Shown: in pieces, positions 1 through 64,000 of the stretch | Layout of the letters: each line of letters starts with the position of its first letter | Position numbering within the stretch: the stretch's first letter is position 1 | DNA from: a phage | Length of the DNA stretch: 64,000 nucleotides | Direction: 5' to 3' (one strand) | Assembly (NCBI GenBank): GCA_011911785.1 | Contig: GCA_011911785.1_4084.1 | Notes under the pieces: model-generated | What the model was told of the DNA's origin: nothing | What the model saw: only the letters and a program-made list of their open reading frames with translations | Database searches by the model: none | Program-made: the position numbers and the translations under genes

Positions 1-46
1 AAAAAAAAAAAACAAAAACAAAAAAACCAGCAACAATGTGCTGGCT
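1..46 (-). terminator. Probable intrinsic terminator for minus-strand transcription (hairpin ccagca/tgctgg, then a T-run on the minus strand)
   Basis: Plus strand shows an A-rich run at 1-27 followed by inverted repeat ccagcaacaatgtgctgg; on the minus strand this is hairpin then U-tract, downstream of the minus-strand gene ending near 58-237. Confidence 0.4.
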
Positions 47-236
47 TCTTATGAGTATTAGTGCTTCTCGTTCATCTTCTTTACTTTCTTATTGTATGCC
101 TTAATAAGCATATCTCTGTCATTTACTGGCATATTAAGTAGAGTTGCATAATCGACATTATCTACATAAACAGCAGCATCCATAAGGGCATTTTTAATAT
201 CTGATTTATTCAACTCCATATCATCCAGAAGTTCTT

Positions 237-1124
237 TTATTTCTTCTGGGTTTGAGAAGAGAAGCTGAGATCGAAAAAATGAGTAGGGTCATACTTTAAT
301 CCAGTAAGTTCCCATTGATGCTGACATTCAATACATTCAACTTCCATTGTATGCGATACACCAATCTCTAGTACTTCATCCATTTTCTCTCTGATTTGCT
401 TGATCACTTCTTTTGATTGAGTACCTAACCATTCACTTATGAATTTCTTATCTGATACTTCATCACCATCAGGAGTAATTACCTTATCAATAACTCCAGC
501 AATCATATCAAAGTTTAGTTGTGCCATGTTTTCAAATACTTCAGAAAACATTTTAATTTTATCATCTTCAGAAATATCAATAGTACTTTCAAGATACTTA
601 GTTTTTTGCTGTTCAGCTAACATACGTTGAGAAAACTCTGAATATTCTTTCCAAGTAAGTGGTCTGAACTGAAGAGACAAACCATTATTAAGATCAATAC
701 TAGGAATTTCAGTAAAAGATTCTGCCGTTTCCAATAGATAAGAAAGATCACGTTCAAAACGGCCTTCTTTGGAACATGATGGACATACGACATTGACATC
801 ATAACTGGTTTCTTTGGATGCTAACTTGATAGCAATAAGAATTTGCTCAACATCATTGACAAAAAGCTCATCTGCGTTTAGAATGTTTGGTACACAGTTT
901 TCGATAACAGATGACACTGCACTACCATTGAGTAACATATCAGGTGTATTGAGCATCATTTCGTCACGAGCACTACGAGCACAGACACCACATTTAATGC
1001 CTTTGCTCCCCAATACACCATCTTTGTACTGGAAAATGTTGTTAGTGACGAGTTTAGTACTAATTTCTTCGATTTTTGTGTATTTTGCTAACGGGTTCAT
1101 TGACATAATACTTTCTCCATGCAA
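237..1124 (-). CDS. Hypothetical protein with two CxxC motifs (possible virion/baseplate component); may continue into a downstream frame
   Basis: 295-aa ORF with KCGVCARSAR and VVCPSCSKEG motifs; a sensible 54-62 aa ORF continues in the -1 frame to about 58. Confidence 0.45.
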   Translation of the reverse strand: MHGESIMSMNPLAKYTKIEEISTKLVTNNIFQYKDGVLGSKGIKCGVCARSARDEMMLNTPDMLLNGSAVSSVIENCVPNILNADELFVNDVEQILIAIKLASKETSYDVNVVCPSCSKEGRFERDLSYLLETAESFTEIPSIDLNNGLSLQFRPLTWKEYSEFSQRMLAEQQKTKYLESTIDISEDDKIKMFSEVFENMAQLNFDMIAGVIDKVITPDGDEVSDKKFISEWLGTQSKEVIKQIREKMDEVLEIGVSHTMEVECIECQHQWELTGLKYDPTHFFDLSFSSQTQKK

Positions 1125-1183
1125 TAATTATGAAAGTATTTATGTATGTTCAAAACTTCAAAATCACCCAAGAGGAATATTTT

Positions 1184-1672
1184 ATGATAAAGACAACAAT
1201 CAAACGTTTGTTCCAAGCCTTTGGTATCTTTATGGTTGTTATGTTAGTAATCGGTATGATTGTTCCGAAAAGCGAAACATCCACAACTAAAGAATCAGAG
1301 TACAAAGAGCAGTTAACTAAACGTGAATTACCAACACAAATTGTTAGCTACAAAGGTAAACTGTATAACGAAGATCCTAATGAGGAACATTTAAAATGGA
1401 CATTCATCCAATTCACTGTTAACGGTGATGAAGTACTGATGGGTCAGACATATGAATCATGGAGTTATATTGGAAGTACTGCATCTGGATATGATGTTTA
1501 TTACAACATTAACGACTTCACTTATACTGTCGGCGGTGTTCAAAAGACAGTAAAACTTGAAGGTACATTGTATGTTAATAGAGAAACAAACTCTATCATA
1601 TTCAGTAATAAAAATGTTAGTGACGGTTCACCAAAACGAACCTATAGTGCAGTACTGGAACCACGATACTAA
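1184..1672 (+). CDS. Hypothetical membrane-anchored or secreted protein
   Basis: ATG at 1184 preceded by agagga at 1171-1176; N-terminal hydrophobic segment FGIFMVVMLVIGMIV; followed by terminator. Confidence 0.5.
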   Translation: MIKTTIKRLFQAFGIFMVVMLVIGMIVPKSETSTTKESEYKEQLTKRELPTQIVSYKGKLYNEDPNEEHLKWTFIQFTVNGDEVLMGQTYESWSYIGSTASGYDVYYNINDFTYTVGGVQKTVKLEGTLYVNRETNSIIFSNKNVSDGSPKRTYSAVLEPRY

Positions 1673-1691
1673 AATAATTAAATAAAATCAA

Positions 1692-1727
1692 AGCCCATAT
1701 GGTTAATATCCATGTGGGCTTTTTTTA
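1692..1727 (+). terminator. Intrinsic terminator
   Basis: Hairpin agcccatatgg...ccatgtgggct followed by ttttttt. Confidence 0.6.
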
Positions 1728-1779
1728 TGCATTGCATTTCATAAATATTCCTATATAAACTTAATGTAGGAATTATTAT

Positions 1780-3951
1780 ATGGCTGTAAACAACAGTGAT
1801 TACTTACTACAACAGATAGTGAATAAATCTAATGATACCGTAGATGGTCTTTCAGCTATACGTGAATTGTTAGCAGAAAGTTTAAAGAATGATAAAAAGA
1901 AAAATAATGGTGGTGGTAACCCATCACCTGGCGATTCATCTGGACCAAGTGGTGGTGGACGCGGTTCTCGTGGTAATTCATCCTCTATGGGTAAAATGTT
2001 CAGAGCAATGTCCAGCGAAATGACAAACGTTGGTAAAACAATGATGAGTACTTCAGCGAATGTCAGTACTGTCATTAACTCAATGGGTATGAGTGCATCA
2101 TCCGTAGCTGGCTCTCTTTCTATGATTCCCGGTCCTGTAGGAATGGCAGCATCAGCATTTAAAATGGTTGCTGATGTAGGGATGGCAGTATATAACGTAA
2201 TGAACGCCCAGCTTGAAATGTACAACAGAGTCAACAGTGCGGGTGTTTCTCTTGCGGAAGGTTATGGCTCTTTGCTAAAAGGTTCTGGTTCAGCGTTAAT
2301 GTCTATGGATCTATTCAGTGAAGTAATATCAACTCATAGTGATGTTATTGCACAATTGGATGGTTCGTATGGAGATGGCGTTAAGGAATTTGGTAAATTG
2401 TTAGGTGTAGTTCAAAATGCCCAAGATAAACTTGGCCTATATGGTATGTCACAAAAAACTTTATCAGATTTAGCAGCACGTAACATCAAAATTCAAAAAC
2501 AATTTGGTGGTGCAGAACTAGTAAGGAATATAAACCAAGCACAAAGTACCCAAGAGTTAATTAAAACTATGTCTACTTTTAGTAAGACAATGGGTATGTC
2601 AATTGATGAATTACTTAAAAAGACACAATCACTTGATAAATCATTTGATGCAAGAATACTAAAAACTACACTAAACAACTGGGTTGGACTATCAGAAGAA
2701 ACCGCAACATTAACCACTAAAGCACTTACCGAAGCGGCAGGTGGTATGGGGGATATGGGTACTGATTTCCTAAGATTGATTAGCCACAGAATATCAATTG
2801 GTGGTGTTCCTGATGATTTATTATCTCCAATGATTAGCGAATTCGCTGACCTTGGTGAGAACATGGTTAAGTCTGGTGTAACCGATGCAAAAGCTATACG
2901 TGAAGCACAATATCAGTGGGTGAAGAAAAACAGAAAACGCGTTGAAAAAGATATGGAAGATATGCAACGAAGTCAAAACTTCACCGCTGCCGCATTTGCT
3001 AAGCAAATGTTAGATATGGAAGCTGCAATTAATGCTGACAAAAATCGACCAGCAGATAAAATCGCAGAATTTACTGATAGATTGAACAGATGGGTCAGTA
3101 CTGAATTTGTTGCTCCATTCAATAAAATGTATGCTGATGTTCAAAATAATGTTGTTGATTATTTGACAGCAATTGCAGATCGTACCGATAGTGCATGGGG
3201 ATTTATTTGGGAATTGGCTAAAGATGGATTTGGGTTAGTTCCAATATTCAAGGATGCAGTTGCTTATGTTGATCGTGTCGGTAATGAATTTGTATTGTGG
3301 CTTGAAGGATTAGGTGCAGATATATTTGGTGATACATACACTCAAGTTTCAAAAGCATTCGATGACTTCATGAAGAATCTCATGGATTTACCTGGAAAGT
3401 TATGGGATAAAGTAAAAGGATGGTTTGGTTCAGATGATAAATCTGAAAAACAAGAAGAACCTAAAAAGAAAATAGAAGAGAAAGCTACATCTTTCTGGGA
3501 TTCTATTGGTAATTCAGTAGACGATTTCACAAAATTTGTAGAAGAAAAAACACTTGACTTCCAAAAATGGAAATCTTCTAAATTATATACACCACCTAGA
3601 CCATTTAACGTAGATAATGCATATCGAGTCTTGGGCTATGAACCACCTAAAAACGTCCAGACTACAGTAATGCCAAATACACCACCTATGATGGAATTAA
3701 CTCGTAAACATTATGATAAATCCGCATGGAAACCTGGTGAAGCACCATTCCCACCAGAACCAGATCGTGATATAAAATCTCTGGTAACGCCACAAAACGG
3801 AACTATAAATAATGACATGAGTTCAGAAGAGATCAAAGAAATTTTTAAACGTCTAGCAGAAATGAGTGAACAATCACTCGCAGCAACAAATCAGACAAAT
3901 AATTACTTAAGAACAATTTCTGAAAATACACAAGGTGAACGCAATAGTTAA
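1780..3951 (+). CDS. Large Gly/Ser/Met-rich structural protein, possibly tail tape-measure or baseplate-hub-like
   Basis: 723-aa ORF; N-terminal GGGNPSPGDSSGPSGGGRGSRG, then Met/Ser/Ala-rich segments and long helical region; lies beside the portal gene. Confidence 0.4.
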   Translation: MAVNNSDYLLQQIVNKSNDTVDGLSAIRELLAESLKNDKKKNNGGGNPSPGDSSGPSGGGRGSRGNSSSMGKMFRAMSSEMTNVGKTMMSTSANVSTVINSMGMSASSVAGSLSMIPGPVGMAASAFKMVADVGMAVYNVMNAQLEMYNRVNSAGVSLAEGYGSLLKGSGSALMSMDLFSEVISTHSDVIAQLDGSYGDGVKEFGKLLGVVQNAQDKLGLYGMSQKTLSDLAARNIKIQKQFGGAELVRNINQAQSTQELIKTMSTFSKTMGMSIDELLKKTQSLDKSFDARILKTTLNNWVGLSEETATLTTKALTEAAGGMGDMGTDFLRLISHRISIGGVPDDLLSPMISEFADLGENMVKSGVTDAKAIREAQYQWVKKNRKRVEKDMEDMQRSQNFTAAAFAKQMLDMEAAINADKNRPADKIAEFTDRLNRWVSTEFVAPFNKMYADVQNNVVDYLTAIADRTDSAWGFIWELAKDGFGLVPIFKDAVAYVDRVGNEFVLWLEGLGADIFGDTYTQVSKAFDDFMKNLMDLPGKLWDKVKGWFGSDDKSEKQEEPKKKIEEKATSFWDSIGNSVDDFTKFVEEKTLDFQKWKSSKLYTPPRPFNVDNAYRVLGYEPPKNVQTTVMPNTPPMMELTRKHYDKSAWKPGEAPFPPEPDRDIKSLVTPQNGTINNDMSSEEIKEIFKRLAEMSEQSLAATNQTNNYLRTISENTQGERNS

Positions 3952-3966
3952 AGGATTAATAATATA

Positions 3967-5694
3967 ATGAGTTGGAAACGTCACATGACTATGGGAAGAT
4001 CAAAATTATCGATCGTACCCCAGCAATCCAATAGTAATAAATCCACTGGGAGCAAAACTAATTTTGCTTCCTACCTTCCGGTGGTTTATAACGGATTGGC
4101 AAACCGTACTGACCGTTACAGTCAATACGACCAGATGGATCAAGACCCAGAAATCAGAACGGCACTAAACATTATTGCTGACTTTTGTACACAGAGTACT
4201 GAAGATTTTGGTCTACCATATAAAATTAAATATAAAGATAATATTGGTGATACGGAAGTAACCACTATTGAAGACCGCTTAGATGCATGGACTGAACAGA
4301 ATGATTTCAAAACAAGAATGTATGAAATTGTTCGCGGACTACTTAAGTACGGTGACCAGTTCTTTATTCGTGACCCAGAAACATTCGACTGGTATTGGGT
4401 TAACCCAAAAAATGTCGAACAGGTTTTTGTTAACGAAGCAACCGGAAAAACACCAGTAATATACTATATAAGAGATGTATCTCTTAACCTTAAAGATAAA
4501 GTTTTTAGTAACCTTCAAATTGGTTTTGATAAAGCTTCATATCCAGGGGCAATACCGAACACACTAGGTGGTGGTGGTCAAGTTGCCGCAGGTGGTGCAT
4601 CTGGTTTTACCAACCAAGGTAATAGTTCCGATCCATTTAATACAAATGGTCGTATGGATATTATACCAGTTGGTGCAGAACACGTAATTCATCTGTCACT
4701 AAATACAGGACAAGATGGAGTTTGGCCTTTCGGTACAAGTATACTAGAAGATGTCTTTAAAGTCTACAAACAAAAAGAACTTCTTGAAGATAGTATTATT
4801 ATCTATCGTGTACAACGTGCACCAGAACGCCGTGTATTCAAAATTGATGTTGGTGATATGCAAACTCACCAAGCAATGGCATATGTTGAACGCTTTAAAA
4901 ATGAAATCCATCAAAGACGTATACCTTCTAATAAAGGTGGCAGTACTTCATTGATGGATGCAGCATACAACCCACTAAGTATATTGGAAGACTATTTCTT
5001 CCCACAAACTTCTGAAGGTCGTGGTTCAGATGTTCAAACACTACCTGGTGGTGATAACTTAGGTCAGATTGATGACTTGAGATATTTTAATAATAAACTA
5101 ATTCGTGGCTTACAAATCCCAGCATCTTACCTTCCACAAGGTCCAGATGACGGCGGCGTATCACTATTTGGTGATGGTGCAACTCAAGCAATGGCAAGTG
5201 AATTACGTTTTAATAACCAATGTATGCGTTATCAGCGTCTAGTTGCAAAAATTTTCGATGCTGAATTTAAGCGTTTTATGGTAAAAAATGGATATAACAT
5301 TAGTACTTCTTCTTTTGAAGTTATTATGAATCCACCAATTAACTTGGCTTCTTATCGTAAAGCAGAATTGGATGCGAAACTCATTAATACATATATGCCA
5401 CTTAATGAATTACCATATATGGCGAAACAAACTATCCTTGAAAAAATGGGCTTCTCCCAGAAAGATATTGTTAAAAATGAACAGCTATGGTTACAAGAGA
5501 ATCCACAAGATTCTAATGCACCACAACAAGAAGATGTTGCTGGATTACAGTCAGTTGGTATCGACTCTCCTAATGACCCAGGTATGGACCTAGGATTAGA
5601 TGCAGATGGTAATCTGGAAAGTGCTGACGCTGAATACCAAAATCAGCAAGGAAATGGCTCTTTTGACCCTAATAATTTAGGTGAATCTTTTTAA
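3967..5694 (+). CDS. gp20: Portal vertex protein (T4 gp20-like)
   Basis: Segment IIIYRVQRAPERRVFKIDVGDM ... DVQTLPGGDNLGQIDDLRYF matches my recollection of the T4 gp20 core ([21 protein letters not shown] ... DTLPGADNTGNMEDIRWF). Confidence 0.8.
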   Translation: MSWKRHMTMGRSKLSIVPQQSNSNKSTGSKTNFASYLPVVYNGLANRTDRYSQYDQMDQDPEIRTALNIIADFCTQSTEDFGLPYKIKYKDNIGDTEVTTIEDRLDAWTEQNDFKTRMYEIVRGLLKYGDQFFIRDPETFDWYWVNPKNVEQVFVNEATGKTPVIYYIRDVSLNLKDKVFSNLQIGFDKASYPGAIPNTLGGGGQVAAGGASGFTNQGNSSDPFNTNGRMDIIPVGAEHVIHLSLNTGQDGVWPFGTSILEDVFKVYKQKELLEDSIIIYRVQRAPERRVFKIDVGDMQTHQAMAYVERFKNEIHQRRIPSNKGGSTSLMDAAYNPLSILEDYFFPQTSEGRGSDVQTLPGGDNLGQIDDLRYFNNKLIRGLQIPASYLPQGPDDGGVSLFGDGATQAMASELRFNNQCMRYQRLVAKIFDAEFKRFMVKNGYNISTSSFEVIMNPPINLASYRKAELDAKLINTYMPLNELPYMAKQTILEKMGFSQKDIVKNEQLWLQENPQDSNAPQQEDVAGLQSVGIDSPNDPGMDLGLDADGNLESADAEYQNQQGNGSFDPNNLGESF

Positions 5695-5764
5695 TAATAA
5701 ATAACAATGTATATAAATGAAGGGAACGTAAAAAATTCCCTTCATATTAATGCAAGGAGATAGC

Positions 5765-5995
5765 ATGTTAAAGGATATCTTTGAATCGAATTCTGATTCT
5801 ATGTACGACCCTGAAGATGATCAGACCGTATATAAAATTACGGATTCCAGAAAACCCAAACTCACATTGCAAGTACTTAACAATCTGCGTAAGTACAGAG
5901 AATTTAAAGCAAATGAAGAACAGCGTAGAAATAATGTAGTCGCTGTTGTTTATGCTCCAGCACCAGCACCTGATGCTAATGCCGGAATGATGTAA
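5765..5995 (+). CDS. Small prohead-core-like protein (position equivalent to T4 gp67)
   Basis: Small ORF between portal and scaffold genes; aaggaga RBS then ATG at 5765; TATAAATG late-promoter-like motif upstream. Confidence 0.4.
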   Translation: MLKDIFESNSDSMYDPEDDQTVYKITDSRKPKLTLQVLNNLRKYREFKANEEQRRNNVVAVVYAPAPAPDANAGMM

Positions 5996-6007
5996 TACCT
6001 TAAAAAT

Positions 6008-6099
6008 CGCTCTTTTTAAAGCTTTTAAAAATGACGAATTTTTTCAGTACTAAATAATATCATACTTTATAGGAATTAAATATATCTTTGGAGGATATA
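6008..6099 (+). promoter_or_regulatory. Conserved promoter/leader cassette, copy A (ttttaaagc ... ttttttcagtactaaataata ... ctttggagg)
   Basis: Near-duplicate of 8781-8872; contains a CTAAATAAT late-promoter-like element and a strong RBS. Confidence 0.5.
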
Positions 6100-6942
6100 A
6101 TGGCTAATTTAAAACTACTACAAGAAGCAATCGAAGCTTTTGCTAACGGCGAGCAAGATGTAGCTGATAAAAAAATGCGTAAGTACTTTGTTGAACAAGC
6201 ACAAGAAATTAACAAAGAACTAGAAGAAAGCATGGACGACGAAGAATGCTGCGATGAAGACGACAAAGAAGAGAAACTAGAAGAAGACTTCGACGTTTCC
6301 CCAGATGCTGGTCTTAATAGTCAAATCGAATATTCTCTTGGTGAAGAAGACAAGAGTGCTGAAGATGATATCGAATTCCAAGCTGGTGAAGAAGATTCTG
6401 AAGGTGAAGTTGGTGCAGAAGGTGAAGAAGTCCCTTCCGAAGACCAATGGGCTTCCATTCAAGATGCTTTCCGTGGCCTACAACAAATGTTTGATGAAAT
6501 CTCCGGCGAAGGTGAAGTTGACCTAGACGCTGAAGAACCAGTAGGTGGCGAAGAAGAAGTTGATCTAGAAGTTGGTTCCGAAGACGGCGGTGATGATTTC
6601 GCTGATGTTCAATTCGGTGATGAAAAAGTTGGTGAGTCTTTCAAACTAAAAGCAGTTGCTGATGTTGATAAGAAAGAAAAAGCTGGTGCAAATACTAAAT
6701 CCCCAGTCGCTTCCCAAGCTAAATCTCCAGTACAAGGCGTAGCTCCAGTAAAAATCGCTAAAAACTCAACTCCAGTAGTTGATGACAAATTTGATGGCGT
6801 AGATACTGAATCTCACACCGTACCAGAAGATATGAATAATGTTATGGATAGCGGCAAAGGCGTAATGAAAGACGTTAAGAAAGTAACCACTGGTTCTTCT
6901 AAGTCTCGTTCCCCACTACCAAAATCACAACCAAAATTCTAA
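6100..6942 (+). CDS. Highly acidic prohead core/scaffold-like or internal protein
   Basis: ATG at 6100 after ggagga; very Glu/Asp-rich 280-aa product; capsid-like codon usage; sits in the head module. Confidence 0.45.
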   Translation: MANLKLLQEAIEAFANGEQDVADKKMRKYFVEQAQEINKELEESMDDEECCDEDDKEEKLEEDFDVSPDAGLNSQIEYSLGEEDKSAEDDIEFQAGEEDSEGEVGAEGEEVPSEDQWASIQDAFRGLQQMFDEISGEGEVDLDAEEPVGGEEEVDLEVGSEDGGDDFADVQFGDEKVGESFKLKAVADVDKKEKAGANTKSPVASQAKSPVQGVAPVKIAKNSTPVVDDKFDGVDTESHTVPEDMNNVMDSGKGVMKDVKKVTTGSSKSRSPLPKSQPKF

Positions 6943-6972
6943 TAATAAATAAAACAAAGAAAGGAGATCATT

Positions 6973-7593
6973 ATGAGTATGATTCGTGAATGGTCTTCAT
7001 TCAATGATTCACAAATTGTTATGGAACATCGTGATAATGGGCTGGGAGGTCGCGATTGCTATCTTCGTGGTATCGCAATTCAAGCTGACCAGCGTAATTT
7101 GAACGAAAGAATTTACCCTTTAGCCGAAATTGCTAAAGCTGTTAATAATATGGCTCAACGTTTGGCTAAAGGCGAAAGCATTCTAGTAGAATGTGACCAC
7201 CCTGAAACTTTGACTATTAACCTTGACCGTGTAGCAGCAATGATTACTAAAGTCTGGATGGAAGGTTCTAATGGGATGGCAGAAATCAAATTACTTGATA
7301 CTGCACATGGTCAAAATATTCGTAAAATGCTCGAAGCAGGTGTAAAACTTGGTGTAAGTTCTCGTGGTTCCGGTAACGTTGATTATAATGGAATAGTTTC
7401 TGATTTCGAAATTATCACAATTGATATTGTTGCTCAACCTAGTGCTCCCGAAGCGTACCCAACAGCGGTATTTGAGTCTTTGATGAGTAAGTACGGCTCA
7501 CCTTGCAATGGACCTAAAAAAATCACAGAATCTAAATCAGTAAATAAACTAGATTCTGAAATTTATGATTTTTTCAAGAAATTAAAAGGTTAA
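6973..7593 (+). CDS. gp21: Prohead core protease (T4 gp21-like)
   Basis: 206 aa; position between core and scaffold genes; GVSSRGSG segment resembles the T4 gp21 region as I remember it. Confidence 0.6.
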   Translation: MSMIREWSSFNDSQIVMEHRDNGLGGRDCYLRGIAIQADQRNLNERIYPLAEIAKAVNNMAQRLAKGESILVECDHPETLTINLDRVAAMITKVWMEGSNGMAEIKLLDTAHGQNIRKMLEAGVKLGVSSRGSGNVDYNGIVSDFEIITIDIVAQPSAPEAYPTAVFESLMSKYGSPCNGPKKITESKSVNKLDSEIYDFFKKLKG

Positions 7594-7604
7594 CATTTTA
7601 AAAT

Positions 7605-7612
7605 TATAAATA
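7605..7612 (+). promoter_or_regulatory. T4-type late promoter motif TATAAATA
   Basis: Exact TATAAATA about 50 nt upstream of the scaffold gene start. Confidence 0.45.
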
Positions 7613-7661
7613 TTTGTATATTTGAAGTACAGATATTTCAGTACTTAAAGGAGAGAACAGA

Positions 7662-8780
7662 ATGTCTAAATTAGAAAAGCTTCTAAAAGAATCATCTCTT
7701 TCTGATGAAGCAAAACAGCTAATTCAGGAAGCATGGAATGAAGAAAAGAACACACTAGCCGCTGAAATGCGTGAAGAAATGAAAGGCCGTTATAAACAAG
7801 ACCTAGCTGAACTAACAGAAGGTCTTAACACTATGGTTACTCAAGTTATCGCTGAAGAAATGGGTGCAGTATATGACGAGAAAAAACGTCTCGTTGAAGA
7901 CCGCGTTACCCTCCGTAAAACTCTTGGTAACTTCTCTGAATTCGCTAATTCAGTACTAGCTGAAGAAGTTAAACAAATGCGTAACGAACGTAAACTAGTT
8001 CAAGAAAGCCTCGGTAAATTCGTTAATTTCTCTAACGGTATCCTAGCTGAAGAACTAAAAGAATTCCACAGCGAAAAACGTCAACTAGTAGAAGCTCGTG
8101 TAAAACTACTTGCTGAAGGTTCTCGTCAAATTGCAGAAGCACGTAATAACTTTATCAAACGTACCTCTGAAAGTGCTGCTAAATATATTGCAGAAACCAC
8201 TCAGAAAAATCTTTACGCTTTGAAACAAGATCTTGCTGAAGCTAAACAAAATATGTTCGGTCGTAAAATCTTTGAAGCATTTGCTCAAGAATTTAATACC
8301 AAACAATTTAATGAGAATTCACTACTTCGTTCTTTGACTGAATCAATCAAATCTAAAGAAGATGAGATTGCTCAAGTTAAACAAGAACTAAATGAATCTG
8401 TTAACGCAGTTAAAGAAGTTCAATCAAAACTACGTATCATGGAAGATACACAGGCACGCAATGCGATTATGTCTGAATTGGTTAAGCCTTTGACTAGTCA
8501 ACAAAAACAAATTATGGAATCCCTTCTAGCTGCTTCTCCAACAGAAAAGCTTAAAGAAGATTTCAGCAAGTACCATAAGTCTGTACTTAACGGTACTAAA
8601 GTAAATGAATCTGCTACCACTCGTCAAGCAGTTCAACCTTCAGCGAAGAAAACAACCCTAGCAGAAGGTAAAGTAATCACTGGCAACCGTCAGGCTATTG
8701 TTGAAAGCGAAGAAATGACCGCTGACGATATGGCATTCCTAAAAGAACTCGACGTTCTTTCTGGTATCAATAAAAAATAA
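7662..8780 (+). CDS. gp22: Prohead scaffold protein (T4 gp22-like), coiled-coil
   Basis: 372 aa, Glu/Lys/Ala/Gln-rich with heptad-like pattern; immediately upstream of the major capsid gene. Confidence 0.5.
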   Translation: MSKLEKLLKESSLSDEAKQLIQEAWNEEKNTLAAEMREEMKGRYKQDLAELTEGLNTMVTQVIAEEMGAVYDEKKRLVEDRVTLRKTLGNFSEFANSVLAEEVKQMRNERKLVQESLGKFVNFSNGILAEELKEFHSEKRQLVEARVKLLAEGSRQIAEARNNFIKRTSESAAKYIAETTQKNLYALKQDLAEAKQNMFGRKIFEAFAQEFNTKQFNENSLLRSLTESIKSKEDEIAQVKQELNESVNAVKEVQSKLRIMEDTQARNAIMSELVKPLTSQQKQIMESLLAASPTEKLKEDFSKYHKSVLNGTKVNESATTRQAVQPSAKKTTLAEGKVITGNRQAIVESEEMTADDMAFLKELDVLSGINKK

Positions 8781-8872
8781 ACATTTTAAAGCATTTTAAT
8801 AATCAATTTTTTCAGTACCATAAATAATAACATACTGAAAAACGAATATAACATCTTTAAGGAGATAATATA
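8781..8872 (+). promoter_or_regulatory. Conserved promoter/leader cassette, copy B (ttttaaagc ... ttttttcagtaccataaataata ... ctttaaggag)
   Basis: Near-duplicate of 6008-6099, directly upstream of the major capsid gene. Confidence 0.5.
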
Positions 8873-10048
8873 ATGTCACAACTACTAAATGAATCCAAAT
8901 GGGTAGCAGTTAAAGAGAAACTAGTTGAAGGTCTTCAAGGTACTCGTAAATCCGTAATGGAAACCGTTCTTGATAACCATCGTAAAGTTATGCTACAAGA
9001 ATCTGCAACCGCTGGTGCAACTTCTGCTGGTAACATCGCTACTCTAAACAAAGTGATTCTACCAATTATGCGTCGTGTAATGCCAACCGTTATCGCTAAC
9101 GAAATCATCGGTGTTCAACCAATGACTGGCCCAGTTGGTCAAATCCACACTCTACGTGTTCAATACGCTGACAACGCACCAGGTGTTGTAGCTGGCGAAG
9201 AAATGCTATCTCCATTCAAGATTGCTAAATCTTACACTGGTGAGCTAAACTCTGACAACAGCAACCCACAAGCTGCTCCTACTAGCCAACTAGAAGGTAC
9301 TATGGGTCGTCGCGTTAACATCCGTATCCTACGTGAAACTGTTGAAGCGAAATCTCGTCGTCTATCTGCACGTTGGACTGTTGAATCTGCACAAGATGCA
9401 CAATCTCAACATGGTATCGACGTTGAAGCTGAACTAATGGCTGCTATCGCACAAGAAGTTACCGTTGAAATCGACCAAGAACTACTAAGCCGTCTACGTG
9501 CTCTACCAGGTGCTGCTGCTGTAACTTATGACCAATCTAAAGTAACTGGCGTTGCTACTTTCGTTGGTGATGAGCACGCTGCTCTAGCTACCCTAATCAA
9601 CCGTCAAGCGAACGAAGTTGCTCGTCGTACCAAACGTGGTGCTGCGAACTGGGCTGTTGTTTCCCCAACCGCTCTAACTATTCTACAATCTGCAACTACT
9701 TCTAGCTTTGCACGTACTACTGAAGGTACTTTTGAAGCACCAACTAACGTTAAATTCGTTGGTACTCTAAACAGCACCATGCGTATCTTTGTTGATACCT
9801 ACGCAAGTGACGTAGAAGATATTCTAATTGGTTATAAAGGTAATGCAGAAACTGATGCTGGTGTATTCTATTGCCCATACATCCCACTAATGGCATCTGG
9901 TACTGTTATGGACCCTAACACTGGAGAACTCGTTACAACTTTCTTAACCAGATACGGGTATGTTCAGTTGACCGATAGCACCAGTTCACTAGGTAACGCT
10001 GCGGACTACTACAGCAAAATCGCTATCAAAAACGTTACTTTCATGTAA
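8873..10048 (+). CDS. gp23: Major capsid protein (T4 gp23-like)
   Basis: IMRRVMPTVIANEIIGVQPM, QIHTLRVQYA, VEAKSRRLSA and IGYKGNAETDAGVFYCPYIPL parallel remembered T4 gp23 motifs (MVRRAIPNLIAFDICGVQPM, IEAKSRQLKA, VGYKGPNEMDAGIYYAPYVAL). Confidence 0.85.
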   Translation: MSQLLNESKWVAVKEKLVEGLQGTRKSVMETVLDNHRKVMLQESATAGATSAGNIATLNKVILPIMRRVMPTVIANEIIGVQPMTGPVGQIHTLRVQYADNAPGVVAGEEMLSPFKIAKSYTGELNSDNSNPQAAPTSQLEGTMGRRVNIRILRETVEAKSRRLSARWTVESAQDAQSQHGIDVEAELMAAIAQEVTVEIDQELLSRLRALPGAAAVTYDQSKVTGVATFVGDEHAALATLINRQANEVARRTKRGAANWAVVSPTALTILQSATTSSFARTTEGTFEAPTNVKFVGTLNSTMRIFVDTYASDVEDILIGYKGNAETDAGVFYCPYIPLMASGTVMDPNTGELVTTFLTRYGYVQLTDSTSSLGNAADYYSKIAIKNVTFM

Positions 10049-10070
10049 TAATAAAGAATTTAAATATACT

Positions 10071-10101
10071 AGGGACTCTTCGGAGTCCCTTTTCTTTTTT
10101 T
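10071..10101 (+). terminator. Intrinsic terminator after the major capsid gene
   Basis: Hairpin agggactcttcggagtccct followed by tttctttttt. Confidence 0.7.
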
Positions 10102-10113
10102 CAGAAAAAAAGC

Positions 10114-10142
10114 TTGACAAGTAGATTTTAATTATATATAAT
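10114..10142 (+). promoter_or_regulatory. Sigma70-type promoter TTGACA-N17-TATAAT
   Basis: TTGACA at 10114-10119, 17-nt spacer, TATAAT at 10137-10142, about 36 nt upstream of the CDS at 10178. Confidence 0.65.
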
Positions 10143-10177
10143 TACCACATACCAAAAATCACAAAGAGACAAATAAA

Positions 10178-11284
10178 ATGCCAAAAGTAAGTATCGACAA
10201 AGAAAAATTCATTGAAGAGATGAACAACAAGTATGGAGCATATGGTGAATTTGATTTCAGCACTTTAGTATTCAAAGCCAGTAAGACAACAGTTAAATGT
10301 AATAAATGCGGAAAAGAAAATACTAAACCTGCACTACGTCACATTTCATGTACATGTTCTTCATGTTATTCAAACATGTCACAGCGTTCGAACAACGAAA
10401 AATTTATCAGCACGGTAGAAACTAAATTTGGAAAAGATAAATTCAAATTTGATAAACTAAATTACATTAACGCTATAACAAAAGTAACAATACTCTGTAC
10501 AGACGAAGAACATAACGATTACTTTGAAATTACACCAAACAAATTTCTTACTGGTAAGGGATGTCCTATATGTAATAAAAATGAAGCATACAGTACTGAA
10601 GAATTCGTAGAAAAAGTAAAAGAAAATTATGGTGATTCATTAGATTTAACTAACACAGTATATGTAAATCAAAAAACTAAAGTAACTGTGTATTGTAAAG
10701 CGGGTAACCATGAATGGACAGTTGATCCGAAAACTTTACTTGTTGGTAAGACTGGTTGTGGTACATGCTCCGGTAAAGGTGGTCGCAGTACTGAACGTTT
10801 CATTGAACTGGTATCACCTATCCATAACCATAAGTATGATTATAGTTTGGTTGAATATACTATAAGCGAGAATTATGTTGATATTGTATGTCCAACTCAT
10901 GGTGTTTTCTCCCAACAACCAAAAGCACATATGGCTGGTAAAGGATGCCCATCATGTGGTGAATATGGATATCAGCCATCAAAACCTGGATATTTCTATG
11001 TTCAAAAACTAACTAATAAAGATAAGACAGTGTACAAGTATGGAATCACTGGCGATATGAAACGCCGTGTAAATGAGCAAAGTCGTCATTCTGATTTTGA
11101 ACACACTGTACTCGTTGAACGTTACTTTGAAGATGGTCATAAACCATTAGTACTGGAAAAGTTTTTGAAACAATACATTGATAGTGGTGTAGTAACTACT
11201 GAAGAGTTGCCATCAGGATTCACAGAAACTTTTGATGCTAAGTATCTTGAAACAGTACTGGAGATTGTAAATACATTTGAATAA
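10178..11284 (+). CDS. GIY-YIG/T5orf172-like protein with N-terminal tandem Cys-rich zinc-ribbon-like repeats
   Basis: Four repeats of roughly TKVTxxC...H...GKGCPxC; C-terminal GYFYVQKL...TVYKYGITGDMKRRVNEQ resembles a GIY-YIG/T5orf172 core. Confidence 0.6.
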   Translation: MPKVSIDKEKFIEEMNNKYGAYGEFDFSTLVFKASKTTVKCNKCGKENTKPALRHISCTCSSCYSNMSQRSNNEKFISTVETKFGKDKFKFDKLNYINAITKVTILCTDEEHNDYFEITPNKFLTGKGCPICNKNEAYSTEEFVEKVKENYGDSLDLTNTVYVNQKTKVTVYCKAGNHEWTVDPKTLLVGKTGCGTCSGKGGRSTERFIELVSPIHNHKYDYSLVEYTISENYVDIVCPTHGVFSQQPKAHMAGKGCPSCGEYGYQPSKPGYFYVQKLTNKDKTVYKYGITGDMKRRVNEQSRHSDFEHTVLVERYFEDGHKPLVLEKFLKQYIDSGVVTTEELPSGFTETFDAKYLETVLEIVNTFE

Positions 11285-11308
11285 ACACTAAGCAGGGAAG
11301 CTTTCACT

Positions 11309-11659
11309 ATGTTAACTGTATACATTTTTAAAAAAGAAGAGTACTTAAAGAGTCAGTACTCAAAAATTGAGATCAATGTTCCTTATGGAACGTTGGTGGG
11401 TTATGATGAGGCTACGGAGACGTTGTATTACAATGATGATCGTCTGGATTACAGTACTGATCATTTTATAGAAGATATATTGAGTACTGAATCAGAAGAC
11501 ATGTTGTATGAAGAATATATTGACAAATACAAAGAACGCATGTCGAAGTTACATGCTGATGCTCCAGTACTGAACACTCCTAAAACCCCATCCGAGTTTG
11601 ATCCTCAAAATCCATTTCAACGCCTGATAGATGCGGGTGTAAACTTCAGAATTAGTTAA
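11309..11659 (+). CDS. Hypothetical protein
   Basis: 116-aa ORF, no recognisable motif. Confidence 0.4.
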   Translation: MLTVYIFKKEEYLKSQYSKIEINVPYGTLVGYDEATETLYYNDDRLDYSTDHFIEDILSTESEDMLYEEYIDKYKERMSKLHADAPVLNTPKTPSEFDPQNPFQRLIDAGVNFRIS

Positions 11660-11689
11660 TAATAAATATCTCCATACTAGGAGATATCT

Positions 11690-11998
11690 ATGTCACAAAT
11701 ATGTTATGTAATCACTAATAGTGCATGGCCTGAATATGTAAAGATAGGCTTCACTACAAAATCAGAGATGAAAGAGCGTTTAGGTGTTTATCAGACAGCT
11801 TCACCATTCAGGGATTTTGAGGTATACCATCAGGTTATGTTTGACGATGCACGAACAGCAGAAAAGGAAGTGCATAAGAGATTAAAGCAAATGAATGCAA
11901 CAAGGCAACCTAACTCTGAATGGTTCAAGATGCCTAAAAAGTTAGCTGCAAATATTATTGATTCCGTATTGGATGATATGGAAAATGATTTACTATAG
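11690..11998 (+). CDS. Small T5orf172/GIY-YIG-like protein
   Basis: ICYVITNSAWPEYVKIGFTT ... ERL ... NSEWFKMP pattern typical of the T5orf172 family; RBS aggag upstream. Confidence 0.55.
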   Translation: MSQICYVITNSAWPEYVKIGFTTKSEMKERLGVYQTASPFRDFEVYHQVMFDDARTAEKEVHKRLKQMNATRQPNSEWFKMPKKLAANIIDSVLDDMENDLL

Positions 11999-12038
11999 AT
12001 ATAAATATGATATATATTAAACAAAAAAGGATTTTTAC

Positions 12039-13649
12039 ATGAGCATAAGTTTTAATCATCCACAGAATACTGTAACCAGTACTGCGGAAAATGGTTCATT
12101 GAATCTAATAGTACTAGGTGGTACACCAACTAATCCTCGACCAATTAGAATGAATTCTTCATCGGTAATACTACCTGTTCAGGATTTGCCTGTTGGTGAA
12201 GCAGGGGCGATAGTATTTGACAAAAACACTCTTACTTTGAAGTATCATGATGGTACTAACTGGATTGAAATGTTAAGTGCTGCCGATGTAGTTGCACCAA
12301 TTGAACAACAGATTCAGGATATCAATTCTATACTGGGAACTAAGGTTGATAGAGTAACCTATTCAATGTCATCAATTCCAACTGCTTCTATTAGCGGAAC
12401 TACATTGAATATTATATTCCCAACACCTTCATCAATTCAAGGTGCTAATGGTTTGTACACGAGTGCTAAACCTGGATGTATTATGCATTATAGCTTGACA
12501 TCTGGACAAACAGTTGATAGTATACGTGAACAAATGTCGGGTAGTACTGGTGGACAGAATGGAAGAGAAGGTACACAGGCAAAACCGTGGAAAACATCAG
12601 ATGGTTGGTGTTTTGCTGATGGTATGTGGTGGGAATGGGAAGGAACTAATGGTCCAATAAAGAAACAAGTACCAAACTTGAACCGTGATGGATATTTAAG
12701 AAGTATCACAACCAGTGGTATAACCAAAACTGACGCAATGATAGCAGGTGGTGGTTCATTGACACCGAGTACTTTCACTATTCCAGACCACATTCATGGG
12801 ACTGGTAAAATGTTAGGTACTAACGGTAGTGATGCGGATGATGCTGTTTTCATTAGTGGTAGAGCATGGAATGATGGTAGAGGCTATCGTGGTCCTGCAA
12901 TCTTTGGTGATAAGAATGCCCGTATGGAGTTTAGTGTAGATGGTAACAATGCAGCAACTGCATTATCAACTTCACAACCAATTTATGATGATGCGAATGC
13001 ACGCACAATAACCCATAACCATACAGTAACAGGTATTGACGTACCACACTTTAACACTGCAATTTTGTATAACATTTCCGAACCATCAGTTGCGATGAGC
13101 GAAAATACTGCAAATGATCGTTTTGTTCGTAAAACTGGTGATACAATGTCTGGTGAATTATACATTGCTAACCGTGCTGGTATTCGTGGTGGTGGTGATT
13201 TGTACTTATTCTTCCAGAACGCTAGTGGTGGTGAACGTGCCGCAGTATACTTCCAAGGTAATGAACTAAGACTTCGTGCTGGTGGTGGTGCTGTAACAGT
13301 TAACAGTGGTGGTTCTTTGTATATTCCAGGTTCATTAACAGTTAATGCCAATTCCGCATCTGTTGGTGGCAAACCTATTGTGAGAACAGTTAATGGTGCA
13401 TGGGCAGATGGTAATGGTAATGTAACAATCACTACTGGTTCAGTACAAGATGCCCGCTATATTGAGCAAAAATTATTTGATCCAGGCCACAACGAAATAT
13501 CTTGGACTTTTATCTGTCCATCTGGTGCAATGTTGAGTGGTATAATTGTACAAGAAACTGGAAGAAACTCTGCTGATAACATTGGTGGTGTATACTATAA
13601 ATATTTGCAAATTTTAGTTAATGGTTCATGGAAAACTATTGATGGGTGA
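12039..13649 (+). CDS. Putative fibre/adhesin-like or capsid decoration structural protein
   Basis: 536 aa, Gly/Thr/Ser/Asn-rich, beta-rich character; C-terminal region resembles fibre-tip proteins only in composition. Confidence 0.4.
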   Translation: MSISFNHPQNTVTSTAENGSLNLIVLGGTPTNPRPIRMNSSSVILPVQDLPVGEAGAIVFDKNTLTLKYHDGTNWIEMLSAADVVAPIEQQIQDINSILGTKVDRVTYSMSSIPTASISGTTLNIIFPTPSSIQGANGLYTSAKPGCIMHYSLTSGQTVDSIREQMSGSTGGQNGREGTQAKPWKTSDGWCFADGMWWEWEGTNGPIKKQVPNLNRDGYLRSITTSGITKTDAMIAGGGSLTPSTFTIPDHIHGTGKMLGTNGSDADDAVFISGRAWNDGRGYRGPAIFGDKNARMEFSVDGNNAATALSTSQPIYDDANARTITHNHTVTGIDVPHFNTAILYNISEPSVAMSENTANDRFVRKTGDTMSGELYIANRAGIRGGGDLYLFFQNASGGERAAVYFQGNELRLRAGGGAVTVNSGGSLYIPGSLTVNANSASVGGKPIVRTVNGAWADGNGNVTITTGSVQDARYIEQKLFDPGHNEISWTFICPSGAMLSGIIVQETGRNSADNIGGVYYKYLQILVNGSWKTIDG

Positions 13650-13652
13650 TAT

Positions 13653-14108
13653 ATGATAACTTTAAAAAACTTTAAAAAATATGAAGGTAATGAACCTGAA
13701 TTGAAAGGAATGAATATCGCATATTATATTTCTGAGTGTGGAATGGATTGGTATGATTCACATAAATTATTTTCAGAAGATACATTAAAAATAACAGTAG
13801 ATAAAAATGGTATGGTAACTAGTGCATCGTATGATGTTACTATGCTCTGTCCATTAGATGATAGTGTATATGAAATTGAATATACAGGGGATAAATCTGA
13901 ACTAGTTGGTAAAATTTACAACGAAGTTAACGGAACTTTCTCCGAAAGACCTCCACGCCAACTATCTGCACAACAAGTATTCAATCTTTTGAGTGAACGC
14001 AAAAAAGTACTGGACATGAAGAAAGAATTCGATATGTTGAGTACTGAAGAAGCTGCTGAGTACGAGAAGCTAATCTCTGATCTTAAAGAAGTTTTAAACC
14101 TTCTTTAA
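13653..14108 (+). CDS. Hypothetical protein (possible fibre assembly chaperone by position)
   Basis: 151-aa ORF immediately after the fibre-like gene; no motif support. Confidence 0.35.
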   Translation: MITLKNFKKYEGNEPELKGMNIAYYISECGMDWYDSHKLFSEDTLKITVDKNGMVTSASYDVTMLCPLDDSVYEIEYTGDKSELVGKIYNEVNGTFSERPPRQLSAQQVFNLLSERKKVLDMKKEFDMLSTEEAAEYEKLISDLKEVLNLL

Positions 14109-14143
14109 AAATTTGGGACACATTGAGAAGTACTGATATAATA

Positions 14144-14186
14144 GAGACATTCCACGAGGAACATTGTGGAGTGTCTATTTTTTTTC
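14144..14186 (+). terminator. Intrinsic terminator
   Basis: Imperfect hairpin agacattccac...gtggagtgtct followed by atttttttt. Confidence 0.55.
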
Positions 14187-14208
14187 ATTAACACATGGAG
14201 ATACAACA

Positions 14209-14511
14209 ATGGCTAAGTCTAAAAAAGAAGCAAAAGTAGAAATTCGTGACCTAAACGACGAACAACGTAAACGTCTAAGTGATGGTCTAAACAATGCAGT
14301 GGTACAGCTAACCTTTATTGATGATACCAAAGCTTCCTATACTGATTTCATCAACTCTCTTTCTGATGAGCTAGGTATTGATGCATCCGATATCAAACAA
14401 GCTGCACAACGCATTTACAAAGGCGATTACTTTGATAAGCAAAACAAACTAGACAACATCGAAACTATCCTAAGCGTAACTAATAATCTACCACAAGCTG
14501 ATGATTATTAA
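14209..14511 (+). CDS. Small acidic hypothetical protein
   Basis: ATG at 14209 with ggag at 14197-14200; capsid-like codon usage; flanked by terminators. Confidence 0.5.
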   Translation: MAKSKKEAKVEIRDLNDEQRKRLSDGLNNAVVQLTFIDDTKASYTDFINSLSDELGIDASDIKQAAQRIYKGDYFDKQNKLDNIETILSVTNNLPQADDY

Positions 14512-14537
14512 TCAGTACTGAATACTTAAAAATTTAT

Positions 14538-14567
14538 GAGCCTCCAATGTTGGGGGCTTTTATTTTA
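14538..14567 (+). terminator. Intrinsic terminator
   Basis: Hairpin agcctccaatgttgggggct (one G-U pair) followed by tttattttt. Confidence 0.55.
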
Positions 14568-14596
14568 ACTTAATACAATGTAAAGGAATACAATAG

Positions 14597-17500
14597 ATGT
14601 ATATCGATGCTTATATGGAACGTAAACGTACTGGTGATATTCTTCATGTAGTTGAACGTAAAAACGGGAAGCGTATTCTCCGTGAACTGGAGCCAGTATT
14701 TGAGTATTATGTAGAATCACCATTAGGTACACACAAAACTGTATATGGTACAATGGCACAACATCTTGAGTTTTCTTCACAGGCTCAAATGAATAAAAGC
14801 GTAGAGCAGCACAAAAGTGAAGGTCTACGAATTTTTGAAAGTGATTGTAACATTACGTTTAAAACGTTAGCGAAAGAGTACATGGGTAAGGGTTCTCCTG
14901 ACCTTAACATTGCATTCTTCGATATCGAAACAGACTTCCATAAGAAGTTTGGGTATGCACCACCATCAGACCCGTTCAACCGTGTAACTGCAATTTCTTT
15001 GTATCAATCATGGACTGGTAAGGATTATGTTTTAACACTTCCTCCAGTTGACATGGAAATTTACGAAGCACAAGACATTGTTCGACGTTTGAACGAAGAG
15101 ACAAATGATCCTAACAGTACTGTCATCCTTTATACGGATGAAAAAGAAATGTTTATGGAATTCTTTAGTCTTATTGATGATTCTGATGTATTATCAGGGT
15201 GGAATAGTGAGTTCTTTGATATTCCATACATGATTAACCGCACAAAGAAAATCTTCAATGAAGCAACCACTGCTCGTTGGTGCTTGTGGAATAAGAAACC
15301 TAGTGCTCGTGAAGCAGATAACTTTGGTAAAACTGTAGTAACCTATGATTTAGTTGGTCGTGTTCACTTAGATTATCTTGCTCTTTATAAGAAACATGCT
15401 GGTCAAGTTGAACAATCATATAAACTAGATTACATTGCAGAGAAAGTAACTAAAGAGAATAAAGTATCTTATGAAGGTTCTTTGGATAAACTATATCGTG
15501 AAGATTACATTACCTTCTTGCGTTATTCTAAGCAGGATAGTATTCTTCTGAAGAAAATTGATGCTGTATGTGACTTTATCAACCTACACAACCGTCTTGC
15601 TCATAAAGAGTGTGTACTAATTAGTACTACAATGGGTTCGGTAGCTCTGATTGATACTGCAATTATTAACCTTGCACATAGTCGTGGTGAAGTGGTATTC
15701 AACAAAGCACCTAAAGATGATTTTGAAGTTGATTATGAAACAGAATCATATGAAGATGAAGATGATGAAGCAGATGAGAAAATTAGTGCTAAAGCTGCTG
15801 GTGCATGGGTACAAGATCCAGTACTGGGATTAGTGAGTGATTTGGGATGTACTGACTTTAACTCACTGTATCCAACTGTACTTCGTACATTAGGTATGAG
15901 TACTGAATGCATTCTTGGGCAACTTCGTCAGGATTACACTGATGCGTATCTTGCTGCTAAAATTCAAGAGCAAAAGGCCAAATCCAAATCGAAATCATTC
16001 GAACCAGACTGGACTGCTGCATGGCATGGTTTGTTTGCTGCTGTTGAGTTTACAATGGTTCATGAGAAATCAGATCAAACAATCATTGTTGATTTGGAAG
16101 ATGGAAGTTCTTTCCAGGCGACAGGTAAAGAGTTGTATGATATAATCTTTGCTGAGGACAGTACTATTGTTCTAAGTGCTAACGGAACACTATTTGACAA
16201 GTCTAAGTATGGTGTAATTCCAGACATTCTAACTCAATGGTATTCTGAACGTAAAGCACAACAAAAGATGGTAATTGATTACAAACACATGTATAGTGAT
16301 GGTTGGGAATTTAATGGTCATGAGAAAGTTGAACCACTTCTATCCAACTATACTCCTGGTACAATGTTCCGCACCAACTTACATGAAAATGATCCTGTTT
16401 ATCTATTGCGTATTGCAATTGGTAAAGGTCAATGGGAAGATGTAGCTAAACTAATTGTTGAAAATGGTTTAGAACTAAAAGACGGAAGAATTTTCTGTTC
16501 TAAAGAAGATAAAGCATATTTCAAACAACAAAGTGCATTCTGGAAACAGAACCAGCAAATTCGTAAGATTCTTCTAAACAGTCTATATGGTGCACTATTG
16601 AACAAAGGTTCACGTTTCTTTGATAAGCGTTTGGGTCAGTCTGTTACCTTAACTGGTCGTTCTATGACTAAACACATGGCGAGCCGTATCAATGAAATTA
16701 CAACTGGTGTTTACAATCACCAGGGTGGTTCTGTAATTTATGGTGATACTGACTCCGTATACTTCAGTGTAACCCATTACTTGAAAGAACAAGGTATTCC
16801 GTACAATCTATCTAAAGAAGAAATTGTTGATATGTACATTAAAATTGGTGATGAAGTTGGTGAGTCCTTCCCATCTTTTATGCATCAGATGTTCAACACT
16901 GGAATTGAGAAAGGTAAGATTGTAGGTGCTGACCTTGAGATGGTAGGTTCTCGTGGATTGTTCCTGAAGAAGAAACGTTATGCAATTCTGAAGTACTGGG
17001 AAGATGGATTCCGTAAAGATGTTGATGGTAAGCCTGGTGAAATCAAGGCAATGGGTCTTGAGATTAAACGTTCAGATACACCAAAATACATCCAGAACTT
17101 CCTAGAAGAGACTCTAATCGCTCTACTGGTAGGGGAGTCAGAGGCTGAACTAAAACAGCGTGTACGTGACTTTAAAGCGGTATTTAAAGACATTCCTGTA
17201 CACGAGAAAGGTTCTCCGCGTACCGTTAAGAACTACACTAATCTGGAAGCTGAATATAACACTACTGGTAAGTGTAAAGTTGGACACGTATTGGCAGGTA
17301 TTCAATGGAACCGTCTACGTGAAGTGTATGATGACAAGTCAGTACCAGAAGTTACTGATGGTACAAAAGTTATCGTGTGTAATCTAAAAGATAACCCAAT
17401 GGGAATTAAAGCTGTAGGATATCCAATTGACTGTGTAGAGTATCTACCTGAATGGTTCTTAGAATTACCGTTTGATAGTGAGAAAATGGAAGAGATAGTT

Positions 17501-17602
17501 TTAACTAAGAAATTAGAAAACATCTTTGGTATTCTCGATATGGATATTGGTATTCATGAGAAAAGTACAGCAGCAGTTAACAATGGTTTCTTCTCTTGGT
17601 AA
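14597..17602 (+). CDS. gp43: DNA polymerase, family B (T4 gp43-like)
   Basis: Exo I motif FFDIETD, polymerase motif SLYPT, motif C VIYGDTDSVYFSV, KKRYA motif. Confidence 0.9.
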   Translation: MYIDAYMERKRTGDILHVVERKNGKRILRELEPVFEYYVESPLGTHKTVYGTMAQHLEFSSQAQMNKSVEQHKSEGLRIFESDCNITFKTLAKEYMGKGSPDLNIAFFDIETDFHKKFGYAPPSDPFNRVTAISLYQSWTGKDYVLTLPPVDMEIYEAQDIVRRLNEETNDPNSTVILYTDEKEMFMEFFSLIDDSDVLSGWNSEFFDIPYMINRTKKIFNEATTARWCLWNKKPSAREADNFGKTVVTYDLVGRVHLDYLALYKKHAGQVEQSYKLDYIAEKVTKENKVSYEGSLDKLYREDYITFLRYSKQDSILLKKIDAVCDFINLHNRLAHKECVLISTTMGSVALIDTAIINLAHSRGEVVFNKAPKDDFEVDYETESYEDEDDEADEKISAKAAGAWVQDPVLGLVSDLGCTDFNSLYPTVLRTLGMSTECILGQLRQDYTDAYLAAKIQEQKAKSKSKSFEPDWTAAWHGLFAAVEFTMVHEKSDQTIIVDLEDGSSFQATGKELYDIIFAEDSTIVLSANGTLFDKSKYGVIPDILTQWYSERKAQQKMVIDYKHMYSDGWEFNGHEKVEPLLSNYTPGTMFRTNLHENDPVYLLRIAIGKGQWEDVAKLIVENGLELKDGRIFCSKEDKAYFKQQSAFWKQNQQIRKILLNSLYGALLNKGSRFFDKRLGQSVTLTGRSMTKHMASRINEITTGVYNHQGGSVIYGDTDSVYFSVTHYLKEQGIPYNLSKEEIVDMYIKIGDEVGESFPSFMHQMFNTGIEKGKIVGADLEMVGSRGLFLKKKRYAILKYWEDGFRKDVDGKPGEIKAMGLEIKRSDTPKYIQNFLEETLIALLVGESEAELKQRVRDFKAVFKDIPVHEKGSPRTVKNYTNLEAEYNTTGKCKVGHVLAGIQWNRLREVYDDKSVPEVTDGTKVIVCNLKDNPMGIKAVGYPIDCVEYLPEWFLELPFDSEKMEEIVLTKKLENIFGILDMDIGIHEKSTAAVNNGFFSW

Positions 17603-17611
17603 GGATAATAT

Positions 17612-17768
17612 TATGACTAAATTAGTAAATGATGAAGTAGAACTAAGCTACAATGAAGTATATGATGTATACACAAATGCAGAACTTGAAATTACTGAAG
17701 ATGATTTGAATTCAGCATGGGAAGTATATGTGAAGTGGGCCGCTACTCAAGGGGATAAACATGAGTAA
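17612..17768 (+). CDS. Small hypothetical protein
   Basis: ATG at 17612 just after the polymerase stop; acidic 52-aa product. Confidence 0.35.
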
Positions 17769-18063
17769 TGTTTACAAACGTATTGGTGCAGTACTGGAAG
17801 ATAGTACTATCGTAAATTCAGTACTGGCATACAATAATGATGATGAAGTTGTTCTAATGTCCGCTGGTTTCACCAGAACTGGTTCTGTTGAAATTGACGG
17901 CGAGATTGTAGATGTCTATTCTATTGAAAAGAAACGAAAAGTTGTCGTTGTTGATAATGTCAACACATTAAAAGATTTAGAAAATCTACGTTACAAATTC
18001 AACATTGGTACAAATGTAAACGTTGATAAGCCGTACCTTAAACGTTGGAACACAAAATACTGA
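17761..18063 (+). CDS. Hypothetical protein
   Basis: 100-aa ORF overlapping the upstream stop by 8 nt. Confidence 0.4.
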   Translation: MSNVYKRIGAVLEDSTIVNSVLAYNNDDEVVLMSAGFTRTGSVEIDGEIVDVYSIEKKRKVVVVDNVNTLKDLENLRYKFNIGTNVNVDKPYLKRWNTKY

Positions 18064-18156
18064 TAAAATAATTGAGACAAGCATCATTTACGAGATATAA
18101 TGGTGCTTGTCATAGACTTGACATTAACGAACAAAACAATAAACGGAGAATATATA

Positions 18157-18888
18157 ATGGATCTACGCAATGTACTACGTGACCTAGTTAACACCACTAG
18201 CGGTATTGATTTTTCTTGTATCGCAATCAGCAGTGAAGACCGTGGTGAAGGTCAACGCGTTTACATGGAAGCATATACCGATGACCGCACTTTGGTTATG
18301 CGTGCATACACTAAAGAAGACGTTCCAGAAGTTCAAGGTCGTTTTGGTCTAGGTAACTTGGGTCTTCTACAAGGTCTAATGTCCCTAAAGACTTACAGTA
18401 CTGAAGGTACTACTATCACTTCTAATTTGAAAGATGGTGTTGTTAAAAGCCTAGCATTCAAATCTGAAGAAGCAAGCACTACCTTTATGGTACAAGCTGA
18501 AAAACTAATTCCACCACAACCACGTTTTACTGAACAACCATATGACGTACAGGTTACACCTAGTGCAGCTAAAGTTCAGGAACTAAAGAGTTTCTCTGGT
18601 GTGTTTAAATCTTTCAGTTCACTAGTTACCCCATACACTGAAGGTGACACCCTTTACTTCCACGTTGGTGAGAAGAACAAGAGTAATCACGTTGGTGCTC
18701 TAGCTTTCTCTAAAACTGAAGGTGAATTAGGTTTGGGCTTTGGTTATAACATTGACCGTGTTCTTCAAGCATTAGCTCGTGTATCTAATGCAGAATCAGT
18801 AACACTTGGTTTAACCAAGACTGGTATGATGAACGTTACATTAGATACTGGTATCGCAGTATACAAAATCTATGTAACTGGTTGTTAA
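18157..18888 (+). CDS. Possible sliding clamp (T4 gp45-like), weak
   Basis: 243 aa, similar size to gp45; N-terminal LRDLVNTTSGIDF loosely resembles gp45 LKNFATINSGIML; position downstream of the polymerase. Confidence 0.35.
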   Translation: MDLRNVLRDLVNTTSGIDFSCIAISSEDRGEGQRVYMEAYTDDRTLVMRAYTKEDVPEVQGRFGLGNLGLLQGLMSLKTYSTEGTTITSNLKDGVVKSLAFKSEEASTTFMVQAEKLIPPQPRFTEQPYDVQVTPSAAKVQELKSFSGVFKSFSSLVTPYTEGDTLYFHVGEKNKSNHVGALAFSKTEGELGLGFGYNIDRVLQALARVSNAESVTLGLTKTGMMNVTLDTGIAVYKIYVTGC

Positions 18889-18898
18889 TAAAAGTACA

Positions 18899-18926
18899 GG
18901 GGAACTGGAGTTCCCCTTTTGGTTTT
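18899..18926 (+). terminator. Intrinsic terminator
   Basis: Hairpin ggggaactggagttcccc followed by ttttggtttt. Confidence 0.7.
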
Positions 18927-18947
18927 AAAAGTAAAGGAAGATATAAA

Positions 18948-19154
18948 ATGCCACTATATACATATCGTTGTGAAAAAGAAGACTGTAAACACAGTATGGA
19001 TAAAATTGTAAAAATTGCAAATCGTGAAGAACCACACGATTGTCCTATTTGTAATGGTGAAAAAACCATGAAATTGGAATTGTTCACTCCAGGTGATAAA
19101 GGGGCTAATCTTTATTTCCGTGGTAAATGGTTTGCAAACACTGGAGGTTACTAA
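18948..19154 (+). CDS. Small zinc-ribbon protein (FmdB-like CxxC...CxxC)
   Basis: YTYRCEKEDCKH ... HDCPICNGEKT; RBS aaggaag upstream. Confidence 0.5.
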   Translation: MPLYTYRCEKEDCKHSMDKIVKIANREEPHDCPICNGEKTMKLELFTPGDKGANLYFRGKWFANTGGY

Positions 19155-19155
19155 T

Positions 19156-19455
19156 ATGAAACTAAAAATGATTAACGATTATGTTCTTGTTCGTCAGATT
19201 GAAGCACAAAACAAAAGTACTGGTGGTATTATCCTCGGTAATGTAGAGCCACCATGTGTGGGTATGGTTATTTCTGTTGGTGAAGGGAAAGTACTTCCTA
19301 ATGGTCAAATTGCTGAGCATAATATTCGTGAAGGTGATATGGTCGTTTTTGGTCGTTCTTCTCTAAACACTCCACTAACAGAAGATCTTGGTGGTGGTGA
19401 AGATACATACTATGTAATGAAAATTGAAGAAATCTTTGGAAAGAAAAATGGCTAA
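19156..19455 (+). CDS. groES: GroES-like co-chaperonin (functional counterpart of T4 gp31)
   Basis: INDYVLVRQIEAQNKSTGGIILG ... GEGKVLPNGQ ... EGDMVVFG parallels bacterial GroES ([21 protein letters not shown] ... GNGRILENGE ... VGDIVIFN); ggagg RBS at 19144-19148. Confidence 0.8.
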   Translation: MKLKMINDYVLVRQIEAQNKSTGGIILGNVEPPCVGMVISVGEGKVLPNGQIAEHNIREGDMVVFGRSSLNTPLTEDLGGGEDTYYVMKIEEIFGKKNG

Positions 19456-20173
19456 GAAAAGGTTATTACCTTTCTGGATGGTCCCCGCCCATTGGGGACT
19501 TTCTGGTAAAGCGAAAGAGATTGCTAAAGCATACTATTACAATGACGATTATGAAGCAGATTTGAAAGTTGCAGAACTAACATATCTTACTGAATATGAA
19601 GTTGATGTTGCACAATTGGATATTAAAAAGAAATATGGTGTTGTAGATACACTAAAATATCTAATTGAACAGGCGGCTGTCGAATTAAAGTACTCTAAGA
19701 TTACACGTGAAGAGTACGATTTAAAAGTACTTGACGCAAAGTTAAGTACTGATACTATTACTCAAAAAGAGTATGATATGGAAGTAATCGAGCTAATGCC
19801 TGAAGGTGATGATAAACGATTGAAAGCCATTGAGTATGCGTATAAGTATGATGAAATTACACAACAAGAGTATTCAAAGGAAATCTATACATTACGTAAA
19901 GAGCCTTGGATTGATTTGGATGTAATTTTGAATCCTGATACAAACGAAGTAGAATTTGTATTTGATTACAATGAATACTTTTGGAAGAAATTAAAAGCCG
20001 AAGGTCACCCAGGAACGGATGAAGAAGAGATTATTGATAACTTTGTTCGTGATTTGGGTCGCAAATTAGCTACTGATGATTATAGTGACAACGAAGATGC
20101 AAAGCTAGTGAGTGCGAACGCAGGGTTAGAGAATCTACCTGGTTTACCTGAAGGTTTCAAATCATACAAATAA
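19448..20173 (+). CDS. Hypothetical protein
   Basis: Long ORF; start uncertain (ATG 19424 or 19448). Confidence 0.45.
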   Translation: MAKKRLLPFWMVPAHWGLSGKAKEIAKAYYYNDDYEADLKVAELTYLTEYEVDVAQLDIKKKYGVVDTLKYLIEQAAVELKYSKITREEYDLKVLDAKLSTDTITQKEYDMEVIELMPEGDDKRLKAIEYAYKYDEITQQEYSKEIYTLRKEPWIDLDVILNPDTNEVEFVFDYNEYFWKKLKAEGHPGTDEEEIIDNFVRDLGRKLATDDYSDNEDAKLVSANAGLENLPGLPEGFKSYK

Positions 20174-20205
20174 AAAAAAGGAGAACAATATGTTCTCCTT
20201 TTCTT
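20172..20205. terminator. Bidirectional intrinsic terminator between convergent genes
   Basis: Perfect palindrome aggagaacaatatgttctcct flanked by an A-run upstream and T-run downstream. Confidence 0.7.
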
Positions 20206-20216
20206 GTATTAATTTA

Positions 20217-20909
20217 TTAAACCATTGCTGGGATAGATTTGAACATCTTGATACCGAAATCACCAGCAGCATCAGCAGCTTGGGATTTTAGGAAGACTTC
20301 AGTAACGCCATCTTTTGCAAGCATTGGGATACCAGTTAGATCGTCGATAAGTAGGCGACCTTCTTCGATTTCAGTACTTGGAACGCCTTGGAAAGATACT
20401 AGGTCTTTGTCAAATACGTTCGCACGCTCAACTAGGAAAGTAACAACAGAAGCACTTGCAATATCAACAGTACCAACACTTAGTACACCATCAACTGCGT
20501 TAGTGAAACCTTCAACTGCTAGTGGAGCGGAAGCATCATTACCACCGATTTCAGAAGTACTTAGAACAACTGCACGTTGTTGAACAACATCAACTAGACG
20601 TTTAACGTTAGTTTGAGCAGCGTAGGAAGCATTGTAATCAGCTTCAACAGTAGCAACTTCGAATGGAGTACCGTCGATACGGATGATACCTTTGTCATTT
20701 AGATATTCGGTAATAACTTCAGGAATATCAGTGTTTAGAAAACGTTGTAGACCAGCAAAAGAACCAACTGCACCAGTAACACGCACGTTAACGTCACCTA
20801 GTTTACTAACAGCGATAGAAGCTAGGGCGTTAGTACCGCAGAAATAACCTAGAATTTTGTCAAAAGAATAACCGTTAATTCGTTCAAAAGAAGTATTAAT
20901 ATTAGACAT
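20217..20909 (-). CDS. Hypothetical abundant protein, paralog B of a minus-strand pair (virion-like codon usage)
   Basis: 230 aa; shares QQRAVVL and ERANVFDKD-type segments with the 20925-21524 product; codon usage like the major capsid gene. Confidence 0.6.
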   Translation of the reverse strand: MSNINTSFERINGYSFDKILGYFCGTNALASIAVSKLGDVNVRVTGAVGSFAGLQRFLNTDIPEVITEYLNDKGIIRIDGTPFEVATVEADYNASYAAQTNVKRLVDVVQQRAVVLSTSEIGGNDASAPLAVEGFTNAVDGVLSVGTVDIASASVVTFLVERANVFDKDLVSFQGVPSTEIEEGRLLIDDLTGIPMLAKDGVTEVFLKSQAADAAGDFGIKMFKSIPAMV

Positions 20910-20924
20910 GTTAATCTCCTTATA

Positions 20925-21524
20925 TTATAGTTGAACTGGTAGAGCAGCACGAACTTTAATAGCTACAGCTTTAGCAGCTTCAGCATCACCAACACCATCA
21001 GTAGTAACATCTACGAAAGATTTAGTACGGAAGAATTTAGCTTGAGCGATTACTTTAGCTAGTTCAACAGTTGGATCAACTGGAACAGAGTAAGCAGCAC
21101 CTGGACGAACATCTTGTTTAGCGAAAACGTCTTGACGTTCGCAGATGAAGGTTAGTGCAACAGAACCAGCACCGCCAGCAACATCAGCACCAGAAGTACC
21201 GAAAGCAACTACGTTACCGCCAACAGTTTTGAAATCCGCTGGGATTACTACGTCAGTGTCAAGAGCTAGTACAGAAGTAGTAACTAGAACAGCACGTTGT
21301 TGTAGTAGTTGGGTTAGCATGAATTGGTTGTATTGTGCGTTAGTGATCGCAGTTTGTAGTGCTTCATCTTGTAGTTCAGAACCATCGGAAGTTACTTTGG
21401 TAGTACCAACTTCAACATCTGCTGGTAGATCAACAACGATAGTTACAAAACCATTATCACCACCCCAGTACTCACGGGAGTTAGCAGACATACCATAGTT
21501 ACGGTTAAAAGAATTAAGACTCAT
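20925..21524 (-). CDS. Hypothetical abundant protein, paralog A of a minus-strand pair
   Basis: 199 aa; QQRAVLVTTS and ERQDVFAKQD segments paralogous to the downstream gene. Confidence 0.6.
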   Translation of the reverse strand: MSLNSFNRNYGMSANSREYWGGDNGFVTIVVDLPADVEVGTTKVTSDGSELQDEALQTAITNAQYNQFMLTQLLQQRAVLVTTSVLALDTDVVIPADFKTVGGNVVAFGTSGADVAGGAGSVALTFICERQDVFAKQDVRPGAAYSVPVDPTVELAKVIAQAKFFRTKSFVDVTTDGVGDAEAAKAVAIKVRAALPVQL

Positions 21525-21567
21525 AAAAATCTCCTTGTCAATTTTGTGCAGGACTCTCCTGCTTAAG

Positions 21568-21647
21568 ATTATTTATCAATTATTTAAAAGCACCCACATA
21601 ATAAGTGATTTTCTTTCCTTGATTATATGCTATTATTTATCAATTAT
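21568..21647. repeat. Two exact 16-nt direct repeats attatttatcaattat (21568-21583 and 21632-21647) in a divergent promoter region
   Basis: Exact repeat read from the sequence; the minus-strand reading contains GATAAATA, close to the T4 late promoter TATAAATA. Confidence 0.5.
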
Positions 21648-21675
21648 GGGAAGAGACATTTATATGTGCTATAAT
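21648..21675 (+). promoter_or_regulatory. Promoter-like motif GGGAAG-N16-TATAAT with extended -10 (GTGCTATAAT)
   Basis: One of four GTGCTATAAT sites; upstream of the RNase H gene. Confidence 0.45.
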
Positions 21676-21741
21676 TATTAACGAAAAACACGAAAAATGG
21701 ATTTTCATGGCATCCAGAATGGTAACATCCATCACCGATAA

Positions 21742-23227
<1,486 letters not shown>

Positions 23228-23259
23228 CTGGAGAGGGATGCCGTATGGTGTCCCTATAG

Positions 23260-28153
<4,894 letters not shown>

Positions 28154-28174
28154 TTAGTATTAGATAAATGTACG

Positions 28175-28204
28175 TAGGGCAACGGAGTTTGCCCTATTTT
28201 ATTT
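28175..28204 (+). terminator. Intrinsic terminator
   Basis: Hairpin tagggcaacggagtttgcccta followed by ttttattt. Confidence 0.7.
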
Positions 28205-28226
28205 CATAAAATTCAAGGAGTGAATT

Positions 28227-29345
28227 ATGAAAATGACAAGTGGTTTTGCAAACATTCTAAAAAATAGTACTGGTAGTGTTAAAAAGAATACAGGTGTAAG
28301 TGTTGGTTTTCACGATCCAGACACATGGATTAGTACTGGTAACTACGCTCTGAACTACCGTATTAGTGGTTATTTTGACCGTGGTATTCCACTAGGTAAA
28401 GTAACTATGTTTGCTGGCGAATCTGGTTCTGGTAAATCATTTATCGTATCTGGTAACATCGCACGTGAAGCACAACAGCAAGGTATCTTCGTTGTCATGA
28501 TTGACTCTGAAAACGCCCTTGATTCTGATTGGCTACATGCACTCGGAGTAGATACTTCCGAAGAAAAATTATTGAAAGTAAACATGGGTATGATTGGCGA
28601 CGTTGCTAAATTCACCTATGAGTTCATTGAAGGGTATCGTAAAGAATACGAAAATACCCCTAAAGAAGAACGTCAAAAAGTGTTGTTCATTATCGATTCT
28701 ATTGGTATGCTTAACACTGAAGTTGCAAATGACCAAATGAAAGCTGGTAACCTAAAAGGTGATATGGGTCACAAACCTAAACAGCTTAAAGCATATATCA
28801 CGAACTGTGTAAACAGTATCGGGGCATTGAACATTGGTATGGTTTGTGTTAACCATAGTTATGAGTCACAGGACATGTTCAACCCTGATCCTAAAGTTTC
28901 CGGTGGTAGTGGATTGATTTATGCATCATCTATGGTAATTGCAATGGGTAAACTAAAACTTAAAGAAGATGAAGACGGTAATAAAACATCTGATGTAAGT
29001 GGTATTCGTTCAAAATGTAAAGTAATGAAAACACGTTATAATAAACCGTTTGAAGATGTAGAAATCAAGATTCCTTGGGATAAAGGAATGGACCCACGTA
29101 GTGGTCTACTAGATATGTTCGAGAAATACGGCCTGATTGTTAAATCTGGTAACCGACTAATGTATGTAGACATTGACACTGGTGAACAAATCCTCAAGTA
29201 TCGCAAAGACTGGATGCGTAATGAAGATTCATGTTTAGATTTGGTTATGCATCAATTTAAACGTCACCCACTGATTGAAGAAGTCAAGGAAGAAGAAAAA
29301 GGTGATGAATCTTTTGGTACTGACATTGAACTCGGTGAGGAATAA
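28227..29345 (+). CDS. uvsX: RecA-family recombinase (T4 UvsX-like)
   Basis: Walker A FAGESGSGKSF; GMDPRSGLLDM parallels UvsX GIDPYSGLLDM. Confidence 0.85.
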   Translation: MKMTSGFANILKNSTGSVKKNTGVSVGFHDPDTWISTGNYALNYRISGYFDRGIPLGKVTMFAGESGSGKSFIVSGNIAREAQQQGIFVVMIDSENALDSDWLHALGVDTSEEKLLKVNMGMIGDVAKFTYEFIEGYRKEYENTPKEERQKVLFIIDSIGMLNTEVANDQMKAGNLKGDMGHKPKQLKAYITNCVNSIGALNIGMVCVNHSYESQDMFNPDPKVSGGSGLIYASSMVIAMGKLKLKEDEDGNKTSDVSGIRSKCKVMKTRYNKPFEDVEIKIPWDKGMDPRSGLLDMFEKYGLIVKSGNRLMYVDIDTGEQILKYRKDWMRNEDSCLDLVMHQFKRHPLIEEVKEEEKGDESFGTDIELGEE

Positions 29346-29806
29346 TGAAACCTTGGCATTGGATCATTAAAGATGATAAAAGCAAACTTATTGATATGAT
29401 TACATTCTTCGATGCAGAAATCGAAGAAGCACGTAAGGAAGTCAAGAAGATTGGTATCATTGAAAAGATTGCTCAAGAAATCCCTGGCTGGCATGAGACA
29501 CGTCTTAGTCAGCTTCAAGAACTTGAAGCAGTACTGGAAATGTTAGAAATTGAAATGAAGCAGATACAAGCTGAAAAGTTCAAATACTATCTTGAGGCAT
29601 ACCGTAGAGCATTATCATCATCTGATTGTAAAAAGTATGTTGATGGTGATAAAGAGGTATGTGAATTATATGAACTAATTAATGAAGTATCATATATTCG
29701 AAATCAATATAGTAGCATTGTTAAATCGTTGGAGATGAAAGCATTTCAACTTAACAATATAGTAAAACTAAGAACAGCAGGTATCGAAGATGCTCGTTTA
29801 GAATAA
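29345..29806 (+). CDS. Hypothetical coiled-coil protein
   Basis: 153-aa ORF, ATG overlaps the uvsX stop. Confidence 0.45.
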   Translation: MKPWHWIIKDDKSKLIDMITFFDAEIEEARKEVKKIGIIEKIAQEIPGWHETRLSQLQELEAVLEMLEIEMKQIQAEKFKYYLEAYRRALSSSDCKKYVDGDKEVCELYELINEVSYIRNQYSSIVKSLEMKAFQLNNIVKLRTAGIEDARLE

Positions 29807-29816
29807 ACTAATCATA

Positions 29817-29845
29817 AGGACGCAATCATGCGTCCTTTTTATTTG
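29817..29845 (+). terminator. Intrinsic terminator
   Basis: Hairpin aggacgcaatcatgcgtcct followed by ttttatttg. Confidence 0.7.
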
Positions 29846-29855
29846 AGAAAAAAAC

Positions 29856-30674
29856 ATGTCTAAAATAGATGATTTTCTAAAACAAGTTTCAGTACTCGAC
29901 ACTGAAACCACTGGTGTTGAGAGTGATGATGATATTATTGAATTTAGTATTTCTTATCCTCAAAATGCACATGAAAATATTGACACAGTTGATAACTATA
30001 CATTGCGATATAAACCATTGAAAGACATTCCACCTGAAGCGTCGGCAGTGCATTTTATCAGTACTGAAGATGTTGCAAATTGTATTGGATATAAAGATGA
30101 TCTTGAAAATATTGACGCACTAATGGGGTGTAGAGAATATTATGTTGGTCATAATGTGCAATTTGACCGTAGAATGATGGTTGATAATGAATATAAATAT
30201 CGTAACTCAATTTCACAGTATCTTCTTGATGAGGATAAATGGATTTGTACCCTTCGTTTTGCTAAGAAAATGTTTGCTGAAGATGTAGAATTCAAAAATC
30301 TAACACTAAGTTATTTGTGGTATAAATTTGGATGTTATCGTGATGTACATCGTCCTGTTAATGCTCATGCTGCAAAAGATGATGTATTCATGTGCTATCA
30401 GGTTCTAATTAAACTTATTGAAGTTGCTATTGAACGTGGTCATATTGATCCAGAACAGGATATTGGTGAACAAATTGTCACATTCTGCAATACACCAATG
30501 CGTTATCAATTTATGCCATTTGGTAAGCATAAAGGCGAACCAATGAGTACTGTACCATTGAATTACATTGAATGGATGATTACTAATAGTGATATCCTAG
30601 ACACGAGTAATCCAAACTGTGATAAAGATTTAGTATATACATTTGAGTACGAGTATAGTAGTCGTACTAACTAA
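29856..30674 (+). CDS. DEDDh 3'-5' exonuclease (DnaQ-like) with C-terminal KHKG-motif domain
   Basis: Exo motifs LDTETTG, VGHNVQFD, HRPVNAHAAKDD; C-terminal FMPFGKHKGEPMSTVPLNYIEWM. Confidence 0.7.
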   Translation: MSKIDDFLKQVSVLDTETTGVESDDDIIEFSISYPQNAHENIDTVDNYTLRYKPLKDIPPEASAVHFISTEDVANCIGYKDDLENIDALMGCREYYVGHNVQFDRRMMVDNEYKYRNSISQYLLDEDKWICTLRFAKKMFAEDVEFKNLTLSYLWYKFGCYRDVHRPVNAHAAKDDVFMCYQVLIKLIEVAIERGHIDPEQDIGEQIVTFCNTPMRYQFMPFGKHKGEPMSTVPLNYIEWMITNSDILDTSNPNCDKDLVYTFEYEYSSRTN

Positions 30675-30688
30675 AAGGATATTCATGG

Positions 30689-32173
30689 ATGAATACTTGT
30701 AAGCTAACCTTATTGGATGAGGTTAATTGTAAATTTGAAGGACTTTCTCCTTCAATTCGTCAAAAGATGATTAGGGCAACTGAATATGTGTTGCCTTATG
30801 CTAAATTCACCCCAGCAGGTAGAATCGGGCGTTGGGATGGAAAAGTTCAATTTATGAATTTAGGTGGAAGCACTTACTTTCATATGCTTGACAAACTTTT
30901 ACCTATTCTTGAAGAAGCTAACATTGACATTGAACTTGAAGACCATAGACCAAATTATGGATTCAATTTTGAACCTATTGATGAAAATATCTTTAGTGAT
31001 GTGGTTTTTGGTGCTGGACACCACATGGAAGGTAAGTCAATCAAGCTCAGGGAGCACCAGGTTAATGCAGTTAATGCTTGCCTTGCTAACCCACATGGTT
31101 TATTATTAGCTGCTACTGGTGCGGGTAAGACGCTAATCACAGCAGCATTATCCAAGAAGGTCCAAGAGTATGGACGTTCTGTTATTATTGTACCTAGTAC
31201 TGATCTAGTTCAACAGACATATGATGATTATGTCATGTGTGGACTAGACACTGGTGTTTTTTATGGTGCACAAAAGGATTTTGGTCACCAACACACAATC
31301 ACAACATGGCAATCATTCAACTCTTTATGGAAAAAGACGAAGAAGGGTGAAATTGAACTAACTGAACAAGACGTTCATGATTTCATCGATGGTGTTGTGT
31401 GTGTTATCGTTGATGAATGTCAAGGTGCTGGTGGTGATGCATTAGTGCAGGTTCTATCAAAGGTAATGAACAATGTCCCGTTGCGTTGGGGGCTAACTGG
31501 TACAATACCAAAAGATCCAGTAGTTGCAGCAAAGATAAAATGTAATGTTGGTGATGTGATTTTCAAAATCACTGCAAAAGAATTACAAGATAAACAAATT
31601 CTAAGTACCTGTAACGTAAACTGTATCAAATTAAAAAGTAATTTAAAATTTGCATCATATGCAGAAGAATTAAAATACTTAGTAACTGACCGTGACCGAA
31701 TGGCATATGTGGCATCTTTGATAAGTGCACTGTCTGAATCTGGTAACACGTTGGTTCTTGTTGACCGTTTGGAAGCTGGTGAATTGTTATGTGAATTTTT
31801 GGGAATCCCCAAAACTGAATTTGTTCGTGGTGAAACGAAGAAGAAAGACCGTGAATCATCATATGGTGAAATTCGCTGGGCTGACAACAAAATACTCATT
31901 GCAACATATGGTGTAGCTAGTACTGGTATTAGTATTTCACGTTTATATAACGTAGTACTGATAGAGCCAGGTAAAAGCTTTGTGCGAACGATACAGTCCA
32001 TTGGACGTGGGTTGCGTAGAGCAGAAGATAAAGACCACGTAGAAATTTATGATATAAGTGGATCTAATAAGTACAGTGCAAAACACTTACGTGAAAGAAT
32101 TGCATATTATAAAGAAGCACAATATCCACATAGTGTAATCGACGTGAAAGATTGGGAAAATACAGCGGGATAA
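30689..32173 (+). CDS. uvsW: SF2 DNA helicase (T4 UvsW-like)
   Basis: Walker A LLAATGAGKT, Walker B VIVDECQ, helicase C-terminal domain motifs QSIGRGLRR. Confidence 0.75.
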   Translation: MNTCKLTLLDEVNCKFEGLSPSIRQKMIRATEYVLPYAKFTPAGRIGRWDGKVQFMNLGGSTYFHMLDKLLPILEEANIDIELEDHRPNYGFNFEPIDENIFSDVVFGAGHHMEGKSIKLREHQVNAVNACLANPHGLLLAATGAGKTLITAALSKKVQEYGRSVIIVPSTDLVQQTYDDYVMCGLDTGVFYGAQKDFGHQHTITTWQSFNSLWKKTKKGEIELTEQDVHDFIDGVVCVIVDECQGAGGDALVQVLSKVMNNVPLRWGLTGTIPKDPVVAAKIKCNVGDVIFKITAKELQDKQILSTCNVNCIKLKSNLKFASYAEELKYLVTDRDRMAYVASLISALSESGNTLVLVDRLEAGELLCEFLGIPKTEFVRGETKKKDRESSYGEIRWADNKILIATYGVASTGISISRLYNVVLIEPGKSFVRTIQSIGRGLRRAEDKDHVEIYDISGSNKYSAKHLRERIAYYKEAQYPHSVIDVKDWENTAG

Positions 32174-32215
32174 TCCCGCTGTTAATGATATAATGGACTG
32201 TATAATAAATCAAGG

Positions 32216-32653
32216 ATGTTAACAAATATGGAACTTAAATCGAGTATCGCATTTATCTGCGACCAAGAAACTTTAGACATTATGGATGTGTTATTGAATG
32301 ATGATAATATCATGGATGACATGGTATCTTCATTGGATTATATTTCCGAATTAGAAACAGATGACACAAATGTATGGCGTTGTAACACAGATGGTGATTC
32401 ATGGGTTAATATCTATGAATTACAGCAACGCATTGATTCTAAATTTGAATCACTAAAATATGATATCATTTATGCAAGTACTGATTCTAAAACATTCGTT
32501 GATATTGTTAGTCTAAGTGGAAACTTTGATTCATATCTTGATACTGATACTGATAAGATTCAAGAACTTTGTGATACCTATGGATTAGAATTTTATGGGT
32601 GTGATGAAGAAGAAGATTATTATGATGAAGAAGACGAAGATTCATTATACTAA
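32216..32653 (+). CDS. Acidic hypothetical protein
   Basis: 145-aa ORF, Asp/Glu-rich C-terminus. Confidence 0.4.
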   Translation: MLTNMELKSSIAFICDQETLDIMDVLLNDDNIMDDMVSSLDYISELETDDTNVWRCNTDGDSWVNIYELQQRIDSKFESLKYDIIYASTDSKTFVDIVSLSGNFDSYLDTDTDKIQELCDTYGLEFYGCDEEEDYYDEEDEDSLY

Positions 32654-32662
32654 GGAGACAAT

Positions 32663-33160
32663 ATGAACGTATTAACCCCAGAAAATAATTCATTTGATAT
32701 GGATTTGGTTACTGAACACATTCCAGAAGAAATGTATTGTGTGTTGGATTTGAGTGCAAATGGTGATTCAGATTTTTATTTCCGACATATTCTAAACACT
32801 GTATCTTTTAATAGTATCAGTGCAGATCTTCAAATTGGTGATAAGGTTATTCAAGTACCATTGGGATGGCAAATTATGCTAGGTGATGAAGAATCAGGTA
32901 TGGTTGAGATGTGTACTATTGAAAACATCTTAAACATGAAAGAGCCTAAAGCATTTGTATACAACCCGATTCGTTCGATGTATCCAAAATTCGAGCCAGT
33001 AAAAGTACTAAGAGTATTTGCACTTACAACTAAGTGGCAGATTCCTATGTTACCTAAAAAGAATTTACTATGTGTTCCATTGAGTAGTGGTGATAATCCA
33101 CCATGTGTTTACTTCGCCGATGAGAACGAAAAGATTCAAGACTTATACTTAGGAGTATAA
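32663..33160 (+). CDS. Hypothetical protein
   Basis: 165-aa ORF. Confidence 0.4.
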   Translation: MNVLTPENNSFDMDLVTEHIPEEMYCVLDLSANGDSDFYFRHILNTVSFNSISADLQIGDKVIQVPLGWQIMLGDEESGMVEMCTIENILNMKEPKAFVYNPIRSMYPKFEPVKVLRVFALTTKWQIPMLPKKNLLCVPLSSGDNPPCVYFADENEKIQDLYLGV

Positions 33161-33164
33161 AATA

Positions 33165-34007
33165 GTGTTAGATTTCAGTAATGTTAAAAGTAAATCGTCT
33201 GATGAAGTTATTAAACAAGAAAGTCATTCATTTTCTATTAATGATTTTCTTAAACATATTGACAGGGCTGATTACAAATATTACTCTGAAATGACCGAAG
33301 AAGAACGTAAAGATTTTACACCTTATACTGTTCTTCGTTGGGTAAGTTCATTAGATGATTCTTTGCAAGTAACTTACCCAAGTAGTAAAGTTGAAAGCGT
33401 TTTTGGTAAATGGAAAGCTGGTGGCAAAGATGCACTTACTGAATTAATCAATGAATTAAATTCAAGTGGTGTAAATGTGTCATCAGTGACAAAGTACTGT
33501 CATGCTGATTATGATTGGAGAATCAAGTTTGCAGTACAGGGTCAGTCCGATGCAAATAAATTGATTGCAGCCATGAATGATTTTAGCATTTCAGGGTCGG
33601 AAGTGATTTCTTTGGTTGATAGCACAACAGTAAAATACCAATTGATTATGTTAAATGATATGGTCAATGATGGTTTCTGGGATATGAAAGAACACCCTGA
33701 ACTAGTTTATCAATTGATGTGTGCTGTTCAGGATATGGTTGGTGGTAAAGAATTACCACGTAGTTGGCTTAACTTTTCAAAGAGTTTAAAACATGCAAAC
33801 AATGCATTATTTGACTTGATTAAAAGTACACAACCAAGTTCAGTTGCCAATCAAATGAACGAGGATGAGTATAAAATCATCTTATTACAATACACTAAGA
33901 AATCATTCGAAACTTTACTTGACAACATGGGTTATCAAGATAAAGATTCAAAAGCAATGATGAAACTATTCAAAGAAGAATGTAAGAAATATGGCAAAGA
34001 TATCTAA
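33165..34007 (+). CDS. Hypothetical protein (GTG start)
   Basis: GTG at 33165 preceded by aggag; 280-aa product. Confidence 0.4.
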   Translation: MLDFSNVKSKSSDEVIKQESHSFSINDFLKHIDRADYKYYSEMTEEERKDFTPYTVLRWVSSLDDSLQVTYPSSKVESVFGKWKAGGKDALTELINELNSSGVNVSSVTKYCHADYDWRIKFAVQGQSDANKLIAAMNDFSISGSEVISLVDSTTVKYQLIMLNDMVNDGFWDMKEHPELVYQLMCAVQDMVGGKELPRSWLNFSKSLKHANNALFDLIKSTQPSSVANQMNEDEYKIILLQYTKKSFETLLDNMGYQDKDSKAMMKLFKEECKKYGKDI

Positions 34008-34698
34008 ACCTGTATATCAATGTAAATTTTGTGATCGTGAATTTAAACGTGAAGACACAGTACATTCTCACAAATGTGAAAAGCGTGATAGATATGAAAA
34101 TCGAGACAGCCGCACCATGCGTGAGGCTTTTCGTTTATATATGCAATTCATGGAAACTAACAATTTCAAAATTAAAAAAGATGTAGAACCATATATTAGT
34201 TTTATCAAGTCAAGATACTTTAAAGATTTCTATGATTTTGCAGAATACTATTTGAATAATAGGGATATATTACATATAGATGATTTCACTTTACATCTTA
34301 TGAGAACCAATGTTCCCATTATGCAATGGAGTACATATAAAGCTAAGGATGAATGGATACTTTCATGTATACGTAATGAGCACCCCAACGATGCTGTTGC
34401 CAGAAGCGTAAATGCTTTAGTTGAATGGGAACAAATGACAAATAATCCGTGGAACACATTCTTTAAGAATGTTAGTTCTGCACGTTTGATTTCTTGGATT
34501 GAAAGTGGTAAAATATCACCTTGGTTGATATGGACTGCCCCTGTGAGTTCATCCAATGAATTGTTCTCACGACTATCAGATTCTGAATTTGAATATATAC
34601 TTAAATACATCGATCCTAGCTTTTTTGAAATTAAAAAGTTGAAGTATAAGAAAGAGTTTGAGGATATAAGAAGTATGTTAACTCAGGTGGGTTTATGA
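33991..34698 (+). CDS. Hypothetical protein with N-terminal C2H2-like zinc finger
   Basis: YQCKFCDREFKREDTVHSHKCE. Confidence 0.4.
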   Translation: MAKISKPVYQCKFCDREFKREDTVHSHKCEKRDRYENRDSRTMREAFRLYMQFMETNNFKIKKDVEPYISFIKSRYFKDFYDFAEYYLNNRDILHIDDFTLHLMRTNVPIMQWSTYKAKDEWILSCIRNEHPNDAVARSVNALVEWEQMTNNPWNTFFKNVSSARLISWIESGKISPWLIWTAPVSSSNELFSRLSDSEFEYILKYIDPSFFEIKKLKYKKEFEDIRSMLTQVGL

Positions 34699-35024
34699 AT
34701 AATAAAAGTATATACAATAAAATACCAGAAGGGTACGTTCCTGTACCTAAATCGGACAAAAGTAAAGAATTACAATTACTTCGTCAAGGAAGTATAACTG
34801 AAATAACATTGGGTGACAAAACGTTCCAAGTTCATGATCCAGTAAAAATAGAACAATTGATTAAGCTAGTCGAGAGGCATGAAGAACGTTTACATTCTGT
34901 GTCTAATGAGACAGCACAATTGAAAAGAAAGATTCAGTACATGGAAAACGAAATACGAACCTTAAGAAATTCTATTAATAAATTACAGGATCAAATAAAG
35001 AATGCAGGATTCAACCAATTCTAA
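34695..35024 (+). CDS. Hypothetical coiled-coil protein
   Basis: 109-aa ORF with heptad-like C-terminus. Confidence 0.4.
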   Translation: MNNKSIYNKIPEGYVPVPKSDKSKELQLLRQGSITEITLGDKTFQVHDPVKIEQLIKLVERHEERLHSVSNETAQLKRKIQYMENEIRTLRNSINKLQDQIKNAGFNQF

Positions 35025-35640
35025 TCATTACAGAAAAGCTAGAACAGATATTGATATTGATTTTAAAGATAGTAAATCTGTCATAGCTCAATTGCCATGT
35101 GTAAGAAGTACTGAAAAGATTACAGAAGATGGATTGATTGCACATAATAGTGGTGTACACTTTGATAATATTCCAATCGATCCAATAACTGGTTTGGCGA
35201 GTATACAATATAAAGAAGCCGAAAGATTGGGGTATCAGAAGGTTGATATCCTTTCACAATCGGCTTACATGTATGTTCGTGACAGAGAACATTTAAAGGA
35301 ACTGATGAACAGAGAGCCTAATTGGGATCTGTTGTTAGAACCAGAAATTGTTGATCATTTATCACAAATTAAAAAGCATATAACTTTACTTAATGTTTGG
35401 AAACCCCGTTCTATAGACGAGTTGGCTATGTTTATTGCTATGATTCGCCCAGGGAAACGAAATTGTCAAAGTATGAACTCTTGGTCTGAAGTAGAATCGG
35501 TTATTTGGGATTATAGTAGTATTGGGCTAGATAGTGAGGGCAAAAAATTGCGTTATTTTAAAAAACCACATGCTTATGCTTATAGCTTAATGATTGTGGT
35601 ACAATTAAACGCATTGGTTGAACATCTTACTTCTTCTTAA
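35002..35640 (+). CDS. Hypothetical protein
   Basis: 212-aa ORF. Confidence 0.4.
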   Translation: MQDSTNSNHYRKARTDIDIDFKDSKSVIAQLPCVRSTEKITEDGLIAHNSGVHFDNIPIDPITGLASIQYKEAERLGYQKVDILSQSAYMYVRDREHLKELMNREPNWDLLLEPEIVDHLSQIKKHITLLNVWKPRSIDELAMFIAMIRPGKRNCQSMNSWSEVESVIWDYSSIGLDSEGKKLRYFKKPHAYAYSLMIVVQLNALVEHLTSS

Positions 35641-35980
35641 GTGCCACATTACGTCTTTTAATACGTTTTTGTGGCAAATCACTTAACGAAATTACCGGAC
35701 CACAAACGAAATTCACCATAGGCGTATCGAAGCGTTGTGTGAAAGGTTCAAATTTCTCCATTTCTTCTTGAAAGAAAAGACACACTGGGATTGACCTGTT
35801 ACTTTGCCACCACCAATCGTGTGCTATTCCTAACAATTCATCTTGCATAGATTCATCCATAAGATCAAAACAATACAAAGTAGTATATTGCTTACTTTTA
35901 ATCTTGATGATACCAATGTAAGTTTTACCATTATATTGCAGTACTGTAATAAATGGTGGAATAGTATTATATTGATTCAT
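35627..35980 (-). CDS. Hypothetical protein, lone minus-strand gene
   Basis: 117-aa ORF filling an otherwise 400-bp plus-strand gap; Trp-rich segment HDWWWQSN. Confidence 0.4.
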   Translation of the reverse strand: MNQYNTIPPFITVLQYNGKTYIGIIKIKSKQYTTLYCFDLMDESMQDELLGIAHDWWWQSNRSIPVCLFFQEEMEKFEPFTQRFDTPMVNFVCGPVISLSDLPQKRIKRRNVALKKK

Positions 35981-36037
35981 ATGAGTTCCATAAATATTAG
36001 TATAAATTTATACCTATTATTTATGGAAGGAATAATC

Positions 36038-37015
36038 ATGTCCCATCACGGTGTGTATATGTACCCTTATAATCAGGAAGTATCATTGGGCAATTTTAAT
36101 ATGCCATTTAACAATGATAAGTTAACGATTTATCGTGGTGCTAACAATAACGTAACTTTCACAGTACACAATGCTGATGGAAAGTACACTCAATTAAAAA
36201 CTAATGAATATTTAACATTTATGATTTTCGATGCACGTAACAATACGATTTTGTTTGATACTGTATTGGAAAAGATTTTACCAAGTTGGTTAAACGATAG
36301 TGGTCAGGCTAAACCTACTTTGGGTAATAGTAAAAAAGTATATTATGGTTGTATAATTCCTGCTGGTATTATACAAGATACTAGTCCTGGTTCCAAATAC
36401 AGATGGAGTATTACTAAAGTAACTATGGACGGTTCGTTGATTGAACCAACACAGTACTTATATACTGGTTTAAATTATGAAGCATCATCTGAACTAATTA
36501 TCTCCGACAAAGCAGCACCTGTTTTCGTACCAAGCATTGAAGTTTCTGCTGATCAGAATCCATCTTGGAAATCTATCAAGTCTGCGTTCAGAGAACCTAT
36601 TAGTGATGGTTTTAAAGGTGAATTTGATGTTATGTGTACATCGCCTTTGAGAGCACAAATGCAATATGGTTTAGTTGATGGTTTAAGTACTATTGCAATT
36701 TACTGTAATGGTTTTATTGGTAGGATACAGTTACAAGGATGCTTGAGTAATGATGTACCAAGTGATAGTGATAACTATAAGTGGTTTATTATCAAGTTGG
36801 ATGGAAAAGAGTACATCGAGAATGGCATAGATGAAAATGGCGTACCCGTTCCGTTGGAAGGTATACAGGCATTTAATTTTAAAGGTAATTACATGTGGCT
36901 TCGTGTGGTTGTTAGTATTCGTCCAATCTCCAAACCAATCCCATATGATTATGCTGCAATCCGTAAAATCTATAACCCACTCTTAACTGTTCCTAAAATT
37001 TTGATTCGTCGATGA
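36038..37015 (+). CDS. Hypothetical protein
   Basis: ATG at 36038 after ggaagg; 325-aa beta-rich product. Confidence 0.5.
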   Translation: MSHHGVYMYPYNQEVSLGNFNMPFNNDKLTIYRGANNNVTFTVHNADGKYTQLKTNEYLTFMIFDARNNTILFDTVLEKILPSWLNDSGQAKPTLGNSKKVYYGCIIPAGIIQDTSPGSKYRWSITKVTMDGSLIEPTQYLYTGLNYEASSELIISDKAAPVFVPSIEVSADQNPSWKSIKSAFREPISDGFKGEFDVMCTSPLRAQMQYGLVDGLSTIAIYCNGFIGRIQLQGCLSNDVPSDSDNYKWFIIKLDGKEYIENGIDENGVPVPLEGIQAFNFKGNYMWLRVVVSIRPISKPIPYDYAAIRKIYNPLLTVPKILIRR

Positions 37016-37068
37016 GACATACTCATAAGCTGTGATATAATCATCGAAGACAAGAAAAGGAATTACAT

Positions 37069-38118
37069 ATGAACTCAGTACAAGACATTATGGCACAAAT
37101 CATGAATGACCCTGTACCTGGTATTGGTATATGGGCACACCACAACTGTCCTATGTGTGTGTTTCGTGGACATTCAAGACCTGATGTAAAGGGTCGTGGT
37201 AATCATATGTTTAATTCTGATGGTTCAGTATCTTATAACTGTTTTAACTGTAGTTTAAAGACAGGTTGGCAACCTGGAAAATATATGAGCAAAGATATGG
37301 AGTCTTTGCTCATTTCTTTTGGTGCACAACAAAAAGATATAGAATTATTAAAATTTTACATAAAAGAAATGGTAGAGAGTGGTGATTATGCTGAACAAGA
37401 GTCTACCACATCGAAGTTATATCAAAGGGTAACAGCACGCGATTTACCACCTAATTCAAAGACATTTTTTGAATGGGCTTCAGATGATAATGCACCCAAT
37501 GAATTTTTTAGTGTACTGAATGCAGTAAATGACCGAAATCCATATCTATTGGATTTGGAATTATATTGGAGTCCATCTAAAGAACATAAAATGTATGATA
37601 GATTTATTATACCTTACTATATGAATGGTAAAATAATTGGGTATACTGCAAGACATAAATTAAAAGACCCAGGAAGTACGTATCGTTTTATTAATCAGGT
37701 AAGTACTAATATTTTGTACAATTATGATTTGTTGAATGATGAACGTATAAAAACTTTATTGGTATGTGAAGGACCAATGGATGCCGCATTGATGGGTGGT
37801 GTATCAGCAAATAACTTTAAGTTATCTACACCACAGATTGAAATACTTAAACAGGCACAGAGTAAAGGTAAAAAAGTAGTAATTGTACCAGACAGGGATA
37901 AAGATGGATTAGTGACAATTGACCAAGCATTAGAGCATGGTTTTAGTGTTGCCTTTCCAAACTTTGGAGCCGTAAAAGAAGGTAGTGGTATTCGTCACAT
38001 AAAAGATTTTGACGAAGCCTGTGCCAAATATGGTCGTTTATTTTGTCTACAACTAATACATGAAAGTATAGTTGACGAACCTTTCTATATCAAAGCACAA
38101 ACCGATAAATGGATGTAA
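37069..38118 (+). CDS. gp61: DNA primase (T4 gp61-like: zinc ribbon plus TOPRIM)
   Basis: Zinc-ribbon Cys/His cluster HHNCPMCVFRGH ... YNCFNC; TOPRIM-like LVCEGPMDAALMGG and VVIVPDRDKDG. Confidence 0.75.
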   Translation: MNSVQDIMAQIMNDPVPGIGIWAHHNCPMCVFRGHSRPDVKGRGNHMFNSDGSVSYNCFNCSLKTGWQPGKYMSKDMESLLISFGAQQKDIELLKFYIKEMVESGDYAEQESTTSKLYQRVTARDLPPNSKTFFEWASDDNAPNEFFSVLNAVNDRNPYLLDLELYWSPSKEHKMYDRFIIPYYMNGKIIGYTARHKLKDPGSTYRFINQVSTNILYNYDLLNDERIKTLLVCEGPMDAALMGGVSANNFKLSTPQIEILKQAQSKGKKVVIVPDRDKDGLVTIDQALEHGFSVAFPNFGAVKEGSGIRHIKDFDEACAKYGRLFCLQLIHESIVDEPFYIKAQTDKWM

Positions 38119-38136
38119 AAGAAATAAGGGAATATA

Positions 38137-39663
38137 ATGATTCAAAGCACAGTGGACGTCAAACAATATGGGATTAATGCCCAACAATATCTATTATCAC
38201 AAATTTTCAGTAACCCAGATTTATATGTACGCTGTAAAAATATTCTTAAACCTGAATATTTCGATAGCACTTTTCATGAAAGTATTAAATTCGTTCATGA
38301 TTACAGTGCAAAATATAGTGCATCACCAACTTTAAAAGATATTGAAGTTAAGGGTGGTTTTGCATACGATAGTACTGAAGTAAGTGAGCTACACAAGCAA
38401 TCAGTACTTGATACATGCAGTGAGTTCTGCCGACACAAAGCACTAGCTTTAGCTGTTGAGAAAGGTATGGAGTTAGTACATCAGAAAAAATATGGTGGAA
38501 TCGAAGAACTAATTCGTGAAGCTATGCTTGTTTCTGTACAAAACGAACTAGGTCTGGATATCTTTGAAAATCCAGAAGATACAATTCGCTCACTAAGTAC
38601 GATGCAAGGTTCATTCAAGAGTGGTTGGGAAACTCTGGACTTTAAACTGTTTGGTGGTTTCGGTCGCCGTGAACTTGAGATCTTCGCAGCAGCATCCGGT
38701 GGTGGTAAATCAGTTGTTCTGCAAAACTTAGCAGTAAACTTTGCTAAAGCTGGACTGAACGGTGCTTACATTTCATTAGAACTTGCTGAAGAGTTGGTTG
38801 CAGTCCGTATCTATGGTATGATGACTGAATCCAAATTGAGTAATGTTAAACATGAAGCAGACCGAATTGGTTTACAAGTACAAATGGAAGGTAAAAACAG
38901 TGGTGTAATGCGTATCAAGCGTTTGCCTGAATCTGTGACAACAACAGATGATATTGAAAGTTACCTTCGTGAATTACAAATCAAATTGGAAATTAAACTT
39001 GATTATGTTTGTGTGGACTACTTAGATCTATTAACATCTAATCGTCTTGGTCCAAATGATAAATCGAATACATTTACCAAAGATAAGTTTGTTTCTGAAG
39101 AATTGCGTGCTCTAGCAACTAAGATGGATTTAACTGTATTCACTGCATCCCAGTTTAACCGTAGTGGTATGGGTGAAGATAAGAAAAGCCAAAGTCAGAT
39201 TGCTGGTGGTATTTCAAAGATCTATACCGCAGATAACGTAATTTACATTGAAGCACGAAAAGAAACTGGTGAGATGTGGTTCGACTTCCAGAAAACACGT
39301 AACAGTAGTGCAGTTGGTTCTCGTTTGCGTATGTCTTATGACATTGATTCATTACGTGTGTTGGACCATGCAACAACCATTCAGCAATTCGAAACCGATG
39401 GTTCTGGGTTCAAGCATAGCGGACTAACAAAGGTCGGTGGTGGTAACATGGCACTCCCCCCAACCACTATGCAAACATTGCGTCACACGCTTTCTGGTGC
39501 ACAAAAACCAGTACAAACACAAAGTACTGTTGAAGCTGATGACGTAACACTAAATACAGAAAATGCTACACTTTCTAGCACTACAGAGGAAACCCAACAA
39601 CCTGTTAATATTGGCACTAATCGTGCGAATATGATGAAACAATGGTTGAATCAAAGGAAATAA
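38137..39663 (+). CDS. gp41: Replicative DNA helicase (DnaB family, T4 gp41-like)
   Basis: Walker A AAASGGGKS, Walker B CVDYLDLL, arginine-finger region SQFNRSG. Confidence 0.85.
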   Translation: MIQSTVDVKQYGINAQQYLLSQIFSNPDLYVRCKNILKPEYFDSTFHESIKFVHDYSAKYSASPTLKDIEVKGGFAYDSTEVSELHKQSVLDTCSEFCRHKALALAVEKGMELVHQKKYGGIEELIREAMLVSVQNELGLDIFENPEDTIRSLSTMQGSFKSGWETLDFKLFGGFGRRELEIFAAASGGGKSVVLQNLAVNFAKAGLNGAYISLELAEELVAVRIYGMMTESKLSNVKHEADRIGLQVQMEGKNSGVMRIKRLPESVTTTDDIESYLRELQIKLEIKLDYVCVDYLDLLTSNRLGPNDKSNTFTKDKFVSEELRALATKMDLTVFTASQFNRSGMGEDKKSQSQIAGGISKIYTADNVIYIEARKETGEMWFDFQKTRNSSAVGSRLRMSYDIDSLRVLDHATTIQQFETDGSGFKHSGLTKVGGGNMALPPTTMQTLRHTLSGAQKPVQTQSTVEADDVTLNTENATLSSTTEETQQPVNIGTNRANMMKQWLNQRK

Positions 39664-39666
39664 CGA

Positions 39667-39939
39667 ATGGCTAATGAATCCAGTAAAAAGAATCTACTTG
39701 ATAGTATAGTAAATTATACTCCAGAGAAGGATACATTGCAGAGTTTTGGTAATAGGGCCGACCATGCCATAAATTCTGTAATTCATTTATTGGAGAGTAT
39801 AGATAATGAGTTTAATAGTATTGATGCTGAAGATTTAAAGAAACGATTATTTTTGAGTATCAAGAACCGAGATTACAAAAAGTTTCAGAAGGGGTTGGAA
39901 AATATAGCACTGGATGAAAAACGTAATAAAGGTAATTGA
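39667..39939 (+). CDS. Hypothetical protein
   Basis: 90-aa ORF. Confidence 0.4.
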   Translation: MANESSKKNLLDSIVNYTPEKDTLQSFGNRADHAINSVIHLLESIDNEFNSIDAEDLKKRLFLSIKNRDYKKFQKGLENIALDEKRNKGN

Positions 39940-39940
39940 T

Positions 39941-40099
39941 ATGAAAAAGAAATTAAAAGAAAATGCTTCAGCAGGTGCTACCTCGGCAGGGGCAGTTGCA
40001 TCAATCAGTACTGGATTAAATTATCCATTACTCAAACGTATTCCTCCAACCAATTTCTTTGGGTATAAAGAATATAAAATTAAAAAGGATAAGGAATGA
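39941..40099 (+). CDS. Small hypothetical protein
   Basis: ATG at 39941; 52-aa basic product. Confidence 0.3.
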   Translation: MKKKLKENASAGATSAGAVASISTGLNYPLLKRIPPTNFFGYKEYKIKKDKE

Positions 40100-40488
40100 A
40101 ACCATATACGTTCTACACTATTAATACCGTTGTAGATATAGGTGATGGTAGTACTCCAACTATAATCGATTCAAAATTCACAGGTGCTATGAATTTGTCC
40201 CGATTACTTGAAGCAATCATGGTGCATGATTATCCAATGATGGTAAGTGTTGTTAGAGATGAAGTTGATTTGACTAAAGGAAACAATTCTGAATTTTACA
40301 GCTTACCATCGTCATGGGGAAAATGTATTGTTAGTACTTTCAAATTTGCATTACCAGTTGATGTTAATTTGAGATTAAATGGAATACCATTAGTACTACC
40401 TACAGTGGTTAATAATAACCGCATTACAAAATTTATCACAACGAATTGTACTCGTAATATTAGCATCAGTAAACAGACCTTTTCTTAA
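40096..40488 (+). CDS. Hypothetical protein
   Basis: 130-aa ORF. Confidence 0.4.
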   Translation: MKPYTFYTINTVVDIGDGSTPTIIDSKFTGAMNLSRLLEAIMVHDYPMMVSVVRDEVDLTKGNNSEFYSLPSSWGKCIVSTFKFALPVDVNLRLNGIPLVLPTVVNNNRITKFITTNCTRNISISKQTFS

Positions 40489-40510
40489 TTGTGATAAATA
40501 TCATAAAGCA

Positions 40511-40533
40511 AGACTAAGGTCTTTTTTATTTTG
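40511..40533 (+). terminator. Weak intrinsic terminator
   Basis: Short hairpin aagactaaggtctt followed by ttttttatttt. Confidence 0.4.
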
Positions 40534-40541
40534 GAGAATAT

Positions 40542-41498
40542 ATGGACATGCAACAAACCGCAAGCGAACTACAGAAGTTTGCTGATGCTCATGGAATGAA
40601 CATCGATGTGGCAATTATTATTGATAATATGGATGCAGGTGATTTCGTTGCTCTTAATGGTGCAATGGATAATTCAGACAACCGTACAATTATGCAATTG
40701 CTACAAAAATATAAAGCACATATGAGTGAGAGTTATAATTATTTTAGCCCAACCAATTTTATGAAACACATCAACGAATCATCTGAATTGTGTTCTAAAG
40801 TTGACTCAATGAGTGCGAAAGAATTAACCGAACATTATCGTTCAATGAACACCTACTGTGATGTATCCAGTCTTAGTATTCAAGAACTTAAAGCTTTGGT
40901 TTTTGAAGATATCACTTCACAGCTAAAATCAAATCAAGCCGTGAATATGAACAATAATACGCAACAAATGAATCCACAAACACAAGCAAAACTTAAACAA
41001 GCGGAATTACAAAAGAACGCTAATAATATGCAAGTTACTGTTCCTGGGTCACAATCTGGAACTGATGCTGTTGAGCCAGTCGTTGGTGTTGATATTGGTG
41101 CAACCCCAGACCAATCTTTGGTTATTACAAAAAATGGTAATAAACCAAATGAATTAAATGTATTTTCACTTGATGATGTAACTCCGGTTGATATGCAAAA
41201 TCAAAAAGTTACTGAAGATCAAGAAACCCGTGTTTCTGATGAAAAAGACCCCAATGAAATCAATGATGAATTGATGGCTCCCCCTGATAATGCAGGTCTT
41301 TCAACCGATGAACCAAGTGACTCACCATTGACCAATCATCAGCCTGGTATGGGTGAGATGATTCATGCAATCAATGATATTGAGAAAGAAGAAGACCTTT
41401 CTGGTGAAGAAAGTCAAATGGGTAATAGTGCTCAATCGGATAATGATGATATTATTAACCAAATTATTGATGCTTGTTCGAGAATGAGAGGACTATAA
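40542..41498 (+). CDS. Hypothetical protein
   Basis: 318-aa ORF, Asn/Gln/acidic-rich C-terminal half. Confidence 0.45.
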   Translation: MDMQQTASELQKFADAHGMNIDVAIIIDNMDAGDFVALNGAMDNSDNRTIMQLLQKYKAHMSESYNYFSPTNFMKHINESSELCSKVDSMSAKELTEHYRSMNTYCDVSSLSIQELKALVFEDITSQLKSNQAVNMNNNTQQMNPQTQAKLKQAELQKNANNMQVTVPGSQSGTDAVEPVVGVDIGATPDQSLVITKNGNKPNELNVFSLDDVTPVDMQNQKVTEDQETRVSDEKDPNEINDELMAPPDNAGLSTDEPSDSPLTNHQPGMGEMIHAINDIEKEEDLSGEESQMGNSAQSDNDDIINQIIDACSRMRGL

Positions 41499-41716
41499 TG
41501 CGTACTGTTCCGAATTTACACGGACACAATACTATGGTTTCCAACGAAGAATATAAGTTATTACAAAAAATAAAGGCACGCGGTACTGTGCCTGTTAAAA
41601 ATGTCAATGAATACTATGAAGAATTGGCTGAAAAACTTGTATCTCGTGGTGTTCTAAATAAGGAACAGAACGATGATGGTGATGAAGTATATGTGTCAAT
41701 AAGGAGTAAGAAATGA
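41498..41716 (+). CDS. Small hypothetical protein
   Basis: ATG overlapping upstream stop (TAATG). Confidence 0.35.
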   Translation: MRTVPNLHGHNTMVSNEEYKLLQKIKARGTVPVKNVNEYYEELAEKLVSRGVLNKEQNDDGDEVYVSIRSKK

Positions 41717-42402
41717 ATTACGAATATGACCAAAAATCGGTTGACATGATGACTAACTTACTAAGTGGTTTGAATGATATCGAGTCTGGTAATGTGTCTG
41801 CATCATCTGGTGCACATTATAATACTGGTGGTGATATTGGGGCAATGACTGATATTTTGACCTCATTAAATGAGGCTGGTATGAATTACGGTGAACCAGT
41901 ACAACAGGTACACCAAGAACATCCTCATGTAACAACATATAATAGCCCTTACAATGAACACATTATGGGGCATCCAGCGTCCACACCACAATACGCACCT
42001 AGTGCCAGTACTAAACCAAAAACTAACTGGAGTTTAGTAGAAGAGAAAGTTCCAGGAACTAAAAATACAAAAACCTATAGTATCAAAAGTAATCATAGCT
42101 CACAAATACTAATGAATAATATCATGATGTACGAAGCTGCACTTACTTTAGTTAACTTATTAAATGAAGGTCGAGTATTGACTGATGCTAAAATTTTAGG
42201 TATCATTAGCTCTGGGATGCAATTCACTCATGTGATGAACGAAGCACTTAATGCTGCAAAGAAGAGACAACAAGTATTGAATGAGTCTAAGTACGATGAA
42301 GCTAAAGATCTAGACGTACTAATTGCTGAAAAGAAAGCAGAAGCATTTAAACTTAAAGAACGTGTTATGAACTTCCTCAAGAGTGAAGGTTATATCAAGT
42401 AA
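41713..42402 (+). CDS. Hypothetical protein
   Basis: 229-aa ORF. Confidence 0.45.
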   Translation: MNYEYDQKSVDMMTNLLSGLNDIESGNVSASSGAHYNTGGDIGAMTDILTSLNEAGMNYGEPVQQVHQEHPHVTTYNSPYNEHIMGHPASTPQYAPSASTKPKTNWSLVEEKVPGTKNTKTYSIKSNHSSQILMNNIMMYEAALTLVNLLNEGRVLTDAKILGIISSGMQFTHVMNEALNAAKKRQQVLNESKYDEAKDLDVLIAEKKAEAFKLKERVMNFLKSEGYIK

Positions 42403-42435
42403 ATAAATTTAGGATATTTTTATAAGGAAATACAA

Positions 42436-43065
42436 ATGTCAAATTACAAAAAACTAATGGAGTCTTCTTCTAAGGCTGAAGCAATGACTTTTATTAAACT
42501 CAACGAATCCAATATCGAAAAAGCAGAAATTGTTTTGGCAGTTAAAGGTGAAATCGTTGATAAGCTACAACGTCAATCTGAAGTTATCAACAACATGGGC
42601 GTTGACGTACTAGGCCCACTACTTGACCGTATCAAAGCTGAGCAAGGTCTAGATGCAGCAGAAAACTTTAAAAACAGCGTTAGTGGTTTACTACAACAAG
42701 CAGTAACAACACTAATGGATGTTAAGGACAAGATCAGTACTGAAACTCTAAAGCTAACTGGTGATATCACTGATGCACCAGACGTATCCGATTTGGGTGC
42801 TGATGAGTTTGATGTTGATGTAACTTCTGAACCATCTTTTGATATGGGTGCAGATGCAGATTTCGAAGAAGACCTAATTTCAGAACCAATCCCAACCGAA
42901 CGTGAAATGAAAGAATCAGTACAATTCACAAAAATTGGTGTTGAGATGGAAAGTGTTCGTGGCACTATTGGTACTAAGTACTTCTCGAATAAAGCAGAAA
43001 TGAATTCTTGGCTAACTGAAAACCAACACAAAATCAAAAAAGTTTTGGGCGTTGTGAAGAAATAA
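42436..43065 (+). CDS. Acidic hypothetical protein with capsid-like codon usage
   Basis: 209-aa ORF; codon usage like the capsid gene. Confidence 0.5.
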   Translation: MSNYKKLMESSSKAEAMTFIKLNESNIEKAEIVLAVKGEIVDKLQRQSEVINNMGVDVLGPLLDRIKAEQGLDAAENFKNSVSGLLQQAVTTLMDVKDKISTETLKLTGDITDAPDVSDLGADEFDVDVTSEPSFDMGADADFEEDLISEPIPTEREMKESVQFTKIGVEMESVRGTIGTKYFSNKAEMNSWLTENQHKIKKVLGVVKK

Positions 43066-43075
43066 GGATATAATT

Positions 43076-43408
43076 ATGAAATTCAGTGATCTAACTGAAG
43101 ATGCACCACCAAAAGACATTCGCAACATGATCACATCTATTGCATTGTCTCTGGTATCTTCTGGTCGTGAAGAAGTGAATTTGCAATCCTTAATTTCCGA
43201 AATTAAAAAAAGAACTAACATCGACGTACCTTACAATGTGATGATGGATATTCTTAACACATTGCCATTTGTACAAGATGTTAATTCTGATATAGTGAAA
43301 TTTGCAGGTGCTGATGGGGACACAAATCCATCACCTGATGGACAAGAAAATTCAGAAGAACAGGTCACCGACTGGGCTACTAAAGCTGCATCTGTAACTA
43401 AAGATTAA
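43076..43408 (+). CDS. Hypothetical protein
   Basis: 110-aa ORF. Confidence 0.4.
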   Translation: MKFSDLTEDAPPKDIRNMITSIALSLVSSGREEVNLQSLISEIKKRTNIDVPYNVMMDILNTLPFVQDVNSDIVKFAGADGDTNPSPDGQENSEEQVTDWATKAASVTKD

Positions 43409-43414
43409 AAAATT

Positions 43415-43442
43415 GAGACAAACAAAAATATAGTGCTATAAT
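43415..43442 (+). promoter_or_regulatory. Promoter-like motif GAGACA-N16-TATAAT with extended -10
   Basis: GAGACA at 43415-43420; AGTGCTATAAT ending at 43442. Confidence 0.4.
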
Positions 43443-43455
43443 TAGGAGTACACGG

Positions 43456-44175
43456 ATGTACACACCACCGATTGTTAGCAGATATACTTATGTTGATTAT
43501 AAAAGAATTGAAGGCGGCTCTGAAGGTCGCCTTTATTCTACTCCAACGGGTAATCTGCCGTCAGTAACAACAATACTTAGTGCCACTTCAGATAATGAAG
43601 GTTTGAAGAAATGGCGTGAGTTTGTTGGAGAAGAAAAAGCAAATGAGATAACGTTGGAAGCCTGTACTGTTGGTACTTTCATGCATGAAAATTTAGAATT
43701 CCGTTTGGAAGGTAAACCAGACCATGAAGGTGGAATGCCAATACGAGTTCTTGCACGAAAAATGGCTGATAAAATCCAGTCAGAAGCATGGCCTCGAATC
43801 AACGAGGTATGGGGTCAAGAAGTTCCTTTATTCTATGAAGGTTTGTGGGCAGGAACAACAGATTTAGTTGGTGTTCATGATGGTATACCTACGATAATGG
43901 ATTATAAAAACTCCCGAAAACTCAAAACATGGGAACATATTGAAAATTATCGTATGCAAATCGCCGCGTATGCATTAGCACATAATCAAATGCATGGTAC
44001 TAACATTGAGCGTGGTGTGATTTTTATTTGTGTAAGAAAAGATCCACAAAATTTACAATATCAAGAATTTGTTATTGAAGGACAAGACTTTAAAGACGCA
44101 GTTGATATGTGGATTGGTCGTGTAGAACAATATTATATTTTACGTGGAGAAATTGAAGCCAATGGAGCAGCATAA
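43456..44175 (+). CDS. Putative PD-(D/E)XK family nuclease
   Basis: Candidate motif TTDLVGVHDG ... IMDYKNSRK followed by YRMQIAAYALA (QxxxY-like). Confidence 0.45.
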   Translation: MYTPPIVSRYTYVDYKRIEGGSEGRLYSTPTGNLPSVTTILSATSDNEGLKKWREFVGEEKANEITLEACTVGTFMHENLEFRLEGKPDHEGGMPIRVLARKMADKIQSEAWPRINEVWGQEVPLFYEGLWAGTTDLVGVHDGIPTIMDYKNSRKLKTWEHIENYRMQIAAYALAHNQMHGTNIERGVIFICVRKDPQNLQYQEFVIEGQDFKDAVDMWIGRVEQYYILRGEIEANGAA

Positions 44176-44179
44176 ACAA

Positions 44180-44722
44180 ATGAAACAAGACTTATATATT
44201 ATCAAAGCACTACGTAGTAAAGGTTATGAAATCGATGAAGTTATGGCAATGAGCATTGAGGAAATCGAAGCATTACCACTACCACAGCGTATCATTGAAA
44301 ACGCAAAGGATTACAAAGCTCGTGGTGCTAAGCCAGTAGAAGTAATCAAAGAAAAGATTTTTGAAGATATTAGTGTAGATGAAGCATCTCGTAATGTTAA
44401 ACCTGAAGTTATCGAAGAATACGTAGAAAATTCAGAAGATCAAGAAAAAGCACTAGAAGAAGTAAAACAAATTGTAGAAGAACAACAAGAATCTGTTGAA
44501 TCCGAAGAAGATGTTGTTGTTATTGAGCGTATCGAAGCTTCCAAAGAAGATCTAGATATCATCAAAACTTCTCTACAATCAAAAGAACTAAAAACTGTAG
44601 CAGCATATATCAAACACCTAAAAGCTGAAGTTCCAGAAGCAATTCTTGCAGCGGTTGATAGTTCAGTTGTATCTCGTTTAGTTAACGAGCGTATTGCTGA
44701 AGTAAAAGAAAATGCTAAATAA
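44180..44722 (+). CDS. Acidic hypothetical protein
   Basis: ATG at 44180 after upstream stop; Glu-rich. Confidence 0.45.
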   Translation: MKQDLYIIKALRSKGYEIDEVMAMSIEEIEALPLPQRIIENAKDYKARGAKPVEVIKEKIFEDISVDEASRNVKPEVIEEYVENSEDQEKALEEVKQIVEEQQESVESEEDVVVIERIEASKEDLDIIKTSLQSKELKTVAAYIKHLKAEVPEAILAAVDSSVVSRLVNERIAEVKENAK

Positions 44723-44750
44723 TCCTATAATACTATAGGAGAACATTAGT

Positions 44751-45332
44751 ATGGCACAACAACAGATTGCGTTGCAGCAAATTAGAACTGGCAAACAGCG
44801 TGATTTACCAGATGCATTAGAAAAAGGTCAATTGGCATTCAGTACTGATGTAGGTCGTATGTTTGTTGGTTTACCTTCTTCATCTGACCCAGCTAGTATT
44901 GTAGCGGGTAGAACATGGGAAACTGACCCTAATTCTGGTAAAGAAAACGTGGAAATCATCACAGAATTTACCCCGTGGCAAACTGTTTCTAAAATTATAA
45001 ATCGACCATTCGTTTATGATTTACTTAAAGATGTAGAGACGTATGACATTTATATTCAAAGTCAAAGTCGTGTATTCGTTGATTACATTGCTTATAATAC
45101 CAGTAATACAATTCTTGAATCAGGAACTATTCAAATTGTAACGATTGGTGGAAACACTCTACTAACCCAATTTAACAATACCAACAGACCAGATGCTATT
45201 ATATCTATTACATTCGAAAATCCAAGTTACGATGAACAAACTAAAAATATGAGTTTCACAGTTCGTAATAATGATTTTGCAGAATCAGGATATACTTTAG
45301 AATTTGTATACCGTGGGTGGGACAAACCTTAA
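44751..45332 (+). CDS. Hypothetical protein
   Basis: 193-aa ORF. Confidence 0.45.
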   Translation: MAQQQIALQQIRTGKQRDLPDALEKGQLAFSTDVGRMFVGLPSSSDPASIVAGRTWETDPNSGKENVEIITEFTPWQTVSKIINRPFVYDLLKDVETYDIYIQSQSRVFVDYIAYNTSNTILESGTIQIVTIGGNTLLTQFNNTNRPDAIISITFENPSYDEQTKNMSFTVRNNDFAESGYTLEFVYRGWDKP

Positions 45333-45352
45333 AAGGCGTCCCGCCTTTTTCT
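45331..45352 (+). terminator. Intrinsic terminator
   Basis: Hairpin aaaggcgtcccgccttt followed by ttc. Confidence 0.55.
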
Positions 45353-45411
45353 TCCCCATAATTTTGCAGTACTAAATATTGAACTGAAATAATGAGTAAC
45401 AAGGATGATAA

Positions 45412-47730
45412 ATGATTAACGTAACCAAACGTGATGGTTCAAAGGAACCGTTGAATCTGGACAAAATTCACCAAATTTTATTCTTTTCGTGTGAAGGTCT
45501 AAGTGGTGTGTCTGTATCTGAAATCGAGATTAAAGCACAACTACAATTTTATGAAGGTATTGAAAGTAGTACTATTCATGATATTCTTATTAAATCCGCT
45601 GCTGAACTAATCACAGAGGATACCCCGAATTATCAATACGTTGCTGGTCGCCTACTAAACTATAGTATTCGTAAGCAAGTATATGGACAATATGAGCCAA
45701 TTAAATATTCTGCTCATCTACAGGAGATGGTAGACACTAAGATTTATGATCCTGAAATCCTAGAAAAATACACCCTACAAGAAATCGAAGAATTGGGTAA
45801 GTATATCAAGCATAAGCGTGATGACCGTTTCACCTATGTCGCAATGCGTCAATGGGAAGGGAAGTATTTGTGTAAGAACCGTGTAACCAAAAAGATTTAT
45901 GAATCCCCGCAAATGGCATACATGACCATTGCCGCAATTATCTTTATGGGTTATGATAAAGACGTTCGTATGTCATATGTTAAGAAGTTTTATGATGCAA
46001 TCAGTAACTTCGACATTAGTCTACCTACACCAATCATGGCTGGCTTACGTACTAATACACGTCAGTTTAGCTCATGTGTAGTACTAAACGTTGGTGATAG
46101 TCTAGATAGTATTGGTTCATCAAACCATGCTATTTTGCGTTATATCTCACGCAAAGCAGGACTTGGTATCAACATGGGACGTATTCGTGCACTTGATTCT
46201 GAAATCCGTGGTGGTGATGCAGTACATACTGGTTTGATTCCATTTATCGCAAGTACTGCAAAAACCGTTAAAAGCTGTTCACAAGGTGGTGTGCGTGGTG
46301 GTGCAGCAACTGTGCATTTCCCATTGTGGCATTTAGAATTTGAAAGTTTAGTTGTATTAAAGAATAACAAAGGTACTGAATTTAACCGAGTACGTCAACT
46401 AGATTATTGTTTCCAGATTAATAAAACTTTATATCAACGTTTGGTTGATAATAAAAATATTAGTTTCTTTAGTCCTGGTGATGTTCCTGGGTTATATGAA
46501 GCATTCTGCTCTAACCAAAAAGAATTCGAGCGTCTATACAAGAAATATGAAGCAGACCCAAGTATTCGTAAGAAAGTGGTTCCAGCATTGGAAGTATTCA
46601 GTACTTTAATGCAAGAGCGTGCAGAAACTGGTCGTATCTATATTCAAAATATTGACCATGCAAATACGCATTCACCATTTGATGAAGTTGTTGCACCTGT
46701 TGAGCAATCCAACTTATGTCAAGAAATCGCACTACCGTCAGTGCCATTTGATGATATTAATAATGGTGATGGTCTAATTAGCCTATGTACTCTAAGTGCA
46801 ATTAACTGGGGTAATTTTGAAAATCCAGAAGATATGGAGTTGGCGTGTGAGTTGTCAGTTCGTGCATTAGACTCTCTATTAGACTATCAGGACTACCCCG
46901 TATTGCACGCAGAACGAGCTACAAACCTCTATCGTCCATTGGGTGTGGGTATCATTAACTTCGCTTACTTCTTAGCTAAGCGTGGCTTACGTTACGATTC
47001 TAAAGCATTGGATACCGTAAACACATGGACTGAAGCATGGTCATATTATTTGCTTAAGGCATCCGTCCAACTGGCAAAAGAAAAAGGCCGCTGTGAAGGT
47101 TTTGAAAATCTGAAATATGCAAAAGGTATTTTGCCTATCGATACCTATAAATCAGATATTGATGAATTAGTTTCTTCTGAGTTGAAACAAGACTGGGAAT
47201 CATTACGTGCTGATATCAAACAATATGGTATTCGTAACGCAACAACTATGGCATTAATGCCAGCAGAAACTAGTGCACAAATCAGTAATAGTACTAATGG
47301 TATCGAAAAACCGCGTTCGCTAGTATCACGTAAAATATCCAAAGATGGTATTTTGAAACAAGTAGTTCCTGAGATTGGTAAGTTGAAGAATAAGTACGAT
47401 CTACTATGGGATCAAAAAGATAATATTGGTTATCTACAAATCTGTGGTATTCTTCAGAAGTATATTGACCAAAGTATTAGTGTCAACACTAGTTACAATC
47501 CTGAGCATTTCCCAGAAGGGAAATTACCAATGTCTACACTTTTGACTGAATTGATGTATGCGTACAAAGTAGGTCTTAAGAACCTTTACTATCATAACAC
47601 CAATGATGGTTCAGATGAAATCGACGTTGAGAAACTACTAAATGAATCAGCACCAAAAGAGAAAGGTGGTTTTGTATTACCTGACCTCACTGGAATGGAT
47701 GCTGATGACTGCGACAGTTGCAAAATCTAA
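45412..47730 (+). CDS. nrdA: Ribonucleotide reductase class I alpha subunit with N-terminal ATP-cone
   Basis: ATP-cone VTKRDGSKEPLNLDKI; catalytic-region motifs typical of class Ia NrdA including the C-terminal Cys pair. Confidence 0.9.
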   Translation: MINVTKRDGSKEPLNLDKIHQILFFSCEGLSGVSVSEIEIKAQLQFYEGIESSTIHDILIKSAAELITEDTPNYQYVAGRLLNYSIRKQVYGQYEPIKYSAHLQEMVDTKIYDPEILEKYTLQEIEELGKYIKHKRDDRFTYVAMRQWEGKYLCKNRVTKKIYESPQMAYMTIAAIIFMGYDKDVRMSYVKKFYDAISNFDISLPTPIMAGLRTNTRQFSSCVVLNVGDSLDSIGSSNHAILRYISRKAGLGINMGRIRALDSEIRGGDAVHTGLIPFIASTAKTVKSCSQGGVRGGAATVHFPLWHLEFESLVVLKNNKGTEFNRVRQLDYCFQINKTLYQRLVDNKNISFFSPGDVPGLYEAFCSNQKEFERLYKKYEADPSIRKKVVPALEVFSTLMQERAETGRIYIQNIDHANTHSPFDEVVAPVEQSNLCQEIALPSVPFDDINNGDGLISLCTLSAINWGNFENPEDMELACELSVRALDSLLDYQDYPVLHAERATNLYRPLGVGIINFAYFLAKRGLRYDSKALDTVNTWTEAWSYYLLKASVQLAKEKGRCEGFENLKYAKGILPIDTYKSDIDELVSSELKQDWESLRADIKQYGIRNATTMALMPAETSAQISNSTNGIEKPRSLVSRKISKDGILKQVVPEIGKLKNKYDLLWDQKDNIGYLQICGILQKYIDQSISVNTSYNPEHFPEGKLPMSTLLTELMYAYKVGLKNLYYHNTNDGSDEIDVEKLLNESAPKEKGGFVLPDLTGMDADDCDSCKI

Positions 47731-47735
47731 TAATT

Positions 47736-47759
47736 AATCCCACTTCGGTGGGATTTTCT
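47736..47759 (+). terminator. Intrinsic terminator/attenuator between nrdA and nrdB
   Basis: Hairpin aatcccacttcggtgggatt followed by ttct. Confidence 0.55.
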
Positions 47760-47775
47760 ACAAAAAGGAATATAA

Positions 47776-48900
47776 ATGTCAGTCTTTAAAATTAACGAAA
47801 AATCACACTTAGAAAAAAATATGTTTTTTGATGAAAGTGTTGACATTCAACGATTTGAAAGTGTAAAATATTCAGCACTAGAGAAACTAACTGAGCAACA
47901 AAAAAGTTTCTTCTGGACACCTGGTGAAGTTGATGTAACCAAAGATAAGATTGATTTTGCAGGTTTATCACCATCTGAAAAGCATATCTTTGATTCGAAT
48001 CTAAAGCGTCAAATCTTACTTGATTCGGTTCAGGGTCGTGGTCCAAACTTGATGCTTCTCCCCTATGCATCATTACCAGAATTAGAAAACTTCATTGAAA
48101 CTTGGGCATTTTTCGAAGGTGCAATCCACAGTAAGTCATATACGCACATCATTCGTAATATCTATGCAAATCCATCAGAAATTTTTGATACTATGCTTGA
48201 TATTCCAGAAATCACCGATTGTGCGGCAGATGTGTCTAAGTACTATGATGAACTGGATGAGCTAGGTACATGGTACAAAGTACTGGGTGAAGGAACACAT
48301 AATGTCAATGGTAAAACTATTGTCGTTGATATGTACGAACTTAAAAAGAAAATGTGGCTGTGCTTGAATAGTATCAACATTCTTGAAGGCGTTCGTTTTT
48401 ACGCTTCTTTTGCTTGTTCCTGGGCTTTTGCTGAAAATAAATTGATGGAAGGTAACGCAAAGATTATCCGTCTAATCTGTCGTGATGAAAACCTACATCT
48501 TGCCGCAACCCAAATGATTCTACGTCTTCTTAAGAAAGAAGATCCAGACTTTGCAAAAATTGCAGAAGAGTGCTATGATACAGTACAAGCAATGTTCATT
48601 GATGCCATTGAACAAGAAGAAAAGTGGGCAGACTATCTATTCAAAGATGGTTCTATCATTGGGTTGAATGCAGAAATCCTAAAACAATATGTTCGTTGGA
48701 TTGGTTCTAAACGTATGTCCGGTGTTGGTGTTAAATGTCCGTACAGTGTATCAAAGAACAATCCACTACCTTGGACTGAACACTGGATTACAAGTGCAGA
48801 TGTTCAAGTCGCACCACAAGAAACTGAAATCAGTTCATATATCATTGGTGGTATTGTGAACGATGTGAATGAAGATACTTTTACTCCATTCAAACTATAA
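47776..48900 (+). CDS. nrdB: Ribonucleotide reductase class I beta subunit
   Basis: Di-iron ligand context EGVRFYASFA and ENLHL typical of NrdB; adjacent to nrdA. Confidence 0.85.
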   Translation: MSVFKINEKSHLEKNMFFDESVDIQRFESVKYSALEKLTEQQKSFFWTPGEVDVTKDKIDFAGLSPSEKHIFDSNLKRQILLDSVQGRGPNLMLLPYASLPELENFIETWAFFEGAIHSKSYTHIIRNIYANPSEIFDTMLDIPEITDCAADVSKYYDELDELGTWYKVLGEGTHNVNGKTIVVDMYELKKKMWLCLNSINILEGVRFYASFACSWAFAENKLMEGNAKIIRLICRDENLHLAATQMILRLLKKEDPDFAKIAEECYDTVQAMFIDAIEQEEKWADYLFKDGSIIGLNAEILKQYVRWIGSKRMSGVGVKCPYSVSKNNPLPWTEHWITSADVQVAPQETEISSYIIGGIVNDVNEDTFTPFKL

Positions 48901-48912
48901 TAATCTAACCTA

Positions 48913-48937
48913 GGGGATTCAACTGAATCCCCTTTTA
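48913..48937 (+). terminator. Intrinsic terminator
   Basis: Hairpin ggggattcaactgaatcccc followed by ttttac. Confidence 0.65.
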
Positions 48938-48951
48938 CATGGGTATATTTT

Positions 48952-49125
48952 ATGAATGATATTTTTTCAATTGAGCCTGGTATCGTCTATGAGTTTGTTG
49001 TTGTAGGTGGATACAAAATTACTGGTTCTGTGATTGCAGTACGTGATAATGGTATGATCTTAAATGATGGTACACATCTCGTGCAAGCACATGTGATAAT
49101 GTTTACACCTAAAATTGAAGAATAA
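48952..49125 (+). CDS. Small hypothetical protein (57 aa)
   Basis: ORF found by manual translation (below the ORF-track length cutoff). Confidence 0.3.
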   Translation: MNDIFSIEPGIVYEFVVVGGYKITGSVIAVRDNGMILNDGTHLVQAHVIMFTPKIEE

Positions 49126-49150
49126 TCTGGTACTGTGTGTTTTATGGTGA

Positions 49151-54733
<5,583 letters not shown>

Positions 54734-54777
54734 CAATAAATAATCAAAAGTGCTTTGTATAATGGAGAAAATATACA

Positions 54778-55344
54778 GTGAACAATTTATTAAAAGTATT
54801 TAAAATCAGTGTGTCTGGTACAAATCTAGATAACAAAATGTATAATCAATATGATGATTATGATTCATCAGATGCAACACTAGCACCAACTGATGCAGAA
54901 ACTAAAGCGAAAAGTATTGCTTACTTGCGTATGCAATATGTAACTCGTTTACTATCTGAATATTCAGTACCTACCTATTATACCGTAGAATTCGGTACTG
55001 AAGGTACAGCAAAAACCATCCCTTCTGATGCATCTATTCATGTTGGGTATATTAGTTATGAGCCATTCTTAAGCACATTGAGTGCTGAAGAACAAAAAGA
55101 ACTCACAACTGAAGATCTAAAAACTGCCGCAGCAGCTAAAGTTATTCAGGATATGCTAAATGCAGCATTAACTGGTAACGGTACTAATGCATTAGAAAAA
55201 GAACAAATTTCAGTTCAAAAAACCATCCAACGTATTGATAATGCTTTCGAAAAAACCACCATTGATTTTGTGGAATATGAAAACATTTACGTTGATGTGC
55301 CATCTTTGGCTGATGCAACCGAAGTAACATACGTTAAACTATAA
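54778..55344 (+). CDS. Hypothetical protein (GTG start)
   Basis: GTG at 54778 after ggag; 188-aa product. Confidence 0.4.
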   Translation: MNNLLKVFKISVSGTNLDNKMYNQYDDYDSSDATLAPTDAETKAKSIAYLRMQYVTRLLSEYSVPTYYTVEFGTEGTAKTIPSDASIHVGYISYEPFLSTLSAEEQKELTTEDLKTAAAAKVIQDMLNAALTGNGTNALEKEQISVQKTIQRIDNAFEKTTIDFVEYENIYVDVPSLADATEVTYVKL

Positions 55345-55368
55345 TTTTTATTACATGGAGTTCTTGAC

Positions 55369-55563
55369 ATGGAAGACAAATCATTCTATGATCGTATCAT
55401 TGATGACAAAGGTGTATTCGACAAAGTTGTATATGACCTTGACATTATGATTAAAAATGCACCAAATCCACGAGTTCGTACTCAAGCTGAGTTTGCAAAA
55501 ACTTATCTCATTCAAGTACAAGCTATTTGTGATGCATTAAAAAAACACAATAATGGAGCTTGA
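55369..55563 (+). CDS. Small hypothetical protein
   Basis: 64-aa ORF. Confidence 0.35.
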   Translation: MEDKSFYDRIIDDKGVFDKVVYDLDIMIKNAPNPRVRTQAEFAKTYLIQVQAICDALKKHNNGA

Positions 55564-55588
55564 CAGAAATCAATTATTGTTATACAAT
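55560..55588 (+). promoter_or_regulatory. Sigma70-type promoter TTGACA-N17-TACAAT
   Basis: TTGACA 55560-55565, 17-nt spacer, TACAAT 55583-55588; about 50 nt upstream of the IF3-like start. Confidence 0.6.
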
Positions 55589-55636
55589 CTTTACTGTAAC
55601 CAACACCTATTACAAACTATTTGGAGCTTTTATTAC

Positions 55637-58880
<3,244 letters not shown>

Positions 58881-58881
<1 letters not shown>

Positions 58882-59735
58882 TGCCATCTAAATCAAAATC
58901 ACAGGCTCGCTTTATGGCGGCAGCAGCACATGATCCAGAATTTGCTAAACGTAATGGTATTTCACAAGATGCTGCGAAAGAGTGGAATCATGCTGATGAA
59001 AAAGCTGGAAATCTTAAAAAAGGGGCGAAGTTGCCCCAACACGTTAAAAAGAAAACAACCGAATCTTCGATGAAAGGTTGGGTTGATATAATTCAAGATG
59101 CAGAAATTGCACAGGACAATCCTGAAATTGATGATACAATGGATGTACACGCAGATGATTGTGAGTGTGAACAGTGTTGTCAAAATAAAGAACATCACTT
59201 CTATGAAAATACTGAGAAGTTGGAAGAAATGCCACAACGCTTTGATAGTTTTCAGGGACAAGACCGTGATGAGTTTGTCGATAAGACAGCAGAAATGACA
59301 GGTAAACATAACATGGTAATCTTTGCTAAACATAACGATTATGATGTTTATCAGAATAAGAACGGAACTGGTTTTATTGCATATGATAAAAGTGGTAAGC
59401 AACTAGCAATTGTCAGTGGACATACTTCAAATGATGCAGTACTAGGTGTTCAGAATGTTTTCGAAATCGCAGCAACTGCATCTAAAACTGGCACAAAAGG
59501 TATCATTTACACTATCTTTATGGATATGGTAAAGCACGGATACGCTATACTTAGTGATAGTTTACACACTGATGATGCAATTAAATTTTGGACTCGACTA
59601 ATTGGTTCACATCAAGTGTACATTGTTGGTGGTGGTGAAGTTTTAGCAAAGGCAACACCAGAAAAAGTTCACAAATATTGGAGTGATGATGAGACAAGCC
59701 CAAGTGCTGAGTTACAATTACTCCTTGTTAAATAA
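58881..59735 (+). CDS. Hypothetical protein
   Basis: 284-aa ORF, ATG overlapping upstream stop. Confidence 0.5.
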
Positions 59736-59744
59736 GGATACTAT

Positions 59745-60131
59745 ATGAGTATACTTTTAGTTTTTGGGCTATTGGCATTATTTCAAATAAAACATTTTCT
59801 GTGTGATTATATATTCCAAGGCAAATACATGCTTGGTAAATTTAAAGAGCATGGGTGGTTTCTACCATTGACAGCACACGTTGCTGTTCATGTATTAGGA
59901 ACTGCAATAATTATTGCAATTTTTGCTTGTTATATTGGAACAACGTGGAAGGTGTTTTTCATGCTTCTTGCAATTGATGCAGTTGTTCATTTTGTAATGG
60001 ACCGAGTTAAAGTTGTTGGCTCTAAACAACACACACCACAAGATGCTGAATTTTGGTGGTGGTTAGGGTATGATCAAATGATTCATCATTTTACCCATTA
60101 TGTTATCATTTTTGGATTACTTCTTTTGTAA
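59745..60131 (+). CDS. Hypothetical integral membrane protein, His-rich
   Basis: Three to four hydrophobic helices; multiple His in predicted loops. Confidence 0.5.
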   Translation: MSILLVFGLLALFQIKHFLCDYIFQGKYMLGKFKEHGWFLPLTAHVAVHVLGTAIIIAIFACYIGTTWKVFFMLLAIDAVVHFVMDRVKVVGSKQHTPQDAEFWWWLGYDQMIHHFTHYVIIFGLLLL

Positions 60132-60134
60132 TTA

Positions 60135-60169
60135 TATTCGGGGGGCTTTATGCTCTCCGAATTCTTTTT
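60135..60169 (+). terminator. Intrinsic terminator
   Basis: Hairpin attcggggggc...gctctccgaat (two G-U pairs) followed by tctttttg. Confidence 0.6.
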
Positions 60170-60231
60170 GAGACAAATAAACTTTTCGTGATACAATATC
60201 ACAAGACACAGAGACACTAAAAGGAATTAAA

Positions 60232-62196
60232 ATGGCTAAGAAAGAAAGTGCTGTTCTACAAGAACATGACGTTCAACGTCTAAACGATTATCAACATGCT
60301 CGTCTACGTACTGAGATGTATCTTGGTTCTCGTTCTATTCACGAAAGTCAAGTACTGATTTTTGGTGAAAATGATTATGCTGTAAAAAATATGGAATGGG
60401 TTCCTGCAATTCTTACTGCAACTCGTGAAATTATTGATAACAGTCTTGATGAATTCAAAAAAGCTGGTACGAAAGAACCAGTACTGAAAGTTGATTTCAA
60501 TGAAGAAGACCTTTCCTTCGAAATCAGTGATAATGGTCGTGGTATTCCGATTGATTATGTCCCAGAGTATGAGAAAAACCTCTGTACGATGGTAATGACT
60601 GAAACTAAAACTGGTCGTAACTTTGATGATTCTAAGCGTGATGAAACAATCGGTCAAAACGGTCTAGGTGGTTCTGTGGCTATGATTGTTAGCTCTAAAG
60701 CAGAACTTGAAATTCACCGAACCGGACGTCCATATAAAACGCAATCCAGTAATGACGGTTATGATGGTATGTACAAATATACACAGAAGTTTGAAGAAGG
60801 TACAATTATGTTCCCTGAACTTCATGTACATGAACCAACTATTCGAAAAGTACAATCCGATAAAACTGGTACAACTATTCGCTTTACCCTAAGTAAAGAA
60901 GTATTTCCTAATCGCAAGCTACCAACTGAATTACTTTATAGTATTCTAAAAGAAATGGCAGCAGCGAACCCAACATACAAAATCTTCTTGAATGGTAAAC
61001 GTATTGCAATTAAAGGAAGCACAGAAAAGGCACTCTTTAATGCTTCAAAACTAATGTCATTGAATGTTAAAGATGAATCATTCAATTTCAATAGTACTTT
61101 TTATATTGTACCTAATGCTGTATCTGGTATGAACACAAACTTCCATATGCATGGTCTTGTGAATAATGCTCCAGCATTTGATGGTGGTACACATCTAGAT
61201 ACCTTCAAGAAATTCTTCTCTTTAGGGGTAGGAACTGCATTAGAGAAAGAAGCGAAGAAGCGTAAGATGAAACCAAACCGTTCTGATATTGAAGAAGGTT
61301 TGTTGATTTACAATGTAACTACAATGAAAGCACCATCATTCAACTCACAGATTAAATCTAAGTTGACTAATGAAAATGTAATTCGTCCTATTCAGCAAGC
61401 TATGAGTGCTGACTGGTTTGATGAATTGGTCAAGAAAAATAAAGAATGGGTTGATGAGATTTTTGAACGTTGTGCTGCCCGTACTAATAAGAAAGACGCA
61501 GAAGAAGACCGTCGCCTTGCCAAGAAACTTTTGAAAGGTAAAGTTGCAAAACTACTTGATAGTACTGGAACTGACCGTTCACAATGTATTCTATTGGTTG
61601 CGGAAGGTGACTCTGCTATTTCCAACATGGCAAGTGCTCGTATTCCTAGTATTCATGGTATCCTCCCATTGCGTGGTAAGATTATGAACGTTAGTGGGAA
61701 TGAGAAAACCAAAGAATTAATGGATTCTATGGCATTACATGATATAATGGCAAGCATCAACTTGGTCCCTGGAGTTAAAGCTGAACGTGCTGATTTGAAT
61801 TACGGTAAGCTATATATCTGTGCGGACGAAGATGAGGATGGTAAGAACATTGGTGCACTAGTTTGTAACTTCTTGTACAAATTCTGGCCCGAATTATTCC
61901 AAGATCCTGATAATCCGTTTGTATACGTATTCAAAACTCCATTTATTATCTTGGAGAAAGGTAAGGAATCTAAGTATTTTTATGGTCATAACGTCCATGA
62001 ATATATTCCTGAAGATTGGAAAGGGTGGAAAGCAACTCGTGCGAAAGGTTTAGGAACACTCGAAAAAAGTAACTTCCGCGATGCATTTACGAATAGTGTT
62101 GCAGTAGCAATTACTGATGACGGTCGTCTTGGTGAAACATTAGATTTGATTTTCAACAAGAAACGTGCTGATGATCGTAAAAACTGGATGGAATAA
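60232..62196 (+). CDS. gp39: Type II topoisomerase ATPase subunit (GyrB-like; T4 gp39 apparently fused with the gp60-equivalent region)
   Basis: GHKL ATPase motif TREIIDNSLDEF, TOPRIM LVAEGDSAISN, continuous 654-aa ORF. Confidence 0.85.
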   Translation: MAKKESAVLQEHDVQRLNDYQHARLRTEMYLGSRSIHESQVLIFGENDYAVKNMEWVPAILTATREIIDNSLDEFKKAGTKEPVLKVDFNEEDLSFEISDNGRGIPIDYVPEYEKNLCTMVMTETKTGRNFDDSKRDETIGQNGLGGSVAMIVSSKAELEIHRTGRPYKTQSSNDGYDGMYKYTQKFEEGTIMFPELHVHEPTIRKVQSDKTGTTIRFTLSKEVFPNRKLPTELLYSILKEMAAANPTYKIFLNGKRIAIKGSTEKALFNASKLMSLNVKDESFNFNSTFYIVPNAVSGMNTNFHMHGLVNNAPAFDGGTHLDTFKKFFSLGVGTALEKEAKKRKMKPNRSDIEEGLLIYNVTTMKAPSFNSQIKSKLTNENVIRPIQQAMSADWFDELVKKNKEWVDEIFERCAARTNKKDAEEDRRLAKKLLKGKVAKLLDSTGTDRSQCILLVAEGDSAISNMASARIPSIHGILPLRGKIMNVSGNEKTKELMDSMALHDIMASINLVPGVKAERADLNYGKLYICADEDEDGKNIGALVCNFLYKFWPELFQDPDNPFVYVFKTPFIILEKGKESKYFYGHNVHEYIPEDWKGWKATRAKGLGTLEKSNFRDAFTNSVAVAITDDGRLGETLDLIFNKKRADDRKNWME

Positions 62197-62244
62197 TGTA
62201 ATAAGGGGGACATGGTGTTCCCCGCTTAACAAAGAGACAATGGA

Positions 62245-63657
62245 ATGGCTAAAAGTAAGAAAAACACTAATACAAATGTTGATGAATTAACTCTAACTTT
62301 ACTTGATTATAAAAGTTCAGATTATGTCAATACTACATCATTAGAATACTCAATGTACACACTTGACCGTGCTATCCCAGGGATTGACGGACTCAAGAGT
62401 TCTCAACGTAAAGCAATCTTCACATTATCCAAAATCAGTGGGGAGATTAAAACTGTTTCATGTGCAGGTCGTATGATCAGTGATGGGATTTACGTTCATG
62501 GTGACACATCTGCATCAGGAACATTACAAAACCTAGCTAGTCCAGTTGCTAACAACTACCCACTGATTGGTAAGCGTGGTGGTTTCGGGACACAAGTTAA
62601 CAGTACTCCGGCATCTGCTCGTTATACCTACGTCAAAAAGACAAAAACGACTGAAGCATTAGTTCTACGTGATATGGATATAATTCCAATGAAAGAGAAC
62701 TATGATGGTACAACAATGGAACCAGTACACTTCCTTCCTATCATCCCATTAGCATTGTTTGGTAATGATAGTATGTCAGTAGGATATAAGAGTACAATTC
62801 TACCTCATAAAATTGAAGATGTAATTAAGAACTGTATTCGTGCAATAGAAGGAAAACCACTCAAAGAGATGACACCATATTATGCATCTGTTGGTGCTAG
62901 TGATGTGGTAACTAAACTAGACGAAAACAAATATGAATTTTATGGTAAAGCACAGGTAATTGATGCAAGTACTGTTAAAGTTACAGGGCTTCCACCTAAT
63001 TATAGTATTGAAAAGTTCATTGAAAAACTAATCAAGATGAGTGATGATGGTGATATACGTGATTACGATAATGACAGTACTGATGTTATTGATATCACCA
63101 TTAAACTACCACGTGGTATTTCTCAAAAATGGACAGAGGCAGATGTAATTGAGTATTTTGGATTGAATAAAAAGATGACTCAATTGTTAACTGTTTTGGG
63201 TGAAAATGGTAAAGTTCGCGTATATGACAGTACACTTGACCTTATTAAAGATTTCGTCAATTTCCGTTTCAAATATTATGTGAAACGTTACGAGAAGAAG
63301 CTTGAAGACTGTGCAGCAGAAGTTCGTTATAAAATTCTCATCAAAGAGTGTTTTGATAATGATATGATCGGTAAAGTGAAAGGATTTGCAAACCGTGCTG
63401 AAATGGTTGATTTTGTAACTTCTCTCAATACTGAAATTGAAGCAACAAATGAGAATATCCAAAGTATCGTAAACTTCCCATCATATCGTTGGACTAAAGA
63501 TAATTATGATGCAGTACTAAAAGATATTCAAGATAATCTAGACCTAATGGATAGTTATAATGATTTACTTAACAATCATGATAAAATCTGGAATATCTAT
63601 AAAGAAGAATTACAAGAATTACTAAAAATGGACTTTACACCTAAGTCTGAAGATTAA
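62245..63657 (+). CDS. gp52: Type II topoisomerase DNA breakage-reunion subunit (GyrA-like; T4 gp52-like)
   Basis: Position after the ATPase subunit; N-terminal YSMYTLDRAIPGIDGLKSSQRK resembles GyrA/ParC N-terminus. Confidence 0.75.
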   Translation: MAKSKKNTNTNVDELTLTLLDYKSSDYVNTTSLEYSMYTLDRAIPGIDGLKSSQRKAIFTLSKISGEIKTVSCAGRMISDGIYVHGDTSASGTLQNLASPVANNYPLIGKRGGFGTQVNSTPASARYTYVKKTKTTEALVLRDMDIIPMKENYDGTTMEPVHFLPIIPLALFGNDSMSVGYKSTILPHKIEDVIKNCIRAIEGKPLKEMTPYYASVGASDVVTKLDENKYEFYGKAQVIDASTVKVTGLPPNYSIEKFIEKLIKMSDDGDIRDYDNDSTDVIDITIKLPRGISQKWTEADVIEYFGLNKKMTQLLTVLGENGKVRVYDSTLDLIKDFVNFRFKYYVKRYEKKLEDCAAEVRYKILIKECFDNDMIGKVKGFANRAEMVDFVTSLNTEIEATNENIQSIVNFPSYRWTKDNYDAVLKDIQDNLDLMDSYNDLLNNHDKIWNIYKEELQELLKMDFTPKSED

Positions 63658-63665
63658 TATATAAG

Positions 63666-63700
63666 GGAAGACCCATTGGGTCTTCCTTCCTCCTTTATAT
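63666..63700 (+). terminator. Probable terminator
   Basis: Hairpin ggaagacccattgggtcttcc followed by T/C-rich tract. Confidence 0.45.
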
Positions 63701-63738
63701 AAATAATCTATAGATATTAGTAGCTATGGAGAAATAAA

Positions 63739-64000
63739 ATGGCATCTTTTACCCCGTATTGGGATTTAAAGGCTGATACTCAATATATTCAAGAAGGAAC
63801 TGACATTCTTATTAGATTAAGTATCAATAAAGAAGGAACTACAGGTGATAGCTATACACTAAGTCAAAATGAATACTTAGAGATGATTTTCACTATACAA
63901 TGTTTAGATAATGTTGGTAATGTTTTTAATGCTGAAAACCACTATTCATTATTAGTTGGAAATGACCCGAACAATCTAGTACCATTATCTGATGGAACAA
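63739..64000 (+). CDS. Hypothetical protein, 5' partial at window end
   Basis: ATG at 63739 after ggag; open to the window edge. Confidence 0.3.
   Translation, partial: MASFTPYWDLKADTQYIQEGTDILIRLSINKEGTTGDSYTLSQNEYLEMIFTIQCLDNVGNVFNAENHYSLLVGNDPNNLVPLSDGT

What the first reader, a model, noticed from the sequence alone, without database searches (positions are those of the whole stretch)
6008..8872. Duplicated ~90-bp promoter/leader cassette upstream of two highly expressed head genes
The regions 6008-6099 and 8781-8872 share the ordered elements ttttaaagc(a)ttttaa, ttttttcagtac(c/t)(a)taaataata, catact, and ctttggagg/ctttaaggag before the ATG. The taaataata element resembles a T4-type late promoter and the 3' part is a strong RBS. 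Related ttcagtact motifs occur near 7634 and 45361. This looks like a dedicated late expression module.
Basis: seen in the sequence. Interest (0 to 1): 0.5.

Follow-up and report, generated by a model that had tools for sequence, protein, structure and literature searches.

The report
Paired T4-type late promoters, head genes
Two look-alike stretches in front of a head-core protein gene and the major capsid gene of a RaK2/121Q-like jumbo coliphage are ordinary T4-type late promoters with short leaders and strong ribosome-binding sites, and their extra resemblance comes from a decayed terminator and a conserved hairpin rather than from a special expression module.

Summary
The 6008-6099 and 8781-8872 regions are the most similar of 153 pairs of late-promoter regions in the window. 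They are the only two BLAST-detectable copies in the near-identical Escherichia phage A4 genome.

The core, (N)NTAAATAAT-N2-CATAC, is a T4-type late promoter. ATAAATA occurs 20 times in 64 kb. Seventeen copies are intergenic and 16 point at a gene start 22-110 nt away, mostly a structural gene. The family encodes a gp55-like late sigma, and the motif was already reported for relatives GAP32 and CBB.

The other shared elements are not promoter parts:
- In cassette 1, TTTTAAAGCTTTTAA plus the T-run is the top and U-tract of an intrinsic terminator. It is conserved with compensatory changes in 13 phages and is weak in this lineage.
- In cassette 2, TTTTTCAGTA is the 5' arm of a conserved hairpin (3' arm TACTGAAAAA) that encloses the promoter box.
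- TTCAGTAC is not promoter-specific. It occurs 32 times, mostly inside genes, because AGTACT is about 4-fold over-represented across this phage clade.

The long upstream similarity is largely lineage-specific: strong in Asteriusvirus, moderate in Munch and RaK2, weak or absent in the other genera. Verdict: a known kind of element, of low interest. Two unexplained extras are the promoter-enclosing hairpins and the AGTACT excess.

The parts
6002..6044 (+). AU-rich hairpin ending in T6 (6039-6044). This is a weak or decayed intrinsic terminator after the portal/gp67-like unit.
   Evidence: RNA fold gives -5.6 to -7 kcal/mol, z about -1.5, in the window. The orthologous hairpin is -10 to -19 kcal/mol (z -3.3 to -7.6) in 11 of the 12 other phages and weaker in Hallingskeid (-6.6, z -4.2). 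Stem sequences differ between lineages (GCCATTTT/AAAATGG, ATCCGTTTT/AAAACGGAT, AGCGATTTT/AAAATCGCT). It is annotated as a terminator in Salmonella phage Munch.
6049..6056 (+). Late-promoter box ACTAAATA, a variant with C at -12, in front of the virion structural protein gene.
   Evidence: It aligns with TATAAATA/AATAAATA in the other genera. The T4 consensus TATAAATA spans -13 to -6 (PMC2988020).
6061..6066 (+). CATACT initiation region. The predicted transcription start is A6062, inferred from T4 geometry and not mapped.
   Evidence: CATAC lies at a fixed distance from the box in nearly all relatives at both genes. The same spacing is seen at 11663-11676.
6062..6099 (+). Predicted 38-nt AU-rich leader with SD GGAGG (6090-6094) inside a small conserved inverted repeat ATATCTTT/GGAGGATAT.
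6100..6942 (+). Virion structural protein gene (acidic, 280 aa) at the position of T4 gene 68.
   Evidence: phrog_15696, head and packaging. A4_7 annotation. T4 gene order.
7605..7612 (+). Perfect TATAAATA box of the scaffolding-protein gene.
7608..7638 (+). Hairpin AAATATTTGTAT/GTACAGATATTT. Its 5' arm overlaps the box and the predicted start (A7618). It is followed by the conserved CAGTACTT (7639-7646) next to the SD.
   Evidence: Fold -8.7 to -9.7 kcal/mol. It is present in 11 of 13 relatives, with stems that differ by G-U and C-G changes.
8784..8799 (+). TTTTAAAGCATTTTAA, a look-alike of the cassette-1 terminator apex that forms no hairpin here.
   Evidence: Fold energy is 0 kcal/mol. Relatives have only TTAAAGCTAAT or TTAAATGCTAAT here.
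8808..8817 (+). 5' arm (TTTTTCAGTA) of the hairpin that encloses the capsid-gene late promoter.
   Evidence: 10-bp stem, -7.1 kcal/mol, z -3.9. There are 8-11 contiguous pairs in 11 of 12 variants.
8819..8826 (+). Late-promoter box CATAAATA of the major capsid gene, lying in the hairpin loop.
8833..8842 (+). 3' arm (TACTGAAAAA) of the hairpin. The predicted start A8832 lies just before it, so locally initiated mRNA lacks the 5' arm.
   Evidence: Compensatory flip: CAG/CTG here against CTG/CAG in GAP32, CBB, BF, Yen9-04 and XbC2. XaC1 has TTG/CAA.
8859..8864 (+). SD AAGGAG of the capsid gene, 8 nt before the ATG, within the conserved ATCTTT..AAGGAGAT.
8873..10048 (+). Major capsid protein gene (gp23-like).
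10071..10100 (+). Strong intrinsic terminator closing the head-gene late transcription unit.
   Evidence: 8-bp stem with 5 GC pairs, followed by a T-run.

Best explanation
Each 'cassette' is a T4-type late promoter followed by a short leader and a strong ribosome-binding site.

How it most likely works:
- Host RNA polymerase core carrying the phage's gp55-like late sigma recognises the single box (N)NTAAATA(AT) about one helical turn upstream of the start.
- Transcription most likely starts at the A of the conserved CATAC (A6062 and A8832).
- This gives 38- and 41-nt AU-rich leaders with GGAGG or AAGGAG. Both steps are inferred from T4 geometry.

The two promoters belong to a set of five late boxes spaced through the head-gene block: gp67-like, gp68-position structural protein, protease, scaffold and capsid. 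The block ends at one strong terminator after the capsid gene, so the capsid gene is served by nested transcripts plus its own promoter.

The additional shared sequence is not promoter:
- In front of the first gene it is the apex and U-tract of an intrinsic terminator that insulates the block from the portal unit. That terminator is degraded in this lineage.
- In front of the capsid gene it is a terminator-like remnant plus the 5' arm of a conserved hairpin whose loop holds the promoter box. The hairpin can form only on read-through RNA, not on RNA started at this promoter.

The unusually high similarity of the two upstream halves is largely lineage-specific. It probably reflects an old duplication of a terminator-promoter unit, followed by short-patch gene conversion in the A4/121Q lineage. 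This last point is inference.
For: Box statistics:
- 20 ATAAATA in 128 kb of both strands.
- 17 are in the 8% of sequence that is intergenic.
- 16 are oriented toward a start codon 22-110 nt downstream, most of them in front of genes annotated as structural or head-morphogenesis.
- Only 3 lie in 58.9 kb of coding sequence.

Footprinting over 17 phages from several genera keeps box, CATAC and SD in register at both genes.

A4_588, 4.5 kb upstream of the window, matches PHROG 'late sigma transcription factor' (phrog_234, 3e-17; phrog_12791, 1e-151).

The CBB paper reports the ATAAATA motif at 35 sites before structural genes in CBB, reports that it also precedes structural genes in GAP32, and reports a gp55-like sigma (PMC5259590).

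T4 late promoters are an 8-bp box at -13 to -6, with an AT-rich downstream segment and no -35 element (PMC2988020).

Terminator: hairpins plus a U-run in all 13 lineages, with different stem sequences and an annotation in Munch.

Hairpin around the capsid promoter.

Lineage specificity of the upstream similarity: z 8.3 and 6.8 in Asteriusvirus, about 4 in Munch and RaK2, at most 2.6 elsewhere. There are two BLAST places in A4 and one in 121Q-type genomes.
Against: - No transcript 5' or 3' ends exist for any member of this clade in the literature searched. Start sites, timing and terminator function are therefore inferred.
- The box of the first gene has C at -12, a position almost invariant in T4, so that promoter may be weak.
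- The sigma has no Pfam hit and no PDB sequence hit.
- gp33 and gp45 homologues were not found in CBB by its authors and were not sought here.
- The window's own terminator hairpin is not significantly more stable than shuffles (z about -1.5) and fails the simple terminator scan.
- Gene conversion rests on a 14-nt identical patch only.
Confidence: 0.78

Rival explanations
1. A mobile or recombinogenic terminator-promoter cassette, that is, a 'late' counterpart of the PeSL elements of T4-type phages. On this reading it was copied between the two sites and can mediate rearrangements.
For: The composite stem-loop + promoter + RBS architecture and the significant similarity upstream of the box. 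PeSLs are composite terminator/promoter repeats implicated in shuffling (PMC4122927; PMC2839356).
Against: Only two copies exist in 355 kb. Both sites are orthologously conserved, with box, CATAC and SD at the same places in every genus and, for the first gene, even in Vibrio and Pseudomonas relatives. They are therefore old residents, not recent insertions. They sit in the conserved core head module, and recombination between them would delete the protease and scaffold genes. The promoter is of the late type, not sigma-70.
Confidence: 0.1
2. The inverted repeat around the capsid promoter (and the AGTACT-like half-sites) is a DNA operator for a dimeric phage regulator that tunes capsid-gene transcription.
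For: Symmetric arms flank the -10-like box. The arms resemble the two halves of the clade-wide over-represented palindrome TCAGTACTGA.
Against: The distance from the left arm to the box varies (1, 3 or 4 nt) while the right arm is fixed, so half-site spacing is not kept. The arms tolerate G-T 'pairs' only in the sense-strand direction (RaK2, XaC1, Hallingskeid). In GAP32-type phages the arms are CTGTA/TACAG, yet the genome-wide enriched word is still AGTACT and not TGTACA.
Confidence: 0.08
3. The boxes are sigma-70 promoters (a weak -35 plus AATAAT) used by unmodified host polymerase.
For: The consensus scan lists ATGACG-16-AATAAT at 6031-6058, 9 of 12 matches.
Against: Such matches are fewer than in shuffles (8 against 11.6). 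The putative -35 is not conserved in relatives. The window has a distinct, clearly different promoter class (TTGAGACA-N15-TATAAT) in front of replication genes.
Confidence: 0.03

Closest known systems
Bacteriophage T4 late promoters (gp55-dependent, TATAAATA)
   Same: There is a single 8-bp A/T box one helical turn before the start. The segment downstream is AT-rich and there is no shared -35 element across the class. The boxes sit before virion genes. A gp55-like sigma is encoded by the phage. The head-gene order is the same (20-67-68-21-22-23), with internal late promoters before the scaffold and capsid genes.
   Different: The consensus here is relaxed at -13 (any base) and extended downstream (TAAATAAT..CATAC). 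The first gene's box has C at -12. The co-activator gp33 and a clamp partner are not identified in this clade. The capsid and scaffold promoters lie in real intergenic spacers and are enclosed by hairpins. T4 P23 lies inside gene 22 and shows no comparable long-range hairpin; the fold gave only a 5-bp stem-loop, GAGUA-UAAA-UACUC, on the box itself.
ATAAATA late-promoter motif predicted in Cronobacter phage GAP32 and Pectobacterium phage CBB (Buttimer et al. 2017, PMC5259590)
   Same: Same clade, same motif, same association with structural genes. The two sites studied here are orthologous to sites in those genomes.
   Different: Not mentioned in the passages of that paper read here: the terminator-promoter coupling, the CATAC start region, the pairwise similarity of the two head-gene promoters in Asteriusvirus, and the hairpins enclosing the promoters.
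T4 genes e, soc, 49 and I-TevI: a late promoter embedded in a hairpin, so that read-through and locally started mRNAs fold differently (PMC3014915)
   Same: The 5' arm of the capsid-gene hairpin lies upstream of the predicted late start, so only read-through RNA can fold. The same holds for the scaffold gene and for the T5orf172 gene at 11690.
   Different: In T4 the 3' arm sequesters the SD or AUG. At the capsid gene the 3' arm ends 16 nt before the SD, so translation is not obviously blocked. Only the T5orf172 gene (8-bp ATATCTCC/GGAGATAT) fits the T4 mechanism fully.
PeSL/PmSL composite terminator-promoter cassettes of T4-type phages (PMC2839356, PMC4122927)
   Same: A stem-loop followed closely by a promoter, occurring as repeated look-alike units.
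   Different: PeSLs carry sigma-70-type early or middle promoters, occur in many copies in hyperplastic regions and flank variable ORFs. Here there are two copies with late promoters in the conserved head module.

Membership tests
T4-type late promoter | 8-bp TATAAATA-like box at about -13 to -6 | tested here: met
   CATAAATA at 8819-8826 (7 of 8 matches). ACTAAATA at 6049-6056 (6 of 8, deviating at -13 and -12). Orthologues carry TATAAATA, AATAAATA or GATAAATA. The position relative to the start is inferred, not measured.
T4-type late promoter | Motif concentrated upstream of late (virion) genes and rare elsewhere | tested here: met
   17 of 20 ATAAATA are intergenic and 16 are oriented to a nearby start codon, mostly of structural genes. 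Only 3 lie in 58.9 kb of coding sequence.
T4-type late promoter | No conserved -35 element across the class | tested here: met
   The upstream 43 nt of 18 promoter regions score like shuffles (7.0 +/- 2.1 against 8.2 +/- 1.8), except for this one pair.
T4-type late promoter | Phage-encoded gp55-family sigma | tested here: met
   A4_588 matches phrog_234 'late sigma transcription factor' at 3e-17. It lies outside the window, in the near-identical phage A4. There is no Pfam or PDB sequence hit.
T4-type late promoter | Dependence on gp33 co-activator and the gp45 sliding clamp | not tested
   The CBB authors found no gp33 or gp45 homologues. No search was made here.
T4-type late promoter | Late-appearing primary transcripts starting about 6 nt after the box | not testable with these tools
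   No transcript-end data for this clade were found.
Intrinsic (Rho-independent) terminator (upstream half of cassette 1) | Stable stem-loop directly followed by a U-run | tested here: inconclusive
   In the window the hairpin is -5.6 to -7 kcal/mol, z about -1.5, with T6 present, and it is not called by the scan. Orthologues are -6.6 to -18.7 kcal/mol, z -3.3 to -7.6, with different stem sequences. It is annotated as a terminator in Munch.
T4 e/soc/49/I-TevI-type inhibitory leader hairpin | Late promoter or start placed so that the locally initiated RNA lacks the 5' arm | tested here: met
   Arm at 8808-8817, box at 8819-8826, predicted start at 8832.
T4 e/soc/49/I-TevI-type inhibitory leader hairpin | 3' arm sequesters the SD and/or start codon | tested here: not met
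   The 3' arm is 8833-8842 and the SD is 8859-8864. The feature is met only at the neighbouring T5orf172 gene.
PeSL-type mobile regulatory cassette | Many dispersed copies at indel boundaries in variable regions, with a sigma-70-type promoter | tested here: not met
   There are two copies in the A4 genome, both at orthologously conserved core positions, and the box is of the late type.

The most novel reading that the evidence does not exclude
In RaK2/121Q-like jumbo phages the internal late promoters of the head-gene block (scaffold and capsid) are deliberately enclosed in conserved RNA hairpins. Polycistronic read-through RNA and locally initiated RNA of the same gene then differ in structure. 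The phage would use this difference (processing, stability or leader accessibility) to set the very different amounts of protease, scaffold and capsid protein. This would extend the T4 e/I-TevI principle to hairpins that do not touch the ribosome-binding site.
Probability: 0.3. Interest if true: 0.45.

Novelty: new member of a known kind. Interest (0 to 1): 0.22.

Why it matters
It gives a precise, testable map of late transcription signals for the head-gene block of an understudied group of 350-kb coliphages: box, likely start, leader, terminator and read-through hairpins. It also corrects the idea of a special duplicated module. The promoter type itself is already known from T4 and was already predicted in this clade, so the finding does not change understanding. 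The promoter-enclosing hairpins and the clade-wide AGTACT excess are the only parts that could lead somewhere new.

Tried and rejected
- Chance similarity in AT-rich DNA: rejected by pairwise and shuffle statistics.
- TTCAGTAC as a promoter element: rejected. It is variable at the first gene in other genera. There are 32 copies, mostly in coding sequence. It is explained by the AGTACT excess.
- The hairpin arms as split sites of the same factor that might read AGTACT: tested by asking whether GAP32 (arms CTGTA/TACAG) enriches TGTACA. It does not; AGTACT is enriched there too.
- A real terminator in front of the capsid gene: no hairpin (0 kcal/mol).
- Rfam scan of 5600-10300: only a chance RNAIII fragment.
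- PDB sequence search and Pfam for the late sigma: nothing.
- 78 IMG/VR relatives at about 67% capsid identity: they have no scaffold-capsid spacer at all, so they could not extend the covariation test.
- Pattern scan of IMG/VR for the box-CATAC-GAAAA core: it returned only known lineages plus an unrelated group with a terminator abutting ATAAATAA.
- The PA5oct RNA-seq paper: it reports only sigma-70-like motifs and gives nothing on late boxes.
- T4 P22 and P23: no comparable long-range enclosing hairpins. The fold showed only a 5-bp stem-loop on the P23 box itself.
Full report
**Source of the window.** The window is 98-99.9% identical to Escherichia phage A4 (ON286972.1). A4 belongs to genus Asteriusvirus, a RaK2/121Q-like jumbo myovirus of 355 kb. 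The gene order around the finding is:
- portal (3967-5694)
- a 76-aa protein (5765-5995)
- a 280-aa acidic virion structural protein (6100-6942)
- prohead protease (6973-7593)
- scaffolding protein (7662-8780)
- major capsid protein (8873-10048)

This is the T4 order 20-67-68-21-22-23. Cassette 1 therefore precedes the gene at the gp68 position, and cassette 2 precedes the capsid gene.

**Observation.** I compared 100-nt regions around 18 late-type boxes of the window.
- The pair in question scores 44 in local alignment, against 14.2 +/- 4.6 for all 153 pairs.
- The 43 nt upstream of the box alone score 23, against 7.0 +/- 2.1. The maximum in 2000 shuffles was 17.
- The leader between start region and RBS is only mildly similar.
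- BLAST of cassette 2 against 50,697 phage records finds two places in A4 and only one in each 121Q-type genome.

The resemblance is real, it involves exactly two copies, and most of it lies upstream of the box.

**The box is a late promoter.** Evidence from the window:
- ATAAATA occurs 20 times on the two strands of the window.
- 17 copies are in the 8% of the sequence that is intergenic.
- 16 of those point toward a start codon 22-110 nt away, most of them in front of genes annotated as structural or head-morphogenesis.
- Only 3 copies lie in 58.9 kb of coding sequence.

Supporting evidence:
- The head block alone has boxes before the gp67-like gene (5697), the structural protein (6051), the protease (6945), the scaffold (7605, a perfect TATAAATA) and the capsid gene (8820).
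- T4 late promoters are exactly such a box at -13 to -6, with an AT-rich segment downstream and no -35 element (PMC2988020).
- A4 encodes a 'sigma factor for late transcription' 4.5 kb upstream of the window. It matches the PHROG of late sigma factors at 3e-17.
- For the related phages CBB and GAP32 the same ATAAATA motif has been reported before structural genes, together with a gp55-like sigma (PMC5259590).

With T4 geometry the starts fall on the A of the conserved CATAC, at A6062 and A8832. This is an inference. No transcript-end data exist for the clade in the library searched.

**Footprinting of the remaining elements.** I fetched the block from 16 other phages covering Asteriusvirus, Alcyoneusvirus, Mimasvirus, Eneladusvirus, several unclassified lineages, a Vibrio phage and PA5oct.

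At the first gene every lineage has a hairpin followed by a U-run and then the box.
- The stems differ in sequence but stay complementary: GCCATTTT/AAAATGG, ATCCGTTTT/AAAACGGAT, AGCGATTTT/AAAATCGCT, GGGGCAT/ATGCCCC.
- Energies are -6.6 to -18.7 kcal/mol, with z from -3.3 to -7.6.
- The Munch record annotates the hairpin as a terminator.
- In the window the hairpin has decayed to -5.6 kcal/mol, z -1.4.
- The bases between the U-tract and the box are CAGTAC here and AGTACG, AAAAAG, CAATC, CTTACTA, ATTAATA or AAGGC elsewhere. They are not conserved, so TTCAGTAC is not a promoter element at this gene.

At the capsid gene there is no terminator (0 kcal/mol). Instead TTTTTCAGTA (8808-8817) pairs with TACTGAAAAA (8833-8842) around the box, at -7.1 kcal/mol, z -3.9.
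- In 11 of 12 sequence variants there are 8-11 contiguous pairs, with P of 0.035 or less against shuffled upstream sequence.
- Asteriusvirus, Munch, Hallingskeid and RaK2 have CAG/CTG.
- GAP32, CBB, BF, Yen9-04 and XbC2 have CTG/CAG, which is a two-sided compensatory flip.
- XaC1 has TTG/CAA.
- Single changes give G-U in the sense strand.
- The left arm shifts by 1-3 nt relative to the box while the right arm is fixed.

These features favour an RNA hairpin over a DNA operator. Because the predicted start lies between the arms, only read-through RNA from the upstream late promoters can form the hairpin. The 3' arm does not reach the SD, so this is not the T4 e/soc/49/I-TevI mechanism (PMC3014915). 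Its function is unknown. I consider an intercistronic processing or stability signal most likely. The scaffold gene shows the same layout: hairpin 7608-7638 overlaps box and start and is present in 11 of 13 relatives.

**Why the two upstream halves look alike.** Similarity between the two upstream halves is:
- z 8.3 in the window and 6.8 in 121Q
- about 4 in Munch and RaK2
- 2.6 or less in Hallingskeid, EJP2, GAP32, XbC2, BF and Yen9-04
- absent in XaC1 and the Vibrio phage

In all genera the capsid spacer keeps a ...AAAGCT/AAATGCTAAT-TTTTTC... segment that resembles the 3' half of the terminator of the first gene. This suggests an old duplication of a terminator-promoter unit whose 5' arm was lost. 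In the A4 lineage a 14-nt patch (AATTTTTTCAGTAC) is identical between the two sites, although each differs from its 121Q orthologue. I read that as short-patch gene conversion. This is inference from a small patch.

**The 'related' motifs.** AGTACT occurs 122 times in the window.
- 28 are expected from a second-order Markov model, and 38 +/- 4.5 after synonymous-codon shuffling.
- The flanks are symmetric, and CAGTACTG occurs 25 times.
- Of 107 Ser-Thr dipeptides, 64 are written AGT-ACT, against 16 expected.
- Among the 16 NGTACN words only palindromes deviate: AGTACT 244 against 56, GGTACC 0 against 29, CGTACG 0 against 15.
- The excess is shared by GAP32, RaK2, XaC1 and the others. It is absent from 469 kb of environmental relatives and from the Vibrio and Pseudomonas relatives.
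- 40% of alignable sites are shared in position with GAP32, against about 16% expected.

TTCAGTACT near 7637 and 45363 is therefore unsurprising. The one at 7637 is in addition a conserved leader element, CAGTACTT, next to the scaffold SD.

**Comparison and verdict.** The finding is a correct sighting of two members of a known promoter class in a clade where that class had already been predicted. It is not a dedicated module and not a PeSL-like mobile cassette (PMC4122927). There are two copies, both at orthologously conserved core positions. The new details are:
- the terminator-promoter coupling
- the CATAC start region
- lineage-specific homogenisation of the two sites
- hairpins that enclose internal late promoters

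Interest is low for the finding as stated. The hairpins and the AGTACT excess are worth a note.

Noticed in passing
whole window (122 sites); also L099 (GAP32, 50 kb): The palindrome AGTACT is about 4-fold over-represented: 122 sites against 38 +/- 4.5 after synonymous-codon shuffling. It has symmetric flanks (CAGTACTG occurs 25 times) and is found in all reading frames. 64 of 107 Ser-Thr dipeptides are written AGT-ACT. The excess is shared by the enterobacterial RaK2-like genera but absent from environmental, Vibrio and Pseudomonas relatives. No explanation was found and nothing turned up in the literature search.
   Followed up: partly
whole window: GGTACC, CGTACG and AGCGCT are completely absent. 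GGTACC is 0 against about 29 expected and CGTACG is 0 against about 15 (both strands). The non-palindromic NGTACN words are at expectation. This looks like restriction-site avoidance sitting next to the AGTACT excess.
   Followed up: partly
window 11660-11692: In front of the T5orf172-domain gene (11690-11998), a late box TAATAAATA is followed by a perfect 8-bp hairpin ATATCTCC-ATACTA-GGAGATAT that buries the SD. The fold is -12 kcal/mol, and only -0.9 once the 5' arm is removed. The predicted late start lies in the loop. GAP32 has the same layout with a different stem (ACCCCAC/GAGGGGT). This fits the T4 e/I-TevI type of translational control of read-through RNA.
   Followed up: partly
window 7605-7653: The scaffold-gene late promoter (a perfect TATAAATA) is overlapped by a hairpin at 7608-7638 that is present in 11 of 13 relatives. 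A conserved CAGTACTT lies directly before the SD in the enterobacterial genera that have a full-length spacer; RaK2's shorter spacer lacks it.
   Followed up: partly
window 5717-5745: The leader of the gp67-like gene carries a 10-bp hairpin, ATGAAGGGAA/TTCCCTTCAT. Most enterobacterial-clade relatives examined have a hairpin at the same place with quite different stem sequences; RaK2 shows none. It may be a 5' stabiliser.
   Followed up: no
window 14107-14147, 18055-18101, 26969-27009, 43407-43447, about 60170-60210: A second promoter class, T(T/G)GAGACA-N14-15-(TG)nTATAAT, precedes replication genes (SSB, exonuclease, topoisomerase and others). It probably corresponds to the 'divergent RpoD-like' promoters described for CBB and GAP32.
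   Followed up: no
window 10071-10142: Directly after the strong capsid-gene terminator lies a perfect sigma-70 consensus promoter, TTGACA-17-TATAAT, 12 of 12 matches. It drives a 368-aa hypothetical gene (10178-11284) for which GAP32 annotates different genes at that place.
   Followed up: no
window about 14108 and about 58882-58926: Relative to phage A4 the window lacks about 700 bp, including A4_16 'tail fibre chaperone', and about 200 bp further on. Elsewhere identity is 98-99.9%.
   Followed up: no
window 23266-25577: The large terminase is annotated as two ORFs separated by 275 nt (23266-23964 and 24240-25577). In GAP32 the two parts overlap. This may be a mis-called start or an intervening element.
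   Followed up: no
L132 (T4) 7803-7826, compared with window 8819-8840: The T4 gene 23 late promoter reads GAGTATAAATACTCCTGATACTGAAG. It shares ATACTGAA with the start region of the capsid promoter here, at nearly the same distance from the box. It also has AGTA..TACT flanking the box. This may be coincidence.
   Followed up: no
L101, L104, L106-L108, L110, L119, L129 (IMG/VR): An unrelated group of viral contigs has a GC-rich terminator whose T-run runs straight into ATAAATAACTTCATACAGAAAAGAAGTT, followed by an ATG. This is another terminator-abutting late-type box, with a small inverted repeat around the start.
   Followed up: no

What the first reader, a model, noticed from the sequence alone, without database searches (positions are those of the whole stretch)
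10050..12030. Self-contained insertion with GIY-YIG/T5orf172-like genes between the major capsid gene and the next structural gene
The capsid gene ends with a strong terminator. It is followed at once by a perfect TTGACA-N17-TATAAT promoter driving a 368-aa protein that has four tandem Cys-rich zinc-ribbon-like repeats and a C-terminal GIY-YIG-like core, then a 116-aa unknown ORF and a 102-aa T5orf172-type protein. This layout is typical of free-standing homing endonuclease cassettes in T4-like phages, but the repeat-rich N-terminal DNA-binding module is unusual.
Basis: partly seen in the sequence, partly recalled or inferred. Interest (0 to 1): 0.6.

Follow-up and report, generated by a model that had tools for sequence, protein, structure and literature searches.

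The report
Homing endonuclease gene beside capsid gene
Only the first of the three genes, with its own promoter, is a mobile "selfish" nuclease gene of a known phage type; it sits in a hot spot right after the capsid gene of a jumbo E. coli phage and has dragged a short stretch of silent capsid-gene changes with it, while the other two genes are conserved residents.

Summary
The described features are all present. The window is a jumbo coliphage of the 121Q/PBECO4 group (Asteriusvirus), closest to phage A4.

The three genes are not one cassette. Only promoter + ORF368 (about 10100-11308) is variable. In 20 related genomes the slot between the capsid-gene terminator and ORF116 is empty or holds one of at least six nuclease genes from two superfamilies.

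Near-isogenic pairs are about 100% identical for kilobases, except for the slot and 100-250 nt of purely synonymous changes at the capsid gene 3' end. That haplotype tracks the nuclease subtype, not the backbone (permutation 1/20000). This is a natural co-conversion footprint of homing.

ORF116 and ORF102 are single-copy syntenic genes across Rak2-like genera, including those with an empty slot. ORF102 is a 102-aa T5orf172 domain with no DNA-binding domain.

The repeat-plus-T5orf172 architecture is already published as standard (Barth et al. 2023). Verdict: a new member of a known kind, with moderate interest as a ready test system for T5orf172 homing.

The parts
9773..10015 (+). 3' end of the major capsid gene: hypervariable, synonymous-only region that co-varies with the slot occupant (inferred co-conversion tract and candidate target region). 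Core tract is 9912-10015.
   Evidence: Nucleotide diversity at MCP nt 1040-1128 is 18.4% against 5.9% for the rest of the gene. No other 89-nt window reaches it. A second peak lies at nt 901-945. The protein is identical in all genomes. BF17 vs fEgEco12 shows 19 mismatches at -123..-33 from the stop after 1 mismatch in 3.1 kb.
10071..10102 (+). Intrinsic terminator of the capsid gene (stem-loop 10071-10090 plus T-run). It forms the left edge of the slot.
   Evidence: The stem is conserved in all relatives; Turkey5 and ph0011 carry a different loop or stem top that keeps the pairing.
10100..11308 (+). The actual variable insertion: promoter, RBS, ORF368 and the RBS of ORF116. Empty-site genomes have about 0-45 nt here.
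   Evidence: Alignments of occupied and empty sites.
10114..10142 (+). Sigma-70-type promoter TTGACA-N17-TATAAT belonging to the cassette.
   Evidence: The hexamers are kept while the spacers diverge in most other cassettes: A, A2, B, L023 and L025.
10178..11284 (+). ORF368: free-standing homing-endonuclease-type gene. Zinc-ribbon repeats are R1 10232-10393, R2 10394-10591, R3 10592-10786 and R4 10787-10975. The T5orf172/GIY-YIG nuclease domain is 10976-11281.
11268..11274 (+). TAAATAC motif inside the last codons of ORF368. The same motif sits 21-28 nt upstream of ORF116 in empty-site genomes. It may be a late-promoter-like element for ORF116 that is now embedded in the nuclease gene.
   Evidence: 4 occurrences in 64 kb. 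Function is inferred only.
11309..11659 (+). ORF116: conserved clade-specific gene of unknown function. It is not part of the insertion.
11690..11998 (+). ORF102: stand-alone T5orf172 nuclease domain without a DNA-binding domain. It is a conserved resident gene. An ATAAATA motif lies at 11662-11668, 22 nt upstream of the start codon.
   Evidence: Pfam T5orf172 9e-13. It is 69-74% identical in CBB, Serratia BF and XbC2, next to the ORF116 homologue. All core residues are kept: Y6, K18, G20, R30, E58, E77. dN/dS is about 0.05.
12039..13649 (+). Tail fibre gene, the next structural gene and the right-hand conserved neighbour. TATAAATA lies at 12000-12007.
   Evidence: PHROG 13229, 6e-216. Motif.

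Best explanation
**What it is.** ORF368 with its promoter (about 10100-11308) is a free-standing homing endonuclease gene of the T5orf172 branch of the GIY-YIG superfamily. It sits in a recombination hot spot between the capsid-gene terminator and a conserved two-gene block (ORF116, ORF102).

**Proposed mechanism (inferred, not shown).**
1. The gene is transcribed from its own sigma-70-type promoter.
2. The four zinc-ribbon modules, arranged like beads on a string, read a long DNA site in co-infecting relatives that lack this cassette. That site probably lies in or next to the last ~130-250 nt of the capsid gene, or in the empty intergenic site.
3. The C-terminal domain cuts there. E327 is the counterpart of I-TevI E75 and Odn E180.
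4. The break is resected and repaired from the cassette-bearing genome. This copies in the cassette plus a flanking tract.
5. The flanking tract carries synonymous capsid-gene changes that make the donor allele uncuttable.

**What is not part of it.** ORF116 and ORF102 are resident core genes of Rak2-like jumbo phages. ORF102 is a catalytically intact-looking T5orf172 domain with no DNA-binding module. Its role is unknown.
For: **Presence/absence and replacement at one slot.** Among 20 related genomes the states are: empty; A (365-368 aa); A2 (307 aa, same nuclease domain with other repeats); 362/364/383-aa subtypes at 70/63/49% identity; C (406 aa); D (332 aa); and B (532-552 aa, DUF7487 plus an MTES_1575 restriction-endonuclease-like domain).

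**Co-conversion footprint.**
- Type-A genomes from different backbones: capsid body 93.2% identical, tail 97.1%.
- Type A vs non-A on the same backbone: body 98.8%, tail 87.9%.
- Permutation test: 1 of 20000.
- All tail changes are synonymous.

**Near-isogenic pairs** show divergence confined to the slot and its immediate flanks:
- BF17 vs fEgEco12.
- 121Q vs L023: about 100% for 3.5 kb on the left, and from +700 on the right.
- Window vs L025: body 98%, ORF102 100%, tail 80%.

**Empty allele is ancestral-like.** It is as close to other genera as the gene body is, whereas the A and C alleles are further away.

**Residency of ORF116 and ORF102.**

**Literature.**
- The T5orf172 HEG class and its zinc-finger repeats are described in PMC10448857.
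- T5orf172 nuclease activity depends on the conserved Glu in Odn (PMC8263062).
- Intronless homing and co-conversion are reviewed in PMC2988022.
Against: - No cleavage, target site or biased inheritance has been shown for this protein. According to PMC10448857, homing of the T5orf172 HEGs of ICP1 had not been verified experimentally.
- ORF368 is below Pfam's cut-offs for all three domains.
- Type A2 shares the capsid-tail allele of empty genomes, so a target in the capsid tail cannot hold for every occupant.
- The 20 genomes are not independent samples.
- A perfect sigma-70 promoter differs from T4, where free-standing nuclease genes use middle or late promoters.
Confidence: 0.8

Rival explanations
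1. The whole block 10050-12030 (ORF368 + ORF116 + ORF102) is one mobile homing cassette.
For: The three genes are adjacent, on the same strand, and there is no terminator between them. Two of the three carry T5orf172-type domains. ORF102 is annotated 'homing endonuclease' in phage vB_Ec-M-J.
Against: - Empty-slot genomes keep ORF116 and ORF102.
- Both genes are single-copy and syntenic in Mimasvirus and Eneladusvirus, which lack any slot gene.
- ORF116 is present in all 71 clade records.
- In BF17 vs fEgEco12 the insertion ends at the ORF116 start, and ORF116 and ORF102 are about 99-100% identical.
Confidence: 0.03
2. ORF368 is no longer, or not only, a selfish homing element. Instead it is used by the phage as a weapon against co-infecting relatives (interference competition or marker exclusion), or as a DNA-binding regulator, as with CapR or Odn.
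For: - Strong purifying selection (dN/dS ~0.1) and no decayed copies among 20 genomes.
- Long-term occupation of one slot by diverged subtypes at 49-97% identity.
- Precedents: Odn (PMC8263062), CapR, and the PhiPA3 intron endonuclease used in competition (PMC11620839, listed; abstract only).
Against: - The presence/absence pattern and flanking conversion tracts are what homing predicts. They are not required by a pure regulator.
- The catalytic residues are invariant, which argues against a DNA-binding-only role.
- The competition role is compatible with homing rather than exclusive of it.
Confidence: 0.12
3. The hypervariable capsid 3' end and the slot polymorphism reflect an ordinary recombination or mosaic boundary, or selection on mRNA or terminator structure. 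Under this reading the nuclease plays no part.
For: - Phage genomes are mosaic.
- The tail fibre region downstream is also mosaic.
- Type A2 entered without any capsid-tail change.
Against: - The tail haplotype follows the nuclease subtype across three backbones. It differs between genomes that are otherwise 98-100% identical.
- The divergence islands are centred on the slot.
- Two unrelated nuclease superfamilies occupy the same slot.
Confidence: 0.05
4. ORF102 is itself an active free-standing homing endonuclease gene.
For: - T5orf172 at 49 bits, with all core residues kept.
- Homologues at 41% identity lie in the variable tRNA region of T5-like phages, and one is annotated 'putative homing endonuclease'.
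Against: - There is no DNA-binding module; the 102 aa are the domain alone.
- It has a fixed position and is single-copy.
- It is 69-74% identical across genera whose ORF116 is only 33-40% identical.
- dN/dS is about 0.05.
- It is present in roughly 60 of the 71 clade records.
Confidence: 0.05

Closest known systems
T5orf172-family homing endonuclease genes of vibriophage ICP1 and other phages (Barth, Dunham, Seed 2023, PMC10448857)
   Same: - C-terminal T5orf172 nuclease domain.
- N-terminal tandem zinc-finger repeats (CapR/DUF723/DUF4379), arranged like beads on a string.
- Location next to capsid or other essential genes.
- Variable presence between isolates.
- Domain shuffling: type A2 has an identical nuclease domain with different repeats.
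- tblastn links ORF368 to ICP1 'tcgB putative homing endonuclease' at 31% identity over aa 215-367.
   Different: - The host lineage is a Rak2-like jumbo coliphage, which that paper does not mention.
- Here natural near-isogenic pairs show flanking conversion tracts.
- Several subtypes compete for one slot.
T4 Seg endonucleases: SegD between genes 23 and 24; SegG and SegF with mapped co-conversion and marker exclusion (Edgell et al. 2010, PMC2988022)
   Same: - Free-standing GIY-YIG-superfamily nuclease gene between conserved genes, directly after the major capsid gene.
- Intronless-homing logic: a cut at a distance from the insertion site, co-conversion of flanks, and a resistant donor allele.
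   Different: - The nuclease subfamily differs: T5orf172 has Lys where canonical GIY-YIG has the second Tyr.
- The DNA-binding module differs: zinc ribbons instead of the Seg/I-TevI type.
- segD is antisense and lacks its own promoter, whereas ORF368 is co-oriented and has a consensus sigma-70 promoter. T4 free-standing nuclease genes use middle or late promoters.
121Q gp604 'endonuclease' and RaK2 gp440 (ORF095) 'endonuclease', the RefSeq genes in the same slot
   Same: - Same position between the capsid gene and the ORF116 homologue.
- 86% (121Q) and 33% (RaK2) amino-acid identity to ORF368.
- Phage A4 carries an identical protein annotated 'hypothetical'.
   Different: These carry database annotations only. 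No analysis of mobility for them was found in the papers searched.
Odn (ICP1 gp88), the origin-directed nuclease
   Same: T5orf172 domain with the catalytic Arg and Glu. This is the one T5orf172 protein with shown in vitro cleavage, and the E180A mutant is inactive.
   Different: Odn uses a RepA_N DNA-binding domain and is an anti-satellite weapon, not a homing element.
PADLOC candidate defence proteins PDC-S57 and PD-Lambda-1 (comparison for ORF102)
   Same: They share the T5orf172 domain: 3.6e-16 to PDC-S57, aligned at positions 5-93 of 212.
   Different: ORF102 consists of that domain alone and is a phage core gene. No defence context is present.

Membership tests
GIY-YIG superfamily / T5orf172 (PF10544): ORF368 | Match to the curated Pfam model above its gathering score | tested here: not met
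   T5orf172 scores 17.5 bits against a cut-off of 20, covering only aa 271-311. MUG113 scores 16.8 against 22.3. JNE01's slot protein does pass, at 26.2 bits.
GIY-YIG superfamily / T5orf172 (PF10544): ORF368 | GIY-YIG alpha/beta fold: beta1-beta2-alpha-beta3-alpha | tested here: met
GIY-YIG superfamily / T5orf172 (PF10544): ORF368 | Conserved catalytic residues: Tyr in beta1, Arg in the first helix, Glu in the helix after beta3 | tested here: met
   Y274, R297 and E327 (plus K287, G289 and E350) are invariant in 40 homologues at 27-97% identity.
GIY-YIG superfamily / T5orf172 (PF10544): ORF368 | Metal-dependent DNA cleavage | not testable with these tools
   Needs purified protein.
T5orf172 HEG class with zinc-finger repeats (Barth et al. 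2023) | One or more CapR/DUF723/DUF4379 zinc-finger modules N-terminal to the T5orf172 domain | tested here: met
   - Four modules, with invariant Cys and a C-x2-5-H...C-x2-C pattern.
- DUF4379 (23.9/24.5) and DUF723 (19.1/20.9) are just under their cut-offs.
- Precomputed Pfam lists PF05265 for the close homologues.
- PHROG 681 matches at 1e-76.
Free-standing homing endonuclease gene (intronless homing) | Presence/absence polymorphism at the same locus among close relatives | tested here: met
   Three empty genomes and at least six alternative occupants among 20 genomes. About 23 phage records carry a homologue at >=60% identity, against 71 records for the clade.
Free-standing homing endonuclease gene (intronless homing) | Co-conversion of flanking markers with the gene | tested here: met
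   This is inferred from natural genomes, not from a cross. The capsid-tail haplotype tracks the subtype. Divergence islands are confined to the slot flanks in three near-isogenic pairs.
Free-standing homing endonuclease gene (intronless homing) | Site-specific cleavage of the gene-less allele, and resistance of the gene-bearing allele | not testable with these tools
   The target site is unknown. Candidates are capsid nt ~1040-1128 of the empty-type allele, or the 45-nt empty intergenic site.
Free-standing homing endonuclease gene (intronless homing) | Over-representation in the progeny of mixed infections | not testable with these tools
   Needs phage crosses.
T5orf172 (PF10544): ORF102 | Match above the gathering score, and core residues present | tested here: met
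   49 bits against 20, covering model positions 2-99 of 101. Y6, K18, G20, R30, E58 and E77 are invariant in 11 orthologues and align with ORF368's core residues.
Homing endonuclease gene: ORF102 | DNA-binding module plus variable presence | tested here: not met
   The 102 aa are the domain alone. The gene is single-copy, has a fixed position, and is conserved across genera.

The most novel reading that the evidence does not exclude
The 3' end of the capsid gene of Rak2-like jumbo coliphages may be a multi-allelic battleground. At least six nuclease lineages from two superfamilies compete for a single slot, and each is locked to its own set of synonymous 'immunity' changes in an essential gene. 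Beside the slot sits ORF102, a T5orf172 nuclease domain without a DNA-binding module that appears to have been domesticated. It is conserved across most genera of the clade and preceded by a late-promoter-like motif. It may have a core function, such as DNA processing, or it may act in trans with a separate specificity factor.
Probability: 0.25. Interest if true: 0.55.

Novelty: new member of a known kind. Interest (0 to 1): 0.4.

Why it matters
T5orf172 proteins are among the most common putative homing endonucleases in phages. Even so, the key paper on them states that homing of the ICP1 T5orf172 HEGs had not been verified experimentally (PMC10448857).

This locus offers a ready natural experiment in cultivable E. 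coli phages:
- BF17 vs fEgEco12 and UB vs PBECO4 are sequenced isolates that differ almost only by the cassette and a 100-250 nt synonymous tract in the capsid gene. The pairs 121Q/L023 and window/L025 show the same pattern, but L023 and L025 are assembled contigs.
- A cross plus a cleavage assay could show homing, map the target, and test whether silent changes in an essential gene provide immunity.

The result also corrects the annotation logic. ORF102 is labelled 'homing endonuclease' or 'GIY-YIG nuclease' in several records, but it behaves as a conserved core gene.

Tried and rejected
- **Sequence search of solved structures** with ORF102 and with the ORF368 profile. Nothing significant.
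- **NCBIfam.** No hits for any of the three proteins.
- **PADLOC.** Only T5orf172-domain matches for ORF102.
- **ORF116.**
  - Only 15 homologues were found.
  - The AF2 model is weak, at pLDDT 67.6.
- **Paralogues of the three proteins inside the window.** None at E<=1.
- **Catalytic Glu of ORF102.** A first MAFFT alignment suggested it had lost this residue, with His or Asn at the aligned position. I rejected this after profile-profile alignment put E58 opposite E327.
- **Last 48 nt of the capsid gene.** I considered that it might be unusually invariant and so a shared target. Diversity there is average, so I dropped the idea.
- **Capsid tail more conserved than the nuclease gene among type-A genomes.** I considered this as a sign of extra constraint. 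It is compatible with the roughly 4-5 times slower synonymous rate of the capsid gene, so it was not pursued.
- **TATAAATA count in the window.** Not above chance.
- **Minus-strand ORF pairs at 20.2-21.5 kb and 50.8-52.0 kb.** No Pfam hits.
Full report
**1. What is there**

The window is a jumbo coliphage of the 121Q/PBECO4 group (Asteriusvirus, a Rak2-like phage). Escherichia phage A4 matches 8800-13700 at 97.2%.

Gene order is:
- prohead protease, 6973-7593
- scaffold, 7662-8780
- gp23-type major capsid protein, 8873-10048
- ORF368, 10178-11284
- ORF116, 11309-11659
- ORF102, 11690-11998
- tail fibre, 12039-13649
- tail-fibre assembly protein, 13653-14108
- DNA polymerase, from 14597

The other features are as described:
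- The capsid gene ends with a strong hairpin terminator at 10071-10090: UUCG loop, -14.1 kcal/mol, z = -3.35, followed by a T-run.
- The only perfect TTGACA-N17-TATAAT in the 64 kb lies at 10114-10142. By count alone this is not significant, with 0.19 expected.

**2. The three genes are not one unit**

The same locus was compared in 17 sequenced relatives and 3 assembled contigs. The order capsid gene, terminator, [slot], ORF116, ORF102, tail fibre is constant. Only the slot varies.

| Slot state | Length | Genomes |
|---|---|---|
| Empty | 73-118 nt between capsid stop and ORF116 | PBECO4, fEgEco12, SD-6_S16 |
| A | 365-368 aa | window, A4, BF17, 121Q, UB, WPEC3, vB_Ec-M-J, Turkey3 |
| A2 | 307 aa | G17, ECO103, WPEC5 |
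| Further A-like subtypes (70%, 63%, 49% identity) | 362, 364, 383 aa | L023, L024, L025 |
| C | 406 aa | Turkey5 (RaK2 has a similar 408-aa protein) |
| D | 332 aa | JNE01 |
| B | 532-552 aa | UE-S1, ph0011 |

- Type A2 has a nuclease domain identical to that of vB_Ec-M-J but different, fewer repeats.
- Type B is unrelated to ORF368. It carries DUF7487 and an MTES_1575 restriction-endonuclease-like domain.
- Most occupants bring their own TTGACA-N17/18-TAnnnT promoter directly after the terminator. The hexamers are kept while the spacers differ.

Pectobacterium CBB, Serratia BF and Xanthomonas XbC2 belong to other genera. They have no slot gene but keep the ORF116 and ORF102 homologues.
- ORF116 homologues occur once each in 71 phage records. 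A DNA search with the capsid-to-tail-fibre region also returned 71 records from the same host genera.
- ORF102 is 69-74% identical across these genera, whereas ORF116 is only 33-40% identical.
- RaK2 keeps ORF116 but has an unrelated 244-aa gene in place of ORF102.

So the insertion is about 10100-11308: promoter, ORF368 and the RBS of ORF116.

**3. What ORF368 is**

- *Profile hits.* It matches PHROG 681 'endonuclease' at 1e-76. Its repeat region also matches PHROG 559, 'HNH endonuclease'. Pfam DUF4379, DUF723 and T5orf172 all fall just below their cut-offs.
- *Homologues.* There are 1057 homologues at E<=1e-5. The same zinc-ribbon repeats are joined to T5orf172, HNH or Vsr-like nuclease domains in different proteins. 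In phage genomes the family occurs at 1764 places in 918 records, including ICP1 'tcgB putative homing endonuclease'.
- *Conserved residues.* In a 40-sequence alignment the Cys of repeats 2-4 are invariant. So are Y274, K287, G289, R297, E327 and E350.
- *Catalytic residue.* E327 lies in the helix after the third strand. This is the position of I-TevI E75 and Odn E180, and Odn E180A abolishes cleavage (PMC8263062).
- *Selection.* dN/dS is 0.09-0.10, so the protein is maintained.

This architecture is the published standard for T5orf172 homing endonuclease genes. In that study 200 of 229 carry CapR/DUF723/DUF4379 zinc fingers, often in tandem and often next to capsid genes (PMC10448857). The repeats are therefore not unusual.

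**4. Evidence that it moves**

The capsid protein is identical in all genomes over the last 71 codons, yet the DNA is not.

Nucleotides 1-1000 of the gene define three backbone clades. Nucleotides 1040-1176 instead cluster by slot occupant:

| Comparison | Capsid body (nt 1-1000) | Capsid tail (nt 1040-1176) |
|---|---|---|
| Type A vs type A, different backbones | 93.2% | 97.1% |
| Type A vs non-A, same backbone | 98.8% | 87.9% |

In a permutation test, 1 of 20000 random sets reached the observed tail identity.

Diversity at nt 1040-1128 is 18.4%, against 5.9% for the rest of the gene. No other 89-nt window reaches it.

Near-isogenic pairs make the point directly:
- *BF17 (A) vs fEgEco12 (empty).* One mismatch in 3.1 kb, then 19 synonymous mismatches in the last 123 nt of the capsid gene, then the insertion, then about 99-100% identity.
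- *UB (A) vs PBECO4 (empty).* Dense mismatches from -249 to -45.
- *121Q vs L023 (70%-identity subtype).* About 100% for 3.5 kb on the left and from +700 on the right. Divergence is confined to the last ~200 nt of the capsid gene and the first ~600 nt of ORF116 and ORF102.
- *Window vs L025 (49%-identity subtype).* Capsid body 98%, ORF102 100%, capsid tail 80%.

The empty-type tail allele is as close to other genera as the gene body is. The A and C alleles are further away. The empty allele therefore looks ancestral, and the occupied alleles look derived.

This is the footprint expected from double-strand-break repair with co-conversion, as in intronless homing of T4 Seg and Mob genes (PMC2988022). 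Type A2 entered without any capsid change. This fits its different DNA-binding repeats and suggests a different target.

**5. Mechanism: shown vs inferred**

*Shown here:*
- the architecture
- the fold and the conserved catalytic residues
- purifying selection
- slot polymorphism
- subtype-linked flanking tracts

*Inferred:*
- transcription from the cassette promoter
- recognition of the empty-type allele by the zinc-ribbon array
- cleavage in or near the capsid 3' end or the empty intergenic site
- repair from the donor genome
- immunity conferred by the synonymous changes

No terminator lies between ORF368 and 14145. The cassette promoter may therefore also feed ORF116, ORF102 and the tail fibre genes.

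A TAAATAC motif sits in the last codons of ORF368 (11268). The same motif lies 21-28 nt upstream of ORF116 in empty genomes. ATAAATA lies about 20-50 nt upstream of the protease, scaffold, capsid, ORF102, tail fibre and assembly genes. These look like T4-type late promoter elements, but they are untested.

**6. ORF102 and ORF116**

ORF102 is a complete T5orf172 domain, at 49 bits against a cut-off of 20. Every core residue is kept, and E58 aligns with E327. It has no DNA-binding module, and dN/dS is about 0.05. It behaves as a resident core gene, not as a homing gene. Its role is unknown.

ORF116 is clade-specific. Only a weak model was obtained, with an SH3-like barrel followed by helices.

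**7. Comparison and verdict**

ORF368 works like, and fits the tested criteria of, the T5orf172 class of free-standing homing endonuclease genes. T4 segD, between genes 23 and 24, is a positional precedent.

Identical or orthologous genes are already in GenBank: A4 gp11 'hypothetical' and 121Q gp604 'endonuclease'. The genome papers searched do not discuss them.

It is a new member of a known kind. Its value lies in the unusually clean natural evidence for homing and in the testable phage pairs. Interest: 0.4.

Noticed in passing
window 13650-14600, compared with L005 (phage A4) 7810-8511: The window is not identical to A4. MCP to ORF102 is 100% identical, but the tail fibre and assembly-protein region is only 89.5% identical. 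A4 also has about 700 extra bases after the assembly gene, carrying a 'putative tail fiber chaperone' gene that the window lacks.
   Followed up: partly
window 1741, 6945, 7606, 8820, 11662, 12001, 13597: ATAAATA, the core of the T4 late promoter TATAAATA, lies about 20-50 nt upstream of the starts of the 723-aa gene, protease, scaffold, MCP, ORF102, tail fibre and assembly protein genes. Nine of the window's 16 copies are in the first 14 kb. Upstream of the MCP gene and the 284-aa gene it is preceded by TTTTTTCAGTAC.
   Followed up: partly
L025 3105-3728: A contig with the window's backbone carries an extra 207-aa ORF of unknown function between its slot nuclease gene and ORF116. This may be a second insertion in the same hot spot.
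   Followed up: no
L009 3840-5498 (UE-S1) and L010 3891-5489 (ph0011): In these two phages the same slot holds an unrelated 532-552-aa protein with DUF7487 and an MTES_1575 restriction-endonuclease-like domain. It has its own promoter and its own capsid-tail haplotype.
   Followed up: partly
L020 2749-2822 (Salmonella phage SD-6_S16): The empty slot is only 73 nt. The ATG of ORF116 follows the terminator T-run directly, with no visible ribosome-binding site. Relative to PBECO4 this is a 45-nt deletion; it could be a real variant or an assembly error.
   Followed up: no
L011 5423-6157 (RaK2 ORF097): In Klebsiella phage RaK2 the position of ORF102 is taken by an unrelated 244-aa gene with no Pfam match, while the slot nuclease and the ORF116 homologue are kept.
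   Followed up: partly
window 9773-9817 (MCP nt 901-945): There is a second peak of synonymous diversity in the capsid gene (17.9%, 13 haplotypes in 20 genomes). It is separated from the main peak by a less variable stretch, and it coincides with the -249..-201 mismatches in UB vs PBECO4.
   Followed up: partly
window 20217-21524 and 50842-51954, minus strand: Two pairs of minus-strand ORFs (230+199 aa and 138+226 aa) interrupt the long plus-strand gene array. None has a Pfam hit.
   Followed up: no
ORF368 model, whole chain: Foldseek's only hit below E 0.001 was a Trypanosoma brucei mitoribosomal assembly-intermediate chain (6yxx_E2, prob 0.95 but TM 0.19). It may reflect a similar string of small zinc-ribbon-like modules, or it may be noise.
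   Followed up: no
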